A stretch of 64,000 nucleotides of DNA from Octopus vulgaris. Taxonomy: Eukaryota. The stretch is taken from contig OX597815.1 in the NCBI GenBank assembly GCA_951406725.2, forward strand, positions 20,460,001 to 20,524,000. The letters are read 5' to 3'. The notes below the pieces were generated by a model, which saw only the letters and a list, made by a program, of their open reading frames with translations, was not told the origin of the DNA and did not search any database. Below are positions 1 to 64,000 of the stretch, one piece after another (position 1 is the stretch's first letter; each line of letters opens with the position of its first letter). A program made the position numbers and the translations under genes.

Positions 1-2519
1 AAAAGTAATTTTTTATTTTAGAAATATACTAACATGAGGTGATATTAAACAAAATGTGCTGGAATTTGAAAAGAAGACATAAACAGCCTCTGCCCTACTT
101 TCTTGAATTGGTGCTTATAATAATTAGTATCACTTCACTGCAAATATCTTTACAATTATAATATACTAATGTAATAATGCATTCATAATATACTAGGATA
201 ACAATTTTTTAACTACTTATACTTAGTCATCTAAAGTTAGTTAGTAATACAACCTTGTTATTTTGAAGATGTCATATTTTGTAGCTACTTGAAGGTTTTT
301 CTATACTTTTGTGTAAAAATGGGTTGCCATTGTTAGTTTGGATTTTCCAAGAGCTTCAGGCTATATATTTTATTTTTTTAATTTAAAAAAAAAAAAAGGA
401 AATCTGTCAGAAATAATTATCCTGAAATTATTGGAAAGAAAGCCAGAAAAACAGGATAATTTCTTCCACTTTACTTGACGTGGTGTTTAATTTCGACTTG
501 TGACATTTTTTTGTGTGAAAAGTAGTCAAATTATTCCCAGTTGATCCACAGTGAATTGCCTTTATTTTATATAAACCTTTGCATATCTGGAAGTGGATAT
601 CCCAAGCAACTCTTTTAGTGGAAACACAGTAAATGATTGTTATTATTGTTATTTTTTTTTAAGAATTTACAAAATGTGATTACTTAATATTTTTTTAAAA
701 ATTAATAACTATATTGATATCAGTTCTCTAATTTTTTTTTAAAGAATATACATCCCTTCCTTTAAACACTTTAATCTTTTTTTTTAAGTTTTCCAGGAAA
801 ATTGATTTTTTTTTCTTTTTCTGTTAGCAAATTTTGATTCTGAATATGCAACTAACATGGTATATTAAAGTGGTAAATTGTCAGATTATAGTCTAATTAG
901 GTTGTCTAATCTGTGATCATTTTAGATTAATATCACTTTATGTTTCATTTATATTTTTCATTATTCATTTTTATATTTATACTTTGTTATAAACAAACAA
1001 AATTAAGTAGTCTATCGAAAACAAGTTTTGGGGAGAAAATATTTTCATTTGGCTATTTGCTTTATAATCTTATTCTATTTGCTCAATATTTTATTTCCCC
1101 CCTGCCTAAATTTTCAGATGTAGATTTACTTCATACTAGTAAAGCCACTAGTTGATATAATAAAGTCTTGGTATAAATTATATATATATATATGACATAT
1201 ACTAGTGTCTATTTGGAAAATACTTTTAGTATTTGTTTCTGGTTTTATACAATAAATGCAAGGCACTAACAAAAGTTTATAGCAACTTACAATAGAAGTG
1301 TAGTTACAATATTTTCATAATTTTCTTTCTATTATTAATTTCTAAATTGATATTTTTTCATTGGTAAAATATTTTCTGTCAATTTTCTTTTGATCTCTAG
1401 AAATTAATTCATTTTAAAATAAAGAAGAAAAAAAATTCTTTTACACTGATTGTTTTGCAATAAAGTTTCACTTAATGAATCTTATTTCAGAATAATAAAA
1501 TATAGATTTTTTTTTTTTTTTTGAAATGAATTGTTGATACAATAATTTTTATTGTCACATACAGTAAATTAAAGAGAAAAAAAAAAAAAAAAGAGAAGAA
1601 AAAAAAAAATCATTGAATTAATTTTGTTTGTCTATTTTGTGTTCCATTAAATATTTTAGACTGATAGAGATAACATATTAGGGCTTTTGTTTCTTTCATA
1701 TAGCATAGTTTTAATGTTAAACAAAAAAAAGTCAGTAATTGTTTCTCTTAACTAGAACTGCTATAAATGTTTCATTACTTTGGGACTGTCACATTTAATA
1801 TGTAGCGTACAACTCTAACATTTCCTAATTTTATCAACAACATCACAACCATGCCTAATTCAAAAATAAACATTCATCTTTGGCTTCATAAATTAACACA
1901 ATCTTAATTTTTTCTTTTTTCAGTATTACTAAAATGTTTCGTCAAGGATAAAAAATAAAAAATATTCGAATATGTTTGTGTAGATAGATGCATCCAAATA
2001 TTTCATTGAGTTATTTCAAAGTTGAATTCTATTCAACCGCTTAATTGTTTTATCAATTATGATCCATCTTGCAAAACTAAATGTATTCAAATCAGAATAA
2101 AGCCCTTGTTATTGTGATAAATTTCATACTTTTAAGCTTGTTTAATTACACTCATGAAATTTATTATATTATATGACAACACAAAGTAGCAACAATATAT
2201 TTGTATGCATTCTTCATTGTTTTCCACCAGAATTAGTTGTCACCATAGATTTAATAACAACAAACACTTGTTTGATGGTTATGGTTTTAATTTCACAGAA
2301 ATACTGTAAAAATGTGTGTGTGTGTGTGTGTGTTAATAGGTATGTGTGCATAAAACATTTTAAAAATCTATTCTGCATCTATTTCCATGCTAGGTGATTT
2401 TTATTGTACTTATGTTCAGAGACAAAACCAAAATTATGATCAGTATTTAAAATTTCTACAAACGCATACATGAAACAAAAAACATATCTACAAACATAAT
2501 AAATGTATATGTGTTTATG

Positions 2520-2554
<35 letters not shown>

Positions 2555-3934
2555 GCATACACATATGTGTCTGTGTATGTGGTGATATATATGTGAGTGT
2601 GATATATGATACATATATACATCATCTGACACATGGAAATGTGGACGTAAAAATAATGACATGATATATATATGTGGTGGATACATATATATATGTGTGA
2701 AATAAACATTTATATATGAGATACATATATAAATAGATGATATATATATATTGATATATATGATATATATTGTGTATGGTATTATATATATATGAAATAT
2801 ATATTGATATATATGATATACATTATATATGGTGTTATATATATATATAAAATATATACAGATATATATATATATAAAACATAGGTGATATATATGTGAT
2901 TATACTATTTATGATATATGTATGATATAGATGCACGTATGTATGTATATACAAAATATATATGCATGCATATATATGTGTATATATATATATATATGTA
3001 GTGATGTATATGGTGGAAGATATATGTGATTAAAGTGCATATATTTTTGTATGTGTGTGTGTGCATACATACACATGTATAGCTATCTATATACATTATA
3101 AATATATAAACACAGACACATGCACATAATACACAACAAATGTTGCCCTCTTCTTGAAAGAGTTAACAATTCCATTCCAGTTTTTCTGTTCATCATTCTT
3201 TAAAGTAAATCAAAGCAGATGCCTCATCTTGTTCCCATACAAACATTTCATTTTTATCTTGTGCATCGAGATATCATTTTCTGTTAGAATTTTCATTTTG
3301 ACAACACTCCACATTTTCTCTACATTGTAACGGTTTAGTTTTTCACAAAGATATTTTAATATTTATTTTTCTTTTTAAGTACTATAATATTTATTTTTGT
3401 TTACTAAAAAAATTTCTATTGGGATAACTTGTTTGTCATCAAACAGGTTATTCTGATGCTATTTCCATCCTTTACTGTTGTTTAGACAAATTGGATGCCT
3501 TTTTATTCCCGATCAAGATAGCTTATTCCTACTTGTCTGGGATTAAAGCTTCATATTAATTTATTTATTAATACATCTACTATTACTAAGAAGAAATGCT
3601 TATCCTCTGACTCCCCCACCCTGCCTGAACTTATTTTTACAAATATACATTTTTATTTAATTTTCCAAGTTATATTTCGTGTTACTGTAAATACATTTAT
3701 TATTAGTATGAACTTGCAAGAATATATATATATATATTGCAAATTCATACTACTAATATACATTTATTATTAGTATGAACTTGCAAGAATATATATATAT
3801 ATATTGCAAATTCATACTACTAATATATATATATATATTTATGTATGTATCTACACACATATTATATATATATATTTATGTATGTATCTACACACATATT
3901 ATATATATATATATATTTTGTCTACACACATTTT

Positions 3935-3979
<45 letters not shown>

Positions 3980-5931
3980 GTTTCTACACACATATATACA
4001 TGTTTCTACACACATATTTTATATATATATATATGTAATTATATGTGTGTAATTATTGTGTATTTAATTGCATCATTGCAGATTTCTTTACCCATTCCAT
4101 AAGGAGAATAATCTCATGTTACAATTTTGTTTAAAACTAAAGTCATTGTTTCCTTTGAACACCTATATTTTTCCTTTTGGTGTGCGTATATGTATGTGGG
4201 GGCAGGTGAATCAATTAATTAATGTGTGATCCATAATGGCTGATTTAAAAAAAAAAAAAAAATTTATTTACACGCAACATAAACATCTACAAGAAGATAA
4301 CTTTTTAAAACCAAAAAAAAGTGAGAAGCTTATTGTGTGCCTTGTTATTATTATTATTTTTTTTTTCTGTTTTAATATGAAACATTTTCTAATTACTTTT
4401 TAAAGTAATGTTGTTTTTCTCTCTCTTTGTTACTGCAAAAATGGATTTGTTACTATTTATTTTAGCTTCAGATTTTGTCTTATCTACACACTTCTAGTTT
4501 GTGTATTTTTACCATCTGTTGTCTTTCCCTTAGCAAAGTGTTATCTTATCAAATATGTTTCGAATACTCCCACCTTTTCTTCCTCATAAAACTTTCTTTG
4601 TGCTATATTTCTGTTTATTTTTCTTTGTTTTCATTGCAAAATTATAATTTAGGAATTTATTTCTCTTATGTTCTTAGCTTAGCTTCTATAGTACCATCCT
4701 AAAAAGAAATTTTGTTAGATATTCTTCTCTCATCTCTTAGACATCCTCACCTGCGTAAATTATTAGTATCTGTATCAAATACTGGCTTTTAGTTTTGCTG
4801 TAGTAGTTTCGGTTTGTTCACTGGATGCATATATCAAACCTTTATTACAACAAAGTATCATGAACTTTTAAGTTAGAAATATATGTATATATATAATATA
4901 ATATATATATGTATATCTGTATGTATATTAATTCTTGTCACTGATACCTTAGGTTTCCCATAATTAAAATTGGTCTACTGATATACTTTTACTTGGTTGA
5001 AGGCCTGGCTGTAAGCCATAAGGCAGAAGAAGCTGAAAGAATATCAGTAGGCCAACTCTATCGACAGGAAACCGAAGGTGTCAGTGATGAGATTTTTCAC
5101 ACTAATTTACATACTCTACCCTATTGTTGTGTAGTGCTTTATTAGTTTGTTACCACAAAAATACAAAAATAACACATTATTTATATATTTATATACACAT
5201 TAGTTTGTTTTATTCATGATGGCTTTGACCATGGTATCAAACATTTTTAGTAACTATTTCTCTTCGTGTTATTTTTCAGTAAATAGTTAAAATTTTTTAT
5301 TCAGTTTAATTAAAATTTGATTGAAAGTAACATTTCATTTTGGTTTGTGATTTTTTTTTCCTTACAACACTGTTACACATACCAGTTACTTTCAAGTATA
5401 TTTTGTGGTTTTATATATAAGAGATAGGGAATATATCCAAAGTACTTAATGATAGTTGGAATCCTGTAAACTTGTGTGATTTATACATAACTAAATCATT
5501 GTTTAAACTGGAATTGATTAAATAAATTGTCGTTATTATTGAAAATTCATAGGTTTTATTAGATTACACTTTTATTAAATGCTAAAAGTAAATTTAAAAA
5601 AAACAACAAAAAAGATAGTGATTTTTAAGAAAGTTTGTGAGTAAAATTCTTTGTGGAATGGAATATGTATCCAGCCAACAAAAATAGTATAGAAAAAAAA
5701 AAAAGAAAAAACAACCCCCCCACAAAAGACAGTCTTCTGTAGGAGATTCGACACATGTATCTTAATTTTCATATTTGCAAAATTGTTTTGTTGAGATCCT
5801 TGTCTTAGAATTTAATGTGGCAGTTCTAAGTTTCATGTAAATTATGTGCACAAATATATATTATGTATGTGTGTGTGTATACACCTACACACTTATGTAT
5901 GTGTGTGTATATATATATATATGTGTATATA

Positions 5932-5970
<39 letters not shown>

Positions 5971-7415
5971 TTGTCTGTATATAATACACATTATATACAA
6001 ACATTATATATATATATATATATACACATGTATATGTGTGTATATATGTATATGATATATAATATATATATATATACACACGTATATATATATATATATA
6101 TGCACATGTATATGTGTGTGTATATATGTATATGAAATATAATATATATATATACACACGTATATATGTATACATGTATATGTGTGTGTATATATGTATA
6201 TGATATATAATATACATATATACTCTAATATATATATCTACATACATATATATTCTAAATTATATATATAAGCATATAGTGTATTATTATATATATATAT
6301 ACACATACACTCATTCTTTTGTAAATGAAGGAAATTTTTTTTTCATTAAGAAGTTTTTTTTTTTTTTTATCATACAAAACCTGTTGAACAGTCATTAACA
6401 TTATGTTTTGTGGAAATAAATAATAGAAACTTAGTATCTAAACCCTCGCTGTCTTCACTACTGGTATTGTTTATATTTTATTGAACTTTATGTGTTGTAG
6501 TAGTTAGTAAAGGAAAGAGCATGAAATCTTTGCACAATCTGCTGTACAAGAGTTGCTGTTTGGTGTGTAGATTAGTTATACCGTATACCTGCTGTAAGCA
6601 GTGAGTATATAAAAAGTATACCGTGTAACATGATTTTTGTCCTTGGGTAGCAACTGTTATTCTTATTTGCTCACCTCTAGGAAATATGAAAAATGGCTAA
6701 TATCTTCTTCAAACTTTGCTTTTTTTTTTTTTTTTTACATTTATTCAAACCTCAAAGAATCATTCTCTGCACATGGTTATTATATTCCCCCACTGTTCCT
6801 GCTCATGATCAGAGATGCACATATTGTCAACCACTAAGGGACATGCTCAAGTGGTTGAGGTCAAGCAACTGACAAGTAAATCTGTGGTACCGAGTATAAT
6901 ATTTGCTATAATGATATTTCTGCTTACTCAGTACTGAATCTGCCTGAAATATAATGAAAAAAAATAGATCAGTTTCAAAACATTGATGCCCAGGTCACAA
7001 AAGCAAAGTTTGAAGGGAATAGTAGTCGTTTCTTTTGATTTCTAGAAAGATGTAATTAGGAAATAAGATTTATTGACCAAAGACAAAAAGAAGAAAAAAA
7101 AAAATTGTTACACTGTGTTATGCTGTAAGGTTTCAATAGGCTGATAGAAGAGCAGGGCTTGAGGTGTAGTTCAGCTGTAAGGGTACCTTTTTGAAATGAT
7201 GTCTGAGAACTGTTGATCAGAATCACTAGCTGTAGTTGGTAGTTTCTATTATCTTAGTAATCTGTGGTTGGATGTAGTGAAATTAGTGAGAAAAGAGGGC
7301 ACTAATATTTCAGAGAACTACATGAAAACAGTAGATATGAGAAAATAAGGGGCAGTTGAATTTGAGAGTACTGTCCTTGTTGGTAACAAGCAGATCGCAT
7401 GAAGTATGTGTGTGT

Positions 7416-7665
7416 GAAGGCATATGGCCTTGTGGTTAGGGCATTGCACTCCCAATCGGAAAACCATAGTTTCAGTTCCTGGATTGGGTAGTGTGTTGTG
7501 TCCTTGAGCAAAACATTTCCTTTCACATTGCTCCAGTCTACTCAGCTTTAAATGAGTAACCCTGCCATGGACTGGTGTCCTTTTCAGAGGGGAAAGTTGT
7601 GATTTTGGTCACTTACACACCATGGTAACCAGGTAAGCAACCCTGAGTCCTTGGACTTGAGACAG
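7416..7665 (+). mobile_element. Diverged tRNA-derived CORE-like SINE
   Basis: Decayed A/B boxes (tggccttgtggttagg...ttcagttcc) followed by gtgttgtgtccttgagcaaaaca...ttgctccagtctactcagct; homologous to 13598 and 47213. Confidence 0.65.
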
Positions 7666-7775
7666 TACATACTATATATCTATATATATATGTTGTGATG
7701 CTGTTTTGTTAAATCTAAACACTGAATGTAGAAGGCCTGGAGAAGAAGAGGTAAATATGTTCAATATATTTGTTA

Positions 7776-8010
7776 TCATCATCATTGTTTAACGTCCGTT
7801 TTCCATGCTAGCATGGGTTGGACGGTTCAACTGGGGTCTGGGAAGCCAGGAGGCTGCGCCAGGCCCAGTCTGATTTGGCAGTGTTTCTACAGCTGGAAGC
7901 CCTTCCTAACGCCAACCACTCCATGAGTTTAGTGGGTGCTTTTTACGTGCCACCGGCACAGGTGCCAGGGGAGGCTGGCAATGGCCACGATCGGTTGGTG
8001 CTTTTTTGCA
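7776..8010 (-). mobile_element. SINE/LINE 3' fragment with an RTE-like tail ending in (GAT)n
   Basis: Minus strand ends ...aacccatgctagcatggaaaacggacgttaaacaatgatgatga; a related decayed copy lies near 8445-8560. Confidence 0.45.
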
Positions 8011-8052
8011 TGAAATGCCGAGCACAAGTGAACTGGGAGAACAAGGTATTAA

Positions 8053-8272
8053 CCCTTTAGCATTTAAACTGTCTATATTTGGTCCAAATATTCTACTTAT
8101 TTTATCTTCAATCTGGCCATATCTGGCCTCTCACACCTAATCAACAATGTCATTCTAAAAACAAACAATCACATCATCAAAATTTCATTGCTTTGAATTA
8201 ATCATTCATTATCTTGTAGTAATGTGTATATAAAAGTATTACATTAGACAGATTAGTCTGAATGCTGAAGGG
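8053..8272. mobile_element. piggyBac-like MITE
   Basis: Imperfect TIRs ccctttagcattta.../...tgaatgctgaaggg flanked on both sides by TTAA (8049-8052, 8273-8276). Confidence 0.65.
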
Positions 8273-9360
8273 TTAAAGGTAGCAGTGACATATAATGTAA
8301 GAAGTACTGAGAGTTGATTGCAGGAATGGTGAGGCTAGATCTCAGGAAGCTTGGTCTCAAAGAGATGGTGAAAGATTAAGATGATTAGCAATAATCTCAT
8401 ATAACAGTTCAACCCAAGCCATCATCATAAGTGAGGAGAATTCATCATCATTTTAATATCTAAGTTTCCTTGCTTCCATGGGTCGGACAAAGTTTATTGA
8501 TGCAAGTTTCCTATGGTTGGCTGCCCTTGTTACCAATCCTCACTTGTTTCCAAGCAAATTAATATTTCCCCCCAATTCTAGACTTTGCTACTGGAAAAGA
8601 AAACACTTGTATGAGAGTGACAATCATTTTATAACTATTCTATGATGTTAAGACAAGGAAACACAAGCACATATATATATGTATACCACAATGATATAAT
8701 GTGTGTACAATTGCAGCTATATATTGTATTGTTGTGTATTACTGTTGTACAATTATGCAATGTATGTATAAATGTACCATAACAATACAATGTATGGCTG
8801 CTTAATATCTGTACCACAGCAATAGAATGTTTAGTTGTATAGTAACAATACACTGTTTATCATACTCATAAACATGTTACAGCAGTACAGCAATTCAGAT
8901 TGGTGGTGACATTCTGAACGGTACACACAAGCATTTCAGATATATTGAAAGTTACTTTTAGTTGGAGAAAGAAAACAAAGACCTAATGATGCATATTGTT
9001 GACTCTCAAAGTAGAGGGGTAATCGTTTCCAGAATTTTAGAATTGCATAGAATCATAGAATACTGAGTTTTCAAGTTTAGAAGTAAGCTTGGGAATTTTT
9101 TTCTTAGCAGATAAGACAACTGCTGTCATATTCCAGTCTTATTAGAACTCGTTAGTGAAGCATACTTTCCAGCCTGCTTAGATCAGTGGACGGAGATTCT
9201 TACAAGCAGAAACTCAGAATGTTAGCAAATATGATTTGCATAATAATGAAAGTAAACCTAAAGGAAAATATCTTAAATGGATCAGGGACATGAATTGAGT
9301 TATTTTAGGTGGGTGGTGATGCGTGAACGTTGTATGCAAAAAAAAAAAAAAAAATTCAGT

Positions 9361-9770
9361 GCCGGCGTGGCTGCGTGATAAGAAGTCTGCTTTCTTACCA
9401 CATGGTTCTGGGTTCAGCCCCACTGCGTGGCACTTCGGGTAAATGTCTTTTTACTAATATCCCCGAGCCGACCAAATCCTAGTGAGTGGATTTCGTATAT
9501 GGAAACTGAAGGAAGCTTGTAGTATATATATATATATATAATGTGTGTGCGTGTCTTTGAGCTTATGTTTGTCTCTCACCACCGCTTGACAACCAGTGTT
9601 TATGTCTCCGTAAATTAGCGGTTCGGTAAAACGATTCCAATAGAAAAAAGGCTGTCAGACTTAAAAATAATCACTTGGGTAGATTTGTTCCACTGAAAAA
9701 AAAAAACACTTCAGGTCGGAACCCTAGCATGGCTGCAGTCCAAAGACTGAAATGAGTAACAGATAAAGAA
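9361..9770 (+). mobile_element. SINE family S2 (tRNA-like head, internal microsatellite), diverged copy
   Basis: Homologous along its length to the copies at 13167, 44847 and 51805. Confidence 0.75.
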
Positions 9771-10254
9771 CGGAATTTGCATTCTGATTGGAAACAGAAA
9801 CCAAAAGCCAAATGACGATTTGTGAGCAGCTCTGGAAGATAAGGGGAGATAATTCAATTTAGAAAATTAAGAATGTTACAGAAAATATAATTTTAATGCA
9901 TCGCTGGCCGTTTAAATAAATGCGAATGAATTGCCCAATGCTGGCCACCCTCTATAATTTCCTGTAGTGTGACCGCAGCATAAGGGCACAGTTTCGAGCT
10001 GGATGCCAAGTGGAGACTTGAGGCTAGACAACTTGTTCATGGAAGCACGGTAAAGTATTTCTCCCAAAGGAACGTTTCAGTCTTATTAGGTAATCTCTCT
10101 AAATATAACCCTGAAGTTTTCTGTGTGTGGCAGGTTTGGTAGCCTTCAACTAACACTATCTCCTCCGAGACACTGCGGCGCAAGTTGACCAAAATTGAGA
10201 GTATGATAGAAGAAGGCTTGCTCTTCATTCCGTAGAAGAAAAAATTCAAATCGG

Positions 10255-10487
10255 ACCATGTTAACACCAAAAATTATTTACATCAAAAAGGTGCTTTTTT
10301 TTCTATGAAAATCCCTATTTTGTACGATTTTTTGACTGCTGTGTCACCATTTTTCGGTGTATTTCAACCAGAAAAATGTTCACTTAAAGAGAATAACAAA
10401 CTACATAATGCAAAATTTTTACTTTTCAAAAATTCCAATTCCCAAGGGGGGAAACAGATCCGAGCAACGCCGGGCGATACTGCTAGT
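10255..10487 (-). mobile_element. Non-autonomous Helitron-like repeat, 5' part (family H1)
   Basis: Minus strand begins actagcagtatcgcccggcgttgctcgg, the same start as at 35587 and 40206. Confidence 0.55.
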
Positions 10488-11292
10488 TATCTATATTTCT
10501 CGAAAAATATTAGTGAAGAAAGTAATCTAACGAAAAACAAGTCCACCGAGTTAAAGACGCTTCCTTATTTATCATTGTTTGAAATGCAATGAACCAAACC
10601 AGTGACTGGCTGTCGAGAACCATTAACCAACAAGGCTATTGTTCACCAGTTGCAATATAAACTACACAAACTAAATCAAGTACAGCGAATATCCCCGCTC
10701 TAAAGTTGAGGATTCGTGCTTATGTCAGAAATCGATATTGTAAGTACATAGGAAAGGCTATTTCTATTGAATATATATAAATACACCACGTTCCAAATAT
10801 GTAATATTACTGGCATTGAAATAGATTGCTAGTTTAAGGATTTTCCACACTTGAAAATATTGGTATTATAGCTTGTTTGTTCAGCATTGTGGATGACCAT
10901 CACGCCATGTGATGACTTAATCTGTGCATGAATTAGACAAAAATAAATTCGAATGAATTGCACAATGCTGGCCGTCCTCTATAATCGCCTGTTGTGTGAC
11001 CGCAGTTTGTTGGAGTCACAGCTTCGAGCTGGTTGTCAGGTTAGACAACTTGTTCAAGGAAGCACGATAAAGTATTTCTGCCAAAGGTGTCAACTCGACC
11101 CTGAGTATATGCAGTCCATAACACGTTCAATGGTGAACGTGTTGTGACTGGAAGGAATGCTTAATAGATGAATCTAAAATAACGTTGTCTTATAAAAGAA
11201 AAAGGCGATGTAAACATTTCTTAAAGCAAAATTATCGATTGTAGAAAGTCTGTCTAAGAATTGTGGTGCTCCATCGGAGATAATGAGATATA

Positions 11293-11668
11293 TATTTCTT
11301 ACACAAGGGGCTAAACATAGAGGGGACAGACAAACGGATTAAGTCGATTACATCGACCCCAGTGCGTAACTGGTACTTATTTTATCGACTCCGAAAGGAT
11401 GAAAGGCAAAGTCGACCTCGGCGGAATTTGAACTCAGAACGTAACGGCAGACGAAAATACCTATTTCTTTACTACCCACAAGGGGCTAAACACAGAGAGG
11501 ACAAACAAGGACAGACAAACGGATCAAGTCGATTACATCGACCCCAGTGCGTAACTGGTACTTAATTTATCGACTCCGAAAGGCGGAATTTGAACTCAGA
11601 ACGTAACGGCAGACGAAATACGGCTACGCATTTCGCCCGGCGTGCTAACGTTTCTGCCAGCTCGCCGC
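11293..11668 (-). mobile_element. Meta-like SINE S1 with tandem 3' duplication
   Basis: Head ggcgagctggcagaaacgttagc, B box gagttcaaattcc, core ggtcgactttgcctttcatcctttcgg.gtcgataaa..aagtaccag; about 160 nt duplicated. Confidence 0.8.
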
Positions 11669-12793
11669 TTTTCATCGAAGATAATGAAATATAGACATTG
11701 AATTTGGAAGATCTGAGAGACACGAGTCGTGGGCCAGTCTATAAGATGTGTAATGTCAACTGGAATGAAAGTTAGATCATAAGCGATCTTGTATATGGCT
11801 GTATAATAACTTTACCACAACGGCGAGCTGGCAGAATCATTAGCATGCCGGGTAAAATGCTTCACTAGTTGTTGCTATTGTTTAGCTTCAAGTCAGCCCT
11901 TTCTTAAGCACATATACGATCGAAGGCATTCCAGCTGTGACCATTCTATATAATACATGTCTTCTTTAAGACTACTGATGCAATTTGAGGGAGATTTGAC
12001 TGCTATTTCTGGGAGATCGAGTAACGACGAGAGACTCTCGTTGGCTCGTGGATGCACTTATATTAGTAAGTGATGTGAACGGACAACACCTGTGCGGAGA
12101 ACAAAGTTGGTTTGACAGTAGTAGTCACATATAAACGAGGATGATACTATAAGAAATGGTGTAGTAAAATTTAAAGGCAACGTGTCTCCAAAGTTACAAT
12201 ATTTAGAAGGTAATATGGAAGCATATTCAGAAAGCGAATAGTCCAAGGGAATCAACTACGTTAACACCGAAGTGTAAATTATCTCCCTTATACTAGTAAA
12301 TACGCTTCATGTCATTACGCTTAAACGACAATTCTTGTTTATCAAGAAGACAGTAAGTCTATGTGGTCAGTGTCGCTACTAGAAATAGCAGCCAAATTCA
12401 TTGACATGCTTTCTCGAAACTCTGAGTTACTGCTATTGACATTATGGACGGGCAGTTTGCTTAATTATCGCGTGTTTCCGGATTAGCTGTAATCTTCGGC
12501 AAATGTTTTTAATTACATCCTTGGATTAACCAATAACTTGTGGCTGGAATTTTCGAAAACGGAAACTGTTTGGAAGCTCGATCGTTGGAGATGTTATCTC
12601 GATACGAATACCACAGTAACCTGTTCGACGATGTACATACATACATACACAGTCGTGGCCAAAAGTTTGTAACATTAAAAGAAAAATTTAAATTGTTATG
12701 CCCAGTATACGCTCCGAACAAATATAACATTGGCCATTTAATATAAAAATTCTATTCTTCAGACATATGTTGTCCTGTTATTATTATCATTAC

Positions 12794-12851
<58 letters not shown>

Positions 12852-12869
12852 GTATCTTTATTGTATTTA

Positions 12870-13165
12870 TATTTGTGTAACATCGTCTGCATTTCCGTCC
12901 TTGTCTTCGTATATCTTTGATGCTTTTTCCTAAGGAATCTAATGCTCTTAGCTTAGTTTTTCCTTGGGGCCGGCCAGATTGGAGCAATCTGAAGATTAAT
13001 CAGCCGAAATTGCGAGGATGATCCGGTTCTTGACTGAGGATAAAAGGCTTCGAATGGCTCGTCCTTGTTTTTTGTATCGTCTATCAGGATGTTTTGTTGT
13101 CCCTTTTTGCATCACCTAGTTGTCCGGATGTTTTGCGTTCTTGTCCCATTTTGTATTTTATTTTA
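12870..13165 (+). repeat. Partial copy (C) of the direct-repeat non-coding element family carrying the structured motif
   Basis: Reverse complement matches about 19430-19710 (ggccagattggagcaatctgaagattaatcagccgaaattgcgaggatgatccggttcttgactga). Confidence 0.75.
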
Positions 13166-13166
13166 T

Positions 13167-13337
13167 GTGCGCAGGAGTGGCTGTGTGGTAAGTAGCTTGC
13201 TAACCAACCACATGGTTCCCAGTTCAGTCCCACTGCGTGCATTTTGGGCAAGTGTCTTCTGCTATAGCCTCGGGCCGACCAAAGCCTTGTGAGTGGATTT
13301 GGTAGACGGAAACTGAAAGAAGCCTGTCGTATATATG

Positions 13338-13380
<43 letters not shown>

Positions 13381-13586
13381 ATATGTTTGTGTGTTTGTGT
13401 TTGTTCCCCTAGCATTGCTTGACAACTGATGCTGGTGTGTTTACGTCCCCGTCAATTAGCGGTTCGGCAAAAGAGACCGATAGAATAAGTACTGGGCTTA
13501 CAAAGTATAAGTCTCGGGGTCGATTTGCTCGACTAAAGGCGGTGCTCCAGTATGGCCGCAGTCAAAATGACTGAATCAAGTAAAAA
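13167..13586 (+). mobile_element. SINE family S2
   Basis: gcgcaggagtggctgtgtggtaagtagc...cagttcagtccc head, internal (TA)/(TG) tract, tail ...ggtgctccagtatggccgcagtcaaaatgactgaa. Confidence 0.85.
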
Positions 13587-13597
13587 TGTATGTATGT

Positions 13598-13920
13598 GAA
13601 GGCGCGTGGCTTAGTGGTTGAGATATTCGGATCACGATCGTAAGGTTGTGAGTTCAATACCCAGCTACGCGTTGTGTCCTTGAGCAAGACACTTTATTTC
13701 ACGTTGCTCCAGTCCACTCAGCTGGCAAAAATGAGTGGTGCCTGTAGTTCAAAGAGCTGGCCTTGGGACACTGTGTCACGCTGAATCTCCCTGAGAACTA
13801 CGTTAGGGGTACACGAGTCTGTGGAGTGCTCAGCCACATGCATGTTAATTTCACGAGCAGGCTTTTCCGTTGATCGTATCAGCTGGGACCCTCGTAGTCG
13901 TAACCGACGAAGTGCTCCTT
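13598..13920 (+). mobile_element. CORE-like tRNA-derived SINE
   Basis: A box tggcttagtgg, B box gagttcaatacc, CORE-like gtgtccttgagcaagacacttt; 3' tail shared with the SINE at 34564. Confidence 0.8.
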
Positions 13921-13992
13921 TGTATGTATGTATGTATGTATGTATGTATGTATGTATGTATGTATGTATGTATGTATGTATGTATGTATGTA

Positions 13993-15187
13993 CAGGGTGC
14001 GTAAGATATTTGAGGACAGATTTATGTTTATAAAAACAAATATATAATAACAAAAAATAATTTTATTTATCAAAAAATGCTAGGAGGTTAAAAGTAAACC
14101 TTCTTTTCTATAATGATATTCAATAAAGCCACCTTCAGTTTCAACAACTGCTTCTATATGAGATCTAAATCATCTGCATGCTCGAATCAAGTGGACCTGT
14201 TTCATTCTGGACATTACTCTGAATCTTTGGTGTTATGGGAGTGTTCATTGATCTCTCTCTCTCAATAACGCTCCACATGTAATAGTTGGATGGATTGAGA
14301 ACTGGGGTATTAGGGGGCCAAATGTTAGGAGTTATGGGATCATGAAAATTTTCAGCCAACTATTCCTGTGTGATAGTGCAGAGTCTTACTGAAACACATA
14401 TGGCCTTCCATTGCTTACACTGTCTATCCAGAGCTTAACAGTTACTTCCAGGACCTCAATGTATGTGGCAGAGTTAACTCTAAGGCCTTGTGGAAAGAAG
14501 TAAGGAGGCATCACACGTCCTTCATTGCTGACAACCTCTAAAACCATGGCAGTTGCAGGAAATTTTGTATGTATAACTCTTGGAACTTCAGAAGGGTCTG
14601 TACATAATCATCTGTCATTTCTTCTGTTAACTTTTTGATCTTGGTCGAAGTTTTTCTCGTTTGAGAACAACCAAATCAAATCTTTAAGAGCCTTTTAGAT
14701 CAGATGTAGTGATTCGCTTTAGCTTTTTCTGACAAATTGACCTTTCCTCATCATATAAGACTTATATCTGATGTCTTCGTGGACAACATTTCTGACTGTT
14801 CCTTCTGACATGGAGATCTTTTGTAATTGACTTCATAGACTTTCTGGGATTGTAATCAATGTTCTGTTGAACTTACTGGATAAATTCAGGTGTTCTGATG
14901 ATTTCAAAGTGTTTAGAATACTTTTTATGCTTTGATGCTGGTGATACGTTTCCATCTAGCTCCTTACAAACTTTGTGGACAAAAGATCTGACAACTTTTA
15001 AAAATCGAGATATTTCTAAATCGCTATGCACAGCCTTTATAACCACAATAACAGCATGCCTCTTCATTTCTTGAGTAAGCTGAGGGTCTGCCATTATTAT
15101 TTTCTGAAATAAAGATTATACAGAGTTAGCAAAAAATGCAGTAATGACCCCCCAAAAAGTTATGTCCTCAAATACCTTCGCACCCTG
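13993..15187 (-). mobile_element. Tc1/mariner-superfamily (maT/DD37D-like) DNA transposon, full length, transposase disrupted
   Basis: TIRs cagggtgcgtaagatatttgaggaca / tgtcctcaaataccttcgcaccctg, each flanked by TA within (TACA)n; peptides MADPQLTQEMKRHAVIV..., TKFPATAMV...EGRVMPP, WPPNTPVLNPSNYYMWSVIE in broken frames. Confidence 0.9.
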
Positions 15188-15245
15188 TATACATACATAC
15201 ATACATACATACATACATACATACATACATACATACATACATACA

Positions 15246-15276
<31 letters not shown>

Positions 15277-15569
15277 TTATATATGATAATATAAATAATA
15301 TATAAATATATGCATATATACATACATATATGTACATACCTACATTTATATGTATATATACATGCAGGACATCAAGAAAACGTAGAACACAATGAGAAAC
15401 GAAAACATAAAAACAAAAACAGAGAAACGAACTATCTTTCAAACAACGAAAAACTGAGTACAAGACATGCAACACAAGGAATGTTCCCCTTCTTCAGCTG
15501 CCTCTGTTTTGTCTACTCCGCGTTTCGATTATATACATACATACATACATACATACATACATACATACA

Positions 15570-15605
<36 letters not shown>

Positions 15606-15695
15606 TATAGAAAGAGAGAGAGAGAGAGAGAGAGTGAGAGAGTGAGAGAGAGAGAAAGAGGGAGAGAGAAAAAGTGGGAGAGAGAGTGAGCGAGA

Positions 15696-16340
15696 GACTT
15701 TGCAAAGGCATTCGATAAATTTGTTCACGGAATGATACATTCCAAACTGCTTGACCTAGCAGAGTTGGAATTTTCTGAGGAGTCATCAATTTCAAGTGGA
15801 GTCCCTCTGGGTGCTCTACTGGGACCGAAGCTCTCTCAGAAACACCCGCTGTCAGACATACCCGTTGTCATATGCTGTCGATACAAAAGTATCACAAGCA
15901 GCGAAGAACCGAAATGCTAACGTGAAACAATCGTAACACCTGAACACAATATTCTCAAGTGGGTTGAAGAAAACAACATGCAATTCAATGCTGAAAAGTT
16001 GCAAGTACATCACAATCAGTTCACAAATAGATTGCAGTCAGGGCCAGTGTGTATTGTAATAACGGATTCGCCATCAGTACATTATCTGAAAAGCCACATA
16101 AATAACGATGCAAAATTCTGTATGTATAATTATAAGATGGCAACAATGTGCAGGTCACTGGCTGGCTGGCGAGCATGTGGAGAACGTGTGTTTTCAGCCA
16201 CCTAGACTACTGTTCCTAATTATAGTCACTTCATAACCTAATATTAACAGCGGAGCTTAAGGCATTCCAACGGTGTTACATAAATAAGATTACTTCAGTA
16301 CAACAGATGAGTTACTGGGAAAGACAGAAAGAACTGAGGG
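15696..16340 (+). pseudogene. Degenerate CR1-group LINE reverse transcriptase fragment
   Basis: DFAKAFDK, SGVPLGALLGP, WVEENNMQFNAEKLQV and MSYWERQKELR motifs with frameshifts. Confidence 0.75.
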
Positions 16341-16939
16341 TCCAGATCCAAGGATCTAAAACATCGAGCGGTCCGTTGTAGGTATAAAAGAAAACGTTCA
16401 GGAACAATAATAATTTATTACCGTCGAAGGTTGTAGGCTTTTCCCATATCGAAGTTCGATAAGCTAGAAAAACTTTTTTTATAGCACACGGTTAGCAATA
16501 TGAGTTGCTCTGAATGCGAATAAAAATCCAAATCGAGGGAATGGAGCTGGTAAAAATCAGGATAGGCTAGCAAATCCTCTGATGTCATAATTACTCAACG
16601 AGGGGTACTCAGCTACTCATCAGGTCGAAGATACCTTAATTATATGAAGCTTACATCGTTGTTAAGGAATCCCAAGTTAACTCGCCGAAGATATAATTTC
16701 CGTAACGATAATGTTACACTGTCGTTAAAGAAACTGAGATGACAAGGGAATAAACAATTACCTTATGAATTCCATTCGTTACAGCTGTTTCTGGTGCATG
16801 TTTGAAGCTCTGATGAACAGAAACAGGTGTAAATTAATGAAGTCCTTTCCCATCTCATTTTCTTCTTATACATACATACATACATACATACATACATACA
16901 TACATACATACATACATACATACATACATGCATACATAC

Positions 16940-17062
<123 letters not shown>

Positions 17063-17875
17063 GAAATGAAGAAAATGCTGACAAATAATTGAAGTAATTT
17101 AAGTAATTTAATTAGGTGAAAGTTCTTTTTACCGGTTGCGCATTTGTTATGCTTATCAAAATATAAAAGAGAGATTAGAGTCTGTCTCTTATATGTGAAA
17201 AAAAGAGGCTCCAGAGTTGTTTGGGATTTGCTTGGTTTCGCGCCTAAAATTTTGATTGGTCATTATGAAGGGGTCACGTGAATGTTTGAATGGAAGTTGG
17301 TGTTGGGGTAAGAAAAAAAGGCTCCAGAGAAGTTAAAATTTGGCTAGTGTCCCGCCTAAAATTTCTTATTGGCCATAATAAAGAGGTCACGTGAATGTTT
17401 AGAATTTTCGAAAATAGTGTTGTTGAAAATTCTTATTGTTCAGGCTGGTCAGTAGACGTCATGTGGATATCTTAAATAGCTTTTTAGCGCGTAGTTAGGG
17501 AGTGTATTTTCCGCTTGACTGGATAAGTAAGTTCGTTTAGAACAGGGAGAGCTGTATGTATGTATGTGTGTGCGCGCGCGCGCGCGTGTTTATATGTATG
17601 TTGGGGCGCGCGCGCGTGTATATATGTGTGTGTGTGTGGGTACAATTTTCAATATTTATAGTTCTGCTGGCCTTGTGCCTGTATCGGGAAGCAACGTATT
17701 TGTGTGAAGTCAATATTTACAGCCATTTCCAAAAAATAGTGTTGGATGTTTTGCACCCGTATTCAATTATGTGTATGTGTGGAACCATATATTTGTGTGT
17801 GTCATGGTGTTAATATCTGGGTAAAGGTGTGTGTAGGGTGTGTGCAGGTGTAAGTGTGTTTGTTGTGGGTTCGTG

Positions 17876-18124
17876 TTAGGGGCATGTGTTTAGAAGTGGT
17901 CTGTATTTATTAATAAGGTGGGATTCCATGGTTATTCGCTGGGTATGAGTGGCATTGTCTTTAAATTTGTAGAGGGGAAAGATTCTAAAATTGGGATGGA
18001 GTTGTGCGGCACAGGTATCAATATGTGCACTAAATGCTATTTTTCTATATTCCTGTATTTTTATTTGGGATCTGTGGACAGTCATGCGTTGGCGGAGGCT
18101 ATTTTTTGTTTGGCCTATGTAGTG
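17876..18124 (-). pseudogene. Inverted copy of the GIY-YIG C-terminus (from HYIG onward)
   Basis: Same peptide HYIGQTKNSLRQR...LLNTCP on the minus strand. Confidence 0.85.
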
Positions 18125-18145
18125 GGCCAAACAAATAGAAGGGGG

Positions 18146-18517
18146 CCAAACCTAATAGAAGGTCCGGAATTCCTTTTTAAACAAGGACAACGTTTCACAG
18201 TAAGACACAACTTCACATGCGCATCAGAAAACCTAGTATATGTCTTAACTTGCTCGGGCTGTAATGAACACTACATAGGCCAAACAAAAAATAGCCTCCG
18301 CCAACGCATGACTGTCCACAGATCCCAAATAAAAATACAGGAATATAGAAAAATAGCATTTAGTGCACATATTGATACCTGTGCCGCACAACTCCATCCC
18401 AATTTTAGAATCTTTCCCCTCTACAAATTTAAAGACAATGCCACTCATACCCAGCGAATAACCATGGAATCCCACCTTATTAATAAATACAGACCACTTC
18501 TAAACACATGCCCCTAA
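18146..18517 (+). pseudogene. 5'-truncated PLE GIY-YIG endonuclease C-terminus, open to the stop codon
   Basis: FTCASENLVYVLTCSGCNEHYIGQTKNSLRQRMTVHRSQI...AHIDTC...MESHLINKYRPLLN shows the LVY/YIG motifs, catalytic R, E and N and the PLE Cys/His pattern. Confidence 0.88.
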
Positions 18518-19222
18518 CACGAACCCACAACAAACACACTTACACCTGCACACACCCTACACACACCTTTACCCAGATATTAACACCATGACACACACAA
18601 ATATATGGTTCCACACATACACATAATTGAATACGGGTGCAAAACATCCAACACTATTTTTTGGAAATGGCTGTAAATATTGACTTCACACAAATACGTT
18701 GCTTCCCGATACAGGCACAAGGCCAGCAGAACTATAAATATTGAAAATTGTACCCACACACACACACATATATACACGCGCGCGCGCCCCAACATACATA
18801 TAAACACGCGCGCGCGCGCACACACACATACATACATACAGCTCTCCCTGTTCTAAACGAACTTACTTATCCAGTCAAGCGGAAAATACACTCCCTAACT
18901 ACGCGCTAAAAAGCTATTTAAGATATCCACATGACGTCTACTGACCAGCCTGAACAATAAGAATTTTCAACAACACTATTTTCGAAAATTCTAAACATTC
19001 ACGTGACCTCTTTATTATGGCCAATAAGAAATTTTAGGCGGGACACTAGCCAAATTTTAACTTCTCTGGAGCCTTTTTTCTTACCCCAACACCAACTTCC
19101 ATTCAAACATTCACGTGACCCCTTCATAATGACCAATCAAAATTTTAGGCGCGAAACCAAGCAAATCCCAAACAACTCTGGAGCCTCTTTTTTTCACATA
19201 TAAGAGACAGACTCTAATCTCT

Positions 19223-19267
19223 CTTTTATATTTTGATAAGCATAACAAATGCGCAACCGGTAAAAAG
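19223..19267 (+). ncRNA. Degenerate minimal hammerhead motif in the PLE 3' region (mirror copy at about 17126-17170, minus strand)
   Basis: TTGATAA-gcat/aacaa/atgc-GCAA-ccgg-TA-aaaag; stem II and palindromic stem III are kept, but the core differs from CTGANGA/GAAA. Confidence 0.55.
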
Positions 19268-19370
19268 AACTTTCACCTAATTAAATTACTTAAATTACTT
19301 CAATTATTTGTCAGCATTTTCTTCATTTCCTTTTTTATATATCACCACTCGTGTTCGACATCTCCTTTTT

Positions 19371-19428
<58 letters not shown>

Positions 19429-19434
<6 letters not shown>

Positions 19435-20123
19435 AAAATACAAACTGGGACAAGAACGTAAAGCATTTAGAAGACGATACAAAAAACACGGACGGGACAT
19501 TCGAAGCCTTCAACCTTCAGTTAAGAACCGGATCATCCTCGCAATTTCGGCTGATTAATCTTGAGATCGCTCCGATCCGGCCAGCCCCAAGGAAAAACTA
19601 AGCTACGAGCATTAGATTTCTTTGAAAAAGGATCGAATGTATACGAAACAAGGACAGAAAAACGGACGATGCCACACGAATATAAATACAAAAAACAATA
19701 ATTGTAATAACTGGACAAAAACAGCGGGTGTCTTACGACTATAGACAGTACAACTTAGTTTAGCTGGCGTATTTGGAAAAAAATGCCTTTTTCGGCAGAC
19801 GAAGACAACGATGTTCTCGTGGCGCTGGTTAGAAGCCGAAAGGCTGGTTGACCAGCGGTCACGTGAGATGAGAAGAGAGAGAAAAAAAGGGGGCAAAGGA
19901 ATCAAAGAGAGAGAGAGAGAGAAAGAGGGACGAAGGCACCAAAGGGGGGGAGAAGAGAGAGAAAGAAGGAATTAAAGAGGTGAGAAGAAAGAGAGCGTGC
20001 CAAGGATTGGCTTGCCGACAGAATCAGTGAGGTGTAAATTGAGAAAGACAGAGAAATGTGAGAGAGAGTGGGGGAAGAGGAGACCAAAGAATAAGAGGCA
20101 AGAAAAGAGAAAAGGAGGAGGAG

Positions 20124-20175
<52 letters not shown>

Positions 20176-20389
20176 GCAGATCAAAGTAGAGTGCAAAGTG
20201 TGAAAGGCAGAGAGAGAGACAGTGTTATAGAGTCGTACCAAATTTAAAGGAATATATACTTACATACAAGGCCAAAGATGGTACGGGCGCCGCTATATAT
20301 ATTATATGTAGAAAAATACAAACTGGGACAAGAACATAAAACATTTAGAAGACGATATAAAAAACACGAAGCCTTCAATCTTCAGTCAA
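19429..20389 (-). mobile_element. Non-coding element A with direct terminal repeats (19429-19524 and 20307-20389; offset 878)
   Basis: Repeat aaaaatacaaactgggacaagaac...gaagccttcaa.cttcagt.aa at both ends, GA-rich interior, (TA)n flanks; strand inferred from the T-rich tail. Confidence 0.7.
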
Positions 20390-20420
20390 TGCATACATAC
20401 ATATATATAAAATAAATAAT

Positions 20421-20525
<105 letters not shown>

Positions 20526-21172
20526 GTATTATGTGTGTGTGTGTGTAAACTTAGATGTTTCGACCAAAATTGGCCCAGGCTGTATCTAATTGAATTTTCC
20601 CACCTGAGGGAATCTTTTAAGTCACTTTTAAGTGAAATAGGGAGCTGTTGTTGACTGAGATATATCCAGATATAGGTGGTTTTTCTGGTACCCTTGAAGA
20701 AGTTTGTCCAGATATCATTTGAAGGTTATGAAACCCTTTTCATCTTTCATTTGCTTTGGCTTAATATCAAATAAGGCAGGGCTTGTTGATGAAAAGTCAT
20801 TGTGTTGCAATGTGACGATATGTTATGTGCTTGAAGTGCGTATGAGTCGTATGGCACGACTCGGATAAATTGTAAACTTGATGTTAAGGTTGTTTGGGCA
20901 ATGCTGGTGGTATATTCTCCATATTGAGCAAAGGATGTAGTGCTCGAGGTGGCGTTGAGGAGAATAAATTTTCAATGTTTTAAGACTGTTCCAATAATCA
21001 AGATTGATTATGACATTAATTTATTTATTTGTAATTGCTCACTGCAGTGTCTCGGTTCTCATAATATTTTGCTTGATATAGGAAGCCACAGGAGGTAACA
21101 GCAATATAGATGAGGCGGTACGAAAAAGGGAAAGGGAATGATGCCACGGATGGTTATTGTGAAGAAAGAGCA

Positions 21173-21403
21173 AGGCGGCGAGCTGGCAGACACGTTAGCG
21201 CGCCGGGCGAAATGCTTAGCGCTATTTCGTCTGTCGTTACGTTCTGAGTTCAAATTCCGCCGAGGTCGACTTTGCCCTTCATCCTTTCGGGGTCGATAAA
21301 TAAAGTACCAGTTTCGCATTGGGGTCGATGTAATCGACTTAATCCGTTTGTCTGTCCTTGTTTGTCCCCTCTATGTTTAGCCCCTTGAGGGCAATAAAGA
21401 AAT
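21173..21403 (+). mobile_element. Meta-like SINE S1, monomer
   Basis: Full head, core and tail match the other S1 copies. Confidence 0.85.
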
Positions 21404-22391
21404 ATATTGTGAAGAAAGAGAGTATGGTTGTGTGAGCATATTCTCCTTTCTAAAGTGTACGAGTTCAAATTTCCCCTTATTTAGCAGCATGATATTTCTG
21501 CCCGCCCATTCAATTATAGTATATTTATCAGGTAGTCATTTTTTTTTCGGTCTTCTCCTTTGACAAGTGTTTGAAGTTTGGAGTCATCTGCAAATATCTA
21601 TATTTTGTTGTGCTTGATGACATTTGAGATATGGGGAAAAGTGGGCCCATTATATTCCCTTGAGGAAAACCACTAGCGATTTTTGCTGGGCTTGAGGAGA
21701 TCCAATCGCTGACAACATGTTGGGTTCTGTTCACCAGGAAATATTTGATCTAGTGCAGCAGTTTACCATGGATACCGGTGATGGAAAATTTTAACAGTAG
21801 GATGTTGAGCCCTAATCAAAACTTTAAGGTTGTTATCAAAGTGATGTAAATATTGTGTAAGGTGGTCTCTGCTGCACGAATGCTGTGCTGGTAAGAGCCT
21901 AGGAGATTGTTACTCTCCAGGAAGTCAGTTATTCTTGTTCATGACATTCTTTCAAATATTTTGATGACATAGAAAGTGAGTTAGATTGGGGATAGTTAAG
22001 TACAAGTAACCTGATTCCCCTCTTTGAAGGGTGGAATAACATTGGGATAAGAAATATTTGGATATATAGCCTGACTGAAGATTTTCTTTGTAGGTTGGTT
22101 AGAGGTGACGCAATTTGATATCTGCATTTTTTTAGGACACTCGTAGAGAATCTGTCTGTGGCTACTGCAGAATAATGTTAGGTTTCGTTTATTGCTACAG
22201 AGGTGTCTGAGGTATGAAAGTTATATCGGAGATAGTATATTTGGAGTTGATTTCATTGGAATAGCACAAGTCAACCTCAACTGAATCACTGAAGGCAGAG
22301 TAATGGTGTTTCTGCAGGACCACTGTTATTTCATGGTGAAGAATGCTATTATCATCTATCAAGTGGACCAATGGATGAGGCAGCGGTCCTA

Positions 22392-22690
22392 TACTTGTAC
22401 TTGTACTTGTGGCGACATTCCCCCTGGGCGGGTTGAGTCGGCTTCTTTTACCACCCTCGAGGCATCTCGAACCATGGCAGCCCACGCACGACGGTCCTGC
22501 GCCAGTTCACTGGAGATAGCGAGCCAGTCACGGTTCCATCGGCGCAGGCCGACCACCTGTGGACTCGTGAGCACGGAGAGGTCCTCCTTGATCGTCGTAA
22601 CCCAGGTCTTCAGCTGCCTGCCCGGGCGTTTCCGCCAGTTGGGAAATGGAGTTGGGAGAAGGACATCACGGCTCAGTTCACGGCTCATCA
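22392..22690 (-). mobile_element. RTE-clade LINE 3' end, 5'-truncated
   Basis: WRKRPGRQLKTWVTTIKEDL...ELAQDRRAWAAMVRDA followed by a (CAAGTA)n tail; GC-rich relative to its flanks. Confidence 0.85.
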
Positions 22691-23724
22691 AGGTCCTATG
22701 CTTGTTGGTAGATGAAGATAACACTTTTGGGTTGTGTTTGATTTCTTTAAATAACCCAGTCTTCCTCTGAATCCCTTTTGTTGTTAATATACATCTTCGT
22801 GCTGTTCAGCAGATGATATTTTTCCAAGTCAAGTATCTGCCAAGTTGTTTGAACGTCTGGGGAAGTTTGAGCGAAGGATCAATCGATAAACAACAGATTT
22901 TGCCTAATTGCTCTTCAGTCAGCTTTGTGAAGATTACTATTATCGAATAGGTGAGCTGACTTGAGAGCGACTGGTTTGGCTTTGGCATGTTGACTGTGGA
23001 TGCTGTTGCCGAATGTACTTTAATTCTAGCATGTCAGACAAGCGGCCCTTTTCAAACACAAAGGGGGTCCTCGAATGGCATAGCTAGCGAGGAACACTCA
23101 AAAATCTTAATAATGAAAATAATTAATAATAATTTAATTTGTGAAAATAGGATTATTGATGAGCAAATAAAAGGTTTAAAATTTTTTTTTATTAATGATA
23201 AAGAATTGATACGATGGAAATTTTTGCTGTAAACGTGTGTTTAAAAATATGCGGCCCCCATAGCAACACGTATGTGAGCAATGCGATCCATAGAGACTCT
23301 GCAGTTTGACATGTCTTCTTTAATCGATTGATTATTTTTTTAATTAAGTTTTTTTGATTTTCCTGATGTTTTTTTTTCTCTCTCTTGGGAACCAACTTCT
23401 ATTTATGCTAATGAGTTTTGCTGAAGCCAATTTTGAACATGTACAAGTGACAATGTTCTCAAACCTCTGCCAAGTTGTTTGAACGTCTGGGGAAGTTTGA
23501 GTGAAGGATCAATCGATAAACAACAGATTTTTTGCCTAATTGCTCTTCAGTCCGCTTTGTAAAGATTAATATTACCGAATAGGTGTGCTGGGTTGAGAGC
23601 GACTGGTTCGGCTTTGGCATGTTGGAAATACAATTGCAGAGTACCATGTCATGGTCAAGAAAGGAGGTCCGAGACATGTTTGTTTTTTTTTCTTGTTGGC
23701 TCAAGCACAAGCTGGAAAACGTAC

Positions 23725-23767
23725 GCGCGCACACACACACCGCACACACACACACACACACTTCGAA

Positions 23768-23798
<31 letters not shown>

Positions 23799-23850
23799 CG
23801 CACACACACACTTCGCTCTCTCTCTCTCACACACACACACACACTTCGAA

Positions 23851-23881
<31 letters not shown>

Positions 23882-23937
23882 CGCACACACACACTTCGCT
23901 CTCTCTCTCTCACACACACACACCGCACACACACACT

Positions 23938-23987
<50 letters not shown>

Positions 23988-23990
23988 CGC
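23725..23990. repeat. Compound (CA)n/(CT)n minisatellite
   Basis: Repeated unit (ca)n-ccg-(ca)n-cttcg-(ct)n. Confidence 0.8.
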
Positions 23991-24269
23991 AAATATAGAT
24001 ATAGGAAAGAGATGAAGGTTTCACGAGTTCTTAGTGAATAACCTGCACAAATGATTTGTTTATAATGATTAAATGTTTGTGATGTTCATCAGGTCACCCC
24101 CCTCCGTCAAATTGGTGTTGCGTGAACAAGTGCACAGTGTGTCACACACCAGAACCGATCGCAGAGCAATGGGTGAGACAAAGTGCTTTGCTCAAGATGG
24201 TGAGTGCGACACATTAACCACTAGGCCACGTGCCCACATCTCTCTTTCTCCCCCTCTGTCTGTCTGTCT

Positions 24270-24600
<331 letters not shown>

Positions 24601-24777
24601 TATATATATATATGTAACAGAAATTAAAAAGAAAAACGTGCTTATATTATTTGTTCCTACGCACGTTTCACCATTCTGATTGTTTGGAATCCTGCACTGG
24701 ATGTTCCAAGCGTATCTGGAGACTTAACCAGGACGGATCATCAAGGAAGTCTTGCATCAATTTACAGAGAACTAATG

Positions 24778-24809
<32 letters not shown>

Positions 24810-24957
24810 TGTATGTATGTATGTATGTATGTATGTATGTATGTATGTATGTATGTATGTATGTATGCATGCATGCATGCATGCATGCATGTATGTATGT
24901 GTATATGTGTGTATATATGTATGTGTGTCTGTCTGTATGTATGTATGTTTGAATGTA

Positions 24958-25470
24958 TATCTCTTCTATTTTTAATTATTATAAATCTTCCACTGAGGAG
25001 GGATCCAGTTTCCAACAAAGATACAAAGCTCATCTTTGAGATGTAGTTAACACAGACAAGTTCACATTTGGAACTTGAGAAGAGTCTTGCATATTTTTAC
25101 TGTTCCACTTACAGATTGCACTTGCAATGTACGAACTAGTCAGTTGATTTCTCTTTCTGAAAATTCCAGTTTATGCAGATTCTTCTTTAAGCATTTACTA
25201 ACAAAACCTAATGCTCCAATTATTATTAGTATGAATATGAATTCATAATCTGGATATATAAGCTGGAAGTTTCGAAGCAGTTGTCCATAGATATCCTCTT
25301 ATTCTTTGATATTCAAAGAGATATTTATATCTGCAGGGCAGCTAACCTCTGTGATGGTACATACCTTTGCCCCTCTATCCCAAAAAACAAGATGGAACCT
25401 TGTATCTTTGTTGGAAACCGACTCCCTCCTCAGTGGAAGATTTATAATAATTAAAAAATAGAAGAGACAT
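24958..25470 (-). mobile_element. R4/Dong-like LINE 3' fragment (REL endonuclease end plus 3' UTR) with an inverted copy of its 3' end
   Basis: HLVFWDRGAKVCTITEVSCPADINI...IIIGALGFVSKCLKKNL...SGTVKICKTLLKF; about 80-bp inverted arms at 24958-25036 and 25389-25470. Confidence 0.7.
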
Positions 25471-26094
25471 GCATACATACATACATACATACATACATAC
25501 ATACATACATACATACATACATACATGCATGCATGCATACATACATACATACATACATACATACATACATACATACATGCATACATGCATACACACATAC
25601 ATTTTGATGGGAATATTCCACCAATATTCTTTGAGTTGATTTTTATGAATGTATTCCATAACAGAGGTTTATTTCAGGACATTCGTTTTTACAGAGGGCA
25701 TTATAAATTGTTTTAGCAACAACATCATGCCACTGAGGAAGGTAGCACCGTGACGACATTTTAGGACAGCTGCTAATCACATGCGTGATGTCTTTCACAG
25801 GATTACAAGAGCGTCAGTCTTTTCTTGTTCACCAGGCGTTAACATTTTCGTCACCCTCACTGATCTGATCAGTTACACGGTTTGACTGCAGCCGTTTGAT
25901 AATTACTGAGTGGCGACTTTTTGTAGATTTCTAACTTCTTTAGTCTTGTTAAACACAGATTTATGGATCTGTGGGATAGATGTCTTGGACCTCTTTACAC
26001 TGGTCTCTGTCACTTGTAGGGTCCTAATCTTTTCGCTGTTTACGCCATTGTACCTATCATTATTATCGTGTCACGTCCCGCTTTCCTCTCTGTC

Positions 26095-26164
<70 letters not shown>

Positions 26165-26169
<5 letters not shown>

Positions 26170-26996
26170 TTTACATAAATAAATAACGTGAAATACACGA
26201 AGGGACGAACAAAAAGACAAACGGGTCATTCAAAGCCTTCATTCTTCAGTCAGAAACTGATCCCTCATCGCAGATTTCGGCTGTTTAATTCTGAGATCCG
26301 CTCTGAATCAGCCAGCCACAGAAAGAAAGAATACAACGCAACAGAGACGAACATGAAACGAAAAATCTTTTTGGGAGACAGTAACGGTTAAAAACATGGA
26401 TGACACAGGCGCCCTACGGCTTTGACACAAAAAGAGAGACACAACAACAATATCAGCAAGCGTGGAAAAATAATTACCTTTTCGGTGATAAGACACATGT
26501 TGAACAAGCAGCCGATGGAAACAGAATGGCTGAGGCAGCAAGTCACAAGAGGGTAAGAGAGAGAAGAGGGTAAGAGAGAGAGGGGACCAAGGAGGGTGGA
26601 AGGCGAGGACAGAAGCAGTGACCGAGAGAGAGAGGGAGAGAAGGAATCAGAGAAGAAGCAGTGACCAAGAGAGAGAGGGAGAGAAGGAATCAGAGAAGAA
26701 GCGGTGACCAAGAGAGAGAGGGAGAGAAGGAATCAGAGAGGCTGGGAGAAAAAGGCGCCGAAACAATTTGGCAACGAAGCAATGGCGAAGGAAAGAAAAT
26801 AGTTTAAAGACATCATGCAGGGGTTTTGATATGATAAACATAAAGAAGTTATTATGCACGTACGCTGCGAAATATATAATAAACCTTTACATAAATAAAT
26901 AACGTGAAATACACGGAGGGACGAACAAAAAGACAAACGGGTCATTCAAAGCCTTCATTATTCAGTCAGAAACTGACCCCTCATCGCAGATTTCGG
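26165..26996 (-). mobile_element. Non-coding element B with direct terminal repeats (26165-26280 and 26881-26996; offset 716)
   Basis: Near-identical 116-bp repeats, GA-rich interior and structured motif homologous to element A; (TA)n flank. Confidence 0.75.
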
Positions 26997-27423
26997 AGCA
27001 AAACGTCCCCCGTCCAATGGACGGTGCTGAGTTGTCAAACATTTAAACCAAATTTTCTCAAAACAACTTGTCCGACCGTCTCATAGTCTTCCCCTTTGAG
27101 ATACACTGATTTAACCTAAATTTGAGCCACCAGCAAAAGAAGAAATAAAGATAGACTTTTTTCTATTCCAAAGAAAAACGATTTTATTCACACAAATATG
27201 CAACCGAAGAGTTTAAAGTACGAGTAATGATAAGGCTGTTGACTGGGAGAACGGCTTTATTGATCGCATTCTCACCTGGAATCGATTTTTGTAATTTTTT
27301 CAAGACTTATACACGCCCTGATACCATCGGTATCTACATATCAAATTTGAGCGCAATCGGGTGGAGGATGCCCGAGATCCTATAAGACAGACAGACAGAA
27401 AGAACGGATTTTATATAATAGAT
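26995..27423 (+). mobile_element. Non-autonomous Helitron-like repeat (family H2)
   Basis: 5' hairpin ccgtccaatggacgg, 3' end gacagacaga...ttttatataatagat; second copy at 38013. Confidence 0.55.
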
Positions 27424-27508
27424 GATGGCTGTTCATTCATGACCGAGGAAAACTATCACTGACCATTTCCCACACAAAATGAGCAACAATACCCGTGCAT
27501 AAGTTTAA

Positions 27509-27579
27509 TGCACCAGCAATTGGCTTCACCAGGGTTCGCATCCGCGCCTTCCATGCTCACTACAGTGCCCTCCTACTCG
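27509..27579 (-). pseudogene. Possible decayed 28S rRNA fragment
   Basis: tgcaccagc...ggcttcaccaggg...gctcactacagtgccctcctactcg resembles the antisense of a conserved 28S segment (from recall). Confidence 0.4.
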
Positions 27580-28119
27580 ATCCAACATCGGATAGTCTCC
27601 TCGCTGGCATTTGCACAACTTAAAATTTTAAGGTTCAATAAATCTTGCACAGTATCTCATAGACTCTGTCCACTCTACTGATATGATCCCGAGACAAGCC
27701 AGGGCAAGATATCCGGTAACAATAGCAGTCGCAGGCTCAGGAATGTGCGAGTGACATCATCTCAAGCTCAAGCAAAAAATTCCCAAAATGTTCATTGCCA
27801 TCCTCTGCATATCTGGTTTTATATCAGAGTGACCGTTTCCTGGATATCACTACATTCTGGGTGTTCGCATTAAATTTGAAGATATTTTATATCTCTTTTA
27901 CTTTTCCAGGAACAGCTTCATGTATTACTGAACAGTCCACGGCGTTGAAGAGTATAAAGATTAAAGTTGTAGTTAGCTGATATGCAGTGCTGGAAGCCAT
28001 CTGAATACTGGAAAAGAGTTATCTGTATCATAATGATTCGTACCCAGTATCAAAATACCGATATTGTGATTGCTACTCAATGATCTGTGAACACTGTGAA
28101 GGCGGTAAGACGTGACATG

Positions 28120-28270
28120 GACATGTCCCACGCATCATGAAAACCAAGTTCCCCAAACTTTGATGGTTTTTGGGTATGTCTCCAGTGAGGGTGACGTTAT
28201 GCGGCCCCACATCTTTGATCAGAACCTTAAGCTCAATTCTGACGGCTATGTGAAGCTCCTGGAGACTGGC
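28120..28270 (+). pseudogene. maT/DD37D-like transposase fragment
   Basis: PRIMKTKFP.TLMVFGYVSSEGDVMRPHIFDQNLKLNSDGYVKLLET, homologous to the 13993-15187 element. Confidence 0.7.
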
Positions 28271-28549
28271 CAATCTGGGTTATGATGGAGGCGATGTATA
28301 AAAACGACTTTATTAGCAATAATAAGCACAAGCACGCACACATTTTAACAAAAGAAAATAGTAACCATTTCGTTTTCTAACGCTTCTGGTAACACTAAGA
28401 AACTTTGAATGGAAGAAAATGTAACCGATTCAGGCGTTTTAAGCCACAATTAATTATTCTGAACGTTGCCACAATACAGACCATTTGCATACATGCATAC
28501 GTACGTACATACATACATACATACATACATACATACATACATACATACA

Positions 28550-28580
<31 letters not shown>

Positions 28581-28686
28581 TGTCAATTCAGAAAAACTGA
28601 GAAAAAGAAAAAGAAAACCAAACGGACGTGTGAAAGTAGCGCAAACAATGTATTAATAAGACGCTCAGAGAAGGGAAAGAGTAGTA

Positions 28687-28720
28687 GCTTTACGTTTCGA
28701 GCATAGATCTTCTTCGGAAA
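28687..28720 (-). ncRNA. Minimal hammerhead motif (CCGAAGA variant) in a PLE-like tail at about 28580-28800
   Basis: ttt-CCGAAGA-a-gatc/tat/gctc-GAAA-cg-TA-aag; tail similar to 38457-38520. Confidence 0.55.
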
Positions 28721-28792
28721 TGGGAAAAAAACAGGAAAGTCCAAGACGAAGGAGGAAAAAAACTCCGCCAACAATCACGTGCGGTTTCATAA

Positions 28793-28865
<73 letters not shown>

Positions 28866-29099
28866 CATATTTAGCAGAAAAGGATAAATTTAACATGTAC
28901 AGTTCATATTTTAATTATATTTGACAGCTGTTTCACTAAGGTAAACATCACCAAATGTGTAATTACATAACTGTGATACACAATTAAATTAAATACCGTT
29001 GGCGATGCGAAATTAAAGCTTTCTTATGTATTAGTCCAAAGCTCCGTGGGCTTCCAAGGGTTTCCCAAACTTTAATTTACCTCTGATAAACCTTACTTG

Positions 29100-29913
29100 C
29101 CAACAGCTTCCAAGAAGTCTCTAACTAGATAAATCTAGTGTCAGAGACTTTTTGGAAGAAGTTCAGCATAATGGAAACTGTGGATGACGTAGCTGACTAA
29201 ATGGAATGTAATAAGAGCCTCAACACCTAGAATGGTGCTTAGAAGAATACGGTCTGACTGTATCCGTGGCCTTACAAGTTTTCAGAAGCAGAAAATCTAC
29301 ACCAAATTCAGAAAACTATTGTGACACTTGCATAATATATAGCGTTTGAAGAAATCATAGAGGATGATGGGGTTCAGTTGCTAGCGGTTCATAGAGAAAG
29401 TAATGTCTGACGAGGAATTGATGTTGTTAGAACAAGAGTAAGTTGAGAATACAAATGAGAATACGGAAATTCCATCAACTCCATTTAAATTGATTGCGAA
29501 GAGTATTGCCAAAGCGTTGGCACTTATGGAGGAAAACCTGCAAGTTTTTGATGATAGCAGCTCTAATCCTGAACGTAACATAAAAATTACGATAGCACAC
29601 AATGAGCTCAGCTCCTACCCTGAGCTGCACAAAGAGATGATGTGCCAAAACATCGAACAATTTTGGATGAATTCTTCGCTTCTCAAGATGTTGATGATGT
29701 TGAACTATAAAATGGAAGGTAGTGTCCCTCATCTTTCGAGTAACTCTCATTCCGCTATCATCATCCCGCACATTGTAGTCAACATCTTTTTCCCATTGGA
29801 ACTCACGATCACTTTATAACATGAAAATCAATAGGAAAATTAATTATGCGTTTCGGAACTTCGCGTTACAAGTTTTTCACAAACTCATTACTCCCGTAAC
29901 GCAGGGTTTCCTG
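29100..29913 (+). mobile_element. Tigger/pogo-like transposon 3' remnant
   Basis: IQKTIVTLA..IAFEEIIEDDGVQLL...MSDEELMLLEQE...PERNIKI...YPELHKE C-terminus; TIR-like end cccgtaacgcagggtttcctg. Confidence 0.6.
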
Positions 29914-30365
29914 CAGTTCACTTAATAGCGACTTAATCCAGAAGTAATGTCAGGCAGATAATGTAAATGGTTTATAATTCTCAAAAGAAAAAGAAAAAAA
30001 AAAACACACTGGTGGGATCAGCTTTTAATTTCGATTTCATGGCATCATCAATCAAAATCTATAACCATGGATGCACAAGAAACACAACATCTTCCCTCCA
30101 TCTTCTGTGGTTATCAGCCATCTTAAGTTTTCTCTTATCTTCTGTCCTGTCCATTCATTAATGAGACTAAACCATTCACTTCGTTTGCTTCCTATTTCTA
30201 TTCTATTATGGACTGTCCGTACAAGCTCATGCTCACCAGAGTTAAGATGTCATCGTATCGTGTCAAATCTGACCAAACTATTTAATTTCCGTCTTTTGTC
30301 AATTGACAAAAGAGGTTTTTGGTTCTCAACGTCTTTCTAAAAACTCGTTTGTTCAATTTTCCGTT

Positions 30366-30758
30366 TACTCTCTCTTTTACTTGTTTCAGTCATTTGACTG
30401 CGGCCATGCTGGAGCACCGCCTTTAGTCGAGCAAATCGACCCCGGGACTTATTCTATCGGTCTGTTTTGCCGAACCGCTAAGTGACGGGGACGTAAACAC
30501 ACCAGCATCGGTTGTCAAGCAATGCTAGGGGGACAAACACAGACACACAAACACACACACACACATACATACATATATATATATATATACATATATACGA
30601 CAGGCTTCTTTCAATTTCCGTCAACCAAATCCACTCACAAGGCATTGGTCGGCCCGGGGCTATAGCAGAAGACACTTGCCCAAGATGTCACGCAGTGGGA
30701 CTGAACCCGGAACCATGTGGTTGGTTAGCAAGCTACTTACCACACAGCCATTTCTGCG
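30366..30758 (-). mobile_element. SINE family S2
   Basis: Reverse complement of the S2 consensus. Confidence 0.85.
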
Positions 30759-30961
30759 CTTGTGGAATAATAAACATTTTCTATAAGATTTCATTTCAAA
30801 AGCTATGATCCCTTTTCTCACTTTCAGCACCCATCCTCTAAAATTCGCAATCCTTAAAGAACAGATGAAATCCCTATTGCTTTTTAAAAATTAATTTTTG
30901 TTGTAATATATTTTTGTTTTTCCAAACAAGGTTTCATTTTACTACAGTCGCTGTAGCTGCT

Positions 30962-31317
30962 GCTGTTGCTGTTGCTACTGTTGCGCGTTCCGGTCCGAGC
31001 GGTCCTTTGCCATTCGTAAGACCCACAGAAGAGAAAGCAAGTCAACCCCCGACACCGAGAGCATCGACGGATGGATGAATGCGTATCCAGGCTCAGCGGT
31101 TGCGTAGGAAGTCGGGGACAAGAACCAAGAAGAAAGAGTGAGAGTAAGTTGGGGCGAAAGAGTACAACATGGGGTCGCCACCACCCCCTGCCGGAGCCTC
31201 GTGGAGCTTTAGGTGTTTTTGCTCAATAAACACACACAACACCCGGTCTGGGAATCGAAACCCCGATCCTCCGACCGCGACTCCGCTGCCCTAACCACTG
31301 GGCCATTGCGCCTCCAC
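30962..31317 (-). mobile_element. tRNA-derived SINE S4, tail type 1
   Basis: Head gtggaggcgcaatggcccagtggttaggg...ggtttcgattccc; ends in CAA/CAG repeats. Confidence 0.75.
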
Positions 31318-32180
31318 CGCTGTAAGCTGCTGTATTCTGCCCGGTTCTTTATTTTATTATTTCCTCTCTGTCTTTCATCTTACATTATTTCCTTTCCTAA
31401 TATTTAAACAAATAGACTTGTTTGAGCGTCTTTCTTTCTATTTCAATTAGCTTTGCTCTTTCCTTTTGCCCATACAGTGCGAGACGGCGCTGGTGCGAAG
31501 CTATATACATTCTTGCCTTTCCTTTGGATAAAAATCGGTGTCGAGAGTGGACGTGCATGCATAAGATGCATAAGTAACTGCTGGTTTTAACAACAACAAC
31601 AACAAAAAAAAAACTCGCTCAGGTCTGTGCCCTGATGAGGAACTTACTGCATTCAGACGCAATCTTGCGAGACATTCGGACCTTCCCCAGCAGTTATCCT
31701 TAAATTGACTTCCTCTTTTCCAGCTTTTATTTTCATTCCAAATTTTAAGACGTGCTGTTCTTATATCTTTAGATTCTGCATTATGTCCTTTTTAATAAAT
31801 ATCATCGTCAAATCTGTGAACAGGAGTTAGGGTGTTCTCGAAATATTGCCTTTAAAGGAGTTAAGGTCTTCTGTCATAATGTACGAGTTTTTCCATAAAA
31901 ACGTATTCTTTGTACGTATTCTATAAAAGCAATGGCGAAATGGTCACGGCTTGATGCCTTACATTTTTCTTTTTATCTAAAAAAAATTTATATCGTATTC
32001 TATGAACAATAGCTTCATTGCCCGCAGGTTTCTGTGAACCAACGAATGGCTTAGCAAATTTGTGATGACGGCGAAGTGGTAAGGGGTTTTCTGTGCGAAT
32101 CAGGCAGAACAAATATCACCAGTTTATCGGTTTTCTCATTGATGTATATCACCGAAAGACAGACAGACCCTCACACACAC

Positions 32181-32215
<35 letters not shown>

Positions 32216-32947
32216 TCTCCCACACATCTCTATGCGACAAGCTTCCACAGATTTTCTAACAAATTCCACTCACAAAGCGTTGGTTAACTCGAAGTTACAG
32301 AAGACAATTGCCTGAGGTGCTGCGCAGTGACTTCTTTGCAAAACGTAATCACAAAACGAATTTCTTAGCTTCACAGATCTGCCTGCGCTCCTTGTCCTTA
32401 AAAGCACACCGGAAGGTCTGTAATGGATTCGAACTCATAGTCAATGAATTAGTAATCCAGATTTTTTAATGCGTTCGGTCATATCTACTAAGTTATGTAA
32501 ATCACATCTTAAATGTAAACCTGGTTATCGATCCACTCTTGGCTATCGATAAACTTGTTTAGAATTTCAAAATCTTAATTTCTTTAATTCCAAGTAACAC
32601 TGCTATATGTCTTAAGCTATAATCCCATAATGGGATTACGTGTGTTGCATTCGTCTTTACATGTCAAGTGAACTGCAGATCCGAATCAGTTTTACATTTG
32701 TTGTTAGCCTTTAAATTAAATTTCTAGATGATGTAAAACATCTACAAAGCCACAGAAATTTGTCGGTCTGTCACTTACGAGTTGTTGCCATCGTTGTTTA
32801 GCAATTGGTCAGCTCTGATCGAATTGACAAATGACAGGTTCAGCTTTGTGGTTTAGCAGCTTGCTTTGCAGTCATGCGGTTTCAGGTTTACTCGCACTGC
32901 GCGGCACCTTGGGGGAAAGTGTCTTGTACTATAGCCGACCAATAAAT

Positions 32948-33384
32948 ACTTATTTCTTTATTACCCACAAGGGGCTAAACACAGACGGGACAAACAAGGA
33001 CAGACATAGGTATTAATTCGATTACATCGACCCCAGTGCGTAACTGGTACTTAATTTATCGACCCCGAAAGGATGAGAGGCAAAGTCGACCCCGGCGGAA
33101 TTTGAACTCACAACGTAACGACAGACGAAATACCTATTTCTATTTCTTTATTACCCACAAGGGGCTAAACATAGAGGGGACAAACAAGGACAGACAAAGG
33201 TATTAATTTGATTACATCGACCCCAGTGCGTAACTGGTACTTAATTTATCGACCCCGAAAGGATGAAAGGCAAAGTCGACCCCGGCGGAATTTGAACTCA
33301 CAACGTAACGACAGACGAAATACCGCTAACGAAATACCGACAGACGAAATACCGGCGTGCTAACGATTCTGCCAGTTCGCCGCC
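32948..33384 (-). mobile_element. Meta-like SINE S1 with tandem 3' duplication
   Basis: Two copies of core and tail behind one head. Confidence 0.85.
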
Positions 33385-33399
33385 ATAAGAAAGCGAGAT

Positions 33400-33471
33400 T
33401 GCCGTGACCAGGATTCGAACCTGGGTTACCACGGGCACAACGTGGGGTCCTAACCACTAGACGATCACGGC
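33400..33471 (-). tRNA. trnH-GTG: tRNA-His(GTG) with atypical C37
   Basis: GCCGTGATCGTCTAGTGGTTAGGACCCCACGTTGTGCCCGTGGTAACCCAGGTTCGAATCCTGGTCACGGCA gives a complete cloverleaf with intact A and B boxes. Confidence 0.92.
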
Positions 33472-33524
33472 CATCCGTCAAACTACGACAAATAAATCCA
33501 AATATGGATGACGGAAACTATATA

Positions 33525-33939
33525 TTTACTCTTTTACTTGTTTCAGTCATTTGACTGTGGCCATGCTGGAGCACCGCCTTTAGTCGAGCAAATCGACCCT
33601 AGGACTTATTCTTTGTAAGCCTAGTATTTATTCTATCGGTCTCTTTTGCCGAACCGCTAAGCCACGGGGACGTAAACACACCACCATCGGTTGTCAAGCG
33701 ATGATGAGAGGAGGTGGTGGACAAACGCAAACACATAAACACACACACACATACATATATACATATATACATATATACGACAGGCTTCTTTCAGTTTCCG
33801 TCTACCAAATCCACTCACAAGGCTTTGGTTGGCCCGAGGCTATAGTAGAAGACACTTGCTCAAGGTGCCATGCAGTGGGACTGAACCCGGAACCATGTGG
33901 TTGGTAAGCAAGATACTTACCACACAGCCACTCCTGCGC
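33525..33939 (-). mobile_element. SINE family S2
   Basis: Reverse complement of the S2 consensus; a further 3'-half copy lies on the plus strand at about 33990-34200. Confidence 0.85.
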
Positions 33940-34563
33940 ATATATATATATATGGTGTGTGTATGTGTGTGTGTATGTGTGTGTGTACGTGTGCGTGTGC
34001 TTGTCATCCACCACAACGTGACAACCAGTGTTGTTTTGTTTACGTCACCGTAACTTAGCGATTCGGCAAAAGAGACGATAAAATAAGTACCAAACTTAGA
34101 AAATTAGTCCTGGAGTCATTTTGTTCGACTGAATCCTTCAAGGCAATGCCCCAGTATGGCCACAGACTAATGACTGAAACTGGTAAAAGATAAAAGATAT
34201 ATCAGGCTTCTACATTGTCCAACGTCTCTTTTATTCAAAACAGAATGGCGTGATTTGAGGGGTATTCGTTTGCTATTTCGAGCAGAAGAAGTGACCATGC
34301 AGAGACTCCCTGCCTACTGTCGTTGATGTCGCCGTCTTTAGCGTTTACCTGGCTGAATAGACCTGCGATCAGAAGTCATTGAAACCTTAACTTTAGTTTA
34401 GGTGTGACGTATGCAGAACTATTTTATCCTGGATGTACTTCTCTCCTTTAAGACAATAGGTTGTACTATAAGGGATATTTGGCTGCTATACATACATACA
34501 TACATACATACATACATACATACATACATACATACATACATACATACATACATACATACATAC

Positions 34564-34953
34564 ATGGTGGAAGCACTCCGTCGGTTACGACGATGAGGGT
34601 TCCGGTTGATCCGAATCAACGGAACAGCCTGCTCGTGAAATTAACGTGTAAGTGGCTGAGCACTCCACAGACACGTGTACCCTTAACGCAGTTCTCGGGG
34701 ATATTCAGCATGACACAGAGAGTGACAAGGCCGGCCCCTTGAAATACAGGTACAACAGAAACAGGAAGTAAGAGTGAGAGAAAGTTGTGGTGAAAGAGTA
34801 CAGCAGGGATCATCACCATCCCCTGCCGGAGCCTCGTGGAGCTTTTAGGTGTTTTGGCTCAATAAACACTCACAACGCCCGGTCTGGGAATCGAAACCGC
34901 GATCCTATGACCTGGAGTCCGCTGCCCTAACAACTGGGCCATTGCGCCTCCAC
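34564..34953 (-). mobile_element. tRNA-derived SINE S4, tail type 2
   Basis: Same head as 31317; tail matches 13740-13920. Confidence 0.8.
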
Positions 34954-35046
34954 TATACATACATACATACATACATACATACATACATACATACATACCA
35001 GAGTAAGCACATGAATGCGAAACAAGGTGGACAGCAAAAATATCAC

Positions 35047-35093
35047 AAAAGCTATCACTCAGAGTTTCAAATTCCCGTTCGTCAGACAGTTTT
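35047..35093 (-). ncRNA. Minimal hammerhead motif with a canonical core but a G at the cleavage position, probably inactive
   Basis: aaaactgt-CTGACGA-acgggaattt-GAAA-ctctgag-TG-atagctttt. Confidence 0.6.
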
Positions 35094-35103
35094 GTTCCTA
35101 CAC

Positions 35104-35149
35104 AAAACTGTCCGAAGAACGGGAACGTGAAACTCTGAGTAATATTTTT
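35104..35149 (+). ncRNA. Minimal hammerhead motif (CCGAAGA variant, GUA site)
   Basis: aaaactgt-CCGAAGA-acg/ggaa/cgt-GAAA-ctctgag-TA-atattttt. Confidence 0.7.
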
Positions 35150-35193
35150 GTGATATTTTTGCTGCTTTGTAATAATACATACATATATACATG

Positions 35194-35266
<73 letters not shown>

Positions 35267-35576
35267 GTGGAGGCGCAATGGCCCAGTGGTTGGGGCAGCG
35301 AACTCGCGGTTGTAAGATCGCGTTTTCGATTCCCAGACCGGGCTTTGTGAGTGTTTATTGAGCGAAAACACCTAAAAGCTCCACCAGGCTCCGGCAGTGG
35401 TTGGTGCCGATCCCTGCTGTACTCTTTCGCTACAACTTTCACTCTTTCTTCTGTTGGCCTGCTCGCTTAGCCAGTGCGGTGGCGTCATTTGAAGGCTAAA
35501 ACAATGCGAAGCGCAATGTGACCAGCGATGTGTAGCAACATCTGATAGCCTGGTCGGTCACAGTGATCACAGTGAT
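35267..35576 (+). mobile_element. tRNA-derived SINE S4, tail type 3
   Basis: Same head and body as 31317 and 34953; unrelated tail ending cacagtgatcacagtga(ta)n. Confidence 0.75.
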
Positions 35577-35586
35577 ATATATATAT

Positions 35587-35891
35587 ACAAGCAGTATCGC
35601 CCGGCGTTGCTCGAGTTTGTAAGGGAAATAACTATATAAGCATTTTTAGAGAGTTACTTCCCTTATATAAAACCGAGCGAGAAATGGATTAAAAATGGGG
35701 AAAAATGATGGTAAATTTTTTTTTTAATCGTAGACTCATCGTAGACGCGCGCTAATACCCAGAAGGGCTCGGTATGAATCACGACTATAAGATACCCGCT
35801 TTTGGTTAAACTGCACCGCAAAATGTGGGAGTAGTTAGGAATCTAAATCGAAGGGGACAGACACACAACTACAGTTTTATATATAAAGAAG

Positions 35892-35893
<2 letters not shown>
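35587..35893 (+). mobile_element. Non-autonomous Helitron-like repeat (family H1)
   Basis: ac.agcagtatcgcccggcgttgctcg...gacagacacacaact...ttttatatataaagaagat; copy at 40206. Confidence 0.6.
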
Positions 35894-35984
<91 letters not shown>

Positions 35985-36526
35985 CATACATACATATCTG
36001 TGTGTGTGTGTGAAGACATGTCTGAGAGGTTAAGAAGTTTATTTTGCAATCATGGGATACACGGTTCAATCGTACTGTGTGGTATCTTAGGTAAGTATCA
36101 GTACCAATACTCCGTATTCACCTAGATCTTATGAGTGAAAATTGGTCGACGGAAACTGTCTCGAATCCGACTGACGGATTTCACCTGTAATTCAAATATC
36201 TAGTTTGTCATTCTTGTGTCACTTTGATTCTTCAAGAGAGTTATGTTATGGGCACATATGACTGAGGAATACTCAACCACTTCGCACTCTAATTCAATGA
36301 GTAAAAAGTTCAGTTGTTCAATCAACTAGATATATGCTTCGAAATTGACAGGAGTGTGTTTATGTGTGTGTGTTTGTGTGTGTGTGTTTGTGTGTGTGTC
36401 TGTGTGTATATGTGTGTGTTTGCGCGTTTTTGCGTGTTTGTTAGTATATATGTATATATATATATGTATATATGTATCTATCTGCATAGACGTGTAAACG
36501 TGGATATATATACATACATACATACA

Positions 36527-36620
<94 letters not shown>

Positions 36621-36684
36621 AATGTGTGTGTACGTATAAATATATATATTTGTATGTATATGTATATTTATATATATTTGTATG

Positions 36685-36730
<46 letters not shown>

Positions 36731-37250
36731 CATACATACATACATACACGTGTATATAAATATATATATTTATATATACACGTGTTTGTATTTATGTATG
36801 TATATATACTGACGAATAATGTCTTATCTAAAAACAAAAGAATAAAAAAAAGACGCAATTTCCTGGTGTAGTAAGTTTGTAGCCATACATGTAGTCACAG
36901 TTGAGAATACGAAAGTTTATCTTGCAAAAAAAAATTAAGAGAAATAGAAAAAAAAAAGGGAAAAGCAAAAGCTAATAAAACAAACAAAATACAAAGGAAA
37001 ATACGCCAAACAAAAAAACCGGACAAAAAGACAATTCATCACATTAACTTGGAGGTGAAAAAAATATATGACTGCTTATCTCTGCTGAGAAAGATTTCTC
37101 TATCTGTTATCTGTTACATACATACATACATACATATTTACGTATTTATTTAGTATATGCATACGTATATATATATATATACATACATATATATATATAT
37201 ACATATACATATACATATATATATATACATATATATACATATATATATAT

Positions 37251-37303
<53 letters not shown>

Positions 37304-37317
37304 TATATATATAAAAA

Positions 37318-37349
<32 letters not shown>

Positions 37350-37606
37350 ATATATATACACATACATATATATATATACACATATATACATACATACATA
37401 GATACATACATACATACGTACATACATACATACATTCATACATACACACACACACACATATGTATATATATATATATATATATTATATCTGTATGTTATA
37501 TATGCATATATGTGTTATATATTTGTGGATAAAATATGCACTCACGTTTCTAACACAGCTAGGTATCTTTAAATCTGTCATGTATCGATATATATATATA
37601 TGTGTG

Positions 37607-37637
<31 letters not shown>

Positions 37638-37972
37638 CTGTGTGTGTGTAAGTTTCTATATACATAAACCCAATGAGACATGCGTACATTCGAACCTTAT
37701 GATAATGTATATATGTGGCTATATGAATTGGTTGGCGTGTGCATGTGCATGCGCGCGCGCGCGCGTGTGTTTGTAGGTTTTTTGTGAGTGTGTGTTTCTG
37801 CATGTACTTGTACTCGTGTTCTGGGTGTACTTTATTTTTCTTTTTACGTGTATTTCATTCGTATATGTGGTTGCGTTCATATTTTCAGCTTAGGAACCTC
37901 CAATGGGGAATCTTTGGAATGTTTTACAAATTTTGACTCTATCTCTGATCGATTGTATCTGGAAAATATATG

Positions 37973-38012
<40 letters not shown>

Positions 38013-38014
<2 letters not shown>

Positions 38015-38400
38015 GAGCAAAACGCCCCCCACCGTCCAATTGACGGTGCTGAGTTGTCAAACATTTAAACCAAATTTTCTCAAAACAACTTGTCCGACCG
38101 TCCCATAGGCCTCCCCGTTGAGAAACACTGACTTAACCTAAATTTGAGACACAAGCAACAGAATAAATAAAGATAGACTTTTTTTTATTCCAAGAAAAAC
38201 GATTTTACAAATGCACGTTCCTACGGCTTTATCGATCGCATTCTCACCTGGAATCGATTTTTGTAATTTTTTCAAGACTTATACACGCCCTGATACCGTT
38301 GGTATCTACATATCAAATTTGAGCGCAATCGGACGGAGGATGCCTGAGATCCTTAGAAGACACACAGACAGACAGACAGAACGGATTTTATATAATATAT
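38013..38400 (+). mobile_element. Non-autonomous Helitron-like repeat (family H2)
   Basis: Homologous to 26995-27423. Confidence 0.55.
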
Positions 38401-38456
38401 ATATGTGACCTCTTTTTTCCTCTGTCTTCCCTTCTCGGGATCTTTCCTTCTCCTAT

Positions 38457-38491
38457 GTTTCCGACGAAGAGCTCCGCTCGAAACGTTAAAC
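38457..38491 (+). ncRNA. Minimal hammerhead motif (CCGACGA variant) in a PLE-like tail at about 38405-38815 that is interrupted by a SINE
   Basis: gttt-CCGACGA-a-gagc/tcc/gctc-GAAA-cg-TT-aaac; stems I and II are perfect and stem III is the palindrome ACGT. Confidence 0.7.
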
Positions 38492-38522
38492 CCTCCTTCT
38501 TCCCTTCTTTCCTGAGCGTCCA

Positions 38523-38746
38523 GAGCTGGCAGAAACGTTAGCACGCCGGGCGAAATGCGTAGCCGTATTTCGTCTGCCGGTACGTTCTGAGTTCAAATTC
38601 CGCCGAGGTCGACTTTGCCTTTCATCTTTTCGGGGTCGATAAATTAAGTACCAGTTACGCACTGGGATCGATGTAATCGACTTAATCCGTTTGTCTGTCC
38701 TTGTTTGTCCCCTCTGTGTTTAGCCCCTTGTGGGTAGTAAAGAAAT
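38523..38746 (+). mobile_element. Meta-like SINE S1, monomer
   Basis: Matches the S1 consensus. Confidence 0.85.
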
Positions 38747-38810
38747 AAATACTTTATTTGTTCCACGCCCTCGCGTTGTTGTGTTTTTTTGTGTTTTCTT
38801 GTTTGGATTA

Positions 38811-38917
<107 letters not shown>

Positions 38918-38985
38918 GAAAGAATTTTTTGCGTAATGAGATAAAAAATCCAAGGCTGTGTAGATATTAGAGCATTTATAGATAG

Positions 38986-39037
38986 GTCTTACAGCTGTTT
39001 CCAGGATATTTATTAATTATATCCCTTCATCGGAGAC
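38986..39037 (-). ncRNA. Minimal hammerhead motif (CCGATGA variant, GUA site)
   Basis: gtct-CCGATGA-a-gggatat/loop/atatcct-g-GAAA-cagctg-TA-agac; palindromic stem III ACAGCTGT. Confidence 0.7.
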
Positions 39038-39489
39038 GGTGTGAGAGGATGGTTAAGTCATAGTTTGTTTAGATGTGATACAAAATAGAGAGTGAGGTGG
39101 AGGAAAGAAAATAGATGCTATGCAGGGATATTGAAGTTGTAGATCCATTTTTTAGGCAGAATGGTATACATGCAATATTCCAATACCCAATGAATATGGT
39201 CTTTACTCATAGGGTATTAGAATATTACATATATACCAAGTAGCTTGCTTACTCACCACATGATTCTGGGTTCAGTCCCACTGCGTGGCATCTTGAGTAA
39301 GAGTCTTCTGCTATAGCCCGGGGCCAACCAAAGCCTTGTGAGTAAATTTGGTAGACGGAAACTGAAAAGGAGCCCGTCGTATATGTATTGCATTTGACTG
39401 CGACCATGCTGGAGCACCGCCTTTAGTCGAACAAATGGACCCCAGAACATATTCTTTGTACGCTTAGTACTTATTCTATCGACCTCTTT

Positions 39490-40207
39490 TTCCGTAAAGA
39501 CGGTGAAAATATTGTCAATTTCCCCAAACAGGGACACAATTCAATTTTAAAACAATAACCAAAGCCCCTTCTTCGAAAGGGGGAGGGTTACGATTTACAA
39601 TTATTTAACAAATGCAACACAACAACGTTTCCCTGACGAGGAACCAACAAACGTGATTACAATAGTCAAACAGTAATAATAATAACAACAAACCTTTTTA
39701 ATGTATCCCCATTTATGTGAAACCACTTATTCAAGTTCAAGTCATTGATGCAATTTTATACGAATTGCTAATACACACACACACATAATAAGGGTGAAAA
39801 ATTGAATACTAATTTGATTAATATGAATTGAAAACCAGTGGTGTAGCATATAAGACCACAACGGATCTTCTAGCAAAAAGGATGACCAGTATTAATTGCT
39901 CATCCCTTTTATATAAATACTTTCACTTTAATCGTTGCACACTTGCAAAGAGAAAGGAGGAGAAAGTGTAGTGGTAACGGTAGGAGTGAAGCACATGAAA
40001 TGAAAGAGGGAAATGGTAAAATATTTACTTTTCTCGAATTTTTGCTTAATTGGGGGTGAAATTGAAAAAACTTTACATGCCACGACCCGATGGAATCTAT
40101 TTGTAAAAATGATAGGTAAATTCCAATTGGAGAAATTCTATATTGTAGAATTGTATAAAAAACAAACGGTTTGGGAGGCAGATAAAATCTGCCTTTTATT
40201 ATAAGAC
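39490..40207 (+). mobile_element. Helitron-like repeat (family H3)
   Basis: 3' hairpin aggcagat-aaa-atctgcct followed by tttattataagact; internal blocks shared with 41085-41644. Confidence 0.5.
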
Positions 40208-40603
40208 TAGCAGTATCGCCCGGCGTTGCTCGGGTTTGTAAGGGAAATAACTATATAAGCATTTTTAGAGAGTTATAGCCAAAAAATAGCAAAAAAATGC
40301 ATTAAAAATGGAAAAGAAATTAAGGTAAATTTTTTTTAAATCGTTGACACATCGTAGATATTTTTAGAGAGTTACTTCCCTTATATAATAGCGAAAAAAT
40401 GCATTAAAATGGAAAAATATGATGGTAAATTTTTTAAAAATCGTCGACTCATTGTAGACGCATGCTAATACCCAGAAGGGCTCGATATGAATCACGACTA
40501 TAAGATACCCGGTTTTGGTTACACTGCACCGCAAAATGTGGGAGTAGTTAGGAATCTAAATCGTAGGAGACAGACACACAACTTCACTTTTATATATAAA
40601 GAT
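40206..40603 (+). mobile_element. Non-autonomous Helitron-like repeat (family H1) with internal duplication
   Basis: Homologous to 35587-35893; about 100-bp internal tandem repeat. Confidence 0.6.
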
Positions 40604-41084
40604 ATAAGCCACGTAGTTATATACACATACTTTGTTATATACACATTCTTAAAAGAAAATGTTATTTTGAACACAACATTTATAAAGAATAAAATATTTT
40701 TTGGTTTTTCTTTTAAACGGATGCATACATTTATTAATAACTATATATAAGTGTCGTCTGTTTATACATAAACACTGTTTCATACTGCAAGCTCGGCTCG
40801 CCAATTAATACTACCAAAATTTAACGACAGAAAGTAAAATAAAAACCAATTTACCTTTTCTGTATTGTTATAGCAATTCGACCGTCCGTGTGTCTTTGCA
40901 AATGTGTTCGAATGAGAAGTGAGTTGTGTTTTGGCGCCTTTTTTACTAATAACAAACACACACGTGTTTGTATGTAGTTGTTTGAAACGTTTGTGTTTGT
41001 CACTGTCATATATGTATGTGTATGCGTGTGTGTGAGGAATGACACACACACACTCACGCACGCACACATGTACATCAATGCTTT

Positions 41085-41644
41085 CGGAGTGAAATGTTAA
41101 AATATTGAGTTTTCTCGAATTTTGTCTTAATTGGGGGTAAAATTGAAAGAAATTTTGTATGGCATGACCCAATGGAAGTACTTTGAAAAATCATGGGTAA
41201 ACTCTAATTGAAGAAATTGTGCGAGGAGTAAATCGTTATGTATTTATTTGTTTCTGTTTGCTATGTTTTTTTTTTTAGTAGTGGTTTAAGGTACACTTCT
41301 CTCGTTTTATAGAAATAGTTTCACTTTAATCGTTGCAAACTTGCAAAGAGAAAGTCGTAGAAATTAGAGTGATAGCGTGAGTGAATCAGATCGCTCCCTT
41401 TTTGTGTGTGTGTGCGTGTGCTCTAGCCCACACTAAGAAAAGCACTTGACTTACACACCACAATGTGAGTTTTCTCTAAATTTTGCTTAATTGGGGTTGA
41501 AATTTTAAAAACTGGACCTGGCACGACCCGATGCATTCTACTCTTAAAAATGCTAGGTAAATTGTAATTGAAGAAATCCTATATTGTAGATTTCTATAAG
41601 AGACAAAGGGAGGCAGATAAAATCTGCCTTTTATAATAAGAGAT
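41085..41644 (+). mobile_element. Helitron-like repeat (family H3), 3' part
   Basis: Same 3' hairpin and terminus ttttataataagagat; the 5' boundary is uncertain. Confidence 0.5.
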
Positions 41645-41652
41645 AGGAGATA

Positions 41653-41710
<58 letters not shown>

Positions 41711-41759
41711 ATGCATGAGTATATATGTACGTATTTATGTATGTATGTATTACTCTTAC

Positions 41760-41974
41760 TCTCTTTTTACTCTTTTACTTGTTTCAGTCATTTGACTGTG
41801 GCCATGCTGGAGCACCGCCTTTAGTCGAGCAAATCGAACCCTAGTACTTATTCTTTGTAAGCCTAGTACTTATTCTGTCGGCCTCTTTTGCCGAACGGTT
41901 AGGTAAGGGTACGTAAACACACCAGCATCGGTTGTCAAGCGATGTTGGGTGGGGGGACAAATACAGGCACACAA

Positions 41975-42015
<41 letters not shown>

Positions 42016-42036
42016 TACACACACACACATATACAT

Positions 42037-42101
<65 letters not shown>

Positions 42102-42647
42102 AATACGACAGGCTTCTTTCAGTTTCGGTCTACCAAATCCACTCACAAGGTTTTGGTCGGCCCGAGGCTATAGTAGAAGGCACTTGCCCAAGGTGCCTCG
42201 CAGTGGGACTGAACCCGGAACCATGTGGTTCATAAGCAAGCTACTTACCACACAGCCACTCCTACGTATACTTTTATTCTTTTGTTCTTTTACTTGTTCA
42301 GGAATTTGACTGTGGCCGTAATGGGGCAGCACCTTTAGTAGAACAAATCGAACCCTATGACTTATTCTTCTATCGATTACTTTTGTCGAACTGCTAAGTT
42401 ACGGGGACATAAACACACTAACACCATTCGTTAAACGATGGTGGGGACACATACACAGACACACAAACATATACATATATATATACATATATCCGACAGA
42501 CCTTTTTCAGTTTCCGGCAACCAAATCCACTCACAAGGCTTTGGTCGGCCCAAGGCTTTAAACAGAAGACACTTGCGCAAGGTGCCACGCAGTAGGACTG
42601 AACGCGGCACCATATGGTTGGGAAGCAAGTTTCTTACCACACAGCCA
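41760..42647 (-). mobile_element. Two adjacent S2 SINEs (41760-42267 and 42275-42647)
   Basis: Both match the reverse complement of S2. Confidence 0.8.
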
Positions 42648-42745
42648 TTTATATAATAAATATATATTACTCTTTTACTCTTTTACTTGTTTCAGTCATT
42701 TGACTGCGGCCTCTGTGTGTGTGTGTATACATACACACGGATACG

Positions 42746-42832
<87 letters not shown>

Positions 42833-43001
42833 GTATGTATATATATATATGTATATATATATGTATATATATGTATATATATGTGTATATATGTATATAT
42901 ATGTGTGTGTACATAAATATATATATGTATATATATATATATATAAATATTTGTATATATATATATATATATATTATATATATTGTATTTAATATATATA
43001 G

Positions 43002-43042
<41 letters not shown>

Positions 43043-43647
43043 ATATAATATATATAGTAAGAGAGAGGGAGGAAGAGACCATACTCACATTCCACACACC
43101 AACACACCCTCTGTCCGTAATGATACTATCAAAATATAACCTTATTAAAACTAAAATTGCTTTTTCAGTAAAAAGAAAAAACAAACAAACCCCACCAAAA
43201 CTATATTGAAATAATGAAACAGCAGGCGACAGAGGTGTGTGTAGCTGTGTTGGGGTGGGTGTTAACATGTAGAGGAGAGAGGTATAGCAGTGATCCTGGG
43301 TCTAACATTTCCTCGAGTAAAGAGGGTGGAGAGAGAAGTCTATTTTATTGCCGCATCTGATAAAAATGTCAAAGAAGCAAGACAAGAAACAGAAGCTATA
43401 TGAATTGCTAGATGGATAAAATTCGGTGGATAACGGGAAAATATTTTTTGATATTCTAGGGAAAAAAAAACAAAAATAAAAACCCAAAACAAATAAAACC
43501 AAACAAACAAAAATATGAAGCTTCGATCAGTCATCTTAATATAGATTGATTAGTAAGGAGTTGATAATGTTAATGAGTCAAATGGTATTTTAATTTTCTT
43601 TGTTAGTTGATTAGTTAATAACATACGCTTTTTTTTATAGACATAAA

Positions 43648-44150
43648 ATGGTGGTGGTAGTGGTGGTGGTGGTGGTGGTGGTGGTGGTGGTGGTGGTGGT
43701 GGTGGTCGCAATGGATTTATGGTAGTGGAAGCGATGATGGTGGTAATGGTAAGTGTGTGGTGTCGCGGTGATAGCGGCGGTGGCGGCAATGGTGGTGGTG
43801 ATGGCGGTGGTGAGAGTAGTGGCGGTGATAATGGTCGCGATGGGCTGATGGTGGTGGTAAAGATGATGATGATGATGTTGGGCTGGTGGTGGTGAGGGTG
43901 GTGATTGTGAAGATGGTGGTGGTGGTGATGGTGGTGGTGGTGATGGTGGTGGTGGTGGTGGTGGTGGTGATGGTGGTGGTGGTGATGTTATGGTCGCGAT
44001 AGGCTGATGGTGGTGGTGGTGGTAAAGATGATGGTAAAGATGATGTTGGGCTGGTGGTGGTGAGCGTGGTGATAGTGACGATGATGATGGTGGTGGTGGT
44101 GAAGTTGGTGAAGTTGGTGGAGGTGATAGTGAAGTCGGTAGTGATGGTGG
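43648..44150. repeat. (GGT)n/(GAT)n low-complexity tract
   Basis: Seen directly in sequence. Confidence 0.9.
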
Positions 44151-44154
44151 CTAC

Positions 44155-44568
44155 GGCGGCGAGCTGGCAGAAACGTTAGCACGCCGGGCGAAATGCGCAG
44201 CCGTATTTCGTCTGCGTTACGTTGTGAGTTCAAATTCCGCCGAGGTCGACTTTGCCTTTCATCCTTTCGGGGTCGATAAATTAAGTATCAGTTACGCACT
44301 GGGGTCGATGTAATCGACTTAATACCTATGTCTGTCTTTGTTTGTCCCCTCTGTGTTTAGCCCCTTGTGGGTAATAAAGAAATAGGTATTTTGTCTGCCG
44401 TTACGTTCTGGGTTCAAATTCTGCCGAGGTCGACTTTGCCTTTCATCCTTTCGGGGTCGATAAATTAAGTACCAGTTACGCACTGGGGTCGATATAATCG
44501 ACTTAATCCGTTTGCCTGTCCTTGTTTGTCCCTCTGTGTTTAGCCCCTTGTGGGTAGTAAAGAAATAG
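44155..44568 (+). mobile_element. Meta-like SINE S1 with tandem 3' duplication
   Basis: Head, core and tail followed by a second core and tail. Confidence 0.85.
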
Positions 44569-44846
44569 GTAGTGATGGTGGCTAGGGTGGTGATGTTGCA
44601 GAGGTACAGGTGGTAGTGGTGGCGGTAGCAGTATTATTAATTGTAGTGGTGTTCGTAGTGGTGGTGTGGTTCTGGTAGAGGTGATAGTAGTGGTGGTGAG
44701 TGTAGCAATGTTGAATGTAGTGGTGAGGCTGCTGGTTAAGGGGGATGCTGGTGGTGATAACTGTGGTGGTGGTGGTATTGGTGGAAATGGTGGTTGTTGA
44801 GGCGGTGGTGTTGGTGGTGGTGATGATGAAATATCGCAAAGATATA

Positions 44847-45229
44847 TGCGCAGGAGTGGCTGTGTGGTAAGTAGCTTGCTTACCAACCACATGGTTCCGG
44901 GTTCAGTCCCACTGCGTGGCACCTTGGACATGTGTCTTCTACTATAGCCTCAGGCCGACCAAAGCTTTGTGAGTGGATTTGGTAGGCGGAAACTGAAAGA
45001 AGCCAGTCGTATATATGTATATGTGTATATATGTGTGTGTTTGTGTGTCTGTGTTTGTCCCCCCGCAACATCGCTTGATAACCAATGCTGGTGTGTTTAC
45101 GTCCCCGTAAAAGAGACCTATAGAATAAGTACTAGGCTCACAAAGAATAAGTCCTGGGGTCGAGTTCCTCGACTAAAGGTGGTGCTCCAGCATGGCCGCA
45201 GTCCAATGACTGAAACAAGTAAAAGAGTA
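44847..45229 (+). mobile_element. SINE family S2
   Basis: Matches the S2 consensus. Confidence 0.85.
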
Positions 45230-45392
45230 TACATACGCGCGCGCACACACACACACACACACATATAGATAGCTAGATAGACATAGGCAATTAGATAAAT
45301 AGACAGAGAAACAGATAGTTAAATAAATAAACGGACGAGTAGCTAGATAGTCAGACAAACAGTTAGACTGACTGACTGATAGATAGATAGAC

Positions 45393-45605
<213 letters not shown>

Positions 45606-47005
45606 TGTTTCTTTATTAGCCACACAGGGCTGCACACAGATAGAACAAATTACAAGGTAGAGCTTTTCTTTTGAAGGTTTAAAAAAAAAAAAAAAAGGAA
45701 GGGGGAGTTTCGATCAAAAGGGATCGTAAAAGGAGAGAAAGAGGACAAAAAAAAAGGGGGTTAAAAAAAAGGGGAGAGGAAAAAAAAAAAATTGATCAAT
45801 AGGGATCGTTATCACAGAAATGTCAATATGAAGTGTAAAGGGGAGGACAGGTGAGGTTTACCCGTGGAAAGAAAAGCCTACGGAAAAGACCACGGTAACC
45901 TCGGTCAATGGAGTCACATGTTATATTTCTTTTTTTTTTTTTTTTTTTTGCAAATAAGTAACTCTCTGTTTTCAATTTCTGGGTTCATAGGATCATGCTC
46001 AAGGTGGCTTCGTCATTCATACGTGCCATTCTTGCTACATTCACCCATCTTTTTTTAAAACATTCGCTAGACAAAACTTGCCTCTCTACTCTCACTTTCC
46101 TTTTCAAGTGGTACTTGAAGAAGTTGATGAGAGATTGACCAGAGAGGAAAGTGTTTGTCTCCAATCCTTTCAGACGCGTCCACCAGATACATTCTTTCGC
46201 CATAGCCACAAGGATGATGAAAATAGCTCTTCCTTCCCGTTTGAAGGAGGGAGGCGTGACAATATTAACGATAGACTCAGCTGATAAACCGACTCGTCCC
46301 ACACGTGACAGCAGTTGTTCGACACAAGCCCACAGGTCGGAAATTGTTGGACACTGCACGAGTGCGTGCAGAACGGTTTCGTCGCTCTGACCGCATCTCG
46401 GGCAGGTCGGCCCCGTGTTTCTCGAGCCGTGTCTGTAGAGCTTATCCCGAACGGGTAGCGCTTCTCGGTAGCACTGCCAGGCCAGGGATCTCTGGAAGTT
46501 GTCCATGGGCCCTGGCCCGAAAGTCGTCCTGAACAGGCGGGTCAGGTACTCCTCGTCGACGTCCAGGCTCGCCCCGAGCTCGTCGTCGTACCTCCCCTCC
46601 ACTAAACCCCTATAGAATGCTTTGGTTGTGTTGAAGTCACTCAAGGTCGACCCAGGATGGCAGAGTTGCTTGAGAGCAACGCGACACTCGCGGTGCCATT
46701 CGCCCTTCTTCGGCCTCTTTTTGATCCACGACTGCAGTTCGGTCATGGAGACGAGCTGCGGGAAAGCGTGCCTCACAAACGGCGACCACACCTGTTCACC
46801 GTCGTCTACATAGAGCCAGAGATGTCGCAGTCTCAGCGCGTGTCTGCGCATCATCAACCACGGCATGCCCAGCCCTCCTTTTAACGGGTGTTGACAGCAA
46901 ATGGATCGCCTGACCATCGGGACGCATCCTTTCCACAAGAAGCGAAAGAGAATGCGTTGTAGTTTGGTGATGGTAGGGTCGGGACAAGGCACGACGGTCA
47001 GGCGG

Positions 47006-47007
<2 letters not shown>
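45606..47007 (-). mobile_element. 5'-truncated Tx1/L1-clade LINE inserted in (GATA)n
   Basis: Open ORF2 C-terminus, about 380-bp 3' UTR ending gctaataaagaaaca(tatc)n; (GATA)n on both sides. Confidence 0.88.
45985..47007 (-). pseudogene. LINE ORF2 C-terminal part (post-RT region and zf-RVT zinc finger), uninterrupted
   Basis: YRLTVVPCP...LFRFLWKG...GGLGMP...CPRCGQSDETVLHALVQCP. Confidence 0.85.
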
Positions 47008-47060
<53 letters not shown>

Positions 47061-47099
47061 GTAGATAGATAGATAGATAGACGGATAGATAGATAGATA

Positions 47100-47195
47100 A
47101 CTTTCTTTATTGGCCACACAGGGCAGAGCACAGAGGGCACAAATACAAATGTAGAGCTTTTCTTTTCGAAAATGAAAAAGAAAGAGGAAAAATAG
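47100..47195 (-). mobile_element. Second, diverged 3' end of the same Tx1-like family
   Basis: aaaagaaaagctctac...gccctgtgtggccaataaagaaag(tatc)n matches the terminus at 45606-45672. Confidence 0.75.
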
Positions 47196-47212
47196 ATAGC
47201 TATATATATATT

Positions 47213-47550
47213 GGCGCGCATGGCTCAGTGGTTAGAGCGTCGAGCTTACGATCGTGAGGTTGTGAGCTCGAATCCCGGACCGGGCTGCGTGTTGTGTTCT
47301 TGAGCAAGACACTTTATTTCACGTTGCTCCAGTTCACTCAGCTGTAGAAATGAGTTGCGACGTCACAGGTGTCAAGCTGTATCGACCTTTGTCTTTCCCT
47401 TGGATAACACTGGTGGCGTGGAGAGGGGAGGCCGGTATGCATGGGCGACTACTGGTCTTCCATAAAACAACCTTGCCCAGACTTGTGCCTCAGAGGGTAA
47501 CTCTCTAGGTGCAAACCCATGGTCACTCATGACCGAAGGGGGTCTTTACC

Positions 47551-47555
<5 letters not shown>
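47213..47555 (+). mobile_element. CORE-like tRNA-derived SINE
   Basis: tggctcagtgg, gagctcgaatcc, gtgttcttgagcaagacacttt; tail differs from the 13598 copy. Confidence 0.8.
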
Positions 47556-47603
<48 letters not shown>

Positions 47604-47609
<6 letters not shown>

Positions 47610-47965
47610 AAGAATGGAGCTGAACGACGAATTAACAAAATTCCTTTATTTTCGACATATGTTTCGAAGGCTGCATATTCCTAATTGCGAAGGAATAAGG
47701 AGTACATTATGCCGCTTTCTCATCAGGAAAAGCAAGGAACTTATGTCAGCATCAAAATGCACAAAAAACTTTTAGATCATTGCTCACACGGAGCCCATAG
47801 CGATAATGAGTGTCTCTTTAAAATATTCCTTTATAAGGAGTGACGTCAAAATGATTGGATGTGGAAGATTCTAGAAGGTTCTAAAGGTTCAAGGGCAGCC
47901 TTCGAAACATATGTCGAAAATAAAGGAATTTTGTTAATTCGTCGTACAGCTCCATTCTTTCATAT
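47604..47965. mobile_element. Short non-coding PLE-like element with inverted ends (47604-47674 and 47896-47965)
   Basis: About 70-bp inverted repeat; the right arm starts inside the HHR; (TA)n flank. Confidence 0.75.
47649..47731 (-). ncRNA. Type I hammerhead ribozyme, canonical core, GUC site
   Basis: ttttc-CTGATGA-gaaagcggcata...tatgcagccttc-GAAA-catatg-TC-gaaaa; extended stem II and palindromic stem III. Confidence 0.85.
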
Positions 47966-48122
47966 ATCAATATTTTAAAAATAAACATACAAATTTCCAC
48001 ACGAAAGCATGTAATATATGCCCTAGGCACGTAACTTCAACCGTGTTTTTTCAGATGTGAATTTGCTACCCAGGTATCGGTTAATTCAAATTATCCTTAA
48101 TAAGATAATTCATTCAACTACT

Positions 48123-48160
<38 letters not shown>

Positions 48161-48795
48161 TAGATAGAACCATAGGTTGGGAAGAGTCAAAATTGATGAG
48201 CTGTCTCTTAAGGTCTTTTATCTTATTTCTGTTTTATTAAATAGATGCAAGGATCGTTCAATAAGACTCGACTTGCTGGAAATAGCAACCAAATTACCTC
48301 AAATCATACGTCTAGCGTCGTTAAAAACAGAAGGGCATATTATTAGTCTCCTGTAGTCTTATGTGTATATACAAAAAGGTTGGATTATCTGTCTGGAGCT
48401 CCTTTAATCCATGAGTAGATATATCTGCTAAACAACAATGAGGAGACTGAGGGGTGCTAGAAATATCAACCAAATAGCCCGCAAATCACGTACACTACTT
48501 ATGCAGGACGATACTATATTATGAGAGATAAACTATATCTTAAATGACAGGATGGTCACGGTTGGAATACATTTTATCATAGGTCTGCTGGATGATGACT
48601 AACCTGGGGCTGAACGACAAACAAATATTTGATTATTGCTATCTGTCGATTCCCTTTTTTTCCATCCACCAAGACCCACTCGTTTTTATTTTAATCTGTT
48701 TGTTTTATTTAAAAAATTTTTAATGGCCGCATTTTGGTTCTCTCCTCTCCCAAAATATCGTCCCACTATACTGACACAGTATACACATGTTTGTT

Positions 48796-48842
<47 letters not shown>

Positions 48843-49337
48843 TCACACATTTATATATATATATATATATATATTATATATGTATATCACAAGGGGAGCT
48901 ATTATCTCTGCTCTATCTTATCGCCTCATTGTCTGCTCTCTTCCCAACTCATCACTATCGCCGGCTTCATCAGCATTTGCTAATTATCATCCTCAATGTC
49001 TCTATCTATCGCCCGTCTTTCCCTCTTCTTTCTCTTCTGCTTTTTTTTTTCCCTGACAATTTTTAATTGACATTTTAAAAAATTCTTTACTTGGGAAATA
49101 TTTTTACATGATACCACTTTCTGTATTACTAAAGCTAAACGACTTAATATTACCACTAGACACACATACACACACACGCATACATACCTACATACACACA
49201 CACACACACATGCATACATACATACATACATACATACATACATACATACATACATACATACATACACAACACGCATACATACTTATAAACAAGTATACAT
49301 AATACATACATACATGCATACAAGCATACATAATACA

Positions 49338-49371
<34 letters not shown>

Positions 49372-49989
49372 CATGCAAACAAGCATACATATTACATACA
49401 AGAATACATACACACAAACATACATATACACATACAAGCAGACACACATACACACATACATGAATACACATACATATATACAGATAGACAGACAGACAAG
49501 CATACATAATACATACAAGCCTACATACGGAGAAGCACACATACATACATACACACATACATACATACCTACATACATTAATACATACATACATACATAC
49601 ATACATACATACATACATACATACAAAAATACATACATACATACATACATACATACATTAATACATACATACATAAATACATACATACATACATACATAC
49701 ATACATACATACATACATACATACATACATACATACATGTGTACATACATACATATGTTTTACATACATCATTATTTCTGTGTGTTTTTTTAAAATATCT
49801 ATTAAAAATCTATTCTTCTCATTGAATTTTATTTATGTCTTCCAGTTTTCTTGTATTTTGTTGTTGCCTTTTTAAAAAAAATTATTATATCACCCGTCAT
49901 CAAGGTTTTCTCTCTCACATATAACAGTTTTCTCCTTTTCTCAGAAGCAGACGTTTTATAAAACAACGACAACGTTGGTGAAGACGGCG

Positions 49990-50031
49990 ACGACGATGAT
50001 GATGATGATAACAGTTATGATGATGATGATA

Positions 50032-50089
<58 letters not shown>

Positions 50090-50103
50090 TGATGATGATG
50101 ATG

Positions 50104-50143
<40 letters not shown>

Positions 50144-50145
50144 TG

Positions 50146-50210
<65 letters not shown>

Positions 50211-50217
50211 GATGATG

Positions 50218-50284
<67 letters not shown>

Positions 50285-50306
50285 TAATAATAATAATAAT
50301 AATAAT

Positions 50307-50376
<70 letters not shown>

Positions 50377-50390
50377 GCAGCAACAACAAC
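49990..50390. repeat. (AAT)n/(GAT)n microsatellite
   Basis: Seen directly in sequence. Confidence 0.95.
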
Positions 50391-50670
50391 AATTTTTTCT
50401 CCCATTTTCTATCAATCTAATTCAACGAAAATTATGCTCTGAAATTATAATTATTTTTTAATAATTACTATGTTTTATTTCTCTTCTTTCTCCTTTTATT
50501 TATTTTTTTTTGTATATTTTCGCCACAATAATAATCACAATTATTCTCCTCTCATATTTTTACTCCCGAATGCAATCACAAAAAGATTAAAAAAAAAATT
50601 GATAAATAATAAAAAAATGAATGATAAAACTTATAACCATATGTGTTTACAAATTGGTCTGCAGCCACGC

Positions 50671-50721
<51 letters not shown>

Positions 50722-50784
50722 GTTTGTGTGTTTGTGTGTGTGTGTGTATGTGTGTGTGTATACATACATACATACATACATACA

Positions 50785-50820
<36 letters not shown>

Positions 50821-50907
50821 TATACATACATTTATATATATACATATACATGTACATATACATATATATATACAAACATACATACACACATATATATGTA
50901 TATGAAG

Positions 50908-50938
<31 letters not shown>

Positions 50939-51134
50939 TTTATTCTTTTATTCTTTTACTTGTTTCGGTCATTTGACTGCGGCCATGCTGGAGCACCGTC
51001 TTTAGTCGAACAAGTCGATCCCACAGACATGCATATTATATATACATATTGCATATGTATATATGCATATTACATATATATACATATGATATATATATAC
51101 ACATATGATATATGTATATATATATATGTATATG

Positions 51135-51200
<66 letters not shown>

Positions 51201-51271
51201 CACAATATATATCTATATACTACATATATATGTATATACGTTCATATGTACATAAATTTATATACATATTA

Positions 51272-51327
<56 letters not shown>

Positions 51328-51804
51328 GTATTTATGCTGTACTATGCACATAGATACACACACACACACATACACATGTGTGAGCGCATAGATATACGTA
51401 TATATCAAGAAATATATGCATATGTATACGAAAACGCAAACGCATACACACAGATATGTACATATACATACGAATACACAAATGCATCCGTTTATAAACG
51501 TGCGCGCGCACACACACACACACACATACAGAAACATAGTTGCATACATACATACATATACACAGGTACAAATGCTCACACACAAGCGAAAATATACGGT
51601 TACATGTACTCACCCGCACATACACATACGCAAACTTAGAGACACTCACGTATAAAATTGTATACGCGTATACTCACGTACTCAGATATACGCACATATG
51701 CACAAATAAACATATGTACAGAAATATACACACACATACACAAACAAGCGTAAGTATACATATACACACACATGAACACAAATACACATACATACAGAAA
51801 TTAT

Positions 51805-51980
51805 ACGCGTAGGAGTGGCTGTGTGGTAAGTAGCTTGCTTACCAACCACATGGTTCCGGGTTCAGTCCCACTGCGTGGCACCTTGGGCAAGTGTCTTCTA
51901 CTATAGCCTCGGGCCGACCAAAGCCTTGTGAGTGGATTTGGTAGACAGTTCAGAGACTGAAAGAAGCCCGTCGTATAAAT

Positions 51981-52027
<47 letters not shown>

Positions 52028-52077
52028 CATGCATACATACATACATATATACATACATACATACATACATACATACA

Positions 52078-52113
<36 letters not shown>

Positions 52114-52138
52114 TGTATACATACATACATATACATAC

Positions 52139-52170
<32 letters not shown>

Positions 52171-52418
52171 GCATGTATGTATGTATGTATGTATATCTGT
52201 GTGTGTCTGTGTCTGTCCCCCTCAACATCGTTTGAGAACCGATGCTGGTGTGTTTACGTCCCCGTAACTTAGTGGTTCGGCAAAAAGAGCCCGATAGAAT
52301 AAGTTCTAGGCTTACAAAGAATAATTCTTAGGGTCGCTTTGCTCGACTAAAGGCGGTGCTCCAGCATGGCCACAGTCAAATGACTGAAACAAGTAAAAGA
52401 GTAAAAGAGTAAAAGAAT
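51805..52418 (+). mobile_element. SINE family S2 with an expanded internal microsatellite
   Basis: S2 halves separated by about 230 bp of (CA)/(CATA)/(TA) repeats. Confidence 0.85.
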
Positions 52419-53049
52419 AAATATACACACACATACACAAACAGACATAAGTATACATATACACACATGAACACAAATACACATACATACAGAAATATAC
52501 TCTCAAATATACACAAATTCACATACGCACGCAAATACACTGATATACATACGCACACAAATATACGTACACATATACACAAATACACATACACACGCAC
52601 ACATATACATATACTAAAATATGTATACGCTCACAACTATACACACATATAAACAAATACACATCCTTACACAAATATACTCATACGTACTCAAATACAC
52701 TTACGTACACCGATATACAAATATATACATATTCGTACACAATATAAGCACACACATACACAAACGCACATATGTACACAAATATACATATGCACATACA
52801 CAAATACATATACGCTCGCAAACACACACGTACATGTACGCATACGTACAGAAATACATATACGTGCACAAATGCACACACATTGCAGAAATACACGAAC
52901 GCACACAAACACACACACACACACACACACACAAATACACACACATTGCAGAAATACACGAACGCACACAAACACACACACACACACACGTACACACAGA
53001 AATACACACGCATTGCACACACACAGACACACACACACAGACAGACACA

Positions 53050-53123
<74 letters not shown>

Positions 53124-53269
53124 TACACACACATTGCACACACAGAGACACACAGACACACAGACACACAGACACACTCACACATCACACACACACAATA
53201 CACATACATTGCACACACACAGACACACACACATTCACACACACTCTCACACACACACACAGACACACA

Positions 53270-53306
<37 letters not shown>

Positions 53307-53415
53307 ACACACACACACACACATGCACACAGACATACACACACACGCACACTCACACATACACTCACACACACACAGACACACAGACACACACACACAA
53401 ACACGCACTCACACA

Positions 53416-53459
<44 letters not shown>

Positions 53460-53731
53460 ACATCTGTTCGCGCAGAACAATATAATATAGGCGTTGACAC
53501 ACGGCAAATACAAAAGAAAATAATACCAGACGACCAGGGGGAAGAGGAGGAAAGAGAAATCAATATCGCCTCCTCCTTCCCTCCCTCCCTCCCTCCCTCC
53601 CTCCACTCTCTCTCTTTCTCTTTCTTTCTACTACCCCCTACTCCCATCACCATCATCCTCCGCCTCCCGTTCTTCTGTCTCTCACTTTCTTCCATCCTCC
53701 CACTCTCTCTAGGAATGCGTGTGTCTGTGCA

Positions 53732-53771
<40 letters not shown>

Positions 53772-54032
53772 AAGACTATGTAACAACGGAGATGAGATGT
53801 GTCTTAGGCTATTTCACCGTTGTCTTAATTTCCAGCTTCCTAATCAAATATATTTCGGCAAACTTATCGACTGCAACCGCGAAGGAGATATAATTCCATC
53901 TCCGAACGACAGCGTTTTGGCCATTGCTCCACCTATGACGTCACACTCTCAAAGCACTGTCCTCTCTCTGTTTTTTTCTCTCTCTCTGTCTCTCTATCTC
54001 TCTCTCTCTATCTCTGTCTTTCTGTCTCTATT

Positions 54033-54079
<47 letters not shown>

Positions 54080-54153
54080 GCGCACTCGTTCTCTTTTTTT
54101 ATTTTTTCCCACCACTTTACATGAGGCGTCCTGACGATTTAACACCGAATCAA

Positions 54154-54198
<45 letters not shown>

Positions 54199-54286
54199 AC
54201 CACCACCACCACCACCACTACTACAACTACTATTACTACTACTACTACCCCCACTACTACTACTATTACTACTACTACTACTACCC

Positions 54287-54368
<82 letters not shown>

Positions 54369-54582
54369 CACCACCACCACCACCGTCGCCACAATCCACC
54401 ACCACTACTACAACTACTACTACTACCACCACCACCACTACTACTACCACTGCCACCATCACCACTACTACTACCACCACCACTACCACCACCACTACTA
54501 CCACCACCACTACTACTACCACCAAAACCACCACCACCACCACCACCACCATCACTACTACCACCACTACTACTACCACCAC

Positions 54583-54640
<58 letters not shown>

Positions 54641-54678
54641 CCACCACCACCACCACCACCACCACCACCACCACCACC

Positions 54679-54715
<37 letters not shown>

Positions 54716-54716
54716 T
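54154..54716. repeat. (CTA)n/(CCA)n/(CCG)n trinucleotide tract
   Basis: Seen directly in sequence; includes a pure (CCG)n run near 54586-54641. Confidence 0.95.
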
Positions 54717-55148
54717 AGAAAGCGTCTGCAATAAAACCGACAATATCCCCCCTCGTTAGTACTAGTAACAGCAACGCCACAACCAGCACCGCCACTAATA
54801 TAATCAAGGCCTTCTCTACCGTTATTAGCAAAGGTACCGCCATCACCAACACCTTTACCTTGCACTACACAGCAACTTCAACACCACAACGGCCAGCATA
54901 AGCCACCCCTCCGGTACAACCGCTACCACCACTACCAGTACTGGAGCCAATACAACCAGCATAAGTCTCACTACAACCGCTACCACCAAAACTAGCAGTA
55001 CGACTAAAGAGGCCACTACCGCTACAGCCACGGCCACAACCACCAATACTTATACACCTACCTGTACCACAACCACCACAGCTAGCACATTCCCTACAAG
55101 AACCGGTACAACCACACAGCAACTCCTTACTACTTCAGTGTCTTCCAA

Positions 55149-55345
55149 GGTGAGCTGGCAAAATCGTGAACACGTCGGACAAAATGCTTAACGGCATTTC
55201 GTCCGTCCTTACGCTCTGAGTTCAAATTCCGCCAAGATCATCTTTGCCTTTCATCTATTCGGGGTCGATGAAATAAGTACCCATTGAGTACTGGGGTCGA
55301 TGTAGTCGACTAGCCATCCCCACCAAATTTCAGGCCTTGTGCCTA

Positions 55346-55411
<66 letters not shown>

Positions 55412-55566
55412 CATCATCATCATTATTATTATTTCTAATTCCGTCGAGGTCGACTTTGCCTTTCATCCCTTCGGGGTCGGTAAATTAAGTACCAGTTGCG
55501 TACTGGGGGTCGATGTAATCGACTGGCCCCTCCCCCAAAATTTCGGGCCTTGTGTCTAGAGTAGAA
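55149..55566 (+). mobile_element. Two Meta-like SINE copies (related subfamily) separated by (TTA)n
   Basis: Core tttgcctttcatc...ttcggggtcg followed by tail ccaaatttc.ggccttgtg. Confidence 0.7.
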
Positions 55567-56330
55567 AATGCGGCACAGCGGAGACACTTGCTCATTCCTA
55601 AGGTTGACCCTCCATTTTGTGACCAAAGCTTGGCCTTGCGCTGCCAGTATAGTGCTTTCGGTCCCTTATTTTAGTGTTCCTTTCATCAGCCAATCCCACT
55701 TATTTTTTCCAGCAACTTCTATTGTGGCTGCATGGAATTGATTGTGTAGCCCCTTTTTGCGTAATTCTTCCTCAAGTCCTTTTTGTACCCCTTCCTTCTT
55801 TTTTCCTTTTTCTCTGTTTTCGATACTCCCTCATTCCTAAGTGTCACTAGCAAGGTTTCCTTACTTTGGGCTAGGTATCTCATTAAGCTCTCGAATTCGA
55901 TACGCACGCAGTCTTCTACACTTATCAGTCCTTTCCTCCATTTGTTCTCTTCATGTATAGGCGATCAGTGTCTGCACGTGAATGATGGGCTCCATGCATC
56001 GTTAGGAGCTTTCTTGACTTCCTGTCCATCTCTTTTAGCTTCTCCTCTGTCCACTTCAAGATTCAAGCGCCATACCGAACTACTGCGACTGCGCGCGAGT
56101 TTATTGCCGAAATTATGTTTCTGGCATTCAGCTTTGAAACGATTATTTTTCTCCCTCGCCGCAGGTACTCTCTTTTTGTCTTTTCCTTCATGTCGTTGAG
56201 TTTGATTCCATCTACCTCAAGTATTACCAGGTATTTATAGCTAGACTGAGGTTGAATTGCCTTCATCATTTCAACACATGGCAACCATATGCCTTCTGTC
56301 CTGATAAGCTATCCTCGTTTCATCGCCATC
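55567..56330 (-). pseudogene. Degenerate R4/Dong-like (REL-type) LINE fragment
   Basis: SYKYLVILE...MKEKTKREYLRRGRKIIVSKLNARNIISAINSRAVAVVRYGA...ESTILAAQGQALVTK...SPLCRI. Confidence 0.75.
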
Positions 56331-56514
56331 ATAAAAGAGCTGACAAGGCATTGTCGTCGACATACTGCAAATTCAGTGACACGATTACTATTGTTCATTA
56401 TTCATGACTGAAGTCAGGATAGGTTGTAGGGTCTACCACCGAAGCGGTACTTGGTTTCTTATAAATAATAACCCCACTTAACATATCATAGGCACAGACA
56501 AGTTTAATAATCTA

Positions 56515-56893
56515 TGTGGCTGCAGAGATAAAAATACTTGTGAATTCTCAAATAAAACTAAAACTAAAAACGTAAGCTATCAAAGTGATGTACTTGCAAA
56601 TAATTACTTGCAAACTTATATTGGAACAACTAAAAATGAAATGAAACTTAGATATAATTCCCATCGCTCAAGTTTTTAGAAATAGAAGTAAAAATATTAC
56701 TACTGGACTAAGTAGTTACATCTGGGAACTGAAAGACAATAACATTAACTATAGATTAGAATGGCGTATCCTAGCCAAACCTTCTGCATATAACATTAAT
56801 AATAATCGATGTAATTTATGTATAAACGAGAAATTCTTCATTGTAATGGTCAAATCAGAATTACTTAACAAACGAGACGATTTGTTTGCATGA
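56515..56893 (+). pseudogene. Naiad-type PLE GIY-YIG endonuclease remnant with one frameshift near 56675
   Basis: CGCRDKNTC...NVSYQ...YIGTT...RYNSHRSSF / TGLSSYIWELKDNN...WRIL...CNLCINEKFFI...LLNKR. Confidence 0.8.
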
Positions 56894-57103
56894 AGATAAA
56901 TTCTTTTTCTCGAAATATCGTCTTCAGGGATGAAGACTTGTGTAGGACCTGCCACACTTTTCGGAGATGCTGATGGTAGAAAGTTGATGCAAATGTTTGT
57001 CACAATCTCAATGAAAAACATACCCCAAGCTTTTCTATTAGAGTTGAATCGAAACTATTCTTGAATGCGCACCTGGGCACCAAGCGAGAACTTTCTAAGT
57101 TCT

Positions 57104-57260
<157 letters not shown>

Positions 57261-57699
57261 ATTATATCCAATCTCATTATATTTAGACCTCTGCAGAGTT
57301 CTTTTTGCAAAGTATACTGAACATCAAAGTAGAAATTAATGATGATACAGTCAGCAGCGTCCAGGTACTACCTTCTCTTCTAGGGGAAATTCTAAATTTG
57401 AATGTTTCTTTAGCCATTTTGGTACTAGCTCCAATTTCTTTGGGAATCTCATATTACAAAAACCAACGTATCGTTATTGTCGTTGTGCTTTAGCACCAAA
57501 CCTGTCCTATTGGAGGAGACCTATGCAACTTTCATATAGATGTGATCTATAGAAATATTGCTCCAGATATAAATGCTGAAATCTAAACAATTCAACATCA
57601 AGTTTTACAGCAAAGTAATCAGTAAGAAGCTTAGTACTGTGAGATTCTCGCATTCTGGAAATATTTGGTTGTTCGTACAGATTACAGAGGTTTATATAA

Positions 57700-57931
57700 G
57701 GTGGCGAGCTTGGCAGAAACGTTAGCAAGCCGGGTGAAATGCGTAGCCGTATTTCGTCAGTCGTTACGTTCCGAGTTCAAATTCCGCCGAGGTCGACTTT
57801 GCCTTTCATCCTTTCGGGGTCGATTAAATAAGTACCAGTTACACACTGGGGTCGTTGTAATTAACTTAATCCGTTTGTCTGTCCTTGTTTGTCCCCTCTG
57901 TGTTTAGCCCCCTGTGGGTAGTAAAGAAATA
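57700..57931 (+). mobile_element. Meta-like SINE S1, monomer
   Basis: Matches the S1 consensus. Confidence 0.85.
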
Positions 57932-58084
57932 TATATATGGAGCACACATCTGTTTATATATTTAGGACTGAATTTGTGTTAGTCGCTCTGTTGTTAAGAA
58001 TGCTACCTTCCGCTTATGATATTCTCCATATTCCAGTACTAACAAACAATACCCACATTCTTTTTACCTTATGAATCGTTTATG

Positions 58085-58333
58085 GGTACTACTTGAGAAC
58101 AGTGGTCCCGGTGCGCGCACTCGCGTAGTCGCGCATCCGAGCTAGCTAGTCGTGACTAGTCGATCCTATAACGACTACCTAGCAAAGTAAATAAAACACA
58201 AAATAAATAATATTTTTACACAAAGTGAATAATTTTTGTTAAACAAAGTAAATAAAACACAAAAACACAAAGTAAGGATCGACTAATCATGTCTAGCTAG
58301 CGCGCGCCAGGACCACTGTTCTCAAGTTGTACC
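58085..58333. mobile_element. MITE with a 9-bp target-site duplication (Merlin- or MULE-like)
   Basis: TIR ggtac.acttgagaacagtggtcc.gg; TSD tcgtttatg at 58076-58084 and 58334-58342; subterminal inverted repeats. Confidence 0.8.
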
Positions 58334-58772
58334 TCGTTTATGTAAACGAAACCCCGAAGAAGCGAGATGAACAGACTTTATTGTCAAGACATTGTTTTAA
58401 ATAATCCAAAGACATTGAATTCGGTGAGAGTGCCGTCTGTCCCTTGAATAGAGATGTGGTATGAAGAGAACTTTGTCTCTCTGCGAGAACCGCATTCGAT
58501 CTCATTTGATGAGCTACGTGGTCACCAACCTTGGAATTAACTGAGTGTGAATGTTGAGACTCTCAGCATTACATTCTGCTTGTTTCTTCTTTTTCCCCCC
58601 ATTTATTACAGGCATTCATCAATAATAACCGCATTCGACATTTGAGGTCGAAGGAAGGGTTCAGTTGGCCAATAAATAGCTCACTGCTTTGTCAAATGGG
58701 AAAATGACTTTTGTCCGGAATGTGCGCGCGCGCGCTGTTTGAGTGTATGTTTGCATGTGTGTATGTGTGTGT

Positions 58773-58850
<78 letters not shown>

Positions 58851-58995
58851 GTGTGTATGTGCATGCGAGTGAATGTGTATATATTTGTATGAACGGACAT
58901 CGTTTAAGATGTGTGAATAGCAGTCAAGTGTGAAATAAACTTGAAGTGTTTCTATTCTTGAAAAAGAATACATTTGCCGTATAACCATCAATATA

Positions 58996-59171
58996 TCGTT
59001 TGCCGTTACGTTGTGAGTTCAAGCTCCGCCGAGGTCGGCTTTGCCTTTCATCCTTTCGGGGTCGATTAATTAAGTACCAGTTACGCACTGGGGTTCATGT
59101 AAACGACTTAATCCGTTTGTCTGTCCTTGTTTGTCCCCTCTATGTTTAGCCCCTTGTGGGTAGTAAAGAAA
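58996..59171 (+). mobile_element. Meta-like SINE S1, 5'-truncated
   Basis: Core and tail only. Confidence 0.8.
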
Positions 59172-59892
59172 CAAATATATCGTTATAAGGTAGCTTTTTT
59201 TAAAAAATCAAATAACAACAAATTCTCTTCAGAATATACAGCACTTCTTTACACTAGCTTACACATGCTTTAAAATATCTGTTTTTGACGTAGTTTGTTA
59301 TATTTTGAATACATTACCGTTAGACCTTCGAGTGTTACTGCTCTAACGAGTATTTGAGTTGGCGTAAAATAATATTTTGACTTTTGGTCTGCTATTTCTG
59401 TTCGTCGTATTTGATAAACAGAATGTCATGAAAACGAACTAAAGCAATTTATTGGAAGTAAATAGGCACAATATTGTCATTTGGCACTATAACCTGCAAG
59501 TCATGACTGCACAATTCAATTATCTCATTTATGTTATGAGGACAGATAGCTTCGAATAAAAGTTTTCATCGCTAAATCTCTATGGCATATTATTCATATT
59601 ATGGGAATCGTTATCTGTTAATATTATATTTATTGTATGTAAACCATTAATTTTGTAAAAGGAGAGAAATGAGTGTTTTTACATCATCAATTATGTTATA
59701 AATATACAGCTGTAAAGTAATTTATGGACGAAAATGCCACGTTGAAACAACAGCACACACTCTTCTCGGATGTTTCCCGCCTCCATTAATCCTAATTTGA
59801 CCTATACATCCTTGTGCTTTGGATCACCAACAAGCTTACACACACACACGCGCGCGTGCATATGTGTACATATATGAATGCATGTATGCATG

Positions 59893-59926
<34 letters not shown>

Positions 59927-60034
59927 TGTATGTATGTATGTATGTATGTATGTATGTATGTATGTATGTATGTATGTACGCGTGTGTGAGTATATACATA
60001 CATACATACATACATACATACATACGTATTTATA

Positions 60035-60073
<39 letters not shown>

Positions 60074-60741
60074 TTATGTACTTACGCATGTACATACGTA
60101 TGTATCTATTATGTATGCAAATGTCAAAGCATGTATGTATGTATGTATGTATGTATGTATGTATTTATGTATGTATGCCCGTATGTATGTATGTATGTAT
60201 GTATGTATGTATTTATGTATGTATGCATGCATGTATGTATGTATGTATGTATGCATGCATGCATGTGTGTATGTATGTATCTATGTATGTATGTATGTAT
60301 GCATGTATGTATGTATGTATGTATGTATGTATGTATGTATGCATGCATGCATGTATGTATGTATGTATGTATGTATGTATGTATGTATGTATGTATGTAT
60401 GTATGCATGCATGCATGCATGCATGTATGTATGTATGTATGTATGTATGTATGTATGCATGTGTGTGTATGTATGTATGCATTTGTGTGTGTATGTACGT
60501 ATGTATGTATTTATGTGTGAATGTATGAGCAATTATGTATTGCTACATTTGCATTTAAACAGCTTCATAAAATGACAATATCAAATTTTTCGATGAAAAA
60601 TAGAATCTGAAACGCCCACGCGCACATAATCACACAAAACATACACATTTGCGTGTGTGCGTGTGTGTGCGTGCGCGCGCCTTGTTTTTTGTTTCCTTAA
60701 AAATAATGTTCAATATATAATGAAGTTAGAAGTGAGTAGAG

Positions 60742-60780
<39 letters not shown>

Positions 60781-61035
60781 GTTTCTCGAAGCACTAGGCC
60801 ACTTGGTGTAGAATAGATATACTATTAAATTAGTATCTAATTCTCTCACCCTTATTAATTAATTATAATTATGCTGCATTTATTTCTAAATGCTGTATTT
60901 GTTTTCCGTGAAAGTTTGGCGCGCTGTTAGTTGGGGCATTTGAATTATAACGTCGGATGTAATCAATTGAACCACACGCGTATTTATCGTTATGGTAAAA
61001 TCTGGCGTGTGATTGAGTGGATTTCATCCAGATAG

Positions 61036-61117
61036 TTTTGGCTGAAGAGCTACAAGTGGATTTTATTGTAAGTAAAATTACATTTAATTCATTAATAGCG
61101 AAACAATTGTCCCAAAA
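61036..61117 (+). ncRNA. Type I hammerhead ribozyme, copy 1 (predicted cleavage after 61111)
   Basis: ttttgg-CTGAAGA-gcta...tagc-GAAA-caattg-TC-ccaaaa; every core nucleotide is canonical. Confidence 0.9.
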
Positions 61118-61568
61118 TAATCTGTATTTGTTATTTTTTATTTGCCCTGTCCGTGTGAGCTAACAATCGTACTGACTTTCATGGGAAACATGTATTTTTG
61201 TGGTTGAAACCTTTTGGATTAACTGGTGCTAGAGTGAGCCATATAGTGACCACTCTCTTATATTTATTTTGTAAAAATATTATAATATATTATAAAATAT
61301 TATAATAATCCAGGTTTCTCGAAGCACTAGGCCACTTGGTGTAGAATAGATATACTATTAAATTAGTATCTAATTCTCTCACCCTTATTAATTAATTATA
61401 ATTATGCTGCATTTATTTCTAAATGCTGTATTTGTTTTCCGTGAAAGTTTGGCGCGCTGTTAGTTGGGGCATTTGAATTATAACGTCGGATGTAATCAAT
61501 TGAACCACACGCGTATTTATCGTTATGGTAAAATCTGGCGTGTGATTGAGTGGATTTCATCCAGATAG

Positions 61569-61650
61569 TTTTGGCTGAAGAGCTACAAGTGGATTTTATT
61601 GTAAGTAAAATTACATTTAATTCATTAATAGCGAAACAATTGTCCCAAAA
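61569..61650 (+). ncRNA. Type I hammerhead ribozyme, copy 2 (predicted cleavage after 61644)
   Basis: Identical to copy 1. Confidence 0.9.
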
Positions 61651-61797
61651 TAATCTGTATTTGTTATTTTTTATTTGCCCTGTCCGTGTGAGCTAACAAT
61701 CGTACTGACTTTCATGGGAAACATGTATTTTTGTGGTTGAAACCTTTTGGATTAACTGGTGCTAGAGTGAGCCATATAGTGACCACTCTCTTATATT

Positions 61798-61832
<35 letters not shown>

Positions 61833-64000
61833 AGTGTGTGTGTGTATGTACATACATATATATATACATATGTATGTCTGAATGTATATATAAATATATA
61901 TGTATGTGTTTATATGTATATTTATATCCATGCATATATACATGCATGCATGCATGCATCCATCCATCCATCCATCCATCCATACATACATACATACATA
62001 CATGCATACATACATACAACTCTCTTGACTCAAAATAAGTCTTGTCGCTTTGTTAGCGACCGGCTTGAACTCTTTCAAGCAGAACTTTAATAAAACTCAA
62101 AGAAAAATGACATACACACGCGTACACACTCACCCATATATATGTGTGTGCGCGTACACCCCCCCACACATATCTATACCCGAGGGATTTACATAATTTC
62201 CAGCTACCGAATTCAGTCAAAAGGCATGTGTCGGCTCAATGCCAAAGGTGTCGCGCTGTGGCACTGAACCCGAAGCCAAATGGTTGTGAAGTGAACGCTT
62301 TAATCAAACATCCATATCTGTTCTAAGCAGAGATGTAGAATGTTTCATACAAATTTCTGTTGTTCTTGTGTTTTTATTTTAAATGATATAAACGCATGTT
62401 TATGAACAAAAGCATTGAAGGGCACTTTGGTTTCAAAGAGAAACCCAATAGACTAATTAGGGATTCATTGCATTTTCGATTAAGCAATTAGCAAGTTAGC
62501 AGGAGTTGTTTGTGCAATGCCCCTTCAAAAGTGTGTACTCAACCGACTGAGTTGATTCCGATTGTTTTAAATGTTGGTTATTATACAACTTATGGTCTTA
62601 GAATCAGTTATTGAAAGATCATGTGGCAGGTGTAAAAGGCCCGGTTCTCCTACATAGTACATGAAGTTTCCTAGTTCTGTGGTCTGTGTAGAATAATTTG
62701 TAGTACTGCCGTTGCATCAACCTGTCTCCTGTGATGCAACAACCTCCTGTCTCTTGTTGACGGCGAGATTTCATTATCTGCTGTAACCCCAAGAATGTTC
62801 TATTTGATGAAGCGTTGGTACCAGTCAGTATAGTTAACGCAAATGGTCAACTAAAAAGTTAACAGAAATAATCAACGTAAATAATTAACATTAATGATCA
62901 ACATAAGTAATGAACGTTAATAGCAATTTGTATTGTTTATAATCAACATTACCAATACAAATAGTCAACATAAACATTAAATACAAATAGTCAAGGCTAA
63001 TAGCCACAAATTGTTAAGACAAATTTGGACAATGTTATTGATCTCTAGTGGATAAATTATTGACCTATTTAATTGCTTAACGTTGTATAGGTAGACTTCT
63101 TTCCTTTTATTTCGGCATCGTAAAAAGGAGGCGGGTGAGTGGATTCTTGGATTCTGATGACTTGTTAAATAGGAACGAAATCCATCAGTTCAATATTCAA
63201 CCAAAGCAGCTGAAAAGGCCATTGTAGACTTAATTTCTCAGCAAGGCTAATTACATTTAGATATCATTTTGTATATTTATTTATTTATAACATTGTATAA
63301 TAATAATGCTTCATTTTGATTAGGTTCCACATCATGTTCACTGGCCTATATACTGGCATTTATCAACCGTTGAGGGACTGATGTTGCAAAAACGAAATAT
63401 CTTGGTAAATGCAGTAAATCATCAAATCTTGCACATTTGTCTCTTATCATCATTAATAATGATTTTTTTCACGTTGGTAATAGTTCATATGACGAGAAAG
63501 CGGTGGAGTCTGCAACTTTGACTGGAAATGTAATCAAAGAAATGACCTTAACACACGAATGATATTTAAATCGATTCCGCGAGGATGAAAGACGAAGTCA
63601 ATCCTAGCAGGATGTGAAATCAGAATGTAAAGAGAGATAACTAGATATTGTAATGCGTTTAAATGAATCCCGAAAGAAAGTTCTCCAGATATGCCATTCC
63701 ACCGAGCTCTCGTTCTGTTAATATTAACGGGAGAGCTTCAGCATTGACGCTCAACTGCTAGAGATAGTAGTTATATTTCAAATCTTGCATATTTGTCTCT
63801 TATCGCCATTAATAATGATTTTTCACATTGGTAATAGTTCACATTATGCGATGATAAAAGAAAGACTCATTTGGATGCATTATATCTGAAAAATAGATGG
63901 CATGGTCAAAGCTAGAACGTCTTTGACCATAGGTCAGTCGAATGACAGTTGGCCTGAAGCTAATCAACAACAACAGCAACTGCTGATATTGATATCTAAT

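Follow-up and report, generated by a model that had tools for sequence, protein, structure and literature searches.

Three short repeats in a 64,000-nucleotide stretch of the Octopus vulgaris genome (contig OX597815.1, positions 20,460,001 to 20,524,000; hereafter the window, to which all coordinates refer) lead to what is best read as a new hammerhead wiring, predicted for Naiad-type retroelements and their non-coding derivatives. These repeats, named elements A and B and fragment C, are probably short non-coding Penelope-type retroelements, likely mobilised by a Naiad-type enzyme, whose RNA is predicted to form a hammerhead of knotted order and to cut itself 130-135 nt from its 3' end. Judged from sequence, the motif is a hammerhead, lying on the minus strand of the window in A and B and on the plus strand in C, in which the core is ordered non-circularly: the cut site comes first, GAAA next and CUGANGA last (type SGC). 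The original prediction had placed an unrecognised self-cleaving or replication structure here in place of a hammerhead; the structure appears instead to be the hammerhead itself, with its core complete in the order S-G-C.

Elements and copy number

Element A (19430..20389, minus strand) is a non-coding Penelope-type insertion composed of one 878-nt unit and a partial 5' repeat. Its 3' end lies at 19430 and continues into (TA)n. The direct repeat of A (19430-19524 against 20307-20389, offset 878) is about 80% identical over 96 columns with one 13-nt gap, and the partial 5' repeat (20307..20389, minus strand) begins 41 nt 3' of the predicted cut and lacks the cut site. Element B (26165..26996, minus strand) has a 716-nt unit and a partial 5' repeat at 26881-26996, which begins 15 nt 3' of the predicted cut and is 97% identical to 26165-26280 (offset 716). 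Fragment C (12838..13165, plus strand) is an inverted, 5'-truncated relative of A from an older A-related subfamily, and its positions 12838-13082 match A at 85% on the opposite strand. Both direct repeats were thus present where they had been predicted. The layout that was originally described as common to the three held for A and B, both of which have a GA-rich interior and (TA)n flanks, but not for C, a 5'-truncated piece with neither a terminal repeat nor a GA-rich interior. The second hairpin of that layout was seen in the sequence of A (19785..19844, minus strand) and is weaker in B.

The genome searched comprised 2.8 Gb and gave 1450-2240 first-look candidates per subfamily, the best 40 of which were scored. 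There were about 1450 such candidates for the A family, with the best 40 at 98-100% identity, and about 1575 for the B family; A and B copies were 98-99% alike. Further families were obtained with patterns. Family E came from a search that required the core words and stem I (210 matches, none for the reversed control), family D from a pattern naming no pairing (259 matches, control 1), and families F (Naiad) and G (D-like) from a Naiad-type pattern (546 matches, control 0), while a 28-nt A/C motif had 2755 exact genome matches and none when reversed. Since the matches to the family patterns far exceed those of the reversed controls, the elements are not a product of chance. Families D and G (loci L118-L147 and L222-L251) are non-coding and show the same permuted fold with unrelated stem sequences; the unit of D is about 745 nt and is laid out as in A. 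A small GNRA-capped hairpin occurs in A at 19730..19739 (minus strand), about 170 nt upstream of the cut, and a similar hairpin recurs in related families: its exact words were found in 9 of 25 A/C copies, in 10 of 34 from family E, in 5 of 15 from B and in 0 of 25 from D, truncation having removed this part from many of them.

When the copies are read on the strand of the core words, the 3' end is fixed at 130-135 nt after the predicted cut and runs into (TA)n, the 5' ends vary freely, and inverted 5' pieces are found at several loci. One locus (L191) holds a tandem array of eight units with a period of 830/832 nt, one of the units being 655 nt, and with one hammerhead in each. No coding match to Penelope-like elements (PLEs) was found inside A, B or C. 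With a constant 3' end, truncated 5' ends, copies that are partly in tandem or inverted, and insertion into (TA)n, the pattern matches that described for Penelope-like elements including Naiads (PMC8557442). The idea of a retrozyme-like non-autonomous family was borne out. A DIRS/Ngaro or LTR derivative, which had been named as the finding that would explain the repeats in another way, does not account for them: the fixed full-length termini at both ends were not seen, the 5' ends vary and the 5' repeat is partial, and the elements are of the Penelope type (Naiad-like). Contigs from four presumed-RNA sequencing runs cover the motif; such contigs carry no information on strand, ends or level. 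In A (20245-20250, minus strand) and in one E copy (L041, 365-375), the word GTAAGT precedes a pyrimidine-rich interior. This could be an intron in the 5' UTR, of the kind found in other PLEs; it was not seen in B or D.

Order of the hammerhead blocks

From 5' to 3', the motif is made up of the 5' strand of stem II, an arm, tandem GA, stem III with the NUH cut site, stem I and a short linker (about 1-6 nt from stem I to stem II, depending on the family), followed by the 3' strand of stem II, GAAA, stem III, a 3-nt bulge with GA, the arm, stem I and CUGANGA. For A, sequence and covariation place it at 19514..19586 (minus strand). The strands of stem II are at 19582-19586 (5') and 19549-19553 (3'), the arm pairs 19574-19580 with 19528-19534, and the tandem GA is at 19571-72 and 19536-37. 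Stem III with the AUC cut site occupies 19565-19570 and pairs with 19541-19544, which puts the predicted cut between 19565 and 19564; stem I pairs 19560-19564 with 19521-19525, GAAA is at 19545-19548 and the core at 19514-19520. The copy of A in the window has A9G (19514) and one mismatch in stem I (19522), where family copies read CUUGA-CUGAAGA, and because of these two changes its ribozyme is likely to be impaired.

The hammerhead of B (26243..26317, minus strand) has all core bases and helices intact. Here stem II pairs 26313-26317 with 26279-26283, the arm 26305-26311 with 26257-26263, stem III with AUC 26295-26301 with 26270-26274, and stem I 26289-26294 with 26250-26255; GAAA is at 26275-26278, CUGAAGA at 26243-26249, and the predicted cut falls between 26295 and 26294. 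In C the ribozyme is at 12968-13040 (plus strand), with the predicted cut between 12989 and 12990 and with mismatches in stems I and II.

The crossing helices of the original prediction (ggctg/cagcc and ccggatc/gatccgg, the latter being ctgattc/ggatcag in B) were found again at their places and correspond to stem II and to the arm beyond the kink-turn, and the choice of the minus strand as the RNA strand of A and B was right. The permuted order of the hammerhead words, GAAA followed by CTGAAG, was also correct, except that the core of A reads CTGAAGG and not CTGAAGA. Stem I, stem III and the AUC cut site had been missed; with them the S-G-C core is complete.

Covariation

The pairings first became visible in diverged copies that were caught by chance in flanks. 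In total, 99 distinct copies were compared (25 A/C, 15 B, 34 E and 25 D), and a MAFFT alignment of 40 A/B/C/E copies was evaluated against 500 shuffles and slid controls. For the full structure on this alignment, 86% of the cells were paired and there were 130 double changes, compared with 43 in the shuffles and with 12-20 in the slid controls. The original claim that the helices covary was right. The covariation score was 0.386 against 0.163 and was reached by none of the 500 shuffles. Because the copies are related, these counts represent non-independent events.

Stem I was 98% paired and stem III (A15.1-U16.1) 94%, and all three stems (I, II and III) show covariation between subfamilies that are unrelated. 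The sequences of stem I differ in A/E, B, D and F, being UCAAG/CUUGA in the A type and UCAGAA/UUCUGA in B, and family D has its own complementary stem I (CUGUC/GACAG) together with a different stem III. Among the 99 copies, position N7 is free (A in 39, U in 38, G in 18 and C in 4), H17 is C in 83 and U in 16, and the pair 15.2-16.2 alternates between C-G and U-A in all but one; family F uses UA at the cut site. The invariance of the core words is partly built in, as many copies were picked by patterns requiring the core words (families E and D) and stem I (E). On this evidence a hammerhead-type fold is highly probable. The motif would be a hammerhead by every sequence test and yet fall outside the published type SGC, since its block C is broken.

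Position of stem II

Stem II takes its 5' strand from a site about 20-25 nt before the cut, detached from CUGANGA. In a hammerhead, A9 is expected to be joined to G10.1 directly or via 1-2 nt, and no such join was found here; nor was an unbroken block C (stem I strand, CUGANGA, stem II strand), of which D, F and G could form a weak version rich in wobble pairs. The number of pairs, out of five, that can form directly after A9 was 0.04 in A/C, 0.0 in B, 1.5 in E and 3.5 in D; for D, F and G it was 3.5-3.9, with 2.0-2.4 of them Watson-Crick in F and G. With the upstream strand, the pairs seen were GGCUG/CAGCC, GGCCG/CGGCC, GGCCU/AGGCC, GGGCA/UGCCC, GGACA/UGUCC and GAAGG/CCUUC. This strand formed all five pairs with its own 11.x strand in 68% of the 99 copies as against 14% after swapping, the corresponding values for the downstream strand being 5% and 19%, and on the alignment upstream stem II had 35 double changes (0 of 500 shuffles). 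The pair G10.1-C11.1 next to GAAA was kept with the upstream strand in 88 of the 99 copies. It is very likely, from these comparisons, that upstream stem II is the working form.

Kink-turn signature and predicted helix IV

A kink-turn consists of a 3-nt bulge and then tandem G-A/A-G pairs between two helices. Stem III is extended beyond a 3-nt bulge and tandem GA steps, both GA being present in 90 of 99 copies; the GA on the G side was required by the pattern that found D, and in D the opposite strand is two bases longer. Stem III thus carries the kink-turn signature; a sharp bend and the binding of a protein of the L7Ae family would go with it. The kink-turn arm would connect stems I and II at their ends, which in the published account of type SGC are joined by an extra helix.

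The short linker would hold stems I and II side by side, and the kink-turn would fold the stem III arm back, with the end of the arm reaching the ends of stems I and II. The chain would then enter and leave between A9 and G10.1, which in B and D would occur through a fourth helix. An arm bent back in this way would answer a geometric puzzle raised for some SGC RNAs in the available part of PMC10085705. The flanks of B (26226..26335, minus strand) are predicted to pair together into helix IV, which would close the gap between A9 and G10.1. In the B family this helix had -13.1 kcal/mol, compared with -10.1 for family-swapped flanks and -8.3 for shuffled ones, while it was no better than controls in A/C (-8.1 against -8.1 swapped) or E (-8.0 against -8.3). 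A helix between the flanks is supported in B and D.

Probable cleavage footprint and proposed life cycle

The 5' ends were mapped for the first 100 listed of the 2755 matches, in positional order on one contig; ends beyond -148 were left out of the counts on account of a TTA repeat and subfamily differences. Ends fell at +1..+21 after the predicted cut in 28 of 96 copies at risk, at -21..-1 in 5 of 68 and at -42..-22 in 0 of 63 (Fisher p=6e-4), and two of the five at -21..-1 begin exactly at +1 in an ungapped reading. Only 4 of the 100 lay at +22..+39. Short copies are nearly all solo ends with no body following, and roughly two in three of the copies sampled extend beyond the cut. The partial 5' repeats of A and B likewise begin on the 3' side of the cut. 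The accumulation of 5' ends at +1..+21 is likely a footprint of cleavage in vivo. It agrees with a template that begins at the cut and is then trimmed, or attached to (TA)n through microhomology.

In the proposed cycle, a read-through transcript would be cut at each ribozyme, and reverse transcription would be primed at the (TA)n target, from a constant position lying 130-135 nt beyond the cut on its 3' side. It would often halt at the cut end, which would give short solo copies; otherwise it would go on, through a ribozyme left uncut, by a jump between templates or around a ligated circle, and so give the partial direct repeats and tandem arrays. Active cleavage in intact copies is regarded as quite likely.

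Relationship to Naiads

In the available part of their description, Naiads have (TA)n targets and partial tandem and inverted insertions, and no canonical hammerhead is reported for them (Craig et al. 2021, PMC8557442). Naiad_Ovul, which also has (TA)n targets, is tagged 'HHR_half_core' in the accessible supplement of that paper. The consensus 3' ends of Naiad_Ovul and Naiad_Obim given there were read by eye as the same fold, with an upstream stem II GACACC/GGUGUC, a GUA cut site, stem I CUGCCC/GGGCAG and tandem GA. Three other mollusc Naiad 3' ends examined in the same supplement (PMC8557442), including Naiad_Bpla and Naiad_Mphi, lack the permuted fold. Naiad_Esco, read by eye, has its blocks in the same order. 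The three 3' ends without the fold share a conserved motif that presumably resembles a permuted twister ribozyme, again by eye. To judge from the published portion consulted, A, B and C are like Naiads in their (TA)n targets, their partial tandem and inverted insertions and the 3' fold shared with Naiad_Ovul and Naiad_Obim, but they encode no protein.

In the octopus genome, the F ribozyme was found downstream of a Naiad reverse transcriptase (RT) on the same strand at 5 of the 10 best loci (1.5-kb flank) and at 10 of 20 more diverged loci. A ribozyme of the A, B or E type occurred at 0 of the 20 diverged Naiad loci, where 134 of 752 Naiad candidates had been scored, and the RT matches among those 134 are mostly broken by stops. 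No sequence link of A, B and C to a Naiad ORF was found among the genomic loci scanned. Mobilisation of A, B and C by a Naiad-type enzyme is nevertheless likely.

Alternative explanations

The motif might also be an ordinary type-SGC hammerhead with a bulge of 5-7 nt after A9, with stem II formed by the downstream GGCU and the upstream strand serving as a switch or decoy by which cleavage is sometimes blocked. In A, B and C the GGCU after the core can pair with CAGCC at 4 of 5 positions, the downstream helix is 68% paired on the alignment (9 of 500 shuffles on pairing, 7 of 500 on the covariation score), and D, F and G could have a wobble-rich stem II that starts 0-2 nt after A9. However, the downstream strand ignores changes of 11.x (mean pairs of five, own against swapped, 3.79 and 3.70; 12 double changes on the alignment with 72 of 500 shuffles), whereas the upstream strand follows them (4.61 and 3.79) through at least five sequence types and retains G10.1-C11.1, and this explanation is consequently unlikely. 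Given the 68% downstream pairing, the 7 of 500 on covariation and the wobble-rich stem II of D, F and G, a switch between two folds may still operate. About as improbable is a conserved fold that does not cut, i.e., a hammerhead-derived binding platform for a protein of the retroelement or a kink-turn protein, with the pile-up of 5' ends caused by stalling of RT in the knot. The core would be opened at an unprecedented place, the majority of the copies extend beyond the cut, and the +1..+21 segment is somewhat richer in AT/TA steps (4 against 2-3 per 21 nt), which favours (TA)n joins. On the other hand, the variation obeys catalytic rules, with N7 free, NUH with C, U or A as H, and the C-G/U-A switch at 15.2-16.2; moreover, the pile-up ends at +1 and is thin at +22..+39, where RT would first meet the arm helix.

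A further alternative concerns the partner and not the fold: the mobiliser could be an active canonical Penelope-like family, the ribozyme having been inherited from an extinct Naiad. Three such families (ORFs of 717 aa, 784 aa and >1057 aa) have many near-identical copies with long open frames, in contrast to the mostly broken RT matches of the Naiads, and the A and B families are young. Against it, none of the three families showed the permuted fold in the 40 + 30 loci scanned, their 3' ends are unlike A or B by eye, and the search for Naiads scored 134 of 752 candidates. A canonical mobiliser is possible but less likely than a Naiad-type enzyme. Nested PLE ORFs beside B and C copies were considered as partners and proved to be unrelated insertions.

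Comparison with known ribozymes and retrozymes

The published scheme, in the part available, contains six hammerhead orders and assumes CUGANGA to be inseparable from stem II; it knows of no alignment with more than 1-2 nt between CUGANGA and its stems, and for this reason treats block C as unbreakable (PMC10085705). Type SGC (HRIMA-1 and variants) cleaves in vitro; its RNAs, according to the same portion, come from metatranscriptomes, and the genomes of known organisms yielded none (Eckert et al. 2023, PMC10085705). Compared with the published type SGC, as far as it is described there, the present motif has the same S-G-C block order, full core, short linker between stems I and II and pseudoknotted topology. 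It differs in that its 10.x strand is upstream of the cut site, whereas that of type SGC follows CUGANGA and is accompanied by a separate I-II interaction helix, and in the kink-turn signature of stem III; the word 'kink' is absent from the available supplement of that paper (PMC10085705). Type SGC is also metatranscriptomic, while the present motif is repeated thousands of times in the genome of an animal. According to a review, the viroid hammerhead of CChMVd tolerates a single additional base between A9 and G10.1 (PMC3705267). A precedent for a core fully opened between A9 and G10.1 was not found in the literature, and neither was a description of the upstream wiring of stem II, in a search to which most subscription papers were external. 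On balance, we lean towards an active seventh hammerhead wiring, non-circularly permuted, opened between A9 and G10.1 and locked by the kink-turn, with cleavage perhaps dependent on a host protein of the L7Ae family; it would be the missing ribozyme of one branch of Naiads and of the retrozymes derived from them, in many thousands of copies.

Metazoan non-LTR retrozymes have type I hammerheads and self-paired circles of 150-450 nt, in the parts available of their descriptions (Cervera and de la Pena 2020, PMC7229834; Li et al. bioRxiv 10.64898/2026.07.22.740005). Set beside these accounts, the octopus elements are similar in being non-coding, with one hammerhead per unit, tandem arrays and a proposed PLE origin, and dissimilar in their units of 716-878 nt, their permuted fold and a B monomer that is not self-paired (z +1.59). 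Canonical PLE hammerheads are circularly permuted minimal type I motifs that act as dimers, as stated in the available text (Cervera and de la Pena 2014, PMC4209133). As in the present motif, the ribozyme sits in the pLTR close to the 3' end of an element of the Penelope type; so far as that text describes them, they do not have the full stem III of 4-5 bp within one copy or the crossing helices. Similarly, helix II is formed as a pseudoknot in the pseudoknot hammerhead, which has Pistol-like connectivity instead of S-G-C and for which no break after A9 is described in the accessible part of the report (Zhan et al. 2024, PMC11300833).

The fold would break the published rule that CUGANGA is inseparable from stem II. 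Non-circular hammerheads had previously come from metatranscriptomes and metagenomes, bar one doubtful bacterial case, and are here predicted in a large animal repeat family. The fold would also explain directly why hammerheads seemed to be missing from some Naiads (those tagged 'half core'), and it leaves a likely footprint of the predicted cut in the genome. A natural kink-turn on a hammerhead would be a point of protein control and a compact scaffold for engineering. Moreover, as standard type I-III descriptors and Rfam miss the fold, the counts of ribozymes in invertebrates may be too low.

Other candidates were rejected. An HDV-like fold on the plus strand (with an L3-like word) has no usable P1 by eye and a type II hammerhead no usable stem I by eye, while the S-G-C pairings covary. 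No match to the twister, pistol, hatchet or hairpin ribozymes was seen. A pattern scan of metagenomes gave seven matches, all in coding DNA without stems II and III, which were judged to be due to chance. Rfam at the gathering score found no ribozyme in the window, only a tRNA (33400-33471, minus strand, 57.7 bits). Of the 462 matches in an Rfam E-value scan, the 150 listed were all microsatellite-driven miRNA matches apart from one tRNA.

A loose scan of the window gave three candidates for canonical type I hammerheads away from these elements; in all, such loose candidates lie at 38461 (+), 63154 (+), 24744 (-) and 35085 (-), and they are probably the 'other elements' in which the original prediction had located hammerheads. 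Motifs resembling type I were seen by eye in the 717-aa and >1057-aa PLE families and not in the 784-aa family. In the very young 717-aa family (at least 150 matches at 100% identity), the motif lies in the 3' UTR (L157, 2400-2480, minus strand) and has CCGAAGA for CUGANGA; in the >1057-aa family, a minimal type I-like motif at the 3' end (L207, 3670-3715, plus strand) starts with UUGAAGA. An inverted-repeat remnant of a young canonical PLE is located at 17050-19342 of the window, with arms of 811 and 269 nt that are 100% complementary. It includes a GIY-YIG end (Pfam E 1.7e-7) and belongs to the family that has 784-aa open frames elsewhere, with no hammerhead seen in the 3' UTR.
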